Under the pieces are notes generated by a model. The model was not told the origin of the DNA and made no database searches. It saw only the letters and a list, made by a program, of their open reading frames with translations. Made by a program: the position numbers and the translations under genes. A DNA stretch of 64,000 bases from Oopsacas minuta. Its lineage: Eukaryota; Animalia; Porifera. Shown here in pieces: positions 1 to 64,000 of the stretch (the stretch's first letter is position 1; every line of letters starts with the position of its first letter). The stretch is taken from NCBI GenBank assembly GCA_024704765.1, contig JAKMXF010000277.1:434001-498000 (forward strand), written 5' to 3'.

Positions 1-269
1 AAATTTCGTCTAAAATATCGAAAAATATCGAAAAATATCGAGCTGTTAATTTTGGAATCGAATTCGTACTAGTGTTCGATTAACAAAGCTTGAGAAATGG
101 CACATGTTTGACAACATGGTTCCCTATTTGCAAATCAGATGACGGCATTTCTCCTTGACAAAAGTTTGATGATATAGCTTAACTATCAATAATACATTTA
201 TTCGAGACAAAATGTACAAATGTATATAATCAAAGTTATTAGAATTACCTATCAAATATAATATACTCG

Positions 270-320
270 AAGTAATCCATGGTTAAATACCGTGAATAGG
301 CCATATTTTCGTAGACTGTG
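270..320. mobile_element. Right terminus of a P/Galileo-like DNA transposon (body to the left or outside the window)
   Basis: The reverse complement of 299-320 (CACAGTCTACGAAAATATGGCC) matches the terminus pattern of the other P-like ends here (CATAGCCTACTAAAGATAAGGCC, CGTGACCTACGTTATAATAAGGCC). A subterminal ATCCATGG lies at ~275. Confidence 0.45.
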
Positions 321-1009
321 GCAAATATGTATTAAAAAATGCTTGCACGTGTTTTTGGCAATATCCTCACATAGGATAGCCATTTTATTGTATACACCTG
401 GGCATCAGTTTTAATCACCAAATTTATGGTCACGTACGTTCACTACAAATGATCGGATATTGTGGATGCGATTCTCGCGCCAAAAAGGATTGAAATCACG
501 TTCAAGATAATTTTACGATCACATATAGGGAGATGCTTTATTACATGGGTCGGTATTTCCGTCCGCGCGGTCATGCAAAATCTACTAGTCCGATTGCCAT
601 GAAAATTATTACACAACACTAGCCGTTTGATATACATGTAGGGGGTCTAGATTCGCAATTCTGTCTACCTAAAACGAACGAAAATATGATTGCGATCTTA
701 CTTCCATTCGATCACTACTTATAAAATGATCGGCAATCATCCTCCGATCTTCAAAAATTTGTGTCGAGCGTGATCGAGCGATCAATGACCCCACGATATT
801 ATACATTTAGTGACATGATATACGTTACAAATCTCACGATTCTATCGTGAGATGCGCAATTTAATATTAGTTTTGCATAAAAAGACCAGGGATTCAGTAG
901 TATTAGTAGACCTGAGATCGTTGGGGATATTGTCAATGGCAATCCTCATGACAATCCAAAGATGGAGTATTTTAATAATATCTGCTATTATAAGAAAAAA
1001 GATTGAAGA

Positions 1010-2100
1010 GAATTAAATATCTGTACACAATTCTCAGAAAAACTCACAATTATAATTCTATCTTTATCATCTAGAGCAGGAGTCGGCAACCTTTTGAGCC
1101 TGCGGGCCAGATTGAGTCTTTCAGTGCATTGCGCGGGCCAAGCGATCACCACTATTCATTGAACGATGTACTGAATCATGCATTCACCATCAAGGATTAT
1201 CTTAGAAAAATAATATTCTAAAATTTTTGCTTCCAATTGATGAACAAATTGGAGTTCACAATATGGATGCTAAGGAGAGCGCCGCGGGCCGGAGGTTGCC
1301 GACCGCTGATCTAGAGTATTCCAGCTGTTCAGAAATAGAGATTTGTGGATACATTCAAATTCAAAATTGAGAATATAAACAGAATTGGAACAATAATCCA
1401 GAGATAATAATATTATTAGACCTGTTTCGAAAGAAGAACCATAGAGATATCACTTGCTGTCATTCTCCTCTAGAAATGATATTCTTCTGTAAACTAGATC
1501 TTTGTTGAAAATGTGGGGAAAAGGATTTGATTCATCTAGGATAAATTATTTCTCTAATGAGTTTGATATCAAGAAGTTTTGAGAGAGTATCTTTACAAAA
1601 CTGAGACTTGTAACGAAGTTTTTCAGAAAGTATCGGAGTGCAGTTGTCACCACGATCCCAATTTTAAACATCTCCATTTGATTCATCGATTGTGAGACAC
1701 CAAGAATATTTAAACTCTAATTCTCCGTTTACATGTTGCCTGAGAAGTGATAATTATTAATTACGTAAATTTGGTATAATTTCGAACTTATTTCGTTGTT
1801 TCTCGTATACTGATAAAAGTATGCCCTCATGGGGAGGAATTATCCTCCTCATATTTACTTACTAAATTTTGCATTCTGTATAAATGCCGCAAATGACGCA
1901 AGCTAATGCCAGACAGATGATGGAGAGAACACTCTCCTGTTTTAAGGAGGTAACTGGACAAAGGACCAGGGTTGTCTTTACGTGGGTGGTGGATTAGCAG
2001 ATCATCTTTCATGGCTTTTTTAACACCAACACACAAAGTTTGGAACTCTTTAGCCACTGCTGTTTCCCTAGAATCTATACCAGCCCATGATTTGGAAATA
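1010..2100 (-). pseudogene. Decayed intronless NHL-repeat (TRIM71-like beta-propeller) gene
   Basis: Manual minus-strand translation across stops and frameshifts gives NHL-type segments: WCLTIDESNGDV, KNIISRG, SNNIIIS, TLDDKDRIIIVSFSENCVQIF. The gene is interrupted by the hAT MITE at 1077-1308. The upstream boundary is approximate. Confidence 0.6.
1077..1308. mobile_element. hAT (Charlie/Buster-type) MITE, 232 bp
   Basis: TIRs CAGGAGTCGGCAACCT / CAGCGGTCGGCAACCT (14/16). Perfect 8-bp TSD ATCTAGAG at 1069-1076 and 1309-1316. Confidence 0.9.
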
Positions 2101-2205
2101 CAGTTATACTTGTCTATAACGGCCACTGAAGGTACTGACCAAAAGTGGCCGTTATATGCAAGTGGCAGCTATAGAGAGGTTGACCGTTATACACTAGTGT
2201 GGTAG
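2100..2205. repeat. Fragment of a pogo/Tigger-like MITE family (CAGTCAAACTTGTCTATAACGGCCAC end)
   Basis: Near-identical sequence occurs at ~9726-10002 and ~42137-42215. Confidence 0.65.
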
Positions 2206-2454
2206 TAACTTTATGTTAATCTTGATTTCTATTGGTTGATCGGATTCTGATCCTAACTCATATTTTGACACGTCTTCATTCGACTAGTAAACAACAAATA
2301 AACGTAAACAAATATTTTAGATATATCTAAGGGTTCGAGCGGAATGTAAATTGGTAGAATTTAGCTCCCATTGGTACAAAAACATTTTATTACTTAAAAT
2401 AGCTATGAATATGTGTTAGCTAATATCTAGCAAAATTCAAAATACACTCAAAAG

Positions 2455-4720
2455 CGGTGGTTCCCAACGGGAGCTTAAACGCCCCCCGGGGGCGCTGACA
2501 AGATAATGAGCCGTTGGATGAAGATTTATTCTAACATCTGTAAATTTTGCGAAATACTATTGTATCATTAATATGTTGTGCACTTCACCCATAATGACAA
2601 TTCTAGCACGTTGCCCACAAGAAGAGCTAAGTATTCACCATTTATAATCAATCAATGCTTTCAATGGTATTGTTTCTTTGTTTTGAATTAACAGTTCAGA
2701 CGGCTTCCTAACAAAGAAGTTATAAAAAGTGATCATACCATGTTATTTCGATAATTACCTCAATAATAGACACGATTTTTCTTGCATATCTAATCATGGC
2801 TGAAATTCCCAAGAAAAAATGCCATCAACACTCCATAGATTTTCTGAAATTTGGTTTCATCGCTTCACCTACTAATCAATAATTACCCTTTTGTTTGCTC
2901 TGCAATCAAGTGTTCTCTAATGAGGGCATGAAACCTTCACGTATGTGCGGCCATTTGACGAAGAAACACCCTGATAAGAAAGAGAAGGATCTCAAATATT
3001 TCCAGACTTTAAGCAAGCAGTTTGCAAATCGTAGTTCCAGAGATGGAATGATTAACAAAATTACTACTAAAAATGACGATGGTCTTGTTGCTTCTTACAA
3101 TATATCTCTTTTAATCGCCAAATGTGGAAAGCCTCATACAATGGGTGAAAAGTTCATCCTTCCAGCTATAAGAGAGGTTATATCTATTGTCATGCATCAA
3201 GATGCATCTAGTGTAGTTAGATTAATTCCCTTAAGTAATAACTCAGTTTCGAGGAGGATCGAAGAATTGGCTATAGATGTTGAACAACAGTTATGTAAAG
3301 TTTTACAAACAACGGAATTCGCTTTGCAGCTTGGTGAGTCAACCTTATGTGACAATGAAACCTTACTTATGGCATATGTACGATATATTCACAATGGTGT
3401 ATCAAAAGAAGAAATGCTCTTCTCCAAGCCACTAGAAACAGATACTAAAGGTGAGACAATATTTATGGTGGTAAAGCAATTTTGTGAATAGAAGAACATA
3501 CCAATGGGAAATATTATTGCGTGTGCTACTGATGGAGCACGTTCAATAATTGGACGTCATCGTGGTTTCATAGCTCATCTGAAACGAGTTGTGCCGAAGG
3601 TTTTCTCTATTCATTGTGTCATACATCGTCAAAATTTGATCGCCAAGCACCTAACACTTAATCTTCACCAGTCTTTGCAAATCGTGAATACTACTAAGAA
3701 CAAAAAGAACTCACTGATGATCGCATCTTTCAGCAACTTTGTGAAAACAATGATGAAGACTATAAACGCCTCCTTCTCCAACTAAAGTTAGGTGGCTTTC
3801 TAAGTGTAATTGTTTGAAACGATTCCATCAACTGTTTGATTCTATAGCCGAGTTCCTAGAAGAATACGATTCAACTCTGGCAGAAAATGTTAAAATGATA
3901 AGGACTGATGTGGCTTACTTAGCTGACATATTCGAGAAACTGAATATAGTGAATAAGCAACTACAAGGAAATAATACTACTCTTATTCAAGCGAAGGGAG
4001 TTGTTCTATCATTCTTAAGTAAACTAACCTTGTTCCGACAGAATATTGCGATCGTGAATTTGGGCAGTTACCTTGTTTAAGTGAACTGGATATGGCAAAT
4101 AATAACATCATTACAGATGACAACATTCATATTTACTGTTCGCATGTTGATTCCCTTAGCGAAGATTTGTTGATTCGATTCAAAGATTTAACCAAGTTAG
4201 TTATCCTTAATTTTGTGATAAATCCATTAAGAACATTATAGAAACTTTGGATCCACAATTTCAAGAGGAATTTATCGATTTGCAGAATGATATCGAATGC
4301 AATGCCATATTCACCCAATGTGGATATAGTGCATTCTGGATGAAGAAGGAAGTCTCTGAACGCTATCCCCATATTTTTCAAACTGTAAAATTGATGTTTG
4401 TTGCATTTCCATCATCATATCTTGTCGAAAAGGGATTCAGCACAGTAGTTAATCTGCTCACAAAACAAAGAAATCGACTGGAAATAGCAACAAGAGGCGA
4501 CTTAAGACTCTTCCTGACGCAGTTAGAACCGGATGTAGTCAAACTAGCAAAGAGCCACCAAAGTCAAGGATCACATGTTCCAACGTATACTGATACTTAG
4601 ATTAGTCCCGAAATACTCTATCAGTCTATCTTTAATATTTCTATATAGTCAGTAATTAAAAACTGATTCAATAAAGTATTAAATAGGGGGCGTTAAATTG
4701 GTAAAGGTTGGGAAACACTG
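2455..4720 (+). mobile_element. Buster/Charlie hAT transposon, 2266 bp, full length but decayed
   Basis: TIRs CGGTGGTTCCCAAC / CAGTGTTTCCCAAC (12/14). Perfect 8-bp TSD CTCAAAAG at 2447-2454 and 4721-4728. Confidence 0.92.
2796..4600 (+). pseudogene. Buster-family (ZBED5/SCAND3-like) hAT transposase pseudogene
   Basis: ATG at 2796 (MAEIPKKKC). BED-like CLLC..KPSRMCGHL..H, FALQLGES, CATDGA, HCVIHRQ, and C-terminal FPSSYLVEKGFS..RGDLRL. In-frame stops at ~2880 and 3489 plus several frameshifts. Confidence 0.9.
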
Positions 4721-5238
4721 CTCAAAAGGATGTAAATATGAGTAAATAAAGGTGTGAAATGTGATTATAACCGAATATATATATCCCTCGACTAATCAAT
4801 GTTTAGAGTTTTTGTCACCGACACACCGCTAGTATTTATGTAAATTAAATGTAAAATTGTGTATATGTATATATTATCACCTCTTCGCTGTCTAAATTGT
4901 ATTTAGAAAGATAACCTTCACTTGAACTATCTCTATTCTCTCGATTCTATGAATAGAATTGTAATTGTCATAAGTGTGAAATTATGTATATGTTACCGTC
5001 CAAATTGAGTATACGCCAGATACTAACATATATACATACGGTGACGAAAGATTTATCATATGATAAACGAATTCATGAGTATCTCCAGATCAAAATTCAT
5101 GGAAGAAAGGTACCCAAAAGATTGATCCCATGATACCAAATAGTACCTGAATCGCTCAGAAAATGTATAAACACACTAATCACTATAATTGGGAAATAAA
5201 CAACAAATAATAACAAAATAAGCAATGGGATAGAGAGA

Positions 5239-7282
5239 TTAGAGCCTCTGTAGACAGTTGTCCTCCTTCATGTCATCAACTGTAACATAGCCAGAGTCTT
5301 CTATAAATTTGCAAGAGAGACGGAATATTTGACACAATTCATGTCCTGTCTCACAAACTGTTTCAATGAATTTACCAAACGGGTCAAACACTGATGAAAT
5401 TATCCCAAAAATCGCATACGTATATTCTGCATTCCTTTGTGATAGGATTATAGAACAGTTCAAAGTTGTATGCTCCTACTATCTGATCCTCTGTGAGTAT
5501 GGACCTTATGAGGTATCCTTCTAGAGAGAACACTTGTAGAGGAGAGAGAGATCCGGTGAAGAGACATATAACACAATGATTAATAGTCTTCATGTGCTGT
5601 AGCCATGGATACCTGTTGGGTATCTTGGTATGTAAGATAGGATTGAGTGGATATTCTTGTTCTATAAGGAGAGGATCTACCTGCATACGGATGAGACTGG
5701 GCTTAAGAGTCCCCACATACAAATTCTTACTGTTAGAGGAGGTACAACAAGCCTGTGGTATTGAGATGGTGTGTTCATATTTCATGATAGATACCTCTTT
5801 ACTCTTTTCTCTACTAAATTGTACTAATAAATTTGAATAGCACACGAATACGGACTGTTTGAAATATGTCAATGAGACAAGAGTATCAGGTAAATGAGGA
5901 TCATGATACGAAGTTGTAGCTACAAGATCATTAGCTCTGTAGAGTGAGACTGTATCACCGTATCTATCCGCTACTATTACTTTACTCTTAAACACAATTA
6001 TACCAGCTGGTGTATATAATTGGTGAGCTATTTCTCCACCTCTATCAACACCAGATGCTACAGGGATGTTCCTCTCATCTTTGGGTAGAGCTATCCGCAT
6101 GGGATCGTTATCAATGGTGATAGCAAATGAAGGAATGTCTATTCTGCTGTCGTAATAGTGACGGATCTCTCTTTGTATTATATCATATATTTCCTTCAAA
6201 TACTTATCCTCCTTATTCTTCGTGACGAGATATTTTAGTGAGCTAGCGTCACTGTACAGGAAAGATAGTTCATTGAATGTGAAAGTCACATTCTCCTCCA
6301 AAGTTGCATACCAATCCGCCATCTCTTTGCATTCTTCTTCTTTCCTATCTGCATTCCTGGTTTCCAACTCATCTCTAGCTATCGCATGCTCCATATTGAG
6401 TCTGTTTAGCCTCATGTCATACTCCTGACGTGTGATACCCCCGGGAAGCAGGTCTCTCTTGGATGGATTCATTGATTTCATGTCTTCCTCTATTTCAGGA
6501 TGCACATAGAAAATGAATTCTCCCTCAATCAAGTGTGTCATTCCCTTCTTCATACAAGATGAACACCAATGTTCTGGAATAGGATAAGTCCTCATCTTTA
6601 ATATCTCTGCCTTCAGTCTCAGTCTCAGAGATTCGTATCTCTTTACTATCACACTCTCGATCGGTTTGGGAGTTTAGGGACTAGCAAATTCTGAATTCTA
6701 TAAATCTTTTTCTCAGCTGCCCCCTTCCACATGATGAGACCGTTTAGGGAGTATATGGAAGGTTCTGCTAGAGTCCTCTCTATGTAGAAGAGGCTGTATT
6801 TGTATTCAATAGGGAGGTAGTCATCGATGATTATTAGAGATATTTTATTTAATGCTGGTCGTATCGCTCCTAGAATGAATCTTTGAGAGGGACAGGGAGT
6901 GTTTTATTGGAGATCACAGATTCATAATCTTTGTAAAGAGGTGATAACTTGTTATGAATTCTATCACCTATGTTTACGATAGGTGTCGCTATAAATCTTT
7001 CCATTTTATTGAGGATATTTGGTATCCTAACAATATTCCTGTACTCCTGTGTTATTCCGGTATATCGTTCCTTCAAGGATACATGTGTTTCTGTGGACAG
7101 TACGGAGACCTCTTGCTATTTAGCGTTTCCATTTCCAACTGGAACCCTCTAGCCAATTCGTCAATTTCGTTCACTTTAATTTCTGGTAAGTCAATGGACC
7201 GAATTTCCTTTAATCTATTCTCGTACTTTTTCAACACCTTCTCAGCTTTTGAAGGTGTTACCTGGCTCATGTTTGTTGCCAT
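5239..7282 (-). pseudogene. Intronless ~680-codon gene with charged helical N-terminus and C-terminal NHL-like propeller, broken by at least 4 single-base frameshifts
   Basis: ORFs 7073-7282, 6870-7076, 5384-6652 and 5239-5463, plus an unlisted in-between frame (FLGAIRPALNKISLIIIDDYLP...), join by +/-1 shifts. NHL-like motifs: LYTPAGIIV..VIVADRYGDTVSLY, RIYVCDFWDN, VFDPFGKFIETVCE.G. Confidence 0.65.
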
Positions 7283-7970
7283 TCAAATATTCTTCGTAGT
7301 CAGTTTATATTTTATGTAATGTAAATGTTGTATCAGTTCTAATTATAGAAATATCTCTTCCTTATGATTTGTATTATCATTAAGTTATACTTTCAATGTA
7401 AGTGTTGCTTTCTATCTGAAGTAATGTGTTTCATAATGTGGCTTAATCGACCCAATTAGGGACACAATTACATAATTGCTTCATAAGAAATTTGTATTTG
7501 CAAGCATACTGATTAGTTTCAAAAATTTGTTCACCAAATAGATATAAATTGATAAATAAAATATTTATAATTTAATGTAAAAATTGTGAAAATTTGTTAT
7601 TAAATTGATTTAAAAACATTAATTCTGAATATTTATATTACGCATGAATTGACACGTTTTTTGTATCGAATTTTTAGAAGTTTACAATTTCAAAAATTTC
7701 AAAATTCTATTAACGATGTATATATTTTATGCCCGAATTTACAGGAGTCTAAACCACATGAAGGATAGCCGTGCGAGCTTGCCTCACTCAATTCCTTATA
7801 TACGGAAACTCTATAAAGTATAATTGGCGATTGCTAAGAGTGTTAGTTTGTCTTAAAATTGAAAAAGTAACTCGGCCTTCATTTTTAGTGAAGTCGGTGA
7901 CATACACGCAGCCGTGTATTAAATAGCCACAACTTCAATAATGTTTTCTCTTTTCCATAGAATATCTAAG

Positions 7971-8222
7971 ATGATCAATAGTGATATACCCTCAAAACCA
8001 TTAACAAACACTTCAGATTCTGCAATTTCTGATATCGTACAGTTAGAATCAGTTGAACTCAACTCAAAACTTTGTTACATAGTTGAAGATAATAAAATCA
8101 CTCCTTTACCTGGCTTGGTTATTACAAATGATGATATCACTACCACTTGTGCTAAAAGTTGGATAAAGGTGCAGTATATCAGGACCGGTGAAACTAAGGA
8201 ATGCATCAGAGACCTTGTAAAA
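7971..8222 (+). CDS. TRP gene putative first coding exon (beta-rich N-terminal segment)
   Basis: Acceptor ttttccatag ends at 7960, ATG at 7971, donor AAA|GTGAGT at 8223 (phase 0). Confidence 0.55.
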
Positions 8223-11200
8223 GTGAGTGACTATTGTTTCATTGTTCCCTCTTGTTATTTATTGTGTTTACTACCTATGTTTATTAGAGCGCCTCGTTTG
8301 CATGGTAGTTGCGCGACAACCCTGTGGTAAGCGTGCTTCGAATTTAACCTAATTGTAACCAGCTAACTTTCTTATAGCGATGGGATCTACTGAGCACTCT
8401 CTCAGCCCGTCAAATTGAAAGAATAGGGAAAATTTATTATCCTTGGCAACATGGTCTTTCCAAAAGAATTATTATAGCTTCTTGTCGTTTGTGTGACACT
8501 AATTTTTGGTATAAAGCTCTGCACTAGGTTCGATTAATATAAAATGTCCAATTTAGGCCATATAAAATAATATACTTATTTATCATCACCACCCGCCCCA
8601 TTTACTTTCCCTCCTCGGAAATTTTTTAAATTCTAATACATATCTTTATTTAATACTTATATTCGCAGATGAGCATCTTCGAAACAAGCTAATTATTTAA
8701 CACTAGCGCCCTTCGCTTGCTAGGTCTCTGAGCAGTGTGGCTAATCATGTGATTTTTCGAAAATCCAAAAAGGTGGCAATGGCATCATAATTTAGTCAGG
8801 TTTGAATTTTCGCCCAAGACTCAAACCTGTCCGAGTCAGGCCCAAATACCCCTCCCGTATGGCAAAAATCAGCCCTGAGGTGTGCACTAAATTGTTATTA
8901 TTATTATTATTTATCGTTATTATTTAAATTGTACAATAATTCAGATTATAGAGAGGAAGTGAATATTAGTTTTCCCTTATACAGTGTAAGCTTAATACGA
9001 ACACTGACAGACCGTACGGTTAAATTTATTCGCCTTTCCGGAGTTCATAAACCGGAGTAATATTCATTGAAGTACGGTTGTAGGGACCTGATTTTGTACG
9101 AATATTGTTCGTCTTCCAGAAATTCGTATTAACGAGATAGTTTAAAGTAATTAGTAAAATTACGCTAAGTAAAAAATAAAAATAAAATGCCGCCCCCCGC
9201 CCCTATTTCACAAAAAAAATGGATGAGAAACAAGTAATTTATTTTATATGGCCTTATCGAAATTTGTGAAACTTTCAAATTTATAAAAAAATGATAAAGA
9301 AAATCTAAGGATGAAATTGTCAAATTTCAATTATATCTTGGACCTAGCATATGTATCGATTAAGTATACAGTGGAATCTGCATAAACCGACATTGTTTCT
9401 GAACTGAAATAGCTTTCAACAATACAAATTCACCTGTAAAATCAGATAAAATGCTAAATTTTCCATGTCCCAACAAGTGTCAGTTTATGCAGCTTCCACT
9501 GTATGTTGTTCTGAATGTGCTTCGATCACTGCTCAGCACTACGTGCTAGGGATGGGACATATGTGAGATTTTCTACATCTGCGCATGTTGATGTGGATTT
9601 CAATCAGGGTCTACCCAGCTTTTCTGAACCATACGCCTAATATGTTCCCACGCGCGCCTAGAGCCCGATTTATGACGCGCCCAGATATATATTTGCTGAA
9701 ATCCATTATATATATATATACACAGAGTCAAACTTGTCTATAACGGCCACCTGGCCAAAAGTGGGCGTTATATGCAGGTGGCCGCTATAGGGAGGTTGAC
9801 CGTTATACACTAGTGTGGTTGTAAGAGTATGTTAATGGTACTGATATAGAGAAGTTGACATCTAATATGGTGGAAGTAGGTGATGATGGCCACTCAGCGA
9901 CTTGACAAAAGTGGACCTTTTGGGAGGCGACCACTATATAATGTAATCATCAGATAAAGGAATCGGCCGTTATATAGAGGTAGTGGCCGTTATAGACAGG
10001 TTTCGCGTTAGCGTGCTTCCTTTGCTAGTGCTACGCGGTTGCGAACATTTCGTGTCCGCACTCGGGGCCTCAGGTACATAAACTCATAATCTTAACTGTA
10101 GCCAACATGATACTGCCATAATCTTTAATCTGCTTACCTTATGTAGCTAATAATAGACAAATATTCATAAAATTATGTTTACAATACCATATTTGGACTC
10201 AGCATACTCGATTACCTCAGTACAATGTTGTTTTGTTGTTTGTATGTTGCGTAGTATTTGGTTCTTGACTTCATGAATTGAACCTATATGTTTTCTATAT
10301 GGGAGCGTGACACACACACAAAGTGAGAATTAATAACATAGAATTATGAAATTTATAAAACTGGCTTCTCTTATCTATTCGTTGCTCGGCTACCTTCCAC
10401 TCTGATCACCTTATCCATTATTATTAAATGCCTTATCTACTTTAATACAAAATAGATAATCCTTTTTGGAGAAAATATGGATTAACGGGTTCTATCAAAT
10501 GTATTATCAGACAATAGTCGATTAAATGAATCATAATTGATATATCGAAGTTCAGCAAATTTCAGATTTAACGACATCGCAACATATTGCTAAAACCACA
10601 TTTTCTTTGTCCCATAAATCGCGGGGCGGTATTTTATACACACCCTAGGTGTCAGGACACCCAATGTCTCGTATCATGTACGCCCACTAGCTCTTTAGAC
10701 GGCGCCGGCCATGTATATAGTGACTTATTTAGTCTGCCCAATCCAGTGTCGTTAATTCCCAATTTATTGTAGCCTCTTAAATAGAATCCTCAATTTGTAC
10801 AAATATGTCCTCAAACCGTCAAATTGACATACATTGCATCGGTTATATCGAACTCTGCTTGCATCGAAGTAATAATCGCGGCCTTTGAGCTTCGATATAT
10901 CTGCAGTTGGCAATATACTCAAATAACATATGCATATGATTATTATCTCACTTCTAAATTAACCTACAATGATTCTTGAATCATGATAATATTTCCTCTC
11001 CTTTAGGTGCTTGAATCTAAAGACATATTGGCTAATAAGATTAATACGTGAGTTCTTTTCTATTATCTCTTTTCACTTATAATTACTTCATAGGGCCCAT
11101 GTATTAGATCGAATTACGTGTTGGCATTAGGTCGAATTTCATTGTTTACATTGAGTCGAATTCTATTTTGCTATGTTGTGGATAGAGCGAATGTTTTTTA

Positions 11201-14200
11201 GCTAAGAATAATTCTTAGGTGACGCCAATTCATATTTTGAGAAACACTGAATGCTTCCTTAAATTTCTACAAAACCTGCACAAAGGTTATAAAGCTAAAA
11301 TCCAGCGATCTGCCATATTGCATACTTTTCTAATAATTACTCCAACAAAAGTCCATCCAAACACAAAATTCTCATGAAGTCCAAATCCCCGCCCCTAGGT
11401 AGCTTAATAACGAGTACAAATGAAAACTCCCAGATCGATAAGGTAGTGAACAAAATCCCTAATCCCCTCCCAATGGTACGGGTTTATAATTAATATAATA
11501 AATGTCCTATCACGTCCTCGTTTCTATAAATCCATATTCTATATTGATCTATCGACAACATAGCTAAAATAAATTCGGTCTGTCACAACATCCAAATTCG
11601 ACCTAATGCCAACACCGTAATTCGACCTAATGCAGCGCCCCCTACTCCATTAGTATTTTCCTAATCAATAATGATTCAAATCATTGAATTGATCAATGAG
11701 TTTATTTATCTTTTCGTACATTTCTTGCTTCTTCTTATTTTAATCTTGTTCTTTTCATCTCTGTTCCTCCATTTCCCTATCAATATTAAATGCTTTGGGT
11801 GGGTGAAATATAGGGATTGATTATTTACATTTACTCATGTATAGTATTATAAATGGAGCTGTATCGGGTCAGACATTCTCTGCTCTGGCCGGATCAGATT
11901 ACCCGGATAGGGATTGTAAATAGAATTTTGTCGCCAGAATAATCTTACATCTAATCGTGAGATTATTCACTAATCTCACGAATTTCAAAGTTTTTAGGTT
12001 CAGATCCCTGTTTACAGTAAGTGACTTGTTTTCGAAGCAAAACAAATCTCTATTCCACCAGAGGTTCTAAATAATATTGTTTGTTCCACAATTAATATTA
12101 TTCAGAGCCTCTCATAAAATAATCACAAATGTAGAATTGCTCCAAAAAGTGTACCTCAGTGCCTCATTACTTATACTTGTATAATCATATTCTTAGTAAA
12201 ATACAATATAATTAAGCTTTGTACACTACAGTGGAACCTCGATAATGCATGCACCTACGGATGGCCAAAATTTGTCCAAATTAATATCCTTGTGGAACCT
12301 GATTTTGTGCAAATATTTTTTCGACTTTTGTGGAAATTCGTTTAAACGAGTGTCTACTATATTTTCATCTTACAGATATCAAAATTCCTTTCCAAACACA
12401 GATGTTACTTTATAAATTTGCGGACGGATGTTGCTCATGTCCGGACAGAATCGAATATCCGGTACAGCCCTAATTATAGATACTATTTCTCTAATTTTTG
12501 AGTTTCAATACATGGCCTACCGCCTACTTAATACCAGGGATGCTAATCCAATCCAATCGAGACTATTATCGATTGTCGATTGACGCATTTCGTTTCGATT
12601 GGATTGTCGCCAATATTGCGACTTGATATCTCTCGGCGAATTTTCACCGATATTTTTTATGGGCCGTTCAAACATTGCATAATGCTACAAGGGGAGGGTG
12701 GTAGTATGCGAAGGAAATAATGTTAATAGGATATATTATCATTAATTTGTTTAATTTTTGTTGGTTCGTTACACTTCATTTCCTTGTATCGTCAAAAATA
12801 TATTTTCAATTAACTACACATTTTTTGAAAATGGGCTGATGAATATTCTGTTGTGGCATTGTATTTACAAATGTACCGTAATTGCTATGACTCCATGTAC
12901 AGATGACCGCAATATATAGTAGCAGCTATAGCGTGTTCCGCTGTTGATGAAAGGTTGTGTTTTAAAGACCCATCCTTGATAAACAGTAGTGGAGCTTACA
13001 GATAGGCTGACTATGTAATGCATTTTCACTTTAACACTTTTTACAGTTTTAAACCTTGATTGTAGGAAAGAGGTTATTGATGAGTTAATACAATTGGACA
13101 ACTCACACCCATTAAACCTAGCTATTCAGCAGAAAGCACTTGATTTACATATCCAAATACCTGTGTTAGAGGATAAATTAATACACTACACGGCTAAGAA
13201 TGGGACTGTGCAGTGCTTAACTTATCTACTCAATGCATGCCCTAATTTCCCTTACGATGATGTGAATGAGGATGGGAATACTCTTTTGCATTCGGCAGTT
13301 CAAGGCGGGATAAATGAACTTATCTATTTGATACTGGATATGGCAGGCAATCCGGACGGAATTTCAGATAATCAATCTAAGCTTGATAAGTTTTTGAATA
13401 TGACTAATTTAGCCGGTAAATTTATCTATTTTTTTCTGTTCGTCATATTTGTTAATTACCTCCTCCGGCCGCCTAATCTAGGATTTTATGAGATTAGTTA
13501 CTTGATAATTATACGTATCCAGTAGAACCTGCGTCATCGAACGCTAGTTTCCTACTAAGAACACCAGATGACAGCCTCATTCCGGTTATCCATTCAATTT
13601 ATCCACTAATTTCGTTTTTGTATGATCTAATGAATCACACATTCCACAGCTGTAAACTATTTCCAAGTTTAAAATACGCCTTATAATCGCATATTGGGAA
13701 AAATGCCCCAATTTTGAAACACTGTAAAACGCTGAATTTTGATCTTTGACTATAGTTTCAGATATGAAATAACCTAAAGCATAGCCTACTCTCTTTATGA
13801 ATTTCGAGCAGGGATGCGGTCGGAGATGAAGGGATTTTATGTGTAGATTCAATATTGCAGAACCGGTGCATTTTGTCCGAATAAATATATTGCCTATTTG
13901 TAAACAATATATTATCAACCATTATACCTATGCTAAAAATTAAGGAATTTATTAAAATATGTGTCTATTGAGTATTTATTTATGAAAACATGCCCTTCTT
14001 TGATCCCTTGTAGAATGGTAAACATTGCATCTTTCATTCCAAAAAAAAGCATATGGAATGATCTATAGATACCTTTTTCAAAATTGTGTCATGATAAAGT
14101 TAGCTCGTTCTTGAGTTACTGGAGACACCATGGATAACACATTGCAATAATATTCAGATAATTCACATCAAAATGTATTATAAGGGTATGGTAGGTTGGA

Positions 14201-17200
14201 TATTACTACAAATAGGCTATTCTGATTTGACCATAATTTTTATGATTAAGGATTCTAATTAGATTTTCAAAAAATGAGTCATCCATGGCATCTTCAGTAA
14301 CTCAAGAACGAGCAAACTTTACCAACAAAATTTTAATATTTTGCAAAAAAAGTTCTATAGATCATTTATTTTATATGTTTACTTTGAAATGAAAGATGCA
14401 ATATTTACCATTCTACAAGGTATCAAAGAATGGCATTTTTTCACTAATGAGTACTTAATAGACACATATTTTCACATATTCCTTAATTTTTAGCATAGCA
14501 TCCCTGGTCCAAAAATTCACAAGATGATGGTAGGTAGGCTATGCCTAACTATGTTTTATACAAAATAAAAATCATTGTCATAGCTCCTTTTTAGTTGCAT
14601 TTATGACCATGGATGACAAAATTTATCAATATCTATAGCCTACTAAAGATAAGGCCTGATCACTACTTTTAACCATGGATAAAAGGAAGTGTAATGCATT
14701 TAGATGGGAAATTCTGTAATCGCCAATATATGGAACTAATATATATTAGTCCGATAAATGTATTATTGATATGTAGGAATTCACAAAAGCCACATTTGTG
14801 AAAATTTTCATATTGAAGTTACGTCATCTGCTAGTATAATTGGCAAATATGAATTGAAAAATGCACCATCTTTGATACAATCAATGTAGAATGTTTATTA
14901 TTAATTTATCTACGTTCTAAATGTTTAAATACCTAATAATCTAGAACTGTTTCTGTACAAAATATAAATAATGTTCCATGATAAAGATAGCACTTTTCTG
15001 AGTTATCGCACAAACCATGGATTGCACTTATTTTGTTATTTTCTCTTAGTCTGGAAGTCAAAGGGCTTTTTTTGGCTTAACCTTGCATTGGAGTATATAT
15101 TTTGTTTTATAGTATTTACGATTGTTCGGCCCGTATGGAACCCTTTTCCACTTGCTGTCCCGTAGGAATGACCTAGGAATGTGTCAACATTCCATTCTCA
15201 AAAATTTTTCTAACCCTATCGAGTAACACCATGTTCGACGCCGCTAGCCGAGCTGAGTCTAGTTATGCACATATCGACCCTCTAAATGATCTTTAAATAC
15301 TCTTTTACTACATCGAACTCCATGGTCCCTCAATTTTCTCGATATTTTGGTTGCATATTAATATGAATACATTATGTTATCGACTGTTTTTGATTAATTC
15401 GTAGCTATATATTGATTCGTTTACCGTATGGTGTAGATCTCTGTAACTGGCCCAAATATTTATGCTAAACATCTGAATTATCTATATTACCACTATCTCT
15501 TATGATTAAATCCTGGAAGATAACTACATTGCATAGGATACAGGATATACTATACAGTGGGAAGTAGGTTGATTGCCCCAAACGGATACTTGTGATAGTT
15601 TGAGACAATCAAACGACTTCCTAGTGTATAGAATATCGTTTCTCCCGATTTTAAAACGAGTTATCTTTCAGGATAAATGTAAGGAATATATTGACGAATA
15701 TTTTTATTGGATCAAGATAACAGTGTTTTATTGTAAAACAATTCTTTAGAAGTTTCAGTAATGTGATATCTACTTACTGACTACGTACACAACTGTTCAA
15801 AGGCGACGTGGGCTCATTCTCCACTTAAAAATTACTTCTTGAAGGAATGTATTAACTGCATCATCATCCTCTCCATCGTTGTCTAACGGCATCTTGATAT
15901 CATTTATTGTAGGGAATGGAGGGCCTTTCTGATAATGTGCACAACCGCAGAAATATGATCCCTGGTTAGGGATGCCCTATTGTCCTTGGCTATTCTATTT
16001 GGGTAGGAAAAACACCTCTCCACTGCACAACTCCCTAACGGCATGGTGAGGAGCATCCCCGAAAGTAGTGAATGTTCAAGGTGCATCGCTCGAGTATATG
16101 ATTCTGAAATACATGATATCCAGAATCGCTTACTGCTTTTGGCTAAACAAATGTATCAGTTTCATATTATTGGCGATTATAGTAGAATTTCCCATCAAAA
16201 TATATCCACTTCCTTTTATTCCTAATCCATTGAAAATAGATCAGTGATCAGGCCCTATCTTTAGTAGGCTATGGAATAACAAATCACCGTTTTTCCCTGA
16301 ATAAACTCCGGGGATAGAAATGTGCCCTAAGATTTTTGAATCAAATTATCGCAACCCTCTAGAATATTTTTTTTTAAATTTCACACCACATTTAACCATG
16401 CAACAAAATTGTATAATTTGTTTCCCAAAATTCTTTAGATTTTCAAAGAAAGCCCACCAAATGAGAAGCGCCTTGGCACTTATTCAGAGCAATGTAGAAT
16501 AATTCGATAATCGTTATAATTATTAATCAAGTTAACATAACCAATTTAGCGATTTCTGTTCTGAAACTAGATATTTTCCGATGAAAAACATTGCCGAAAT
16601 TGCTTTGAGGGAATCCACAGTTAACTCTTACCTAACTTTGTAAGTCCTAAAATTCACTCTTAATAATATACAACCTATGCATATAATGACAAGTAAAGTT
16701 CATTGAAGGCAGAATTAAGACATTGAAAGTGGATATTAATATGGCTTTACATAATTGGCTCACATGTGGAAATGCATCTATAGAGTTATCCACACACCAA
16801 ATTTACTTGTACAGCCCGGGGTTAGAGTATCTATCTTTATCTTTATGTAGATACTCTAATATATTTAATAATTGCTTGTTTGTTTTCAAAGAAATGATTT
16901 TTGATAACTTATTTTAATTCGAATTTTGCCATTTAAGTAGTACGGTACTATGGTTATGTATTTATCGGAGTAGTAAATAGAATTCGTTAGAAAGTAAGTG
17001 AATACACTTTTATGTGACATATTTATTCAAGTTTTATCTACTTCTATATATGTATTTCCTCCATAAATAGATAGTTGACCCTAATCCGATTTTCACGCTT
17101 TTGAACTATTATTTTTATTAATGTGAAGTAAACAAACGAGTCTTAACAGCCACACAGTGGCAGAGTTGTTTGTTTTAAATCATAGTGTACAACTAATCCG

Positions 17201-20200
17201 CACTGGGTAACGCTTTTAAAACTCCTGTAATTAGAACATATCATATATGAACAATATTATATATTCTGGAAAACTGCTCCGAGATACTCTTGTTTATTTA
17301 TGCCTGTTATAAGAATATATTTAGCATCTCTCTAGCTCTATGGTGCATTGCGCTTTTATATGCTATAACCACTGTATTCATTTTGACATATCTTTGGAAC
17401 AATTGCTTGTGAGATTTCATCATTCGATAGTGAATTTTCTGCAAACAAGAAACTGAAAATAATGAATTGATGACACAACCTGAAATTCGTCAATTTTAGT
17501 TAAAAGGACGAAACAATGATTTTTATTAACCCTGCTGACTCATTGGAGACATTTGTTCCGAGAATGTCTCAGTGTGGATCAAAACCAATTATTGCAATCT
17601 TACTATTTGGACGGATACCTGATTCATAAATCATTATTTAAAGACAATTTAGAGGAGTTTTATACGTCTAGTTGCAACCAGATGACCGCGAAGTCGAATA
17701 TAGGGTTACTCAACAGGTTTCCAACAAATTTTGAGGATGGAATGTGTTACATTCCTGCATTGTCAGGAAATTTATTTCCATAGTGAAAGGAACCCTCTAT
17801 AGTAACGACTCTAGTGAAATTTCATCAGATTAATTCCTCTTAGCTTATATAATCACTTCATAAAGCTTGGTAGACTTGTCCAGCTGTCCTCTTAAAATCG
17901 CTAAACGCCTGACTATTCTGATCATTTTCATAATATCGTCAGAGATATGGTATCAATATGAAATACCATATTATGGGAAGTTGAGTATATTCTAAATATT
18001 GCAAATGATTTGTCCATGACCTTAACGATTGTCAAGTTATTGATAACTGTATGCAAAATGTGCTATAGATCACCCAGTAATATGTGAACTTGCCAATTTT
18101 CTAGTTATATTTATCAATTTCAGTACAAACTTCTTGAAATAGCTTCTAATACTTATATCAAAGAACAAAAGAGTACCAAATTTGGCCACAAAGCTTACTA
18201 ACAGGATACATTTCCTCATTCCAACAAATAAATGCATATTTGGATTGATTAAAAATATACCTACGTACTTAAACTCAGGGGAAAATGCACTTTTTCTCCA
18301 ATTTAGAAACTATTTTAATTCTTATGCTCTCGTTCTTTGCCCCGATATTGTAAGTTACTGTCAGGCCAGAGAGTTTAGTAGGTTACAGTTACTCTATTTT
18401 ATTTTCAGCCTGTCTGCCATTGAGGAGGAGGTCGGTTAGTTTTGCTAAATTATACCTTTTGTTGCAACCGAACAGTTCAATATTCGGTTTTTTGGCGAAT
18501 AGCTGATATTGGATTACCAACCGAATATCAGTATGTATTCGGTTTACGAGTAGTCAAAATGAATATTTTCAGTAGTATTCGGTTGAGTTTAACTAATATT
18601 ATCAGTATTCGTACAGGATTCAGTAAGGTTACTATTCATGAATACTGATTTTCAGTTCGAGAGGTTTCTACCTATAGCCTATGACCTGTATTATTTCCTC
18701 TTTATTGTGTCTAGGCAACACTGCGTTACATCTGTGTATGATTCACAAGAAGAGAGAGCCGATAAGACCTCTCCTTAGGGCTGGAGTAAAACTAAAGGTA
18801 GTTAACGCTAAGGGCAATACTCTATTACATCTAGCAGCTGAGAGGGATGAAATTGACTATATCAAGAGAATAATTAACTATCATCTTAGCGATACAACTG
18901 ATCAAGTTAGAGCGCTAGGTATGTTGGAGATCTTTATATCGTAGTTTGAGTTGACTGCAAGATCTTACAATTTCTGATACTGGAATATGATCTAATGGAA
19001 ATAGATCGGCCAGCAGTCGTTTTTGCGATGTACACTCGAACTCCCTTATCCAGGCCTCCGAAATATGGGCATCATTTATCCAAAAGGATTGAAATTAATT
19101 TGACCATTTTCAGAAATTATTCCTTTAATAGAGATGTCTTTGCTTGTAGTTCTTATCTAACACGTTTCTTTGTAACTAAAACCGTTAAAACATCTAGATT
19201 CGTAAATTTAATGTTATACCTGAGATCCGAAACTTCCCGATTAAGAGAGGTTCGAGTGTATATATAGTCCACATCAGGTAACTTGAACCCTCAGCAGAAA
19301 TCGCATTCTGTCCGAGATAATGAATGTTCTTGTTAACAGGAATTCGAATACGGATGTCGAGTGTATCATACTGATAGCTATAACTGATATATATGTTTGT
19401 ATATCCAGAAACTGGAAGGCCCCCAGGGCTTATTTTTGACATATAAGGATATTTTGGGCTAACTCGGACAAGTTCGAGGTGGAAGAAAATTCAAACCTAT
19501 GACGAAATTATGACATAATTGTCACTTTTTTGGAATTTCGAAAAATCTCAATATTCGCCACTGCTCAACCAATTTACGTGTTAGATTTAAATTTGGATCC
19601 AGATATCCCTCAATATACCTAATATGCTGACGTCATGACTGTGACCAAATGCTAACTCATCGCGGAATTATTACGTCATGATTATTGTACGAAAAATCGC
19701 AATTTTGAGAATTTCTACATACCCGAGGTGCGGAGAATAAATATTTCAAATTATATTCAGTTTGCTTCGCCTAATCGGGAACGGGGCGCTGCTTTAGTTA
19801 GAATTTTAAGGTTGTCATTAGTTAGAATTTTCTGAATTGTAACAAGTTAGAATCAATTTTTAGTCTATTGTAACAAGTTCGAATCGAATTCAGACTGTTG
19901 TCACAAGTCAGAATCAACTTTTCCGAGATATCGCGTGGCAAAACGTGGCCCGGGAAAAACTTTTTATTGTAGTAATTATACACCCGTACCATTGAGAGTG
20001 GATTAGGGATTTAGTTCACTATCTTATGGATCTGGGAGTTTTCATTTGTACTCGTTATTAAGCTACCTATGGGCGGGGATGTGGACTTCATGGTAATTTT
20101 GTGTTCGGATGGACTTTTGTTGGACTAATTATTAGTGAAGTCTGCAGAATGGCGGACCATGGATTTTTTGTTTTTTTCAACTTGTGACCACAGTCTGAAA

Positions 20201-23200
20201 TCCATTCTGACTTGTGACAATAGTCGGAAAATCGATTCTAACTTGTTACAATAGACTCATATTGATTCTAACTTGTTACAATTCAGAAAATTTTAACTAA
20301 TAACAACCTTATAATTCTAACTAAAGCATGCACACCTTGGGAACTTCGTAATACAGGACTTACAACTGATTTGGATCATGGATGGTAAGTAGATTGTAAT
20401 GTACTATTATTATATTTTGAATGGGAGGAATAGTGAGAAATTATTCTGATAATTGAACGTTTTATATGCATGCAATTACATTCTGTAACAACTTCACTTA
20501 TCTATTATCAAAATTGTCGAATGTTATCAAACAATAGAGCATCTTTTGGTTGATTTAGGTATTTTTAATGAAAATATACCTTATTCATTACAGGTAGTAC
20601 TCCAATAGTTAAACAGATGATATATGTATTTATTAATCATTTACTGAAACAATCCAATATTAGCTAAGATTGGAATTTCTTTAATTTCCTGTTGTTCTCC
20701 ATATTAGAAGTTCTTTTTGAAGATTTGAGTACCTTGAGTGAATTTAACTTTCGAACTTTATTTGTCAGAATACAATTAAAGATGGTACAAAGTTTTTCTT
20801 CAATATATCCCATTTAACCTTGAGACAGTTGTCACACTTACTTCTCTAAGACTCTGCTAGAGACGATGTATCTTCTATTTGATAGTAGAGATAGATACAT
20901 TAATTTTTGAGTGGTTGATGAACAAATTTGTTGAATAATATCGGTTGTACTTCAATTGCAGTAAATATTTTCCAAAGGAGAATGCACGATTCTAGAACTT
21001 CTAAAGCTGGATACTTTAATCCTCCTCGATCTGTTATTTGAATGAATTGTTCTTCTAAATGAATATCTCTCTGTTTGGTTAAACTAGCAAAGCATTCTCC
21101 GCACCTATCTTTGTATTTAGAGTATGTAGAACGGATAGCGTATCCAGCTACAAATGCCAATGCTAGGAGAGTAGTTTCGTATACTTCAGGAAGGAGATTA
21201 CAATTGTCCAACAGAGACAAGAAATCTTCAATTGGATGAATTTCAACTGGTACTTCTTCTGAGGAAAATGTCTTAATGAAGTCCTTAAGTGACATTTCTC
21301 GATCAGTTTCCTTCTGAAATAACTTTAAAATTGAAGAAAGCTTCAGCTTACGCTCACTTTCAAGGATTTGGAGGATAGATATATTGTACTGAGCACCTGA
21401 CATTTGTCGATAAACTCCAAAACGGTGTTCAAGTGGATCGTTCTGAAGACGGGAGGATAGAATATAAGCGAAACTACATGTCTCACTTGTAAGATAGTTA
21501 ACTATTAGAGGTAGCACTAAACAAGAATGTCTGAAACTAGAGAAAGTTTGAGGTGTTAACTTTCCTTATCAGGAAGCAATTTCCAAGTATCTAGCTATTA
21601 AACAACTTTATCAAGAAAAAAACGTTCATCATTGTTAATGAGTGGGTTTGAAAAGGAATCTCTTAAGCGCTCTCCTTTAATTGGACTGTTAACATTGAAG
21701 ATTTTCCAAATATGAACGATAACGTCTAAAATTCGTGAGTCTGAGATACAATAGCAGCACCCTGTAGTTGTTTATTTACCCTCAAGGTAACGTTCGTCGA
21801 TTCGCTAAAGAATGCCTACGCAAGAATAACATTTTGCCTCTCTAAATTGGTAGGCCAGCAAACTTTTGCAATCAATTTATAAGCTTGCTTCAAGGTGGAA
21901 GAGTGCTCAAGTCTGTATTGATTCCTAATATCTTCAAGGAAGCTCTGGACACAGACTGGTAAATTAGAGTTAATATTATCTTCAAAAGAAGGAAAAATAA
22001 AACTACACTGAGCATCACGTTGGTTGAGCCAATTGTTACGAATACATTTAATGATGTGGACAAAATCAAAAATGAGGAATAAAGGACGATTGGGGTCACA
22101 AGGATAAGGAACTGATTGTTCGGTTACATGCTTGCGCGATAATAATTTGAATAAACTTTGATTTAGCGGTAAGTTATCTCTACATAATATCACAACATTG
22201 AGATTGCACTTTTCAATATCAGTTATAACAGTAGTCACTATCTCAAAAACTTCTTAGCATCTGTACAGGCAAGTGGATATAGTCGAATTATTCCACTCCA
22301 TTTTTCGAAAGACTAGTAACCATGAAAGCTAGTACAGTTTTTGCCGCTACTTCTACATTCGAACTGGACGAGCCATAAATCTTTCCTCCTTTATAGCTAA
22401 AGTCAGACTGTGCATAAACCTCATCGATGTTTAATACAAGCTGACGTTGTTGTTTAGTAAACTTCGCAGTTGATTTAATGAGAAATTCTTTAAACTCGTA
22501 TTCCAAACCTGATTTTGAAGTAAGATTACGTAATGTAGATTGATGTGGAAGTGTAAGACATAGAGAAGTTTGAAGAAAACTATAACAAGCAGGGGAAATA
22601 AGTTAGCCTTTTAAGCAAGTGTCAGAGTGATCACATTGTATCTACATATATGCTTGGGAAGTAAGATATTTGCAAGTTGGCATAGTATAAATTGGAGACG
22701 AGGGATTGTTGATAATGCATCAGATTCATGATTAAGTTCAAACTTATCAATTGAAGATTGAAGATTAACAGTAGCTTGTTTGATTTCTTTTGGGAATCAT
22801 TTTGATGGTAGCTCGAAATATCATTAATAGAGGAATCAATTTCACGAACAGTCAAAAGTAGATCTTCTTCCCTGAAATCTTTAATACAGACAAAAATTGT
22901 TTGTAATTCAGATACATTGTCACGACATAAGTGCTTCAACCACATTTTAGCTAGCTCGGAATCTTTATGCAAAGTAAAGACAGTGTAGGTATTCTTTGAT
23001 CCAGGATAATTACTTTTACAATTTGGTACTGAACAACAATTTGGCATCGTGAATTAAGCTATATGCAAGAACTGAGGAATTAAAGTAGGATTAGGATGAA
23101 ATTATCATGAGTAATCTGAATTAGTACGAAAGCAAATATGAAAATGTCAAATAAGCGAATATATAACACGGGTAACTGAAAAAACATTATGACAAAAAAA

Positions 23201-26200
23201 ATGGGGTCGTTGAGATTTTTTCACTTTCTTATACAGAATTTTATGAGGAATCCGAATATACGCTCCAAAAATTTTTCCTACCGTTAAAATTTTTTTACAG
23301 ATCATACAAAAATTTATGAAATAAAAAAAATTCTGGCTATAATAATTTTAACATATCCCCATTTTTAATATATTATCGTGATTCTTCGTTGGTATACTTC
23401 TTTCTAGAATTCAATTTAATTACTAGTTACCTAATAGAATTGATGTTTTTAACGAATTCCTATCCAAAATGTCATTACCATGGCAACAAAATGAAACGTA
23501 GGAATTTACGCAATAGTTTTCAATCTAGCTAAGTAGTACTTGTATGATATTACATTTAGGATATATACGTGTAATTATTGATTAATTCAGTTAAAGCAAA
23601 TGAGTGAAGAAACGAAACATGAACATGCCAAAACTAGAATTTGTCGCTGGTGTTGTTCGAAAGTTGGCAAAATAGTTTTGAGGAATAATCACCTAAAGGA
23701 CACTAAGTTAGGTGAATTATACAACCAATATTCGGAACCAATCAATATTTTAGAAGATAATCGCCCTTATATCGTGTGTAATACTTGTAAGCTCTACTTG
23801 TTTACTCTGTCCTCAGGGGATACGACGAGGAAAACACCTGCACAATATGATTGGCCCTTAATTCGTAACACGCGCTTAAACACCTGCCGCATTGGGAACT
23901 TATGTTCAATGTGTACCGAGAGTTCAAGGTTCGGTCGCAAGAATCAAGCTTCATCTTCGATAATCCATATAAAGCCAGGAAGACCAACAATCAATTCACC
24001 TCAAAAGACAATCAGGATATGTAACAAATGTGCGAGTCGTGTTAGTCCTGGAGTTAGTCATATCTGTTTGAAAAAGACATTGATTACCAACGCACATAAT
24101 ATGTTGGAACACCATAACTCTATTGATACATTCGTTGGTGATAATGTATACCAAAGATTACATGAATGTAGCCACAACAAATCTTCAATTCATTTGCCTA
24201 AAACTTCAGGTGGGAATCCGTTTCATCTTTCTATCTCCTCTTCCAGTACTGACGAACGTCCAGCTAAAGTACCAAAAATTGATTTCTCTCACATCGCGAA
24301 TTTGAAGTGTTCAGGAATGTCATTGTCTAATAAGCAGTTAAAGGTAGTAACTCGAATTATTAGAGATGTTCGAGTACCATGTCCATCAATGGATAGCTAC
24401 TATAGAGAACGACATTTGTTGTGCGACGAAATATTCGAATGCATCCAGATTGAGCTGGACTATAGTAAAGAGAAATACAAGTCAGAATATAGGAACTCCT
24501 GGATAGTGAGATGTTGCAATATCGATGCCCTGATAGAAAAGATCTTTAATATCAGCGGAGAAATATCGGTACATGATCTTCATTTCAAGCTTGGATTAGA
24601 CTTTGGTCGTGGTTTCACTAAACTACTTATGTGTCTACAGAATGATAATTCTGTCGATAACCTGGTTTATCTATGGGTTATGAGTGCCCCTGAGTGTAAT
24701 TATAACTTCTCCGTTATGCTTCAAGATGACCAGATAAAACGGCTGATGGAAGAATACAACGTTTCATTTACGGTAGATTTGAAAGCTGCTAGTTATTGCT
24801 TGGGAATAATGAACGGACGTCACCCTTGTATATGGTGTACTTGGGACAATAGAAGGGGTTTAGACAGTGTTCAGTGGGAAGAACGATCATCTGCTCACCA
24901 TCTAGAGATGTTTCAAAAGCTTCAAGATATGTATCAGGGAGATTCTAAGAATCATGCAATTGACTGCGATGGTATTGAGGATTGCCAAGCACTAAATGTA
25001 TGGCTGGTAGATTTCATGCAAATGTTTAATCTTCCCGAGTTACATCTGTTACTTGGGATAGGACAGAAGTCATACGATGCCATCCTCATCACAATGTCTG
25101 AGGACGAAAAAGAACACCATGAAGCAATACTAAAAAAACTGAATATTCATAGAAGTGCTTACCATGGAGGAGCATTTGAAGGTAATGCAATGAGGAAAAT
25201 CACAAAGGAGGTATTGGAACTCGGGTTTCCAAAGAGTAATTCGTCTTATATCACGCTTGTAAAATTCAGGGATGTTGTTGATTCTTGCTTCGGGAAACAC
25301 ATAAAGGGAGATTTCAAAATGACAGTATATCATTTTGAATAATCATTTAAACAATCAGGACTTTCTTGCTCTACAAAAGTTCATGTTCTATGTAGGCACC
25401 TAATTCCGTTTATCACGAATTATCTTCCAGATGGAATGGGTTTAGGATCAGTTTCAGAACAAGCATTTGAATCTGCCCATTCTAGATTTGGCAGAGTTTG
25501 GGGGACAAGATATAAATGTCAAGAGGAAAATGAAAAATTTCCAGAGTGCTTATTAAACACAGTATCAGATGTTAACTTCGTCAATTTCATAAATAAATCA
25601 TAGTATGATAAGCTAGGTCATGTTCTACATTACACTATATTTGGAATAAAAATAATTGGTTAAGTTAAGGTTAAGCATCAATAATTACACGTATATATCC
25701 TAAATGTAATATCATACAAGTACTACTTAGCTAGATTGAAAACTATTGCGTAAATTCCTACGTCTCATTTTGTTGCCATGGTAATGACATTTTGGATAGG
25801 AATTCGTTAAAAACATCAATTCTATTAGGTAACTAGTAATTAAATTGAATTCTAGAAAGAAGTATATCAGGGAAGAATCACAATAATATATTAAAAATGG
25901 GGATATGTTAAAATTATTTTAGCCAGAATTTTTTTGATTTCATAAATTTTTGTATAATCTGTAAAAAAAATTTTAATGGTAGGAAAATTTTTTGGAGCGT
26001 ATATTCGGATTCCTCATAAAATTCTGTATAAGAAAGTGAAAAAATCTCAACGACCTCATTTTTTTTGTCATAATGTTTTTTCAGTTACCCGTGATAACTA
26101 AATAAATAGCATTATTTACATACAAAAGTGTATTTAAATATTGTGGTTATTTTTAATTGTGTTTATGAAAATTGCATGTTGTAGTTGCATAAATATTACC

Positions 26201-29200
26201 ATCTAGTTACCATCCATGGTACAGGTCAATCAGGGTCAATGTAAGTCCTGTATTACGAAGTTCCCGGCCTAATTAATTATTTACTACCGCGTTTCGCTTG
26301 CTAGGTCGCTGCGCTACAGCTTGGTACTCCGGGTTAGTTTAGGTATTAAAACACCTAAATTTTATAATGTTATTGGTCGTACGCAACGGAATATACTCCG
26401 TATTACGTGCCTCGACATCACAGAATAGCTAAAATTTAAATATTTTATTATCCATGGTCCATGAAAATTATATTTAATTGCCTTCTGTTGTAATATTGGC
26501 GCTTCCACGTCGCTTTTGGATAATAGACTGTGCTATTTGCGCCTCGAGTATATATAATTTCAAATGTTTCGAAATTTGGAAAATTTAGATTTTGTACAGT
26601 CATAATGATGAGCTAGTATTTGGTCAAAGTCATGATGTCAGAACGTGTGGCATTTTGAGGGTTACCTGTTATTTAAATTACTTTTATCCTGTATATATGC
26701 TGAGCAGTGTTGATAATGTGATTGTTGAAATCAAACAAGCTGACAATTACATCATAGTTTCGTAGTTGTCTTCCATTTCGTCTAACACTAGAACTTATCC
26801 GAGCTTGACCCCCCCCTTCTTGTTGCTGAAGGAGTTTATACCTCACTTTGAATTGGAGTTTGCTTGGATTATCTAACTAGATTGCATTTAGCCGGGAATA
26901 TGACCATTTCTTACTCACCATTTGGATTACAGTTGTTGATTTTCATCCCATTATCGTTGGATTTTTGGCCTTGAAAGTTGACTGGAAATATCTCTCCGGT
27001 ACCGCAATTCATACATCGTCCCGAGAACCAAATAGAAAGTGATTGGTTTGCACAAATACTACCAAATGTCTTATTCACTCTTTGTTACCGGAAACACCTA
27101 TATGCGGTCTAGTTAGATTATTCAATTATTTCCAATTCAATCAACTTCTTAGTGAGTTAGAAACACACTTAGCAACATGAAAGGTGTCAAGGAAACTTCC
27201 GGCCAACCCTCAAGGCTAAGATCTAACGATTATACCTTGAAAATCCACAACACTTCCATCCGAATACTCAAAAAATACTAACCTCTGATTTTCGAACAAA
27301 TGACAACAAAGAAATTCGAACAATTGAAAGAGCTTCACACATACATACATACATACATACATACATACATACATACATACATACATACATACATACATAC
27401 ATACATACATACATACATCATACATACATACAACACATACATACATACATACATACATACATACATACATACATACATACATACATACATACATACATAC
27501 ATACATACATACATACTACATACATACATACATCTCATACATACATACATACATACATACATACATACATACATACATACATACATACATACATACATAC
27601 ATACATACATACATACATACATACATACATACAAATTTATTGCGTTCTAATAGTCGAGATATTGCTCTTCAAAAATGCAGTTATGTATTTGATGCTTAGA
27701 ACTGGCATTGTTTTTATTTTTCCTATTTTTAGTGCTCTTTTATTTTTTCATATTTCCTATCGATTAGGCGAGCTGAAAGAGAGTCTATTACTCCAAAATG
27801 AAAACAAAAAAATTCCTGTACTACTTCCAAACGATAGAGCGGTGGTTGACTTAATTCTCAAATACTCTCAACTAGACTCGATAGTAGATAAAGAAATCGG
27901 TAGTTTAATACATAAAGCTGCTGCTGAGGATAACGTTTTATTAGCCAATGCATTAGTCGAAAAAAATATAGAATTGCAGGTAGTCAACAGTAAGGGATTT
28001 TCTCCCCTAAAAATAGCTTCGAAGCGTGGTAACATTGGAGTAGTCAAAGTGTTACTAAATGCAGGTGCGGATCCGAACTATATTGGTAAGAAAGTCCCAG
28101 GCTTTTCAGCTTTAAATAACGCAGTACAATTTGGCCAGTTAGCATGCGCAAAATTATTAATTGATTTCGGAGCGAATCTTGTTCATAGTGATATGACGAA
28201 CACAGCTCTACATTCTGCTTCATACGGCGGTCACCCCGATGTAGTGGAATTCTTAATAAGAGATGTTGGTATGGATGTTAACCAACGGAATAACGCAAAT
28301 AGAACTCCTCTATACCAGTCTATCACCCAAGGACATTACTCTGTAGCCAAAGTGTTGCTCGGACTAGGGGCTGATCCTAATGTTGCCTTAACTGCTGAAA
28401 ATGAGACACTAGTGCATATAGCTGTGAGAGAGGGTGAGAAGGAAATTCTTACATTATTGTTAGAAGCAAAGGCAAGACCAGACGAGGCATTGCGTAATGG
28501 AACAACTCCACTGATGCTTGCAGTGCAAGCTGATCGTGCCGATTATATCCCATTAATAATGGCATACGGTATAACTTTGGCCAAGAAGGATCAGGAAGGC
28601 GAAACGATACTGCATCACATCGCGAGGAATGATTCTTGTGATTCTGCAAAGTATATTCTCAAGAGAATTGGAGCTATGAAGGGTATTACACAGGAATTTC
28701 AAATATTTAAGAATAAAAATGAGCATGGTAAATCTGCTTATGATATTGCTATAGAGTGTCACAGTGAAAGGGTACTTAAAATATTCATTCGACATTCCCC
28801 AAAGAATTACTTCAGAAACAACACTCAACAAATACACAGATTCTATGATAAAAAGCTATACGATACTCTCAAGGAAATATTATCTGGCTTAGTCTCATTT
28901 GATGAGGAAAACGGTGAGTTTAACAATTGTTTTATCGATTATTCTTTAGTATAAGGCTCAGTCATGGCCTCCTCTAATATAAGGCCTGCCAACTCTTGCG
29001 AATCCTTCCCAGGGATGGGGGCCGGCGATGAAGGTGATACTTTCAATATTGCTGGAACAGTTCATTTTGTCCCGAGAAATGTATTGTATATTCGTAGAAC
29101 AATAATATATGTTAAAGTAAGCATTTATTTGGTAAATTTGTCATTCTTTGTTGCCTTGTAGTCTGTTAAATATTCCATCTTTCACATCAAAGTGAATATA

Positions 29201-32200
29201 TGAAAATATTAAATTACAACATATGCCGACAGCTTAGTCTATTAATTAAATATTCGAAAAGTTGTACTATTAATTGGAGGCATTTTTAAAGGTTAGGTTT
29301 AATCCCAATACACATAGTTCCCGCTTTTACACAAATTTAATTAATAGACTAAGCTATCGACACTGATTGTGATTATATATTTTTTCCTCGATCCCCTCAG
29401 ATTGATTATGCATAAAACAATATACTTACGAATAAATATGCTTATACAGTCCATAAAAAGGTTAATTTGTTTACAGAAATTATTCATTGACTAAATATTA
29501 TTAGAAGGAAATGTTTCATGGGATTTGATCGGTACAAATTCAAGTGTAAAATTTGGAATCAGCCTGTTGAACTACCCCATTTAGCTGTTGAGACCAATTT
29601 TCTACGATTAATTAAAAGTTAAAAGATTTTGTTGACCATTGTGTTTCATTTGCGTAGTTGTTAAGATCATAGTCTAATGACCTGCTGAACTGGGTTCGAA
29701 TCCCGTACTGCCTTTACTTTTTCGACTGTAGATTGCCTGAATTTGAATATCATAACTTGATTCATGAAATTACCTGTGATTTCATTATACGGACCACTAA
29801 TATAGGTGAAATTATAGCTGTACTAATGCTGAGCTCTATCTGTATTATCTCTGTGAAATAATATACGTAGTTGAAATGACAATTTATACCGTGTATACAT
29901 ACTTTTAGAATTATTAATGAGAAATCTGAGGACTAAATGTGATCAGTGTTGCTAGTCATCTTCAATAATTTTGGCATTGCATGATATATGGAATGCTTCC
30001 TCTTCCAATTATGGTTATCACTATTCATGTGCAGCACATATTTTTTGAGCTTTTAACGTTGAGATGTTCCAAGAACCGTAAAAGTAACAGATTTTATCGT
30101 ATATATCGAAATAATTATCGCTGTACCTTGAGCTTGGATATTAGGATAGTTGACTGTAGTGATCTATTGGAATAAGATTTCGGCAGGGGGCAGGATCGAG
30201 CCGGGATTTGAAAGTGCATAAACATACGTAATATACAAGCCATTGATTCAATAAGTTGTAAACTATAGTTAGAGGACATTGACCGGAATTCTGAGGGTTA
30301 GAAATAGGATTTAGTTCTAAAAGAATGGCCGGAATTCTACTAGTGCAAAGTAATTACTGAAAAGAACGGTAAATGGTAAACTTTAAACTTTAAAACATAA
30401 ATTTGAGGTTGAACATTGATTCATACCCTGAACGTTAAGTCGGATTTTTCATTATAGAAAGGTGTTATCATATCCTGGCTAGATCCCGGCTAAATAGCCA
30501 AATCCCGGCAAAACTGGGAATTAACAGGGATTCCCGGTCGATCCTAATGACTGAACGTTTAAATTTGAACATTAAACCCTTTTCAAATGTTTGCCCATGT
30601 GCCTGCTCAAGGCGAAACGATTCCTTATTATTATTTATTATATATTAGGGCGTGTAACAGCAGAAGTCATTATCTTTGAGTCAAGCGAAGATGGCAATTT
30701 TCCGGACAAACAATCTGAATATCCTATTAAACAAACTCTATTACATAAGCTCAAAGATTGCCCAGATCCTGAATTGAAGTACCATCCGTTAGTCAACTTG
30801 ATAATAGAAGATAAATTACGTTTCCATCACTGGCGTTATTTGATTTCTCTTGTTTTATTTCTTTTCTTCTTATTTTGTCTTAACTATGCTCTCATACAGG
30901 CTTCTACCAAGTGCGATTCAAAGTTATGGGCTTATGAAACTTTGAAAGATGCTGGGAGAGCATTCTGCGAAATCGTATGTCTCATTTATTTCGCATTTTT
31001 CACTATCTTACTTTTTGTGGAATTCTTTACAACTTGGAGTTTAGTATTTGGCAAGAAAATAGGGCAAAGGTATGCTGATCTTATCAATATGAGTTATCTC
31101 AATGGAAAACAATATAATTTCCTTTCGATTACATCTGATTTAATAACGAGTCAATACCGTATTTTAGATTTGAAATTGAAATTCTTGCTTAGTGCTTTTC
31201 TTGTATATTTCAATTCCAAGTATATCATCATAGATTTAATCGCATTGGAATCATTTGGGCTTTTGGTTATCTTACGAATATCGGGTTCTCCAGCTCAATG
31301 GTCTTTTGCTGGGTTAACTTACATATTTTTCAGTGTATCCTTACTGAAACACACACGTATAGTGCCGAAACTCGGTGCTTATGTAAACGATATACTGCAA
31401 GTTTTCTACAAGGATATCCCTTCATTTTCCATTGTCCTAATAATAATAATGTTAGCATTTAGTGGTGGCATTCATCTCGCTGCAAGACAACAATCATTGT
31501 TCGCACCATTGCAACAGAATCAAAGTATAGACAGACTGACTAATCTGCCTTATCCTGTATGTAATGGTTCTGAAACAGCATTTTTCTGGTTCAATCCTTC
31601 TCTAACTGCACTTTATGATTTGAGACGGCCATTACTTGCTGGTTTAGTTTTATTCCTTGATAGAGGCATTGGTACGCATGAAGAAGATCTCCTACAAGAT
31701 AATTTCATCTTTACACTAATCTATCTTGCATTTGCATATTTGATAACTATATTAATGCTGAACATTCTTATCGCTCAGTTTGTAAATTCGTATAGAAGAA
31801 TCGCGAATGTTAATAGTTACGATTACAAGTTTGAGTTATTAGTTGGTCTAGAGTTGAGGAGCTTTATCTTTTTCGGGAAGTTTTTTAGGAAATCTTCTAG
31901 CATCGAGAGTATTGAAATGCCTCTGGGTGTTTGGGATCAAATACAACGAGGTGAGTGAACATTATTCGATTGCATATACAGACAAACCTGCTTAGCCGCC
32001 ACCTTTTTTGTTAGTGCCTTTAGGGTCAGCCCTCCCTGAATTTCCCACCTAAGAGTTCAAGTTCGATTCTGAAATTCTCTATATATACTTAGGTAATTTG
32101 GACGTTTATTAGAATTAAAATTGATTGAAAAATATACAACTATGAGCATTCAATTTTAAGTTTGTAGTAGTGAGAGTTAAAGAGGATAAATCTATCGAAT

Positions 32201-35200
32201 ATCAAATAGTGTCAGTTCACACGCAAGTTTCTTACCCTAAATCCAATTGAATTTCAATTAGTTTCTTGCTAATCATCGATATTGCGCCTCGAGGTATCCA
32301 TTATTCTCCAAATTGACGGCCCCTTTGAATATTCAAAAATATAGATATTGGAACAATGTAATTCACAAATATACGTATATGGCATAAATGTTATTGAATT
32401 ATTTTGTAAGATCAACCATCTGTGTAGTGGCGAGAGCAAATATCTACATAAATTTGATATTTGGCTAATTAGTTTCCTTTATATTCGTAAAACAACGATA
32501 AATTTACATATGAGAAACTTGAAAATGCGAAATTCGGGTTCAGCGTAATGTGTTAACCCTGTGTTGCTTCTTTAGAGCAAGCCTATTCATAAAATCAACA
32601 ATAAATTTGCATATGAGAAACTTAAAATGCGAAATTCGGATTCAGCGTACTTAGTTACCCTTGGGTAGCCGTTTAGAGCAAGCCTGTATTTATATTGTGA
32701 GATTTGGCTAATTTGTTTACTATTTACACATAAAAACAACAATAAAATTACATATGATTAATCCAAGAGTGTCAATATCCGATTCAGCATGTTCGATATA
32801 TTTAGTGAAGTTTATTCAATTCTATTTTCTTACTTGATTAACACGATAAGTACATAGTTATGCGACTATTTCAAAATTGCATGCCGTAAATCCTTCCTTG
32901 ACAACGGACAAACAGACAGACAGAAAACAATTGGGATTTATTGATGTAGATATTTTTATGTTTGGATGTCCAGAATTGATTGAAGAAACTGGGGAACCCC
33001 CAGGACTGATTTTTGACATACCTGGGTATTTTTGGTCTGTCTCGGACATTTTCGAGTCTTGCACAAAAATTCACACATGTGACGTCATTGTCACCTTTTT
33101 AGATGTTCGAAAAATTACATTATCAGCTATTGCTCAGCCAATATCTATGATATGTGGTTGAAAATTTAATCACAAGTACACTTCATTATGCCACAGGTCC
33201 TGTCATGATTTTGACTCCATGCGAACCCATCATGGAATGATTACATCATCCTGACTGTACAAAAATAACTAAATTTCCCGAATTCGAAATTTTTTAGAAT
33301 ATAATTTACTCGAGGACAGAGGTGTCGATATTACTAGATTACAGCGACATAGCAGCTCAGGTGTCACCAAAGAAGGCCATTGAATGTACTTTAGATGGAC
33401 CATGGATAAAATTTCTGCTATTTTCTACACTCGAAGCGCGAAGACCAAGTATACCCCCTTCGCGTAACGACCAAATGCACCATGAAGTTTAGTTTTTGTT
33501 GATTAATTATGCAAACTGAGACTAAAAGCTGTCGCGCAGCCACCTTGCAATCGAAGCGCGCTGGTATATATATATATATGCACAGATTAATTGCGTTTTA
33601 TAATATAAATATATATCATAGACTCTCCTTTAGATGAGGACTGTAGGACTCATTTTCGGGACCTGAAACTTTGGTACATTAGTGTTTCGTAATTGGTTAA
33701 AGTTAGACACATAATATGTACTATTGTCGAACAGGAAGTCTTAGCAATAATCTTCAGAGATATCATATCAATATATATTAGCAGGGTATAAGAAGTTGGG
33801 TGTATACTATAGAATGGCTATCCTGATTTGACCATAATTTCTGCGATTATCTAGTTATAAGAGGATATTAACAAAATACTTGTTTTTTTACATATCAAAA
33901 TACATTTATTCTGGTGAAAATGAACCAATTTCATATTCTTGGCGATTAAGGATTTTCCCATCAAAATATCTACTTCCTTTTATTCCTGGTCTAAAGTAGT
34001 GATCAGGCCTTATCTTTAGTAGGCTATGGCTTAACCAATCCTTGGCCATTGTCTTTGTTTTTTAGAATGCTATAGGTGAATCAACATGACCCACGAATTC
34101 ACTATATAACTATTATTCAACGATAATACATTTATACATGTAGCTAGAAATAATTACGAGATTTAAACTAATTTACAATACTGGAAAAAGGTGTGAAAAC
34201 CGCATGACTCACATTCCGCAAATATTTAGGGCCTATTAATATGACCAATTGACACCATAACTATGACTTCCTATTCGACATGAGTATATTGTATCTGTCT
34301 TACTTTACCGATTACGATATAGTGTATACCAATTAATCCAAGAATGAGTGCCTACATTCCTTAGTTCAAGGTGTATTTGATATATACACTTATATATATT
34401 GATTGCGTTTTAATAGTATATACTTTTGAGAGCAATTGTATAAATATAATCCACCAACACTCAATAGCATCAAAAAGAAAATTATATCAAAATAATAATG
34501 AGATGCCAATCAAATATCACATCATAGTTATTGACACGTTTGGAAATTTTCAAAACCGTAATGCTAAGTCATCACACTTATTTTACAATTTTGATGACAT
34601 TTTCGTCTTCCAACGCTATTCTTTCGAATAATATCAAGTTTTTTCCTCTAGCTATACGGAAAGTCTCATATAATCGATTGAAGTGAACATGTTCATTTAG
34701 TTTAAATTCGTTGCTAACTTCTTCGTTATTTTAATAGATCTTAAGAAATTGAACCTCGAAATGACTGAAATAGGCTTATTACACTTGTAATAAGGTCTAT
34801 TTTTATTATTAACCTATTTTCTACTCATCCTATTACTCAGATTATGATTAGTAAGATTTATGCGCATTAATTATTATCAACTGTTCCTTAAGGATGACCG
34901 ACGACCAATCAGTTCGGGTCCATGGGCGTAGCGCCGGGGGCCTGACACCAAAAATTCTCATTAGGCCCCTCCAAAAATTTTTGAATATATTGATCATACT
35001 AAGGGATAGTTGAAAATGAATAGATTTTGACCAGCTGTGCCCCCTAGAATTAAGCCAGGCCCCTCAAAAATCCTGTTGTTGCTACGTGCTCATGGTCGGG
35101 TCATAAGCAACTGACCGGTTCCATCTCTTCTCTTCACCACCATCAGTGTGATTTAATTGTATAGTTACGGAATCTATTTTATTTTACAATTCTGAAATCG

Positions 35201-37504
35201 CATTTTAAATTCGCATTCAGCGTATTTAATACAGTAGAAGGTCAGTTATCTGAACACGTTGGTTAACCAAATGCATTCCATCCCCACATACTTGAACTTT
35301 ATCTTTTCTCCAACGCGAAAACCACTAAAAGTATGATATATAATAGATTATTATAGCAATACGGCCTGCATTTATGATTTGGTTATTATATGATAATATT
35401 ATCTCAATTATTGTCTGGTTGTTGGTTGTCCGTTGTCAAGGAAAGGATTTTCGGTATGCAATTTTGTGATTGTCAACTAACTATGTATTTAACGTGTTTA
35501 TCAAGGAAGTAGTAAATAGAATTCAATAAAACTTCATTAAAATATATCGAACATGCTGAATCCGATTTTCTCACTTTTGGATTAATAATATGTAAATTTG
35601 TTGTTGTTTTTATGAATATAAATGAATCAAATTTGCAAAATCTCAAAATTTAGGTAGATACTTGCTCTCTATTGCTGCAAAGGGGTTGATCTTACAAATC
35701 AATACCATAATATATATGTTATACAGTAAACATTAGATTTAACGATACTCGTTTGGGCAGGCAAAAAGGTCGCTAAATCCGAGGAAGCTTTATATATGCA
35801 TTATATACCGGATGACACCCAAATTTATTCGTGTTATACGATGTAGTATACTATGTTGTTGTATTATCGTCGTAATAATGTCATGAATATGATTAGTTTG
35901 ACTTGAAAAAGCTAGTTATTGAAGCCTGCTGCAATCGACTCAGCTGACTTTCAACCAAGAAGTTTTGAAGTTCGCTGACAGACTGAATCTGTTTCTCTGA
36001 GCATGGGAGGGTGCGCAAGAACTTCATAACGGTGTCAAGGCATGAGACAACAGTGTCGAATGACGGAACATGGATATTGAGGGGATATTCATTGTNNNNN
36101 NNNNNNNNNNNNNNNNNNNNNNNNNNNNNNNNNNNNNNNNNNNNNNNNNNNNNNNNNNNNNNNNNNNNNNNNNNNNNNNNNNNNNNNNNNNNNNNNNNNN
36201 NNNNNNNNNNNNNNNNNNNNNNNNNNNNNNNNNNNNNNNNNNNNNNNNNNNNNNNNNNNNNNNNNNNNNNNNNNNNNNNNNNNNNNNNNNNNNNNNNNNN
36301 NNNNNNNNNNNNNNNNNNNNNNNNNNNNNNNNNNNNNNNNNNNNNNNNNNNNNNNNNNNNNNNNNNNNNNNNNNNNNNNNNNNNNNNNNNNNNNNNNNNN
36401 NNNNNNNNNNNNNNNNNNNNNNNNNNNNNNNNNNNNNNNNNNNNNNNNNNNNNNNNNNNNNNNNNNNNNNNNNNNNNNNNNNNNNNNNNNNNNNNNNNNN
36501 NNNNNNNNNNNNNNNNNNNNNNNNNNNNNNNNNNNNNNNNNNNNNNNNNNNNNNNNNNNNNNNNNNNNNNNNNNNNNNNNNNNNNNNNNNNNNNNNNNNN
36601 NNNNNNNNNNNNNNNNNAAAACCTTAATAATTCACTAGTACACTTTTCTTAAGTCCACAGTATAGACAGCCCAAAATTCGTAATATCCAATTGGATTTGC
36701 ATGGAGCAGGCATAGAAAATATGTCGCTAAATTCAATGTGTCGTTATCTGACAGGTCGTTATACCCGAGGTATGGTGTGTGCAGAATAATGCTGCGAGAT
36801 TCTGGGCAGGCAAAATGAGTCGTTATAAGCGATTTGTCGTTAAAGCCGATGTCGTTAAATCCAATGTTTACTGTATAATAATATTCAAAGGGTCCTCAAT
36901 TTGGAGAATACTGGATACATCGAGGCGCAATGCGCCGAGTTCATCGCGAAGCAACGAGCGAAAGGCTTTTTTATATGATAATGTTACTATTCGACCATAT
37001 TTATGGACTATATCTAAACCAAATCTATCGAGAGAATTTTCACTGATTTAATTATCGAGGCACACTTGGCTTATTTTATAGTAGGATGTTAGTTATCCGA
37101 ACCTACCCGGCCCCATCATATTCGGATAACTGACTTTATACTGTATATATTTATTCACAATGTCCCTATCCTACATTTCTGTTCACATCAACTTAGTTTC
37201 ATGATTTATTTCCCATGTAGAAGCCACCACCAGACCTTTACTAGACAAAGCAATCATGGATCTTAATTCAGAATTTATTCGTAGAGGGACAGAGATTGAT
37301 CAAGAATTCGATAAGAACTCAAAGTCGCATGATAATCTACGTAGCAAAGTTACGGAACTTTCTCGTGAAGTTAACTCCAGGCTCGTCGAATTTGAAAAAA
37401 GTATTGACTCAATGAACAACTCGAAAGAGTGTTTAAATCAAATTAATGAGCTAAAGGGGGGGCTATTGGAGATAAAGGAGATGTTAAAGTTAAAGCTTAA
37501 CTAG
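7971..37504 (+). CDS. Ankyrin-repeat TRP cation channel (TRPA-like), 7 coding exons, ~1192 aa
   Basis: Exons 7971-8222, 11007-11047, 13066-13415, 18715-18918, 27768-28913, 30649-31950 and 37221-37504 (3579 nt, divisible by 3). All introns are GT-AG with compatible phases (0,2,1,1,1,1). About 13-14 ankyrin repeats, a 6-TM region with S6 ILMLNILIAQF, and a C-terminal coiled coil. The start codon and first two exons are less certain. Confidence 0.8.
9369..9501. mobile_element. Tc1/mariner (Tigger-like) MITE, 133 bp
   Basis: TIRs CAGTGGAATCTGCATAAACCGACA / CAGTGGAAGCTGCATAAACTGACA, with TA on both sides. Confidence 0.85.
9726..10002. mobile_element. pogo/Tigger-like MITE with eroded ends
   Basis: AAACTTGTCTATAACGGCCAC at the left, GTGGCCGTTATAGACAGGTTT at the right. 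Related copies at ~2100 and ~42137. Confidence 0.7.
11007..11047 (+). CDS. TRP gene 41-nt micro-exon (VLESKDILANKIN)
   Basis: Pyrimidine tract ctctcctttag acceptor and AC|GTGAGT donor. Bridges phase 0 to phase 2 exactly as needed to join the flanking exons. Confidence 0.6.
11093..11642. mobile_element. MULE-type foldback non-autonomous element (copy A)
   Basis: Arms built of ATTAGGTCGAATT-type repeats ending TGCAGCGCCC. The ~200-bp core is shared with 19783-20335 and 55026-55496. 9-bp flanks TACTTCATA / TACTCCATT (7/9). Confidence 0.65.
11854..12472. mobile_element. Non-autonomous hAT element
   Basis: TIRs TGGAGCTGTATCGG / TAGGGCTGTACCGG (11/14). 8-bp flanks ATTATAAA / ATTATAGA (7/8). Confidence 0.65.
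13066..13415 (+). CDS. TRP gene exon 3 (ankyrin repeats)
   Basis: LIHYTAKNGTVQCLTYLL and EDGNTLLHSAVQGG ankyrin motifs. Acceptor tgtag|G, donor G|GTAAAT. Confidence 0.85.
13928..14498. repeat. Foldback element with ~210-bp inverted arms
   Basis: CTATGCTAAAAATTAAGGAA...CCATGGAT is mirrored by ATCCATGG...TTCCTTAATTTTTAGCATAG. The spacer resembles 33788-33850. Confidence 0.75.
14634..16273. mobile_element. Non-autonomous P/Galileo-like element, 1640 bp
   Basis: ~110-bp TIRs starting (C/T)ATAGCCTACTAAAGATA(A/G)GGCC. 7-bp flanks CAATATC / GAATAAC (5/7). A third copy of this end lies at ~33950-34028. Confidence 0.7.
15797..16090 (-). pseudogene. hAT C-terminal dimerisation-domain relic
   Basis: LLTMPLGSCAVERCFS..RASL motif typical of hAT dimerisation domains. 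It lies inside the P-like element 14634-16273. Confidence 0.6.
18715..18918 (+). CDS. TRP gene exon 4 (ankyrin repeats)
   Basis: GNTALHLC and KGNTLLHLAAE motifs. Acceptor tgtctag, donor G|GTATGT, phase 1 on both sides. Confidence 0.88.
19033..19258. mobile_element. Tc1/mariner-type MITE, 226 bp
   Basis: TIRs CACTCGAACTCCCTTATC / CACTCGAACCTCTCTTAATC, with TA flanks. Confidence 0.75.
19783..20335. mobile_element. MULE-type foldback element (copy B) inserted in the P-like left TIR
   Basis: GGGGCGCTGCTTTAGTTAGAATT arm mirrored at the right, with ~26-bp subterminal tandem units (TTGTnACAAGTnAGAATC). 9-bp flanks ATCGGGAAC / CTTGGGAAC. Confidence 0.75.
20900..23047 (-). pseudogene. THAP9/P-element-type transposase pseudogene
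   Basis: THAP domain MPNCCSVPNC..W..VC. Catalytic-region motifs LNIDEVY, LIFDFVHIIKCIRNNW, LQNDPLEHRFG..RQMSG. Multiple frameshifts and stops. Confidence 0.9.
23167..26093 (+). mobile_element. Chapaev (CMC superfamily) DNA transposon, 2927 bp
   Basis: ~416-bp TIRs (23167-23582 / 25677-26093, about a dozen mismatches by eye). CACGG...CCGTG termini. 4-bp TSD ATAA at 23163-23166 and 26094-26097. Confidence 0.85.
23600..25603 (+). pseudogene. Chapaev transposase, 667 codons, with one in-frame TAA at 25340-25342
   Basis: N-terminal H-x7-C-R-x-C...D..P...CxxC...W...CxxC Zn motif. Catalytic GLDFGRG (D), FTVDLK (D) and PELHLLLG. Past the single stop the same frame continues KVH...SEQAFESAH (E) to TAG at 25601-25603. 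Confidence 0.85.
27337..27632. repeat. (ACAT)n microsatellite, ~295 bp, lightly interrupted
   Basis: Direct reading of the sequence. It produces the spurious MYVC/HTYI ORFs. Confidence 0.98.
27768..28913 (+). CDS. TRP gene exon 5 (main ankyrin array)
   Basis: About 9 ankyrin repeats (GFSPLKIASKRG, TALHSASYGGH, RTPLYQSITQG, GTTPLMLAV, GETILHHIA). Acceptor attag, donor G|GTGAGT. Confidence 0.92.
29648..29712 (+). repeat. tRNA-like / tRNA-derived SINE head relic
   Basis: A-box-like TAGTTGTTAAG and B-box GGTTCGAATCC, but no convincing acceptor stem. Confidence 0.3.
30191..30546. mobile_element. Probable hAT-type MITE with CCGGGA subterminal repeats
   Basis: CAGGATCGAGCCGGGATT at the left, AATCCCGG repeats and TTCCCGGTCGATCCTA at the right. 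No clear TSD. Confidence 0.45.
30649..31950 (+). CDS. TRP gene exon 6 (pre-S1 to S6 transmembrane domain)
   Basis: YHPLVNLIIEDK pre-S1 motif, six hydrophobic helices, S6 ILMLNILIAQFVNSY. Acceptor tattag, donor G|GTGAGT. Confidence 0.9.
32480..33610. repeat. Dispersed composite repeat family (GATTCAGCGTA modules, microsatellite end), possibly a non-autonomous Helitron/Helentron
   Basis: The same modules recur at ~8700-8890, 19330-19760, 26280-27650, 35400-35650, 42340-42900, 47640-47900 plus 51526-51830, 52840-53030 and 55520-55980. The class assignment is tentative. Confidence 0.55.
34921..35094. mobile_element. hAT (Tip100-like) MITE, 174 bp
   Basis: CATGGGCGTAGC...GCTACGTGCTCATG ends. 8-bp flanks TTCGGGTC / GTCGGGTC (7/8). 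Confidence 0.75.
36096..36617. other. Assembly gap (522 N)
   Basis: Run of N characters. It lies in TRP intron 6. Confidence 1.
37221..37504 (+). CDS. TRP gene terminal exon (coiled coil)
   Basis: Acceptor catgtag|AA is in phase 1, matching the exon 6 donor, and is in frame with the 37256 ORF. Heptad-rich (LRSKVTELSREVNSRLVEFEKSI). Confidence 0.7.
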
Positions 37505-38510
37505 TAAATAATATATTTATCTATTTTTTAGCATGCTTCCCATATATTATTATTTCTATTTGTTTTAGGATTTTATTGTATATTAGAATTAAGAATATTG
37601 TCATATAAGTATATATTTTGTTTTGTACTATGTGCATATAATATGCTAATTTTAAAATTAACAAATTGTGATTAACATGATGTTCTCCAGTTGTCCGAGA
37701 GTGTTACCAAGGGCTTAGCCACTGGAAATTCGAGAATGAGCCCTCATATGTAAGTAAATTATATGGACACAATCAATTTCGGCGCAAATTAGTTCGCCTG
37801 GATAATAGTGGAAATATAAATTACGAAACACTTCCTGAATCTACAAGGGCTGTCCCAAAAGTTCTTTACCAATTTGTAATAAAAGGAATATATTACATAT
37901 ATCATACAAAATCACTGTCCAATCGTTCGATATAATCCCCTCTAACTTCATGCATCGTTCCCACCTCTGGCAGCTTATCTATGCTAATGATTTATTGACC
38001 GCTTTAGGTCCTTCAAATCGCTAAATCTTTTGCCAGTAGCTGCTTTTTCATCTCTCCGAAAAACCAATAGTCGCGTTAAGGCGAATGTAAAACTCTTGCG
38101 GTGATTCACCTGGCAAAACTTTCCTCAATTCAAATTCGTATAAAACGATAAATCGGGTTTCCGGTGGTCGAAAATATTGCAACAATGCTTGTTTAATCTC
38201 TTGGTATTCCTTCTTTATATCTTCATGCTATTCCAATGACCATAAATCCAATCCATGTCTATATGGAAATAGGGCTACCAAAACCAAATCCATGAAATCC
38301 TAAATTTCATGATCTGATGGATTCCTTTTGACTTTAGACAATCCAAATCCATCCATATCTATGACATCCATCTGGCCCCTTTGGCCATTAATGCTAATTA
38401 GAATTATTTTTTATTTTTATTAACCCAAAAATAGTTAATATTTCCCGTGTAACATAATAATTTCTGAATTATTATTTGAATTTGAAATCTGCGTATATTC
38501 TAGTTATATA

Positions 38511-38730
38511 CACTACTTGGCCAAAAGTATTGGAACGCCCTGGAACCAAAGGCATGCTACTTTAGTTGATCGGCAAAAGATGATCTCTAACAATTTTGAA
38601 CATAATTATATCATAAACAACAAATGATAACAAGCTTTTTTTAACTTTCAGCTATATCCATAGAACTTTCAACGTATTCCGCCCGTGTGCCACAAGTGGT
38701 ACAGTGTTCCAAAACTTTGGCCAAGCAGTG
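38511..38730. mobile_element. Tc1-type MITE, 220 bp
   Basis: TIRs CACTACTTGGCCAAAAGTATTGGAAC / CACTGCTTGGCCAAAGTTTTGGAAC, with TA flanks. Confidence 0.85.
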
Positions 38731-38881
38731 TACATCTATTCGGCGTCAAGTATTAATTTGCAAAATAGGAATCTTCCTATTTGGCGTACCGCAAAGTAAG
38801 TACTGTGAAATTTGATGGGTTGTATTTCCAACTTATTTCGACATGATAATTATCGAATACTCCCAAATGGCATGTCTCATA

Positions 38882-40249
38882 CCGGGTGTTTCAAAAAATT
38901 AGGCCCCAGTTACATCTTTTTCTCTCTATGTACAGGTATTCTATTATAGCAATATTTTCTCTTCACTATATGGCAGAAACAACTCCTGTGAATACATCCA
39001 TGCCAAATTGGAAGTTGGAACACCGCATATTCTGTGTCGAATTCTACTTCAAACATGGGTCGTTTACGACGGTCAATGAGTTATTTCATGCAAAGTTTGA
39101 GGCAGCTTCCTCGCCCTGTAAGAGTGTGATTCAATCCTGGGTTAGCCATTTTAGGGCTTATGGGACCGTGCTAAACCTAAATACAAAGGATTCCAAGCGT
39201 CCAACTCATTCTGGGAGACCTAGGAAGAGAACTGCGGAGGTTATTGATGATGTCAGGGAGGCAGTTGGGAACAGCCCAAAAAGGTCAATCCGGAAGAGGA
39301 GCCAGTCTCTTGGTATCACCCCTACCACCCTCTGGAGAGTCTTGAAACAAGATTTGTCCTTTTTCCCCTATAGAATACAAACTGGCCAGAAGCTATCAAA
39401 TGTAGATAAGTCAAGAGGGTAGCTATGGCTGAGAAATTGGTCGCCAAAGTTGAAAGTTGTGACTCATTCCTTGGGCTTCTCTTCACCTCGGATGAGGCTC
39501 ATTTTGAGCTGGATGGGCGGGTCAATAGTAAGAACAATGTATTTTGGGGTACTCAGAAGCCTTCAGAGATAGTTCAGAAGCCATTACATTCCGAAAGATG
39601 CACCGTGTGGGCTGCTATTGGGGCGAGAGGCATCATTGGACCTATTTTCATCGAAGAAAATCGTCGAAATTGTGACTGTGACAAAGGAACGCTACGTCAA
39701 GGTGCTTAATGAGTTCTGGAAAGAAGTGGAATCACTCTACCCCTCTCTACTACCCAAATTATGGTTCCAGCAGGATGGAGCCCCTGCCCATACCTCATTA
39801 ATTGCTAGGGAATGGCTTAAAAACCACTTTGGAACCAGAATCATCAGTCGACTGACCCCCTTTGAGTGGGCCCCTCATAGCCCGGACCTGAGCCCCCCTG
39901 ATTTCTATCTTTGGGGCTATTTGAAGGATAAAGTATATGCTAACAAACCCCAGAGCATCAGAGAACTAAAAATATCCATTAAGGATGAAATGGGAAAGAT
40001 TCCAAAGTCAGTGTGCATGGATGTAATGAAGAATTTTGTGAAAAGACTAAGAAAATGCATGGAAGTTAATGGCGGGCACCTAGAACATATGCTATAAGTT
40101 GGGTATTTCAGTAATTTCAACCTTTTCCCTTAGTTATATTGTTAAAAAGTAGTATATTTATACTAGTTATCAATGGTATATCTGAATACATAGAATCGTC
40201 TGAAATATGGCTCCATGATTTTTGGGCCTGTTTTTTTTGAAACACCCGG
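38882..40249 (+). mobile_element. Tc1/mariner DD41D (rosa/Visitor-type) transposon, 1368 bp, transposase with 2 frameshifts
   Basis: TIRs CCGGGTGTTTCAAAAAA..AGGCCC with TA TSD. Motifs TSDEAHF, WFQQDGAPAH and WAPHSPDLSPPDF, with 41 residues between the second and third D. Confidence 0.92.
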
Positions 40250-40479
40250 TACTCATCTAAGGGAAAATTCTTCATCTTAATCAAAATAGTGAAGTGAATA
40301 CACATATTCCAAAGTAAACGTTTTAATTAACTAGTCGATAAACATCATTTTACACATGCCAATATCGCTTCAAGTACACCAAACAACACAATGAGTTGGA
40401 ACCCAAGAATCCAAACGATTCCCAAATGGTATTTCGGTCTATAATCCAAGGGAAAATATCTTTACAGAAAAACTATTCT

Positions 40480-41130
40480 TACTGGCGCAACCAAGTCGGA
40501 ATTCCTACTTTGCGTAAATTCCTACATGCCGCGGAACACAATTATTTCTGTACATGCAATGCCACACAACCCAGATGAACTCAGAAACTCTTTGCTTCGG
40601 CGGATCCATTTGGACTGGAATATGTTGCTGATCTCAAGACTGTTTACGTGTGTTCTAAGCATTTCAGTGAGGGTGACGTTGAGCATATACATAGAGTGAC
40701 CAATTGAGATGGCACTTATTGAGAATCCCCTCGCAAGTATTAAAAGCTGAAGAAGGTGCTGTTTGTTCCACACAGCCTATCCAGAATCAGCACTGTCTCT
40801 TCTCAAATGAATGATCAACTCTCCCAAAGCTATGAATCTCAGTTCGAGATCACATCCATGATAACTCAGATAAAGAATTACACGTTTGTCCAGAAGTTCT
40901 TGGGCTACAATAATATAATTGTTGTCAGCTTCAAAATAGCCTGGTTCGGGGGTGGTAGTATATGTTATCCTGACCAGTGTTCACATCTGACCCAACTTTT
41001 GTTACTTAATTATGACAAATTTCATATCACATGTTACAGTTATCTTCAGTATATGTCTTGTCTGTCTCTTCCTCGTTTCAATACGTTGGAGAAATTGTAT
41101 TCGTAATTTGAACTCGAAAATGAAATCTGA
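40480..41130 (+). pseudogene. Third THAP/P-type transposase relic (N-terminal part)
   Basis: Frameshifted CVNSY...VYVCSKHFSEGD THAP core, then CYSYLQYMSCLSLP..LEKLYS, which parallels CYRYLQSLDCLSLP..LKRLYS in the 47908-51525 element. Confidence 0.65.
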
Positions 41131-43507
41131 CTACATAAACTCTACACATAACACATAATCGTTTTCCCCAGACTTGTGGATTTGTCAAATCATTTCAAAA
41201 TGGTTTGATTTGATACTTTTAACAGGTAAAATGGTTGCTTGGATTTGGCTTGATGCTACAACTGACTAAAATCATTTTATATGATTTGGTTTGAATAGGA
41301 TTTGATGGGATTTGGAGGGATATCATGGTCGGCGCAGCCAATTAAGCCAATTGGGTGTCCATAGTTGGTGTTTAAACAAACCTTGCCATAGAAGGTATTC
41401 CTAAATTCTTTCGTAGCAGTAGGTATCCGCAGGCACGCACAGTGGCGCTGGCCCTGGATATGATGCAATTTGAAGGATTTGATTAGGATTTGAATTTGAT
41501 TTGGTTTGAGTTGATTTGATTTCTTTGAATTTGAATGATATGATTTTAATGGAAATATACATTAAATCCACAACTCTATTTTCCCTGAAGGATATGTACT
41601 CCTTATGGAGTGGTTCTCAACCTTACTCTCCAGTGGACTTCTATGGGCTCCCGAGGCTCAAACCTTGCATGAAAATCAGAATTAACTCCCTAGGGTGCAT
41701 AGGCGTAGCTTGGGACTTGCTGGGCACCGAGAACAATTGTCAGCAACCTTAGTAGAAACCCCAATTGTACATCTTGTATCCCATGTCTGTCGTACATTTT
41801 GGTCCAATTATCCAACGAAAACTGAAATATTCACAATTTGTGTTTTGAATATTCATAGAATAAATGTAACTGTTAGGGCGACTGTGAGGGATATATGGAG
41901 AGTGGGACGGCTTGGGGCAGGGTTGATAAAAATCAAATAATGCCAATAAATTCATTAAGGGCTTGTCGGAATTGCATTCGCCTATGTATCGTATAGAAAT
42001 ACATATATAGTTGTGATATGAGATTCTTTTCAATAAGACGGGTCGTATATTCGAGATGCTCTTATAACCGACAGTCCAGTCTTTGAATTGTGACATTCAT
42101 ATAGTAATTCATATAAAAAATAGAGAAATGAAACATACAGTCAAACTTGTCTATAATGGCCACCGAAAGAGACTGACCAAAAATGGCTGTTATATTGCTG
42201 GCCGCTATGAACAGGGCTCTCACGATCTCGTCGTGATTCTCACCCACTAGTATTAACATTATTTATACATTATGACTTAATGTATGATTTTATTAATAAA
42301 AATCTCAAATCACCACCTGTGCTGACGTAATTTTCCTTAGGCCGCCAGATTCAGCGTATTTAGTACCACACATGTGTATTGAGGGAAGATGTACCAATAT
42401 TTAGAAATTTGGATAATTTGTTGACTTTATATTCATAATTCAACAATAAATATACACATGAGGAACTTGAAAATCGGATTCAGCGTACTCAAATACCAAT
42501 GTATACCCGTTAAGTGCAAGTATCTACTTGTATTTGGATATTTAATTTATTTGTTGACTTTATATTCATAAAAACAGCAATAAATTTACCTGAGACACTT
42601 GAAAATTCGGATTCAGCGTATTTGACTACCCCTTTATGTCTGTTGAGCCCATGGTAACATGTTCAAACTAATCTCTAGCATTCTTTTGAATTTTTATATG
42701 GAAATTTATGGAAATATGATTAATCACCTAAAAGGTGTGAAAAAATACACATCAGATAATTTTCAATTGTCAGTTGCATAACTAGTTGTAACTTCGAGTA
42801 TACATGCCAAATTTCGAGTAGTAATCTCCAAAGGTAGGAACATGAGAGGGAACACATACATAAATATATATATATACCTACCTATCCTACTAAGAAACAA
42901 ACCATTTTAGAACTGTGCTACTATACTATAGTATATTAGAAAAGATTGATTTAAATCAAACAACACTGGAGGAGATGATAAATACCAGGTTCCTAGAAGC
43001 TTTTAAAACATTCTCTAACTCACTAATTATATTCTTAACATTATATATTTCACCAATGTAACCTCGTTATTACAAACACTAACAGTCGGTAAAATGTGTT
43101 CTTTTTCTCCTAGACTGTCATAGTTAGTATTAACCGGATTAATATCAATTGAATAACCATAGTGAAAAGTGGGAACTTAAGTTTGTTAAAATATTTTTCT
43201 TCTTATCCGGAAATTTGCATTTACTCTGTTTTATTAACGAGGTTCCACTTTACTTATACTTAGAATAAGATGTATTCTATTTCTTTTTGTTTTATGCTAT
43301 TTAGGTGAAAACTATAATAGATAATCCGTCAGCTGGAGGGACATGATGTGAATTAGTTACCCAATATTACTATGGCCGTGTTCACAAAAAAGTTGAATTC
43401 GAACATAGGGGTGTTCACTTAGATGTAAGTTCGTACTTAAGTTCGAACATAAGTACCAACTAAAAGTGACTTACATAGGTTGATTAAATATAAATTCTCA
43501 AGATTAT

Positions 43508-46353
43508 GTGGTTTCAACCTCGCTACCATTCCAGACCAAATGTTTAAGTAACATGGAAGTTCTAATTGGGCAAAACAAAGTGGGGGCCTCAATAGATTCC
43601 GGATTATCGGTGTCTTTGATAGTAGCTGATCTGGTGAGAAGAACTAGGACTGATGTTGATAGAAGCTATTCTAAACGGTTGCTTTCTACAACAGATGACG
43701 ACTGAAAAGTAATTGGACGAGTTCTGCTTCCGTCAGAAATTTGTACGTTGCGGCAAATCGCAGTTCACATTGATTAGTGATTTGATAACTCCGGTCATCT
43801 TGGGCAGAGATTTTATTTCTACTCATAATTTAAAATTAGATTTCGAGAATGGTATTGTTGAATCGCCAATTTATGGAATTATTTCGATGTACAAGGGTAC
43901 TGGGTTGGAAGGCTCCTTCAACATTCAACAGTGTTTATAAACATTCGGAGTTAAAGAGTACGAGGAAAGCAGTAAATATACGTAATTGTCAACCCCACCA
44001 AAAATCAGACTAGTATAGTCGAGTCAGTGGCGCATATATCTACACAAAAGGAAGATGATGGCTGTGATGAATGCTCCATACCAAGCTTTACTAAAAATTG
44101 TAGATATGATATCCGAATTACCCACCTTACTTGAGTGACTTAATGTTGGAAAATATGGACATATTTTCTACCACATGCCAGGGCGGACTGAAATGACCTA
44201 TCATGCGATCTTCACAGAAGATAGTCGACTAGTCCATCTGTCACAGAGAAGAATGCTTGCACATTACAAGTCAGAAGTGGATACTCAAATACAAAAGATG
44301 TTGGATCGAGGGTTCATCAAAGAGAGCACTAGCCCTTGGGTTGCACCCGCAGTCTTTGTTATTAAATGAGATGGAAGTTTACGAATGTGTCAACTATCCG
44401 CAGTTGAAAAACGAACAGTGAAAGGTGCTTATCCTTTGCCCTTAATAGATGACATGCAATCTTATCTATCTGGTGCCGTTGTGTTTTCAACCTTTGAATG
44501 TCAATAGTGGCTATTGGCAATTATCAATTAAACCCGACGATTGGTATAAGACCGCCTTCACACCTGGTCTTGGCATGGGATTATAGAAATTTGTGTGCAT
44601 GTCATTTGGGGTATGTACTGGACCTTCTCCTTTTCAGAGGCTGAAGGAGACTGTCTTGCGAGTATAGACACGGCCAAAGTATTTATTGATGATATTTTGG
44701 TTTTCTCTCCAGGCACAGGATCACACGTGAATCATTTAAAAGAAGTTTTTCAACGACTACGCGAATCAAAATTGATGTTGAGAGGCAGCAAATGTTGTTT
44801 GACTAAGTCTAGTCTTTGTAATCTGGGGTGTGTATTTTCTGTTCGAAGAATGAGACCCGACTCTTCCAAAATTGAGGCTGTACAAAATTGGCTTATTCCA
44901 ATAGACGTTTTCAGGGTACGAAAATTTTTAGCTCTTGGTTCTTATTATGGAAAGTTCATAGCAGGATTCTCTGACACAGCGTCACCTCTATATAGTTTGT
45001 TAGAAAAGATATTCAGTGCATTTGGAATGAAGACTGTCAAGACTCATATGAGTCACTGAAAGTGCGCTATCGAATAGTCCAGGTTGATTTATCCTCTTTG
45101 GGCAAGTATTTGTTTGGTTTACGGATGCGAGTGGTGTTGGTGTTGGAGCCATACTGGAACAAGATGGAGATGTTGTTTTTTATGCTAGTAGAACTTTAAC
45201 AAAGTCCGAAAGAAATTATAGCTTGATTGAGAGAGAGTGTCTGGCTTTAGTGTTGGTACAAAGTAATTTCGACACTAACTCTCTGGGACGGAAGTTTAAA
45301 ATTGTTCGCATCACAAACCATTGTGTTGGCTCTCTGCATTAAAGATGGAAGGTAGGCTTTGGTAGATGAGTGTTAGCATTATAGTATCGCACTGACTTAG
45401 AGAATGTAAATGCTGTTCTTTTGTCTAGGAAGGTTCCTAATGAAGTATCTTTAGTCTATGAAATTGGTCCTGGCATCGATCAATAAGGATCGAATTAAGA
45501 CCTGTCAAGAGAATTATACATTAAGCTTAATTATCAATCTTCTCTCGAAGAATTTATGTCCTTGTGGTACAAATCAAAATGTTCCTCAGCGGTATTCTCA
45601 ATTTTACACAAATTAAATTAGCTAATCATTTGTTATGTCGAAGATATGACGTGGAAGGATTTGGTATCACATGGAACTTGATAGTCGGCCCCGATGAATT
45701 GAAAAGAGCGTTATTATATAATCATTACGATTTCCCGTGTGCGGGCCATCAAGGATGGAGGAAAACTTCGGAAAAACTAAAATGGTAGTTTACCCAGACT
45801 ACTGCAGTCCTGGGATATTTGTATGAAAGCTGAGCAAACGATGCCTCACAAATTACCTATGGACAGCACTCATATTGGAAATCAGTGGCATCAGATTGCA
45901 GTCGATGTTATGGAAGTGTAGATTAAATCAAGAAGAAATATATATCTTCTGGTGATACAAGATTATTTAACAAAATGACTAGAGGCATTTTTAATGCCTG
46001 ATCAAAAGACAGAACGAGATGTAGAATTGCTCAGGTCCTAGTTTACCGTGTTGGAATTTCAAGAGTGTCACATAACGAAATGAGAATGATGGCTGATTTA
46101 TGCGACTCTTTTATACGCCAACATGACCAAAGTAAAGAAATTGCACAATACGAAAGGACAATGTAAATATTTTAGGCCATATACTGTCTCGCAGATAACT
46201 GAAAGCCATGCAGTGATTTCTAACTTTAAATTTGGGAGAACAAAGGAAAATAAGATCCCGATTGATAAAGTTCGACCTTTTTACGAACATGATGTCGAAC
46301 TTGGAAAACAAGGGCGTAAAAGAACATCTCAAAAAAAGTCCAGACATGGTTGA
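43508..46353 (+). mobile_element. Decayed Ty3/Gypsy LTR-retrotransposon pol region
   Basis: Order protease (ASIDSG), RT (SPWVAP, FIDDILVFS), RNase H (TDASGVGVGAILEQ, YASRTL), integrase (H..GHQG, IAVDVM, QDYLTK). Many stops and frameshifts. No LTRs recognised. Confidence 0.88.
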
Positions 46354-47907
46354 TCTTCCAAGCAAGAAATCTCGGGAGGTAATTTAATAGTGCTGATATT
46401 TCATCAAATATTATTTGATAAAAATGGTTCAAATACTTACACTCGTATTTTCCTCTGTAGTCAGTAGAATATTCGTTTGCATTATCTAAACACACAAATA
46501 TTTCAAATCTAGATGACTTTAAGGTAATCTTAAAACAAAATTTATCTTATCATTACTTTCATGACGCTATTACATCAGAAATTGCATGAGAACCTTTATC
46601 GTCATCATACACTTGCTCCTAGCACATCGTTGTTTTTGTCTCAAAGAATTTTCATTCGCTGATCCAGCAACCGAACAATTTAGTTGGACAACCTCTTGGT
46701 AGTATAAGCGTTGGGAAACTACACCCATGATTGGATGGAGTTGGGAATGCCTCTTCTGCTGTCTCTCTCCAAATTATTACAAGAACTAAAATTGTGACCT
46801 TCAACTTAGATCCATCTTTTCGCGCTATGTTCCAAATTATCTCTTTGTCGCAAGGTTGAATAGAGCTCAGTCCGTGCAAGTAACAATCCAATCAATTCAA
46901 TATACATAACTAATTACGGCCTTCATTATGAACCTGTGACATCAATATTGGACCGCCCTACTCGTACCTGTTGAATTAAATCTGATAACGTGTCTCCAGT
47001 TTAATGTATTCTTCCTTTACGAGAAACACTTAACCACCAATACATCAATCTAAAGTGTATTACGAGACTGGCAACGCAACTAATAATTCTTAGCCGAGAT
47101 CAAGCACTTTAAATGTAGGTTATAATTACGTAAAATCGTTAATCGGAAATGTATAATACGCGTAAAGTAACCGTAGGATAAGTTAAATTCCCCATTCATC
47201 ACAATTGCAGCAAATTGCAACTTTGGTGATTTTTAGTTGTTTTCGTTATTGTTGTGTGCAAGTTTAAGCAAGGATACTTCGGTAAATACATGACAAATTC
47301 CAGCTTATTGCCCATGATGTGCCAAAATATGATCGAAGCCTCGAGCATTTATCTATATTGAGTTACTGTAATTATTTATCACATGATGATAATTACGTTA
47401 CTTTGTGTGTCAATTACCAACGTTGTCGTAGGAATGGGATGGTAATGGGAATGAAATCACGTTCCTACGGCAAGTAGTGTTTTCTGTGGAATGACACGCT
47501 GAACCTTCAATTTCTCCATTGAACCAATGTGGCGATATAATCAAAAGGTCAAAATATTTTATAAAATAAATACCACCCGTGACATATACCAGAGAAATTC
47601 CGGATGGGAAGAAGTAATTATTTTTACATGGCCTTACACTCTATATTATTAAATCCCATTTGTTGTCTGCCTATCTGTTTGTCCTTTGTCAAGGAAAGGA
47701 TTTGTGGTATGCAGTTTTAGCATTATCGCACAACTATATATTTATCGTGTTTATTAAGGAAGTAAATAGAATTCAATAAAACTTCAGTAAATACATCAGA
47801 CATGCTGAATCCGATTCTAACACTCTTGGATTAATCATGTAATTTTATTGTTGTTTGTATGTATAAATAGTAAACAAATTAGCCAAATCTCAAAATATAC
47901 ATACAGG

Positions 47908-50900
47908 CGTGACCTACGTTATAATAAGGCCTGTTCACTAGTGCGATTTTTTGGACCATGGATGTCGTTTAAGTCCATTAAATTTTATTTCAAATAATCA
48001 TGTATTTGATGTTATTCACCCAAATCGTGAACTTAAAATTGTTCTTAAGCGATTTTGAAGACCATGGATGCATTTAAGTCCTTATTTTTACAATAAATGT
48101 TATAGTTAGAGAAAATTAACTAAAATGTGAATCCATGAGAGAAAATATTATTGGGTTTAATACTAAGCATATTTCAAATAGTGAGTGCATGATAATAGTA
48201 CAAAATAATAAAAGATACGTATATGAAAGTGGTATGTGATAAGTTAATTAGGCTCAATTTCTTTAATTTTCGAGTGTTTTCGACACACGGTTTCAAGGGT
48301 AGCTGGGAATTCATGTTCTTAGTCTTATTTGATATTAGACAGTTTGAAGTAGCGGTCAATAGTTTAGCTAATACATCCCACATGAGTGTACCGCATTCGC
48401 TACACATCACTCTCCATACTTCAGCTTGTTCATCTTCTATAAGAATTGTTGTTAACTGTATCAGGATTCTTCAAGAAGGACCGGTTATAAAGTTATTGAA
48501 TATGTTTGGTTGAAGCTCGATAGAAGAGAATACTTTCCATAGCGTAATAATTGCGTCTATGACATCACTACTTGGCCATTTTAGTGAGCCTCGGTCGATT
48601 ATCTGAATTAATCGATATTCAGAATCTGAAGGTTCTTCAATTTCCATTTCTTTGTTTTCAGTGAGGAATAAGAGACATGATTGACATTTAGTAGAATGTT
48701 TGTAATAGGCATGCACTGAGTAGCCTGCTGTAAAGGAGAGTGTTTAGAGTATTTGCTTGTTCAATTCTATCCCTGAATATCCCTGAATCGCCGGGAGATA
48801 CATCCCTAAGCTGAAAGACGCATGGGAGTCTTGGTCACAAGAGGATGAGCACGATTCTAAGAAGTTCTTAAGTGATACGCTATCTTCTACAGGCTTTTTC
48901 GAAAATAATTTGAGTATGCTGGACAACTTTATTCTCCGTTCTGTTTCAAGGACCTGGCAATAGCTAATGTGGTATTGTGCTCCTGACATCATCCTATACA
49001 AGCCAAAATGATGCTCAAGTGGATCATTTTGCAAGAACGAAGAAAGGACGTACGAATAGCCACAATTTCCAGTCAGATGGTTCACAATGCATGGGAGTGC
49101 AATACAAGAGTGACGGAAACTTGTAAAGGTTTGAGGACTTAATTTACCTCTTTTGTCAGGCATGACTCGCCAACATTCAGCCCAATCAACTACACGTTGA
49201 AGGAACATAAATCTGGTATCATTGTAGGCAAGTGGAACTGAAAATTCATCTTTGTGAAGGATACCCTTGTTCGGAGTATTGATGTTGAATATCTTCCAAA
49301 CATTACAAATAATGGCGATAATGTCTGCAGTCTGTGAATTTGTAGAAGTGTGGTATCGCGATTGGTGGCTAACGTTTAATGCAGCGGCTGTAGATTCATC
49401 AAATATCCTTAAAGCTAAAGAAACATTTTGTCGTTCTAAAGTGGAAGGCCAACCACCTTTAGAGGTTAATCTTGGAGCTAATTTAGCAACAGAGTGTTGG
49501 TCACTTTTATATAATTTGCGAATTTCTTCGAAAATTGCAGTACTCGCAACTTGTATGTTCTCAAAAATCTGGATAAGTGAATGTTTTATTATAATCTATT
49601 TAGTTTAGGCAGTTATTACGTATCGATTTGATTATGTGAACGAAGTCAAAAAGCAAAAACAATGGCCGGTTTGAGTCCATAGGGTGAGGAACAATATGCT
49701 CTAGAAGTCGGCTTGGAGAAAATAACTTGAAAATGTTAACGTTCAATGGGTAATTATCAGTACATAAAATGTGTACAGAGAGTCCACATGCTTCAACATC
49801 ACGAATAACATCTTTGATGATAGGAAAGAGTACCTCAGCAGATGAGCTGGAACAGGGCAGTAAATGGACAATACTGGACCATCGTTTGGACAAACTTGAT
49901 ATCATGAAGGCAAAAACGGTTTTTGCAGGATCAGTAGAATTCAAAGAAGATCCAATTATCTTACCTCCTTTGTATGTAAATGTGGATATTACATGAATTT
50001 CATCCATCTGAATCATTACATTTCGTTCCCATTTGTTAAACTGAGTGACTGATTGTTTGAGATAATTGGTAAACTCAGAATCCAAACCAAAATTGGAATA
50101 TAAGCGCTTTAGAATAGAAAGGTGTGGCAATGATAGACAGTCCAGGGATTGAAGATATCTATAACAAACTGGCGAGATAAGCTGGCATTTGAGGGACAAG
50201 ACAAGAGTTTCGATGTTGTATTGCCTCATAGTTTTCGCGATCAAAGGTTATCAAATTGGCATAGAATAAACTGAAGACTTGATAATAGAGGCTGTTGGTT
50301 TCCAGATTCTTCTCCAGTTGAAAGGGAGTCAATAGCTTTACGAATGCTTCCGGTTGCTTCTCTGACATGGTGTTGGAGTGTTTCAGGAGAATTAGTAGGG
50401 GCAGAATGGTTTTCAATTTCTTTAAGCAAATCGTTAAGCTGACGAATATCATTTATCTGAGTGAGGGAAAGAGGAATGCGTATACCTTCGTAGAAACCCA
50501 TAGTATGTAATGTTTCGGTAATAGTTAACGAGCATCGAATTGCAATCAAACTGTTTCGTTATAGAAGGGTTGAGTAAATTAAAGGAATTATCATCAGAAG
50601 GCCAAACTAACCAATGATTAGGCAAGCCCGAGTGCTTCGTTTTGGATACCAAGGCTTCCAGTGTGGCATTCGGAAAAGTTCTTTGTCTTGGTTATACTGT
50701 AATAGACTCATTTATTGCAGTATCAATCAAATGCTGATCTCTCAAAGATCTATCAAATCTCGGAGGTATGGTGTCAGATGACGAAGAGAGATGAAGTGGA
50801 CATCTAGGTAGAAAGCTTGGCACTGCATCCTTCTGCAATTTAGGCTTAGCTGGTACTTCTAAGTATGTTCAATCTGGTTGATGGATAGAAAAACTGGTCT

Positions 50901-51525
50901 GAATTTCTTCATCGAGGAAATGTTTTGAGCACATAAACACATTCTTTAAGTCTCTGATACCTTCTCTACAGAGCGCTCGAAGCCAACGATTGACAAGATC
51001 AGGTGGACCATTTGGCAGCTTAAATACTGGAGTATAAGGTTCTCCTGCGTAATTACTCCGACATCCGGGGGCAGAACACCTGTTGGGCATGACAAGCTAA
51101 TTGAAAGTATAAAAAAGGAGAAATCGAGAGGTATATTAAAGAAATGCACATAACTGATAGAACAGAGTGGAGAAGCGGCATTACAGAGATAAAAGCTAAG
51201 TTGTTTAAACAACTTAGGATAAAAGTACAAGAGGACAAGTTCAACGGGTGGTGAGTACGTAAATGCATTGTCTCAATAAATTGAGTGTGAGAAAAAGGTT
51301 GATTTATAAATTAATATAAATATTATGGGTTTCTAAGAAATACTTTTTACAAGCCTTCAACGACATCCATGGTCTTTAAAATCGCCTAAGAACAATTTTA
51401 AGTTCACGATTTGGGTGAATACCATCAAATACATGATTATTGGAGTAAAATTTAATGGACTTAAACGATAACCATGGTCCAAAAAATCACACTAGCGAAC
51501 AGGCCTTATTATAACGTAGGTCACG
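47908..51525 (-). mobile_element. THAP-domain P/Galileo-like transposon, 3618 bp
   Basis: ~170-bp TIRs beginning CGTGACCTACGTTATAATAAGGCC. Perfect 7-bp TSD ATACAGG at 47901-47907 and 51526-51532. An empty-site equivalent is visible in the host repeat at ~32670-32700 (reverse strand). Confidence 0.92.
48471..51090 (-). pseudogene. THAP9/P-type transposase pseudogene
   Basis: THAP MPNRCSAPGC..W..CSKHF, then IQMDEIH, CTDNYP, LFDFVHIIKSIRNN, LQNDPLEHHFG..RMMSG. Split over several frames. Confidence 0.9.
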
Positions 51526-53586
51526 ATACAGGCTTGCTCTAAACGGCTACCCAGAGTTAAGTAAGTAGCCTGAATCCGAATTTCACATTTTCAAGTTTCA
51601 TATATGTATTTATTATTGTTGTTTTTATAAATATAAAGTAAACAAATTTCAAAATTGAGGTAGAATCATACTTTCGATGGTTATATCTGGGTTATCGGGT
51701 ATCTAAGTCTGAATGTTGTAAACAACATCAATATTATTAAATCTCAATTGTTGTTTGTCTGTTTTTGTCCATTGAATACCTCGAGGCGGAATGCGGCGAG
51801 TTCATCGCGCAGCGACGAGCCAAAGGCTCTTATAATTGTAAATTCAGCTTATCTAATTTATACTTTGTACGATGAAATTACATATCTACCCTCTCCAATC
51901 AGCAATCATCTTTAATTCAAGAAGATATGAAAATGAAATACAAAATGGTCCAAAAGCAATAACATTTAGTAATCAGAATGCTGGAGGAGAGTTGTGAAAT
52001 TTTAGTAAAAAATGTACAAAACGATGCACCCTGTTACTCATATCCCTGCTTCTACGATCCTAGTTAGCAAGCCCGATCAATATACTATTCACTGATAAAA
52101 ACATTATATGTGTTTATATCGAATCAACATGGAAGATATTCAAGTGTGATTTCTAGCATAAATCAGCTTTACGGAAGTACTAATTCTGGACACGGTATGT
52201 ATCAATTGTAGAATTCCCATCTTTCGGGGGTTCTATATTATTTAATATCAAACAAATTTTGTAGAAATTGCCAACAAGCATAACCACTATCTTGGATTTC
52301 ATGATAATAGGCTGATTGGTTATATGCGCGGAATCAAGCACGTGGACTTTACAATGAATAATAGCACTTGCAGCTAGTGGGAGATCCATGAGTTTCTGAT
52401 GGGGACGATAACCATCCAGTAGGGGGTCTTGGTCGTTGTGAGCCTCTTAGCTGGGTGGCTATATGCGACAAGCTAGAGTTGCACATTGGTTACCTTTCTA
52501 ACGTCACATACGTATCTTAGAATCTTAAAATCATTATTCTGAAGTTCATAATTCACATTTCGTTGGGAAACCCTCAATTAACTGTGTGGATTGTGTCCGT
52601 ATATGAATGATGAATCTGTGAATAAATATGCCACTATAATATTCGGAGAGATATGGCATACTATGTTTGAAATCTGGAATAGAGAAAATGATTTATAAGG
52701 TAATAATATTTATTTATACGGTTACAGCCCAGGGCCCTCCATATGTAGGTCAAGTATTCATTGGAGTTATACCAAATATAATATAAGATTAGGGGTAAGA
52801 TGCGAGCAAAGTGAGTAGAAATTTGAGCACATAATGTAATGATTTATTACCACAATAATTCCAGAGGATATAACCCTGTGTGCCAAAAATCAGCCCTGGG
52901 AGTTTCCAGTTCCTTCAATCAATTCTGGACATACAAACATATATATAAATATATATACACACACATATACACATATATACACACATACATATACTATATA
53001 GACAGATTAATCGCGTTTTAATAGTATAGATTATATCTTCGTGGGGTACGCCCATGGATCCTCCACTGTTTGTAGCTTGTGTGTATAGTGTAGTGGGTAA
53101 TAAAGTTTATTGCAAAGGTATTATTATGATCCCTGGACAAGCAGACCTCATAGCCACAACACTGACTCAGTGCATAAGTATCCAAAATGATAAGTTCCAA
53201 ATTCCAGGACCTAAATCTCTTATAAATATAAACATATATACAATTGAAATGTCATCCTCAAATCAATTACAAATGATGAAAAAGTTTAAAAATCTTAAAA
53301 ACCAATTGTTATGTCTATTATGAGATTGACATCAAATATTCAAACCGATTTGTGATATTCAGAAAGAAAAGTTGATTGTATCCTTTGGAAAGATTGTTAA
53401 AAATGTACAAAGTTCAAAGCGATGAATATAATATGTACAATCAAAAATTTTAAGATATCAGAGATTTCATTAAGGAACTCAGATGTGCCTTTGGGTAATA
53501 GAATAGATGATTTGGAATTTAAGACTTTATGGAGATAATTATCAAATACAATAGCCTATCCTCAAATAGTAAGAAACGATCAATAA

Positions 53587-54095
53587 CTACTTCTTAGAGT
53601 AAATCTTTGAGGTCTTACTATCTAATTTAACAATTTCATTTGGTATCACATTTGGCTCCAGTTTTAGTAGATTGTACAAAGTAGCTGTGGTATTCACAAA
53701 GTGAAGTTTCTGCCAAAACTTTTTACTTATGAACGGTTTAGAAATTTTTAAAGTAGTTCTTATCCAAGATGACGGATTAACTATATATAAAGAAGTAAGG
53801 CTCTTTTTCATACGTTCATTGATAATTTCGTAGAACTGTTTAATCCAAGGATAGGACGGTAATTGATGCTGTTGCACACCTGAATGAATATATATAAGGA
53901 TATAGTGATCGAATATGAGACTGTCTAACATGGAAATAACATATAGAAAGATCTCTTTCAAAAGTTCTGGATAAAGTTTTTCGGTTTTGAGAGGTAGATA
54001 TTTTCCAAATATAAGTACAACTGGCAATCTAGTTCTGTCTTGGATATATCCCCCATGTTGAAATATTCTAGTATAGTTTTCAATTAGTTCCATAT
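53587..54095 (-). CDS. Terminal exon of a BCH / CRAL-TRIO_2 domain protein (BNIP2/caytaxin/PRUNE2 family)
   Basis: DMELIENYTRIFQHGGY, LYIVNPSSW, ISKPFISKKFWQKLHFV. Acceptor ttctcctatttag, stop TAG at 53587-53589. Upstream exons not located; the ATG at 54093 could alternatively be the start. Confidence 0.8.
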
Positions 54096-55025
54096 CTAAA
54101 TAGGAGAAAATATGAACCACAATAAATGAGCATGTGCAAAGGATGCAAATAGCGTTGCAATCATTATTTCTAATTGTATATATATTCATACAAGCAAGCT
54201 ATGCTTACTTGCGCTAACTGGCTCGCGAACACTTCGTGTCCACAATACACCAATCGGTGTCAATATAAATAGTTCCGCTATATACAAATTTATCTAATAG
54301 GCTAAGGTATCGACATCAGGGGCAGGCTTAGTTTAGTGGTTGCCCAGGTCTGGGTCGAAATGGGTTAGTGTATATTATTACAACATCCGTTGTCCCGACA
54401 CAAAGTAATATTCCTAGGCCTTGCTCGCTCCTGGTCAGCACATATTGTATTCGTAGAATTTTCATCGCTCCGTTAGGAACTTCGGATAGAAAATTCAGAA
54501 ATAATTAATGCAAGATTTAATATGCATGTCCAGAATACAACGAATATTTTTTCCAGTATAGTTGACTATATTTCATTAATAGAAGCGGGTAGTGGTGGAG
54601 ATTTTAGCGTGAAAAATTCCAAAGTACGTATTTATGAATCGAGGTATTGAATTACAAACATTCAGCGATCCATTGTCAGTTCGAAAACGAATATTCATAT
54701 CGTATTCACTAGCGTGCTTCGCTTGCTAGGTCGCCACGCGACAGGCGGTAGTATACTTACCAATTCCTCCCCCGGATTTAGCTTATGTACACATTGGGTA
54801 TCTCTTAGTGCTTTTGGTTGGAACGCGATGGGATATACTCAGCACTAAGTGGATGTGGTCATGATATAAATTCGCTTTGCTTACTCGCGCTGAGCGGCTT
54901 GCGAGCACTTTTCGGATTCAGTGTAAACTGTTACCCCATTGTAAAATTAAGAGCAAGTCTCTACGTATGTTTGAAGCTTTCCATTATTCGTGTACTGTAT
55001 ACGCATAAAAACAACAAATAAATTT

Positions 55026-55496
55026 GGAGCGCATTCACTAGTCAGAATCATTTTACGACTGTTGTTACAAGTCAGAATCGATTTTCAGACTGTTCTCACA
55101 AGTTAAAAACAAAACATCCATCGATCCGCCATTTTGCAAACTTTTCTAATAATTAGTCCAACCAAAGTCCATTCAAACACAAATTCTCACGAAGTCCACA
55201 TCCCCGCGCCTAGGTAGCTTAATAACGAGTAAAATGAAAACTCCCAGATCCATAAGGTAGTGAACTAAATCCTTAATCCCATCCCAATGGTACGGGTTTA
55301 TAATTAATACAACAAAAAGTTTTTTCCGGGCCTCGTTTTGCCACGCGACATGTCGGAAACGTAGATTCTGACTTGTGACAACAGTCTGAAAATCGATTCT
55401 GACTTGTAACAACAGTCGGAAAATGATTCTGACTTGTGACAACTAAGGATATTCTGACTAATGATAACTTCGAAATTCTGACTAGCACAACTTCCC
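55026..55496. mobile_element. MULE-type foldback element (copy C)
   Basis: Same core as copies A and B, ~26-bp TTGTnACAAGTCAGAATC arm units. 9-bp flanks AATAAATTT / CATAAAGTT (7/9). Confidence 0.65.
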
Positions 55497-57635
55497 CATA
55501 AAGTTACATGTGAACTTGAAAATATGAAATTCTGATTCAGCGTACTTTATTACCCCATTGTAGCTGTTAAGAGTAAGCCTGTACGTATATTTTAAGATTT
55601 CAAATAGTTGTTTACTTTATGTTCACAAAACAACAATATATGTACATATGAAAACTTGAAAATGCGAAATTCGGATTCAGCGTGCTTAATTACTCTATAT
55701 TCCTGTTGAGAGCAATTCTCTAAGTATATTTCGAGATTTCAACTATTTGTTTACTTTAATAAAAACAATAAATATACATATGACTACTTCAAAAGTGTGA
55801 AAATCAGATTCAGCATAATCGATATGCTTAGTCAAATTTTGTTTAATTCTGTTTACTTTCTTGATAAACTTGATAAATGCGTAGTTATGCAACATCTCAG
55901 AATTGAGAAATTCGACTTCAATATAGGATTCCATAAATCCTTTGCTTGACAACGAACAAACAAACAGACAATTGCAATTAAATAATATAAATTCCTGGAT
56001 CTTTGCTATTTTCTAAAACAAGTTTTATTGATGAGTGTTATCATTTCATTCACGTCACTACAAGTACTTATAGCAATAGCATTGTTAGGTCTAGTTCAAT
56101 GTTAGTTTTGTGGTTAGTTGTGACGCAACCTGGTTATAATTTAAATTACCTAATGTTTGGCAAAAATTGTGTGTTAAAGTGAAGAGATTTGGAGCATTGT
56201 CGTTAGTTGGGTATTGTAAGTTTGTAACAAAGTAAGGAATTTAATACTCATGGTATTACCAACTTACAGAAACTATACTCAAAACCTTGTAGGTATTGAA
56301 AGTTAGTTAGGGAACCCATTCCCCTTCCCCAGGTTCACAGTCTTAAGTGTAAATTAGAGTCTGAACAAGTTGTGGATACATTGTTAGAGGTTAGTTCTGA
56401 AGTAGAAATTCTAAGTTGGGAATCTAGAGAATTTTATCTCGAAATCACTGAAAGGGATAGATTGTGTATTATTGATTCAAACCATAGAATGTTATTTTTC
56501 AAAAGTTTGAACAATGCATTATTAAGTTCCATAATGAATCAATGTGTGTTTGGAAGTTTGACTATTATCGGTTGAAAGGGTGATATCTCTAAAATAAACA
56601 GTCCTTTCTTTTGATGTGAGTGTAAATTCCCCAGTTGTAGAACATACGTATTAGATATTAGGAAGATAGTTTTCCAAATATTCATTGGATACAAGATTTA
56701 TTCAGAGGGACCAATTTCATCTCAGTAAAATAGACAATTGTTAGATGATAATAATTCTAACAAAACTGGAGGATGTTTTATGGCAAATTGACATATTTAA
56801 AATCCGCTGAATATTTAAGGGAAGTTAAATCTGAAATGAATTTTTGATAGCAGGTGTCCAAATTTACACACGTAAGATGTAGTAGCTATTCAATAGTACT
56901 TCCGCCATCGACTCCTGCTTCCCCTATTCCAGGTTATGTTCAGTACGTTGTACAAGATTCCTATGTGAAAGTTATGTTAGAGTAACTCTAACATAGCTTG
57001 CAGGGTAGACGTACTCTCACCTCTTCGTGGTTACCCGGATCAATTAGATAATGTTATTAAGCGGAGTTGACTGTACATAATTTTGGATTGCTAAGTTTGT
57101 CATGAATGTTTTAGAAGTTGTAAGGAATATATCATAAAATATACAGTAAAACCATGCCTTCTAAGTTACCGATTTCAAAAAGGGAGGAAAACGATTGAGT
57201 TTCAGCATTTTGTATAGTTTATGAACGAATAACAAATCAAGTAGTAAAAATTGACAAGTAGGTACTGTGAAAATTGATGTGGGAGTCGAATTGTGGAACA
57301 TATGTACATGTACACTTAGCGTGAAGCATCATTAATAACAAAATACAATTTTATTTAGTGAATATATATTTTGCCTGGCCAAAAATTTGGAATCAAAAGC
57401 CGATACATGTGGTTAATTACTAAGTTGATTCGGCATTTTGGACCATGGATATCTATAACATATAGTTTGCTGTGGTTGCTTGATAGAAAATGTCCAATAA
57501 AGTAATAGTAAAATTGGCTCTGTGTATATAACATTCATTAAATTGGAAGACAACACCTAGAGGCAAACAAAACTACTCATTCCTGAAAGTATGATTTCTG
57601 AAAGAACTTTTTATATATGCTACATTCCCAGTCCT

Positions 57636-58207
57636 TAAACCATTTTATCAGTGTGTTTAATCCTTGACAGTTGTATGTAATGACAAAGGCGAATAGTGAA
57701 TTTGAGAAAATTGTTGGTATGAATGGAATTTGAACACATTCCTGTGTTTCTAAGGAAATGTGTTTCTGTTTGTTGAGGCTATAACTAAAAAACTATGAGT
57801 CTTATGACTCTAAACTTAAACCAGTAGTTCCGCCATAGTCAGCTTCCAATTCACTAATAAGATAGTTCATTTACTTTTTGCTTACACTTTTTGAAATATT
57901 TTGAATACTCTATAGATGGCAACCATTTCCAAATATGAGAGATTTCAAAATATCTCAAAAAGTATCAACAAAAAGCAAATAAACTATATTAGTGAATAGG
58001 AAGTTGACTATTACATACTGGTATAAAATTAAGAGCCATAGCACTCATAGTTTTAGAGTTATAGCCTCAACAAAAGAAACACATTTACTTAGCAATAGAG
58101 AAATCTGTTCACGTTCCATTAATACCAACTATTGTTTTCAAATTAACTATTCGCCTTTGTCATTACATACAACTGTCAAGGACTGAAAACACTGACAAAA
58201 TGGTTTA
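57636..58207. repeat. ~570-bp imperfect palindrome (foldback) with almost no spacer
   Basis: The arms align throughout, e.g. TTGACAGTTGTATGTAATGACAAAGGCGAATAG with CTATTCGCCTTTGTCATTACATACAACTGTCAA. Centre ~57920. Confidence 0.85.
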
Positions 58208-59384
58208 TACACAGCTTGAAGAGCAACAATTTTCTCTCTAAATTTAGCTTTCGTGAGACCGCATGATGGGATATTATATTTTAGGTTATTAAAATGCATG
58301 CTTTGATACCATATTCATATATGTCAGGAATACATACACAAGTACATGCATGTGCACAAATCTTTATTATAGTACATCACAATACATATTCAAACTTCAA
58401 AGTATAGATATTATAAACAAAAAATAAAAATATATTCACGTACTCAAGGCGTTCGAATAAACAGGAGGTTGGAAAAGTTAAATATGATAGCTATCTACAT
58501 TAGGTCATATACAAATGTATAATAAGAAGAGGAAAGTAGCCGAACAACGAATAAAGACGAGAGGCCAGATTATAAATCTCATAAATGTTAAATTAACTCT
58601 GCAGAGTTTGCGAATTAAACATATATTGGATAAAAATTTAAGGAATCACTCAAGACAACCTAAAAATTTCAAATGACTATCATTCATCCTCGCTTAGGCG
58701 AATTCAAATCATAACATCATTTCATTCATACTTCTTAAATAATCAGTACATTGTCTTTATAATCGATTTCTAATAACTATATAAATTTCATGTCCATGGC
58801 ATAAATTGAGAAATTTATCTTACAATAAGCTTTCATTAAACATGGATATTTCTTGAGTTGAAAGTGAACGAAGAATGTAAAACAATGCTAGCATAAACTA
58901 GATAAAAAAGTAGTATATGAATAGATGTACTATATACGTATGTTACCGTCCAAATTGAGTATCCGCCAAATTGAGTACTTGGCACCGCCAAATTAAGTAA
59001 GGTTATTCGTATGCAAAATTTAAGATTAAATGTTATGGTTACTAAAAAAGCAATATTTTATAATTTTAAAGATATGTTTTGTGGTCTGCTAAAATAAATG
59101 AATGATGTATCTAGATTCATACCACGACTATTATCATTCAATTGACTTGAAAAAAGTATTTGCATGGTTTAATACAATTAATATCTAAATATACACACAA
59201 ATACTATAAAAATCATAACATAGTAAGAAATAATGTAGTAAATGTACTTCTAGAAACTCTATTAGTTTTCAGTGAATTGTCCAGGATAGTTGACCAGTTG
59301 ATAATAAGGTTAGGCGACGAGTTGATTGAGGTGGTTATGAAAAAACCCTGTTTTAACATTACTATATGTTCTCGTATACGGTAG

Positions 59385-59497
59385 AGTGTCTGTGACCCTT
59401 CGAGTTGCATTTAACCCGCTTCCGTTTGCACTGGCAAGTCTTAGTCCGGCAGCTGTCTTACATTGGCATGAGACGCACGATGTAGCCCCTGGCTCTA
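59385..59497 (-). pseudogene. C-terminal Cys-rich tail of a KRBA2/Ginger-like integrase
   Basis: Frameshifted QGY..CQCKT-SCRTKTCQCKRKRVKCNSK.H. This resembles the Cys/His-rich tail I recall from KRBA2/SCAND3-like integrase elements. Confidence 0.5.
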
Positions 59498-62400
59498 CAG
59501 TGTTCAATCCAGGATTTACTTTTTGGGGGAAGTTGTCATTAAGGGCAACGCTATAGATCTCTGGCTATTCTTTTGTTTATTTAGCCCAATTAAGATACTA
59601 CTTAATTAAAAACAACGTCACTTACAATATGAATATTTGAAAATCTGTGTTAATTAACAATTCGTAAGAGTTAAGCTTGAACCTCACAATACTATTCTAC
59701 TGTTCTTTTGCACTTTATAATAATCAACTAATTCCTTCAACTTATTATTCGTTAGGTGATCAGGGCCTTCAATGCATATGTGCATCCTATATTCAAGCGT
59801 GTCCTCGCCAATCCAGCTTCGGAGTCTTGTTTTAATAGTTTTATACTGCTAAATGTACTGTCAACAGTGGCTGTTGTTACTAGTAAAACTTCTACTATTG
59901 CAGCTAAATTTGATAAGTTTGGAACTGCAATCGAAATGTCCCCGCTGCTGATCAATTTCGTTAGTACATCTTGCAAAGTGCTATTGTTGAATTGCCTCTA
60001 AATTATCCGCCGAAACAATTTCCGTTCTGCTTCAGTTTCCTCTCCATCAATGTCTGGTTGTGACACCATCATCATCACCAAAGTACATCTGAAAGCATAT
60101 AGATACAAAGTACAGTTTTCTATTTTGACAAGAGAGTCGCAATTCCATGTGCTTGTGCATCACAAGTTTCATCATAATGCTCTTCAAATGTGCGTACCAG
60201 GCTTGGACCGGGTCATGATTTCCTGACCCGGTAAGCTCTGACCCGGTACAAAAGGTTGAAACCTCTGACCCGGTCACCCGGTTTTTCAAAACATTAATTT
60301 TCTATATTCATGCGATTTGATAACGATTAGATTTTACTAAGTTTTAATATCCAGGGATTTGGCAATTAAAATCCAGGGAAATTTGTAGAAGGGGTTGATA
60401 AGTCTGAACAAGGCATAGTGTTTTAAAACTCGCCTAGGGTCCTAATAGTTAAAGTTGGGATATATGGCAGCTGGGGCCCTAGTGTTTTCTGTTAGCACCA
60501 TATTTTTGTTCCAGAAGTCCTGAAAATATGTTCTGATTTTGATATATGAAATTTACTATATTTAAGTAACGCTAAGAACAAATGATAATTATGATTAATG
60601 GAGATAAGGCTTAGTAATTTAATTGGAGATATACTAAGTGAAGTCTGTCATATTATCTTCTTTTTCAATGCATCATTAAGAAGAACTAACCCCTCCACTG
60701 TATCTGGATTCAATTTTTCCCGATCTTTCCTCGTAACGCGATCGGCAGAACTAAAGTGGCGTTCCGATTCAGCCGAACTAGCCTGAATTACTAAAAATGA
60801 CTGTGACAGGAAACAGGTAATTGGGAATCTGCAACTGTGTTTCCCCCACCACTTTATAGGATCAAAGATATCTTCATCATATTGGATGGAAATGATCTTT
60901 TCATAGCCTGTTAATTCTGATCTCAAATTTTCTTCATTCCAATTCGTATAATTATTAGTTGAAACTGTAGTACTACAGTTCCTAAAGCATAAAAGTGGAT
61001 CTAATCTGTTACTTTTAGGAGCTGATGGCAGAAGAGGTTCATCTACCTGATTTTCCTGAATTTGGAATTGTGGGGGAGGAATTAATTTCTCTTTAAATGC
61101 AAGTATAATACCTTCTCTTGCAGTTTTAAGGAAAATGATGCGATCTTGTTTATTCTTCACGAATAGAATTTAGAGATGTCACACCTTTTGTACAAGTTCT
61201 TCTGTCATTATTCGTTTCAGAATACGTGTTAATGGATCATCCTCTGTTTCTATTTCCCAAGCATTTTGAAGAGCATAATATGAAGGTGCCACATTCTGAA
61301 TACTAGCTATAGATCCAAATTCGAGGATATCGAATATACGATTAAGTTTTTCAAAAACTTCGTGACGATAGCCAAAAGATTCAAGTCTATTCCTGCAACA
61401 ATGTAAGCCTTATTCTTCTCTGTTAATATGTCTGATAACTTTCCATATGACTGCAAAATCGAGTTAAACATTGAGTAAAGACTTCTCCATGGCCTTGTCT
61501 TACCACCTCTTTTCAGTGATATAGGTAGTTCCGATTGAATTCCAGATGATTTTTTTGCAAATGTAACTGCCTTATTAACGTCATCATGAAGCTGGTCGAG
61601 TTCCTCATTTTCCATCATAGCTCGTTCCCATCCAGTTTTAATCGCGGTATTAATTCTGTGACAGGCACAATCTATCCTAATCTTTTGTGCAGTAGCAGCC
61701 ACCATATTTGCTCCCTTGTCTGTTGTAACAGGAGTATTAGCAGGATCACAATATACTTCTGTTAAAATTTGATCTAGTTCAAACCCAATATTTTCAGAGG
61801 TTTTAATTTGGGAAAAACTTTGCAAGCATACATAGCGCATTTGAGGGTCCATAATTCTTTACCAATATCACTCTCATCCGTACCCTGTGAAATCCAGAAA
61901 AAGGAAACATCTAGGTAACTTCGATTCATAACATTATCTGTCCAAAGATCTGTTGTGAAAGCAACAGTATCCCTCTGTATTGGATCTTGGAGTCTAGAAC
62001 AAATATCTTGTTTGATAGTAATGATCTGTTCAACTGTTGATTTTGATATAGCCTTTCGTCCAGGAAGTATATTAGAAGCACTCACATTACCATATTTTGC
62101 ACCAATTCTGATCATTTCTTGAGAGAAAAGGATGAATTGTGGATTTCCAATGGTATTAAATGACAAAAATGCCCCCGCAACGAAATTTCTACTAGAGATA
62201 AGAATTTTTGAGCATCCTGTTTATTTATAATATCCTTAGAACTTCTATTAAGAAGAGACGTGATTCTAACCTGTAAGGATGATGATACATCTGGACTACA
62301 ATGTCGTGTGTGATCATTCAAATTCTTTGTTCCATAATCAATAATCTTACCACTATCCATTTTCATTTTATAAATAATGCATTTGAGACAATGGTTACAG

Positions 62401-63185
62401 CATGCTACTCCAAAAACAATGTTCCGTTATCGTTCAAAACTTCTGAAAAATATTTCCAACAAGTACTTATGTTCAAACGTGTGGAAGATTTTACTTTTAA
62501 GGTATAAATTTCATTTTCAACTTTCTTACTAATATCAGCACAATCCATCTCTAAACATACAAAAGTATACTACATATCTATATACGTACATAAAAGTATA
62601 TATGTATATAAGTATACAGTAGTAATGATACCAAACAAGTTAGTAAAATACTAATGATTCATGAAAATGAAATGTCTAACTAATATTAACTGAATTATTA
62701 TGATTTACAAACCGTTATAATTTAATTATCCATAAAGATATAAACCGGGTCAAGTCAAAATCAGTGAACCGGTTCAAACCCGGTTGACCCGATGACCCGG
62801 TTTATTCGTGACCCGGTCCAAGCCTGGTGCATACCATGCTGGGATACTCCGCGCACAGCACACACGGCTCTTTCACGTGCGAGCCATAGAGCATCACCAG
62901 GTTTTACCATTATAATCTCAGCAGATTGGAGTTCCGCTTGGATCAGTGAAATTTTTTCTGTTTTCTTGGGAGAATAATGGAAAGCTTTCCAGATTGTTAA
63001 CATTGTTACCTAAACTCTCATTATTTGTACATGTTCTGTACAAGCATTGACAGCAGAAAGTTGAAATTTATGGGACTGTAGTGGATATAAATTGCACTTC
63101 TTGCAAGTGATCTCAGACGCCTTTGAACGCTACTTATATGGCCAGACATTGTATTAGTAACAACAAACCCAAGGACAGCTCTCTC
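59498..63185 (-). mobile_element. Decayed ZNF862-like hAT element, split by a younger hAT
   Basis: GF..TNTMSGH..VQRRL, LTIWKAFHYSPKK, KPGD..WLARERAV, then after the insert VRTFEE..HGIATLL and PNLSNLAAIVEVL.VTTATV. Candidate 3' TIR CAGTGTTC at 59498. The 5' part is missing. Confidence 0.7.
60198..62826 (-). mobile_element. Ac/hobo-type hAT transposon with BED finger, 2629 bp, transposase frameshifted
   Basis: TIR CAGGCTTGGACCGGGTCA at both ends with TGACCCGG subterminal repeats. 8-bp TSD GTGCGTAC / GTGCATAC. Motifs WKYF..CNHC..H..HC, AFTTDLWTD, TTDKGANM, CACHRIN, ASSAESERHFS. Confidence 0.92.
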
Positions 63186-64000
63186 TCAGGGACATCGTCA
63201 GGTGGATAAGCTTGTCAGTGCCACAGGGTGTTAAGTCAGTGTAGGTGAATGCTATGCTGATTGTTCCATGTGCAGTCCCAATCTGGAAAATCCCTCCATC
63301 CAGTAAACATCCGTAACAGTACCAATGAGACTGTTGGGACCAATGCTAGCCCTGTCAGGGTAAGGAATGGCATCCTCACATTATCCCCTTTCAATAGTCT
63401 TCCTACGTTTCATACTAGACTGTATCATGTCAGCTCCTTGCTTTCTGAGTGCTCTCCAGCTTCTTTGACGGAGCCTCTCAGCATTTCGCGCTATCCAACA
63501 ATACTCATCGCGCGCGCAGAAGTACTGTACTGGAGTCTTACCGTACGCATCTAGTCGGTCCAGGTAGTCAGCCAGATGAAATGGGGCCAGAGGTAATGTT
63601 AATATAAGGTGTAACTTGTGTTCCGATCTGCAGGGTACAGTAAGGTTGTAGGAATCGTCATCAAGATCGTCGGCAAACACATATCCTGCCTTTGTTGGTT
63701 TGGCAAATGCCGCAGAGGCGTACGAAGAGGACAATTAATGCACGAAGCACTTGACAGTTGTGGCTCATGAAATACTCGTAGACCCTGTTACATCCGCCAT
63801 GACTGAGCTCGTGATGTGAGGCCACTAACGTATCCCACAGGTCTTAGCCATACGCGTAATTTGCTCCATGAAGTCCCCGGATATCATCCCTTCACCTACA
63901 GGACCTTTACTCACTCAAACTCCTCCACAGGATAGCGCAATTTGGTCCTGCCCCAATTGGGATCGTTGGTGTTGCAACCATCCTTTCTATAGCTCTCTAT
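63186..64000 (-). pseudogene. KRBA2/SCAND3-like (Ginger-type) integrase relic, C-terminal half, running off the window edge
   Basis: ALRKQGADMIQSSMKR..IERGDNVR / IPYPDRASIGPNSLIGTVTDV and SLRE resemble KRBA2-like post-catalytic segments. Several frameshifts. Confidence 0.5.

Follow-up and report, generated by a model that had tools for sequence, protein, structure and literature searches.

The window, a stretch of 64,000 nucleotides from the glass sponge Oopsacas minuta (GCA_024704765.1), contains a slightly decayed transposon copy of 2927 bp at 23167-26093. Two long terminal inverted repeats (TIRs), bordered by a target-site duplication (TSD), enclose a transposase frame that a stop codon divides in two. 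The features are as follows.

23163-23166, no strand: left TSD, ATAA, identical to the 4 bp beyond the right end
23167-23583, plus strand: left TIR of ~416 bp with terminus CACGGGTAACTG, from end-to-end alignment; homology with sibling copies begins exactly at 23167
23600-25339, plus strand: first part of the transposase frame, an ORF of 580 aa with the N-terminal zinc fingers, both catalytic D, the CxxC pair and the LH motif
23618-23914, plus strand: Chapa/NZD-like double zinc finger, ZFa C15, C18, C60 and C63, ZFb H7, C96, C102 and C105
24020-24067, plus strand: additional CCHC zinc knuckle (C141, C144, H154, C156), conserved in 47/52 relatives, pLDDT about 95
24599-24601, plus strand: D334 in LDFGRGF, first catalytic aspartate, D-x-G invariant in 40 relatives; placed by superposition of the whole core on RAG1, not by residue-level mapping
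24776-24778, plus strand: D393 in VDLK, second catalytic aspartate, invariant, aligned to RAG1 D708
24827-24838, plus strand: C(2)C motif, C410-x2-C413, invariant, aligned to RAG1 C727/C730
25040-25045, plus strand: LH motif, L481-H482 in PELHLLLG, invariant in 40 relatives
25340-25342, plus strand: in-frame TAA breaking the transposase; CAA in the intact sibling L003, AAA in copy L001
25343-25600, plus strand: second part of the transposase frame, 86 aa with the H(4)H pair and the catalytic E, closed by TAG at 25601-25603
25382-25399, plus strand: H(4)H pair, conservation of 90% or more among 40 relatives, aligned to RAG1 H937/H942
25469-25471, plus strand: catalytic E in FES, the E of ES-x-H with conservation of 90% or more among 40 relatives, aligned to RAG1 E962
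25677-26093, minus strand: right TIR with terminus CAGTTACCCGTG, from end-to-end alignment
26094-26097, no strand: right TSD, ATAA, read directly from the sequence

The element starts with CACGGG and ends with CCCGTG, and ATAA stands on both flanks, in agreement with the CACGG termini and ATAA duplication described in an earlier, sequence-only reading. That reading had put the TIRs at ~416 bp with about a dozen mismatches; alignment of both ends gave 416 bp with 11 mismatches and one indel, the inner ends being an abrupt stop in homology. The first 37 bp are identical at the two ends, and the window has two exact occurrences of the 27-bp terminus (0 expected by chance). A heptamer/nonamer layout of 12/23 type was considered for the terminus and dropped, because the ends are identical over these 37 bp and the A-tracts are not at 12- or 23-bp spacing. 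Homology with six other genomic copies starts and stops exactly at 23167 and 26093, which supports the boundaries independently. Among the sequencing contigs, many different flanks abut these two positions exactly, and contig depth within the element is roughly 20-100 times flank depth. Comparison of 500 bp of each flank with the window and with every fetched locus revealed no paralogous empty site, and no excision footprint came to light either. The ATG at 23600 follows the left TIR, 16-17 bp after its inner edge. All sequence upstream of the ATG belongs to this TIR, including TATATA at 23562-23567; the TIR may act as a promoter, which, mirrored at the other end, would predict antisense transcription. 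A search of sequencing runs found no RNA run containing the stretch.

Besides the window copy, the genome yielded five full-length copies (L001, L003, L004, L006 and L008; 95.7-98.8% identical to it), together with one truncated copy and one fragment. The ORF at 23600-25339 is gene model P0183 of the assembly annotation and forms one 90%-identity cluster with 25 other O. minuta gene models. The intact sibling that had been surmised does exist: L003 (LOD99_13323, P0187) encodes 667 aa, is 98.8% identical in DNA to the window copy, and has a 673-codon open stretch, six private substitutions and TIRs that differ at two sites and by one indel. The copies are not all equally degenerate, and 4-bp TSDs occur at copies other than the one in the window. 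A related family, 68% identical, is represented by L002. Across the seven full-length elements (window copy, five siblings and L002), five carry perfect 4-bp TSDs whose sequences are unrelated: ATAA (window), AAGC, ATCG and GTGA in the window copy's family, and CATA in the L002 family. The two others are L003, flanked by GTAT/TATA (a 3-bp match, TAT), and L006, flanked by TGTG/TAGG (degraded). CAC-type termini as in the window copy are present in four of the five sibling full-length copies and in L002, while L004 has CAAGGG at one end.

The sequence-only reading had described a 667-codon frame with the TAA as its sole break and the third catalytic motif just past it. The frame indeed comprises 580 aa, the stop and 86 codons, with SEQAFESAH at 25454-25480, downstream of the TAA, and the E of FES aligning with RAG1 E962. 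No other ORF of at least 60 aa between the TIRs has homologues, and the 2.9-kb element carries a single long ORF. For searches the broken frame was divided into two separate pieces; for positionwise comparison with the sibling, X was used at the break. The window copy carries 23 private substitutions, and 12 of its 15 private in-frame changes alter the protein (three are silent). It is dead as a gene: translation stops at the TAA, so that the Hx4H zinc ligands are lost together with the catalytic glutamate, and there are 12 further private amino-acid changes. As for the proposal that repairing a single codon would resurrect the enzyme, a one-codon change would not restore the sibling sequence to this copy, given those changes. 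The element had been called young and recently active; the window copy, with its 23 private substitutions, is not the youngest.

It is improbable that the TAA arose by a mistake in assembly or polishing, the window copy being truly intact. Reads at this codon were consulted as Logan contigs, which derive from one sample and are collapsed across the multi-copy family. Every contig that covers 25340 reads C, giving CAA as in the intact sibling, where the window copy itself has T. However, at nearly all other private positions of this copy (for example 23629, 23733, 23844, 24010, 24119, 24983 and 25071) the same contigs carry the letter of the family majority, which marks them as collapsed family contigs, uninformative on the window locus. 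Such contigs drop rare variants by construction, and the 12 other protein-changing versus three silent private substitutions fit neutral decay.

The catalytic core was modelled with AF2 (pLDDT 94.2, pTM 0.91). In Foldseek, all 49 matches at E <= 0.001 are RAG1, RAGL or Transib (E 1e-11 to 5e-6), followed by the P element at E 0.011; the best structural matches are not to an unrelated superfamily. VIA-align superposed 412 of 441 residues on RAG1 residues 463-1004 (Z 24.7, rmsd 3.7) and 371 residues on HzTransib (Z 23.6), with Z 21.3 for amphioxus BbRAGL and far lower values for the P element (13.3) and Hermes (9.0). Scanned against Pfam as single sequences, the two ORF pieces gave nothing relevant, and phmmer of an intact relative against the PDB gave no match. 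The family profile of the core, searched against the PDB, matches RAGL (6b40, E 3.6e-6), RAG1 (about 2e-3) and Transib (0.03); in this alignment D2, CxxC, Hx4H and the final E fall on RAG1 D708, C727/C730, H937/H942 and E962. The motifs D, E, D, CxxC, LH, HxxxxH and E are conserved in a set of 40 relatives that share about 25% identity. The suggestion of a D-D-LH-H-E core comparable to those of Transib and RAG1 is supported by structure and by profile.

At the N-terminus, a RAG1-like zinc finger had been predicted, and both the ligand order and a match to a RAG1_imp_bd cluster bear this out. The order is H-x7-C-x2-C ... C-x2-C ... C-x(1-5)-C-x2-C, and each ligand is conserved in 51 or all 52 of the relatives, save the third Cys, which shifts. 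The order matches that of the mouse RAG1 NZD, for which the published ligands are H102, C110, C113, C175, C178, H206, C210 and C213, and that of the type I Chapa scheme. Regarding the H-x7-CRxC motif named in the sequence-only reading, H-x7-C-x2-C is conserved, but the R is not invariant (18/52 relatives). The ESM Atlas cluster with Pfam RAG1_imp_bd matches over residues 4-124 with TM 0.64 (TM by query 0.40). The best fold matches, over residues 7-77, are ZAD domains at Z 4.5-4.8, which is weak (VIA Z below 5), and Foldseek of the N-terminal model against the PDB gave nothing significant, the best weak matches again being ZADs (E about 1-2). The solved mouse RAG1 NZD is absent among the N-terminal fold matches; the likeness to the NZD is one of ligand order, not of superposition. 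The N-terminal alignment profile retrieved close family members only from a set of 5.8 billion proteins. Pfam PF07776 (ZAD) matches 23 of 52 family N-termini, and two O. minuta fragments of the family bear the UniProt label ZAD domain-containing. The C4 ZFa module (residues about 7-77) most resembles the ZADs of Grauzone, CG2712, M1BP and Pita. Whereas a ZAD binds one zinc and dimerises, the sponge domain adds a second interlocked site made of an N-terminal His and C-terminal Cys, as in the NZD. The CCHC knuckle has not been described for the RAG1 NZD.

Chapaev DNA transposons were reportedly described by Kapitonov and Jurka in 2007, and are said to be included in the CMC group of Yuan and Wessler from 2011. 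Known hosts include Branchiostoma, Nematostella and Hydra. Their hallmarks are invariable CAC...GTG termini, a 3- to 4-bp TSD, and C(2)C, LH and H(4)H motifs (PMC4079192; see also PMC4411706). The sponge family has the CAC...GTG termini, TSDs of 4 bp in five of seven full-length elements, a single transposase with the three motifs conserved around the DDE triad, and an N-terminal Chapa-type zinc finger, recognized by its ligand pattern, the ZAD-like ZFa and the RAG1_imp_bd match. The ligands are distributed as in type I: for the second zinc, one lies N-terminally and three lie C-terminally. Pfam DUF1280, which may be linked to Chapaev, matches 10 of 40 relatives. We consider it highly probable (roughly 0.88) that the element at 23167-26093 belongs to a family of autonomous cut-and-paste DNA transposons within the Chapaev group (CMC/Transib-related), of which it is one copy, in line with the classification in the sequence-only reading. 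The placement as Chapaev is suggested by these hallmarks (termini, TSD, motifs and N-terminus) and not by a tree.

Membership of the Chapaev3 subgroup rather than Chapaev proper is very unlikely. Chapaev3 likewise combines CAC termini and a Chapa domain with the motifs C(2)C, LH and H(4)H (PMC4411706, PMC4079192), and the flanks of the intact L003 match over 3 bp only, but Chapaev3 makes 3-bp TWA duplications with insertion between A and T (PMC4079192), whereas the five perfect TSDs reported above are 4 bp long and show no TWA pattern.

Transib and ProtoRAG generate 5-bp TSDs, where the sponge family generates 4-bp TSDs, and Transib has 12/23-like asymmetric ends, where the terminal 37 bp of the sponge element are identical and show no visible 12/23-type asymmetry. 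A canonical Transib or RAG-like (ProtoRAG-type) transposon is a very unlikely identity: the core has the RAG1-like DDE fold, is as near to HzTransib and RAG1 as these typically are to each other, and has amphioxus RAGL as its best PDB sequence match, but similarity to RAG1/Transib in sequence is detectable by profile only, the NZD-like domain is absent from Transib transposases (preprint 10.64898/2026.01.24.700457), and one ORF in place of paired RAG1L and RAG2L genes lies within the TIRs.

As a Chapaev element, the sponge family differs from the known ones in its hexactinellid host, in its very long TIRs (416 bp, against 131 bp in a related family and 11-19 bp in lizard Chapaev3) and in the extra conserved CCHC knuckle after the Chapa domain, with no RING finger; among the papers searched, none on Chapaev in sponges was found. 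With RAG1 and amphioxus RAG1L (ProtoRAG) it shares the whole core and the NZD ligand order including the H-x7-C-x2-C spacing, but sequence identity is about 12-13%, and the sponge family is without a RAG2 partner, RING/ZDD and a recognisable nonamer-binding domain. In comparison with RAG1, the sponge protein lacks the H2 helix insertion of vertebrates, its ZFa cysteine pairs being separated by 41 residues and not 61, and the third ZFb ligand is Cys and not His. RAG1 is a host gene, the sponge family a multi-copy mobile element. With Helicoverpa zea HzTransib (PDB 6PQX/6PQN) it has in common the core fold, CAC-type termini and the organization as a single-gene cut-and-paste element.

One intronless gene encodes a 667-aa transposase composed of a double zinc finger of the RAG1-NZD/Chapa type, the extra CCHC knuckle and, in the C-terminal 440 residues, the complete fold of the RAG1/Transib core, in which an RNase-H-like D-D-E site embeds the CxxC/Hx4H zinc site. 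We propose that this enzyme would bind the long TIRs, pair both ends and cut at the CAC termini. Judging from the fold, cleavage most likely proceeds by nick-then-hairpin, the chemistry common to RAG1 and Transib, and a 4-bp staggered target cut at integration would give the 4-bp duplication. Because both termini of the window copy are intact, the LOD99_13323 enzyme could still move it in trans. The family is a recently active cut-and-paste transposon that may be active at present.

To our knowledge, Chapaev transposases are the only lineage beyond RAG1/RAG1L to retain an NZD-like zinc finger. The sponge family is an additional member of the known Chapaev kind; it leaves the picture of RAG origins unchanged and adds one well-characterised data point. 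An early-branching host had been expected to make it informative for the RAG1 N-terminus; a sponge host does not by itself give antiquity to the element, because Chapaev elements transfer horizontally (PMC4079192). The high-confidence model shows that the whole Chapaev core, and not the motifs alone, superposes on RAG1 and Transib, and the N-terminus is matched ligand by ligand to the solved NZD, in a host from the base of animal phylogeny. If the sponge lineage is vertically inherited and deep-branching, it would favour fusion of NZD/Chapa and core before the Chapaev/Transib/RAG split over independent capture; a fusion older than that split is reportedly the view of Kapitonov and Koonin. The intact natural gene with its near-perfect TIRs is a candidate experimental system that could be expressed and assayed. 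According to a 2026 preprint on the NZD structure (10.64898/2026.01.24.700457), no experimental work on any Chapa domain exists. It is conceivable, though we lean against it, that the sponge family is active now and represents a natural RAG2-independent enzyme with a type I NZD-like double zinc finger and a complete RAG1-type core; if so, its intact natural copy would provide a tractable protein with which the role of the NZD/Chapa domain could be tested biochemically for the first time.

The transposon is delimited by 416-bp terminal inverted repeats (TIRs) that differ, in an alignment of both ends, at 11 mismatches and one indel, and whose similarity stops abruptly at 23583 (left) and 25677 (right). 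The 27-bp terminus occurs at only two sites in the 64-kb window, the two ends of the element, where chance would predict none. The ends, TIRs and frame as measured bear out the structural description of the sequence-only reading (span, TIRs, termini, ATAA flanks and a frame with one TAA) in every item.

Features of the element, its neighbour and two comparison copies
Window 23167-26093: Chapaev element, 2927 bp, beginning CACGGGTAACTG; its end is the exact reverse complement of its start
Both flanks of the window element: target-site duplication (TSD) ATAA
Window 23600 (ATG): transposase frame, part 1, 580 codons to the TAA at 25340-25342
After the TAA: transposase frame, part 2, 86 further in-frame codons, then TAG
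Window 22631-23047, minus strand: THAP-domain ORF, 138 aa (Pfam E 2.6e-8), its end ∼ 120 bp left of Chapaev
L003:2067-4994 (GCA_024704765.1 JAKMXF010000011.1, within 300022-307025, reversed): intact sister copy, 667-aa ORF LOD99_13323
L002:2563-5178 (ENA ERZ25071281 contig ctg49220): related family, DNA 68% identical, same CACGGGTAACTG terminus

The Chapaev element probably lies within a P-like transposon. Its right flank (window 26195-26593) holds other repeats: 26278-26593 is 67% similar to 33262-33570 in inverted orientation, and 26195-26265 is 80% similar to 20339-20400.

Chapaev transposons are recognized by 3-4-bp TSDs, CAC...GTG termini and C(2)C, LH and H(4)H motifs (PMC4079192), with the Chapa domain as an additional feature (PMC4411706). 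Assignment of the element to Chapaev by these hallmarks, as proposed from sequence, is well supported: all that could be tested were found, namely a 4-bp TSD, CAC...GTG, C(2)C, LH, H(4)H and a Chapa-type domain. The TIRs are long for the group (416 bp versus 131 bp in the related family). Chapaev3 makes 3-bp TWA duplications (PMC4079192), and the 4-bp TSD speaks against that identity. A canonical Transib is ruled out by TSD length and by the presence of an N-terminal domain, and ProtoRAG by TSD length and the lack of a RAG2-like gene.

The 580-aa piece of the frame matches an O. minuta protein at 90% identity, and intact relatives of 664-666 aa in other assemblies are 61-68% identical to it. 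Clustering at 90% gathers 26 gene models, 25 of them O. minuta proteins and one a 580-aa entry that is the window's own ORF; the O. minuta family genes are annotated only as 'hypothetical protein'. DNA around six cluster members yielded five more full-length copies (L001, L003, L004, L006 and L008), a 5'-truncated one (L007) and a fragment (L005), in which homology starts and stops exactly at the termini of the window element. Perfect 4-bp duplications flank five elements, four of them other than the window copy, and are unrelated to one another in sequence, which settles how long the TSD is and that the family is mobile. The element is mobile and present in multiple copies, has defined ends and integrates with a 4-bp stagger.

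Target-site duplications (left flank / right flank)
Window copy: ATAA / ATAA
L001: AAGC / AAGC
L004: ATCG / ATCG
L008: GTGA / GTGA
L002 (68%-identical family, another ENA assembly): CATA / CATA
L003: GTAT / TATA, a 3-bp match (TAT), not 4
L006 (oldest copy): TGTG / TAGG

A protein kinase C gene model spans L004 (JAKMXF010000344.1:134310-143746), which is probably intronic and has a mariner-type transposase gene beside it.

In pairwise comparison the other copies diverge from the window copy by 1.2-4.1%, and the copies form a star-like pattern centred on L003. This copy has only six private substitutions, its TIR pair differs at two sites and one indel, and a 673-codon stretch runs without interruption; its protein (P0187, KAI6661451.1) is a 667-aa member of the 90% cluster. 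L003 is thus the intact sibling whose existence had been proposed. The window copy carries 23 private substitutions and no private indels, plus the TAA, where L003 has CAA and L001 AAA. Its protein differs from that of the sibling by 13 amino acids and the stop, and 12 of its 15 in-frame private changes are protein-altering; this pattern is as predicted by neutral decay after insertion. In the related family the TIRs are 131 bp long and 99% identical, the TSD is CATA and the 666-aa ORF is intact; because the 90% cluster of this family holds several further intact 666-aa members (P0162, P0164, P0174), it looks active in another organism.

Read evidence came from Logan contigs of four runs on one sample. 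Summed contig depth in the element is tens of times the flank depth, and many different sequences adjoin 23167 and 26093, among them the AAGC flank of L001. The contigs show the family-majority letter at 25340 and at almost every other position private to the window copy; with the excess depth and the many flanks, this indicates contigs collapsed over the family and so not locus-specific.

The exhaustive representative search yielded 402 related clusters, of which many are 650-700 aa long at ∼ 25% identity. An alignment of 40 relatives (window numbering) shows D334-x-G, E365, D393-x-K, C410-x2-C413, L481-H482, the H-x4-H pair and S-E-Q-A-x-E-S-x-H to be invariant or nearly so. The core profile matches amphioxus RAG1L (6b40, E 3.6e-6), mouse and zebrafish RAG1 (∼ 2e-3) and HzTransib (0.03); in the profile alignments D393 corresponds to RAG1 D708, CxxC to C727/C730, HxxxxH to H937/H942 and the E of FES to E962. 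For an intact relative (P0001), the core at residues 225-665 was modelled with AlphaFold2 at pLDDT 94.2 and pTM 0.91. Foldseek matches of this model at E ≤ 0.001, 49 in all, are exclusively RAG1, RAGL and Transib (E 1e-11 to 5e-6); the P element transposase follows at E 0.011.

VIA-align comparison of the core model
RAG1: Z 24.7 (412 of 441 residues, rmsd 3.7, RAG1 463-1004)
HzTransib: Z 23.6
BbRAGL: Z 21.3
P element: Z 13.3
Hermes: Z 9.0

The core had been called comparable to RAG1/Transib, and the best structural matches are indeed these proteins and no unrelated superfamily. The model and alignments show a predicted RAG1/Transib fold with every catalytic and zinc residue conserved. In the window copy the TAA precedes both the H-x4-H pair at 25382-25399 and the catalytic glutamate at 25469-25471, so its product would have an incomplete zinc site and lack one of the catalytic residues. 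Among 40 family members, 10 match the nematode Pfam family DUF1280 (best E 6.4e-7), which may itself derive from a Chapaev/CMC transposase. A complete 679-aa homologue with zinc finger and core (33% identity) occurs in the transcriptome of the non-animal protist Pompholyxophrys punicea (EukProt, P0016); this is a Chapaev-like transposase from beyond the Metazoa or else stems from a contaminant or prey.

Residues 1-200 of the window protein were modelled at a mean pLDDT of 81. The four best VIA-align matches of this model are zinc-finger-associated domains (ZADs; Grauzone, CG2712, M1BP, Pita; residues 7-77, Z 3.2-4.8); ZADs also head the Foldseek and profile matches, where they fall short of significance. 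Pfam zf-AD matches 23 of 52 family N-termini, and two O. minuta fragments of the family carry the UniProt label 'ZAD-containing'. The ZAD clusters of the ESM Atlas align to residues 8-74 only, and a cluster with Pfam RAG1_imp_bd to residues 4-124 (TM 0.64 by target). Conserved ligands are H7, C15, C18, C60, C63, a Cys 1-5 residues ahead of C102, C102 and C105, with a separate knuckle downstream (C141, C144, H154, C156). The mouse RAG1 N-terminal zinc-binding domain (NZD) uses C110, C113, C175 and C178 at ZFa and H102, H206, C210 and C213 at ZFb (10.64898/2026.01.24.700457), and the ligand order and H-x7-C-x2-C spacing are the same in the window element. Of the H-x7-CRxC motif that the sequence-only reading gave for Chapaev the spacing stands, but the R is not invariant (18 of 52 relatives). 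The ZFa cysteine pairs are 41 residues apart, versus 61 in mouse. In invertebrate RAG1L and type I Chapa, one ligand is N-terminal, three are C-terminal and helix H2 is missing (10.64898/2026.01.24.700457); the shorter gap fits such an absence. A further ESM Atlas cluster, of 854-aa echinoderm proteins with a P-element/THAP9-type (TNP-like) RNase H, matches the N-terminal model over residues 4-195 (query TM 0.48), which hints at a Chapa-like zinc finger on another transposase superfamily.

By analogy with RAG1 and Transib, the CAC ends would be cleaved by nick and hairpin, and the zinc fingers may bind DNA or a partner. We infer a promoter within the TIR, since the TIR is the sole sequence upstream and a TATATA is found 38 bp upstream of the ATG. 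The window copy could be moved in trans by the enzyme of the intact copy.

Chapaev elements, their RAG1-like core and the Chapa/NZD link are already published; within the literature library searched, we found no description of Chapaev in sponges. Chapaev elements transfer horizontally (PMC4079192), so a sponge host alone is no sign of an ancient element. The O. minuta family is a well-supported member of the Chapaev kind and offers a usable intact natural copy.
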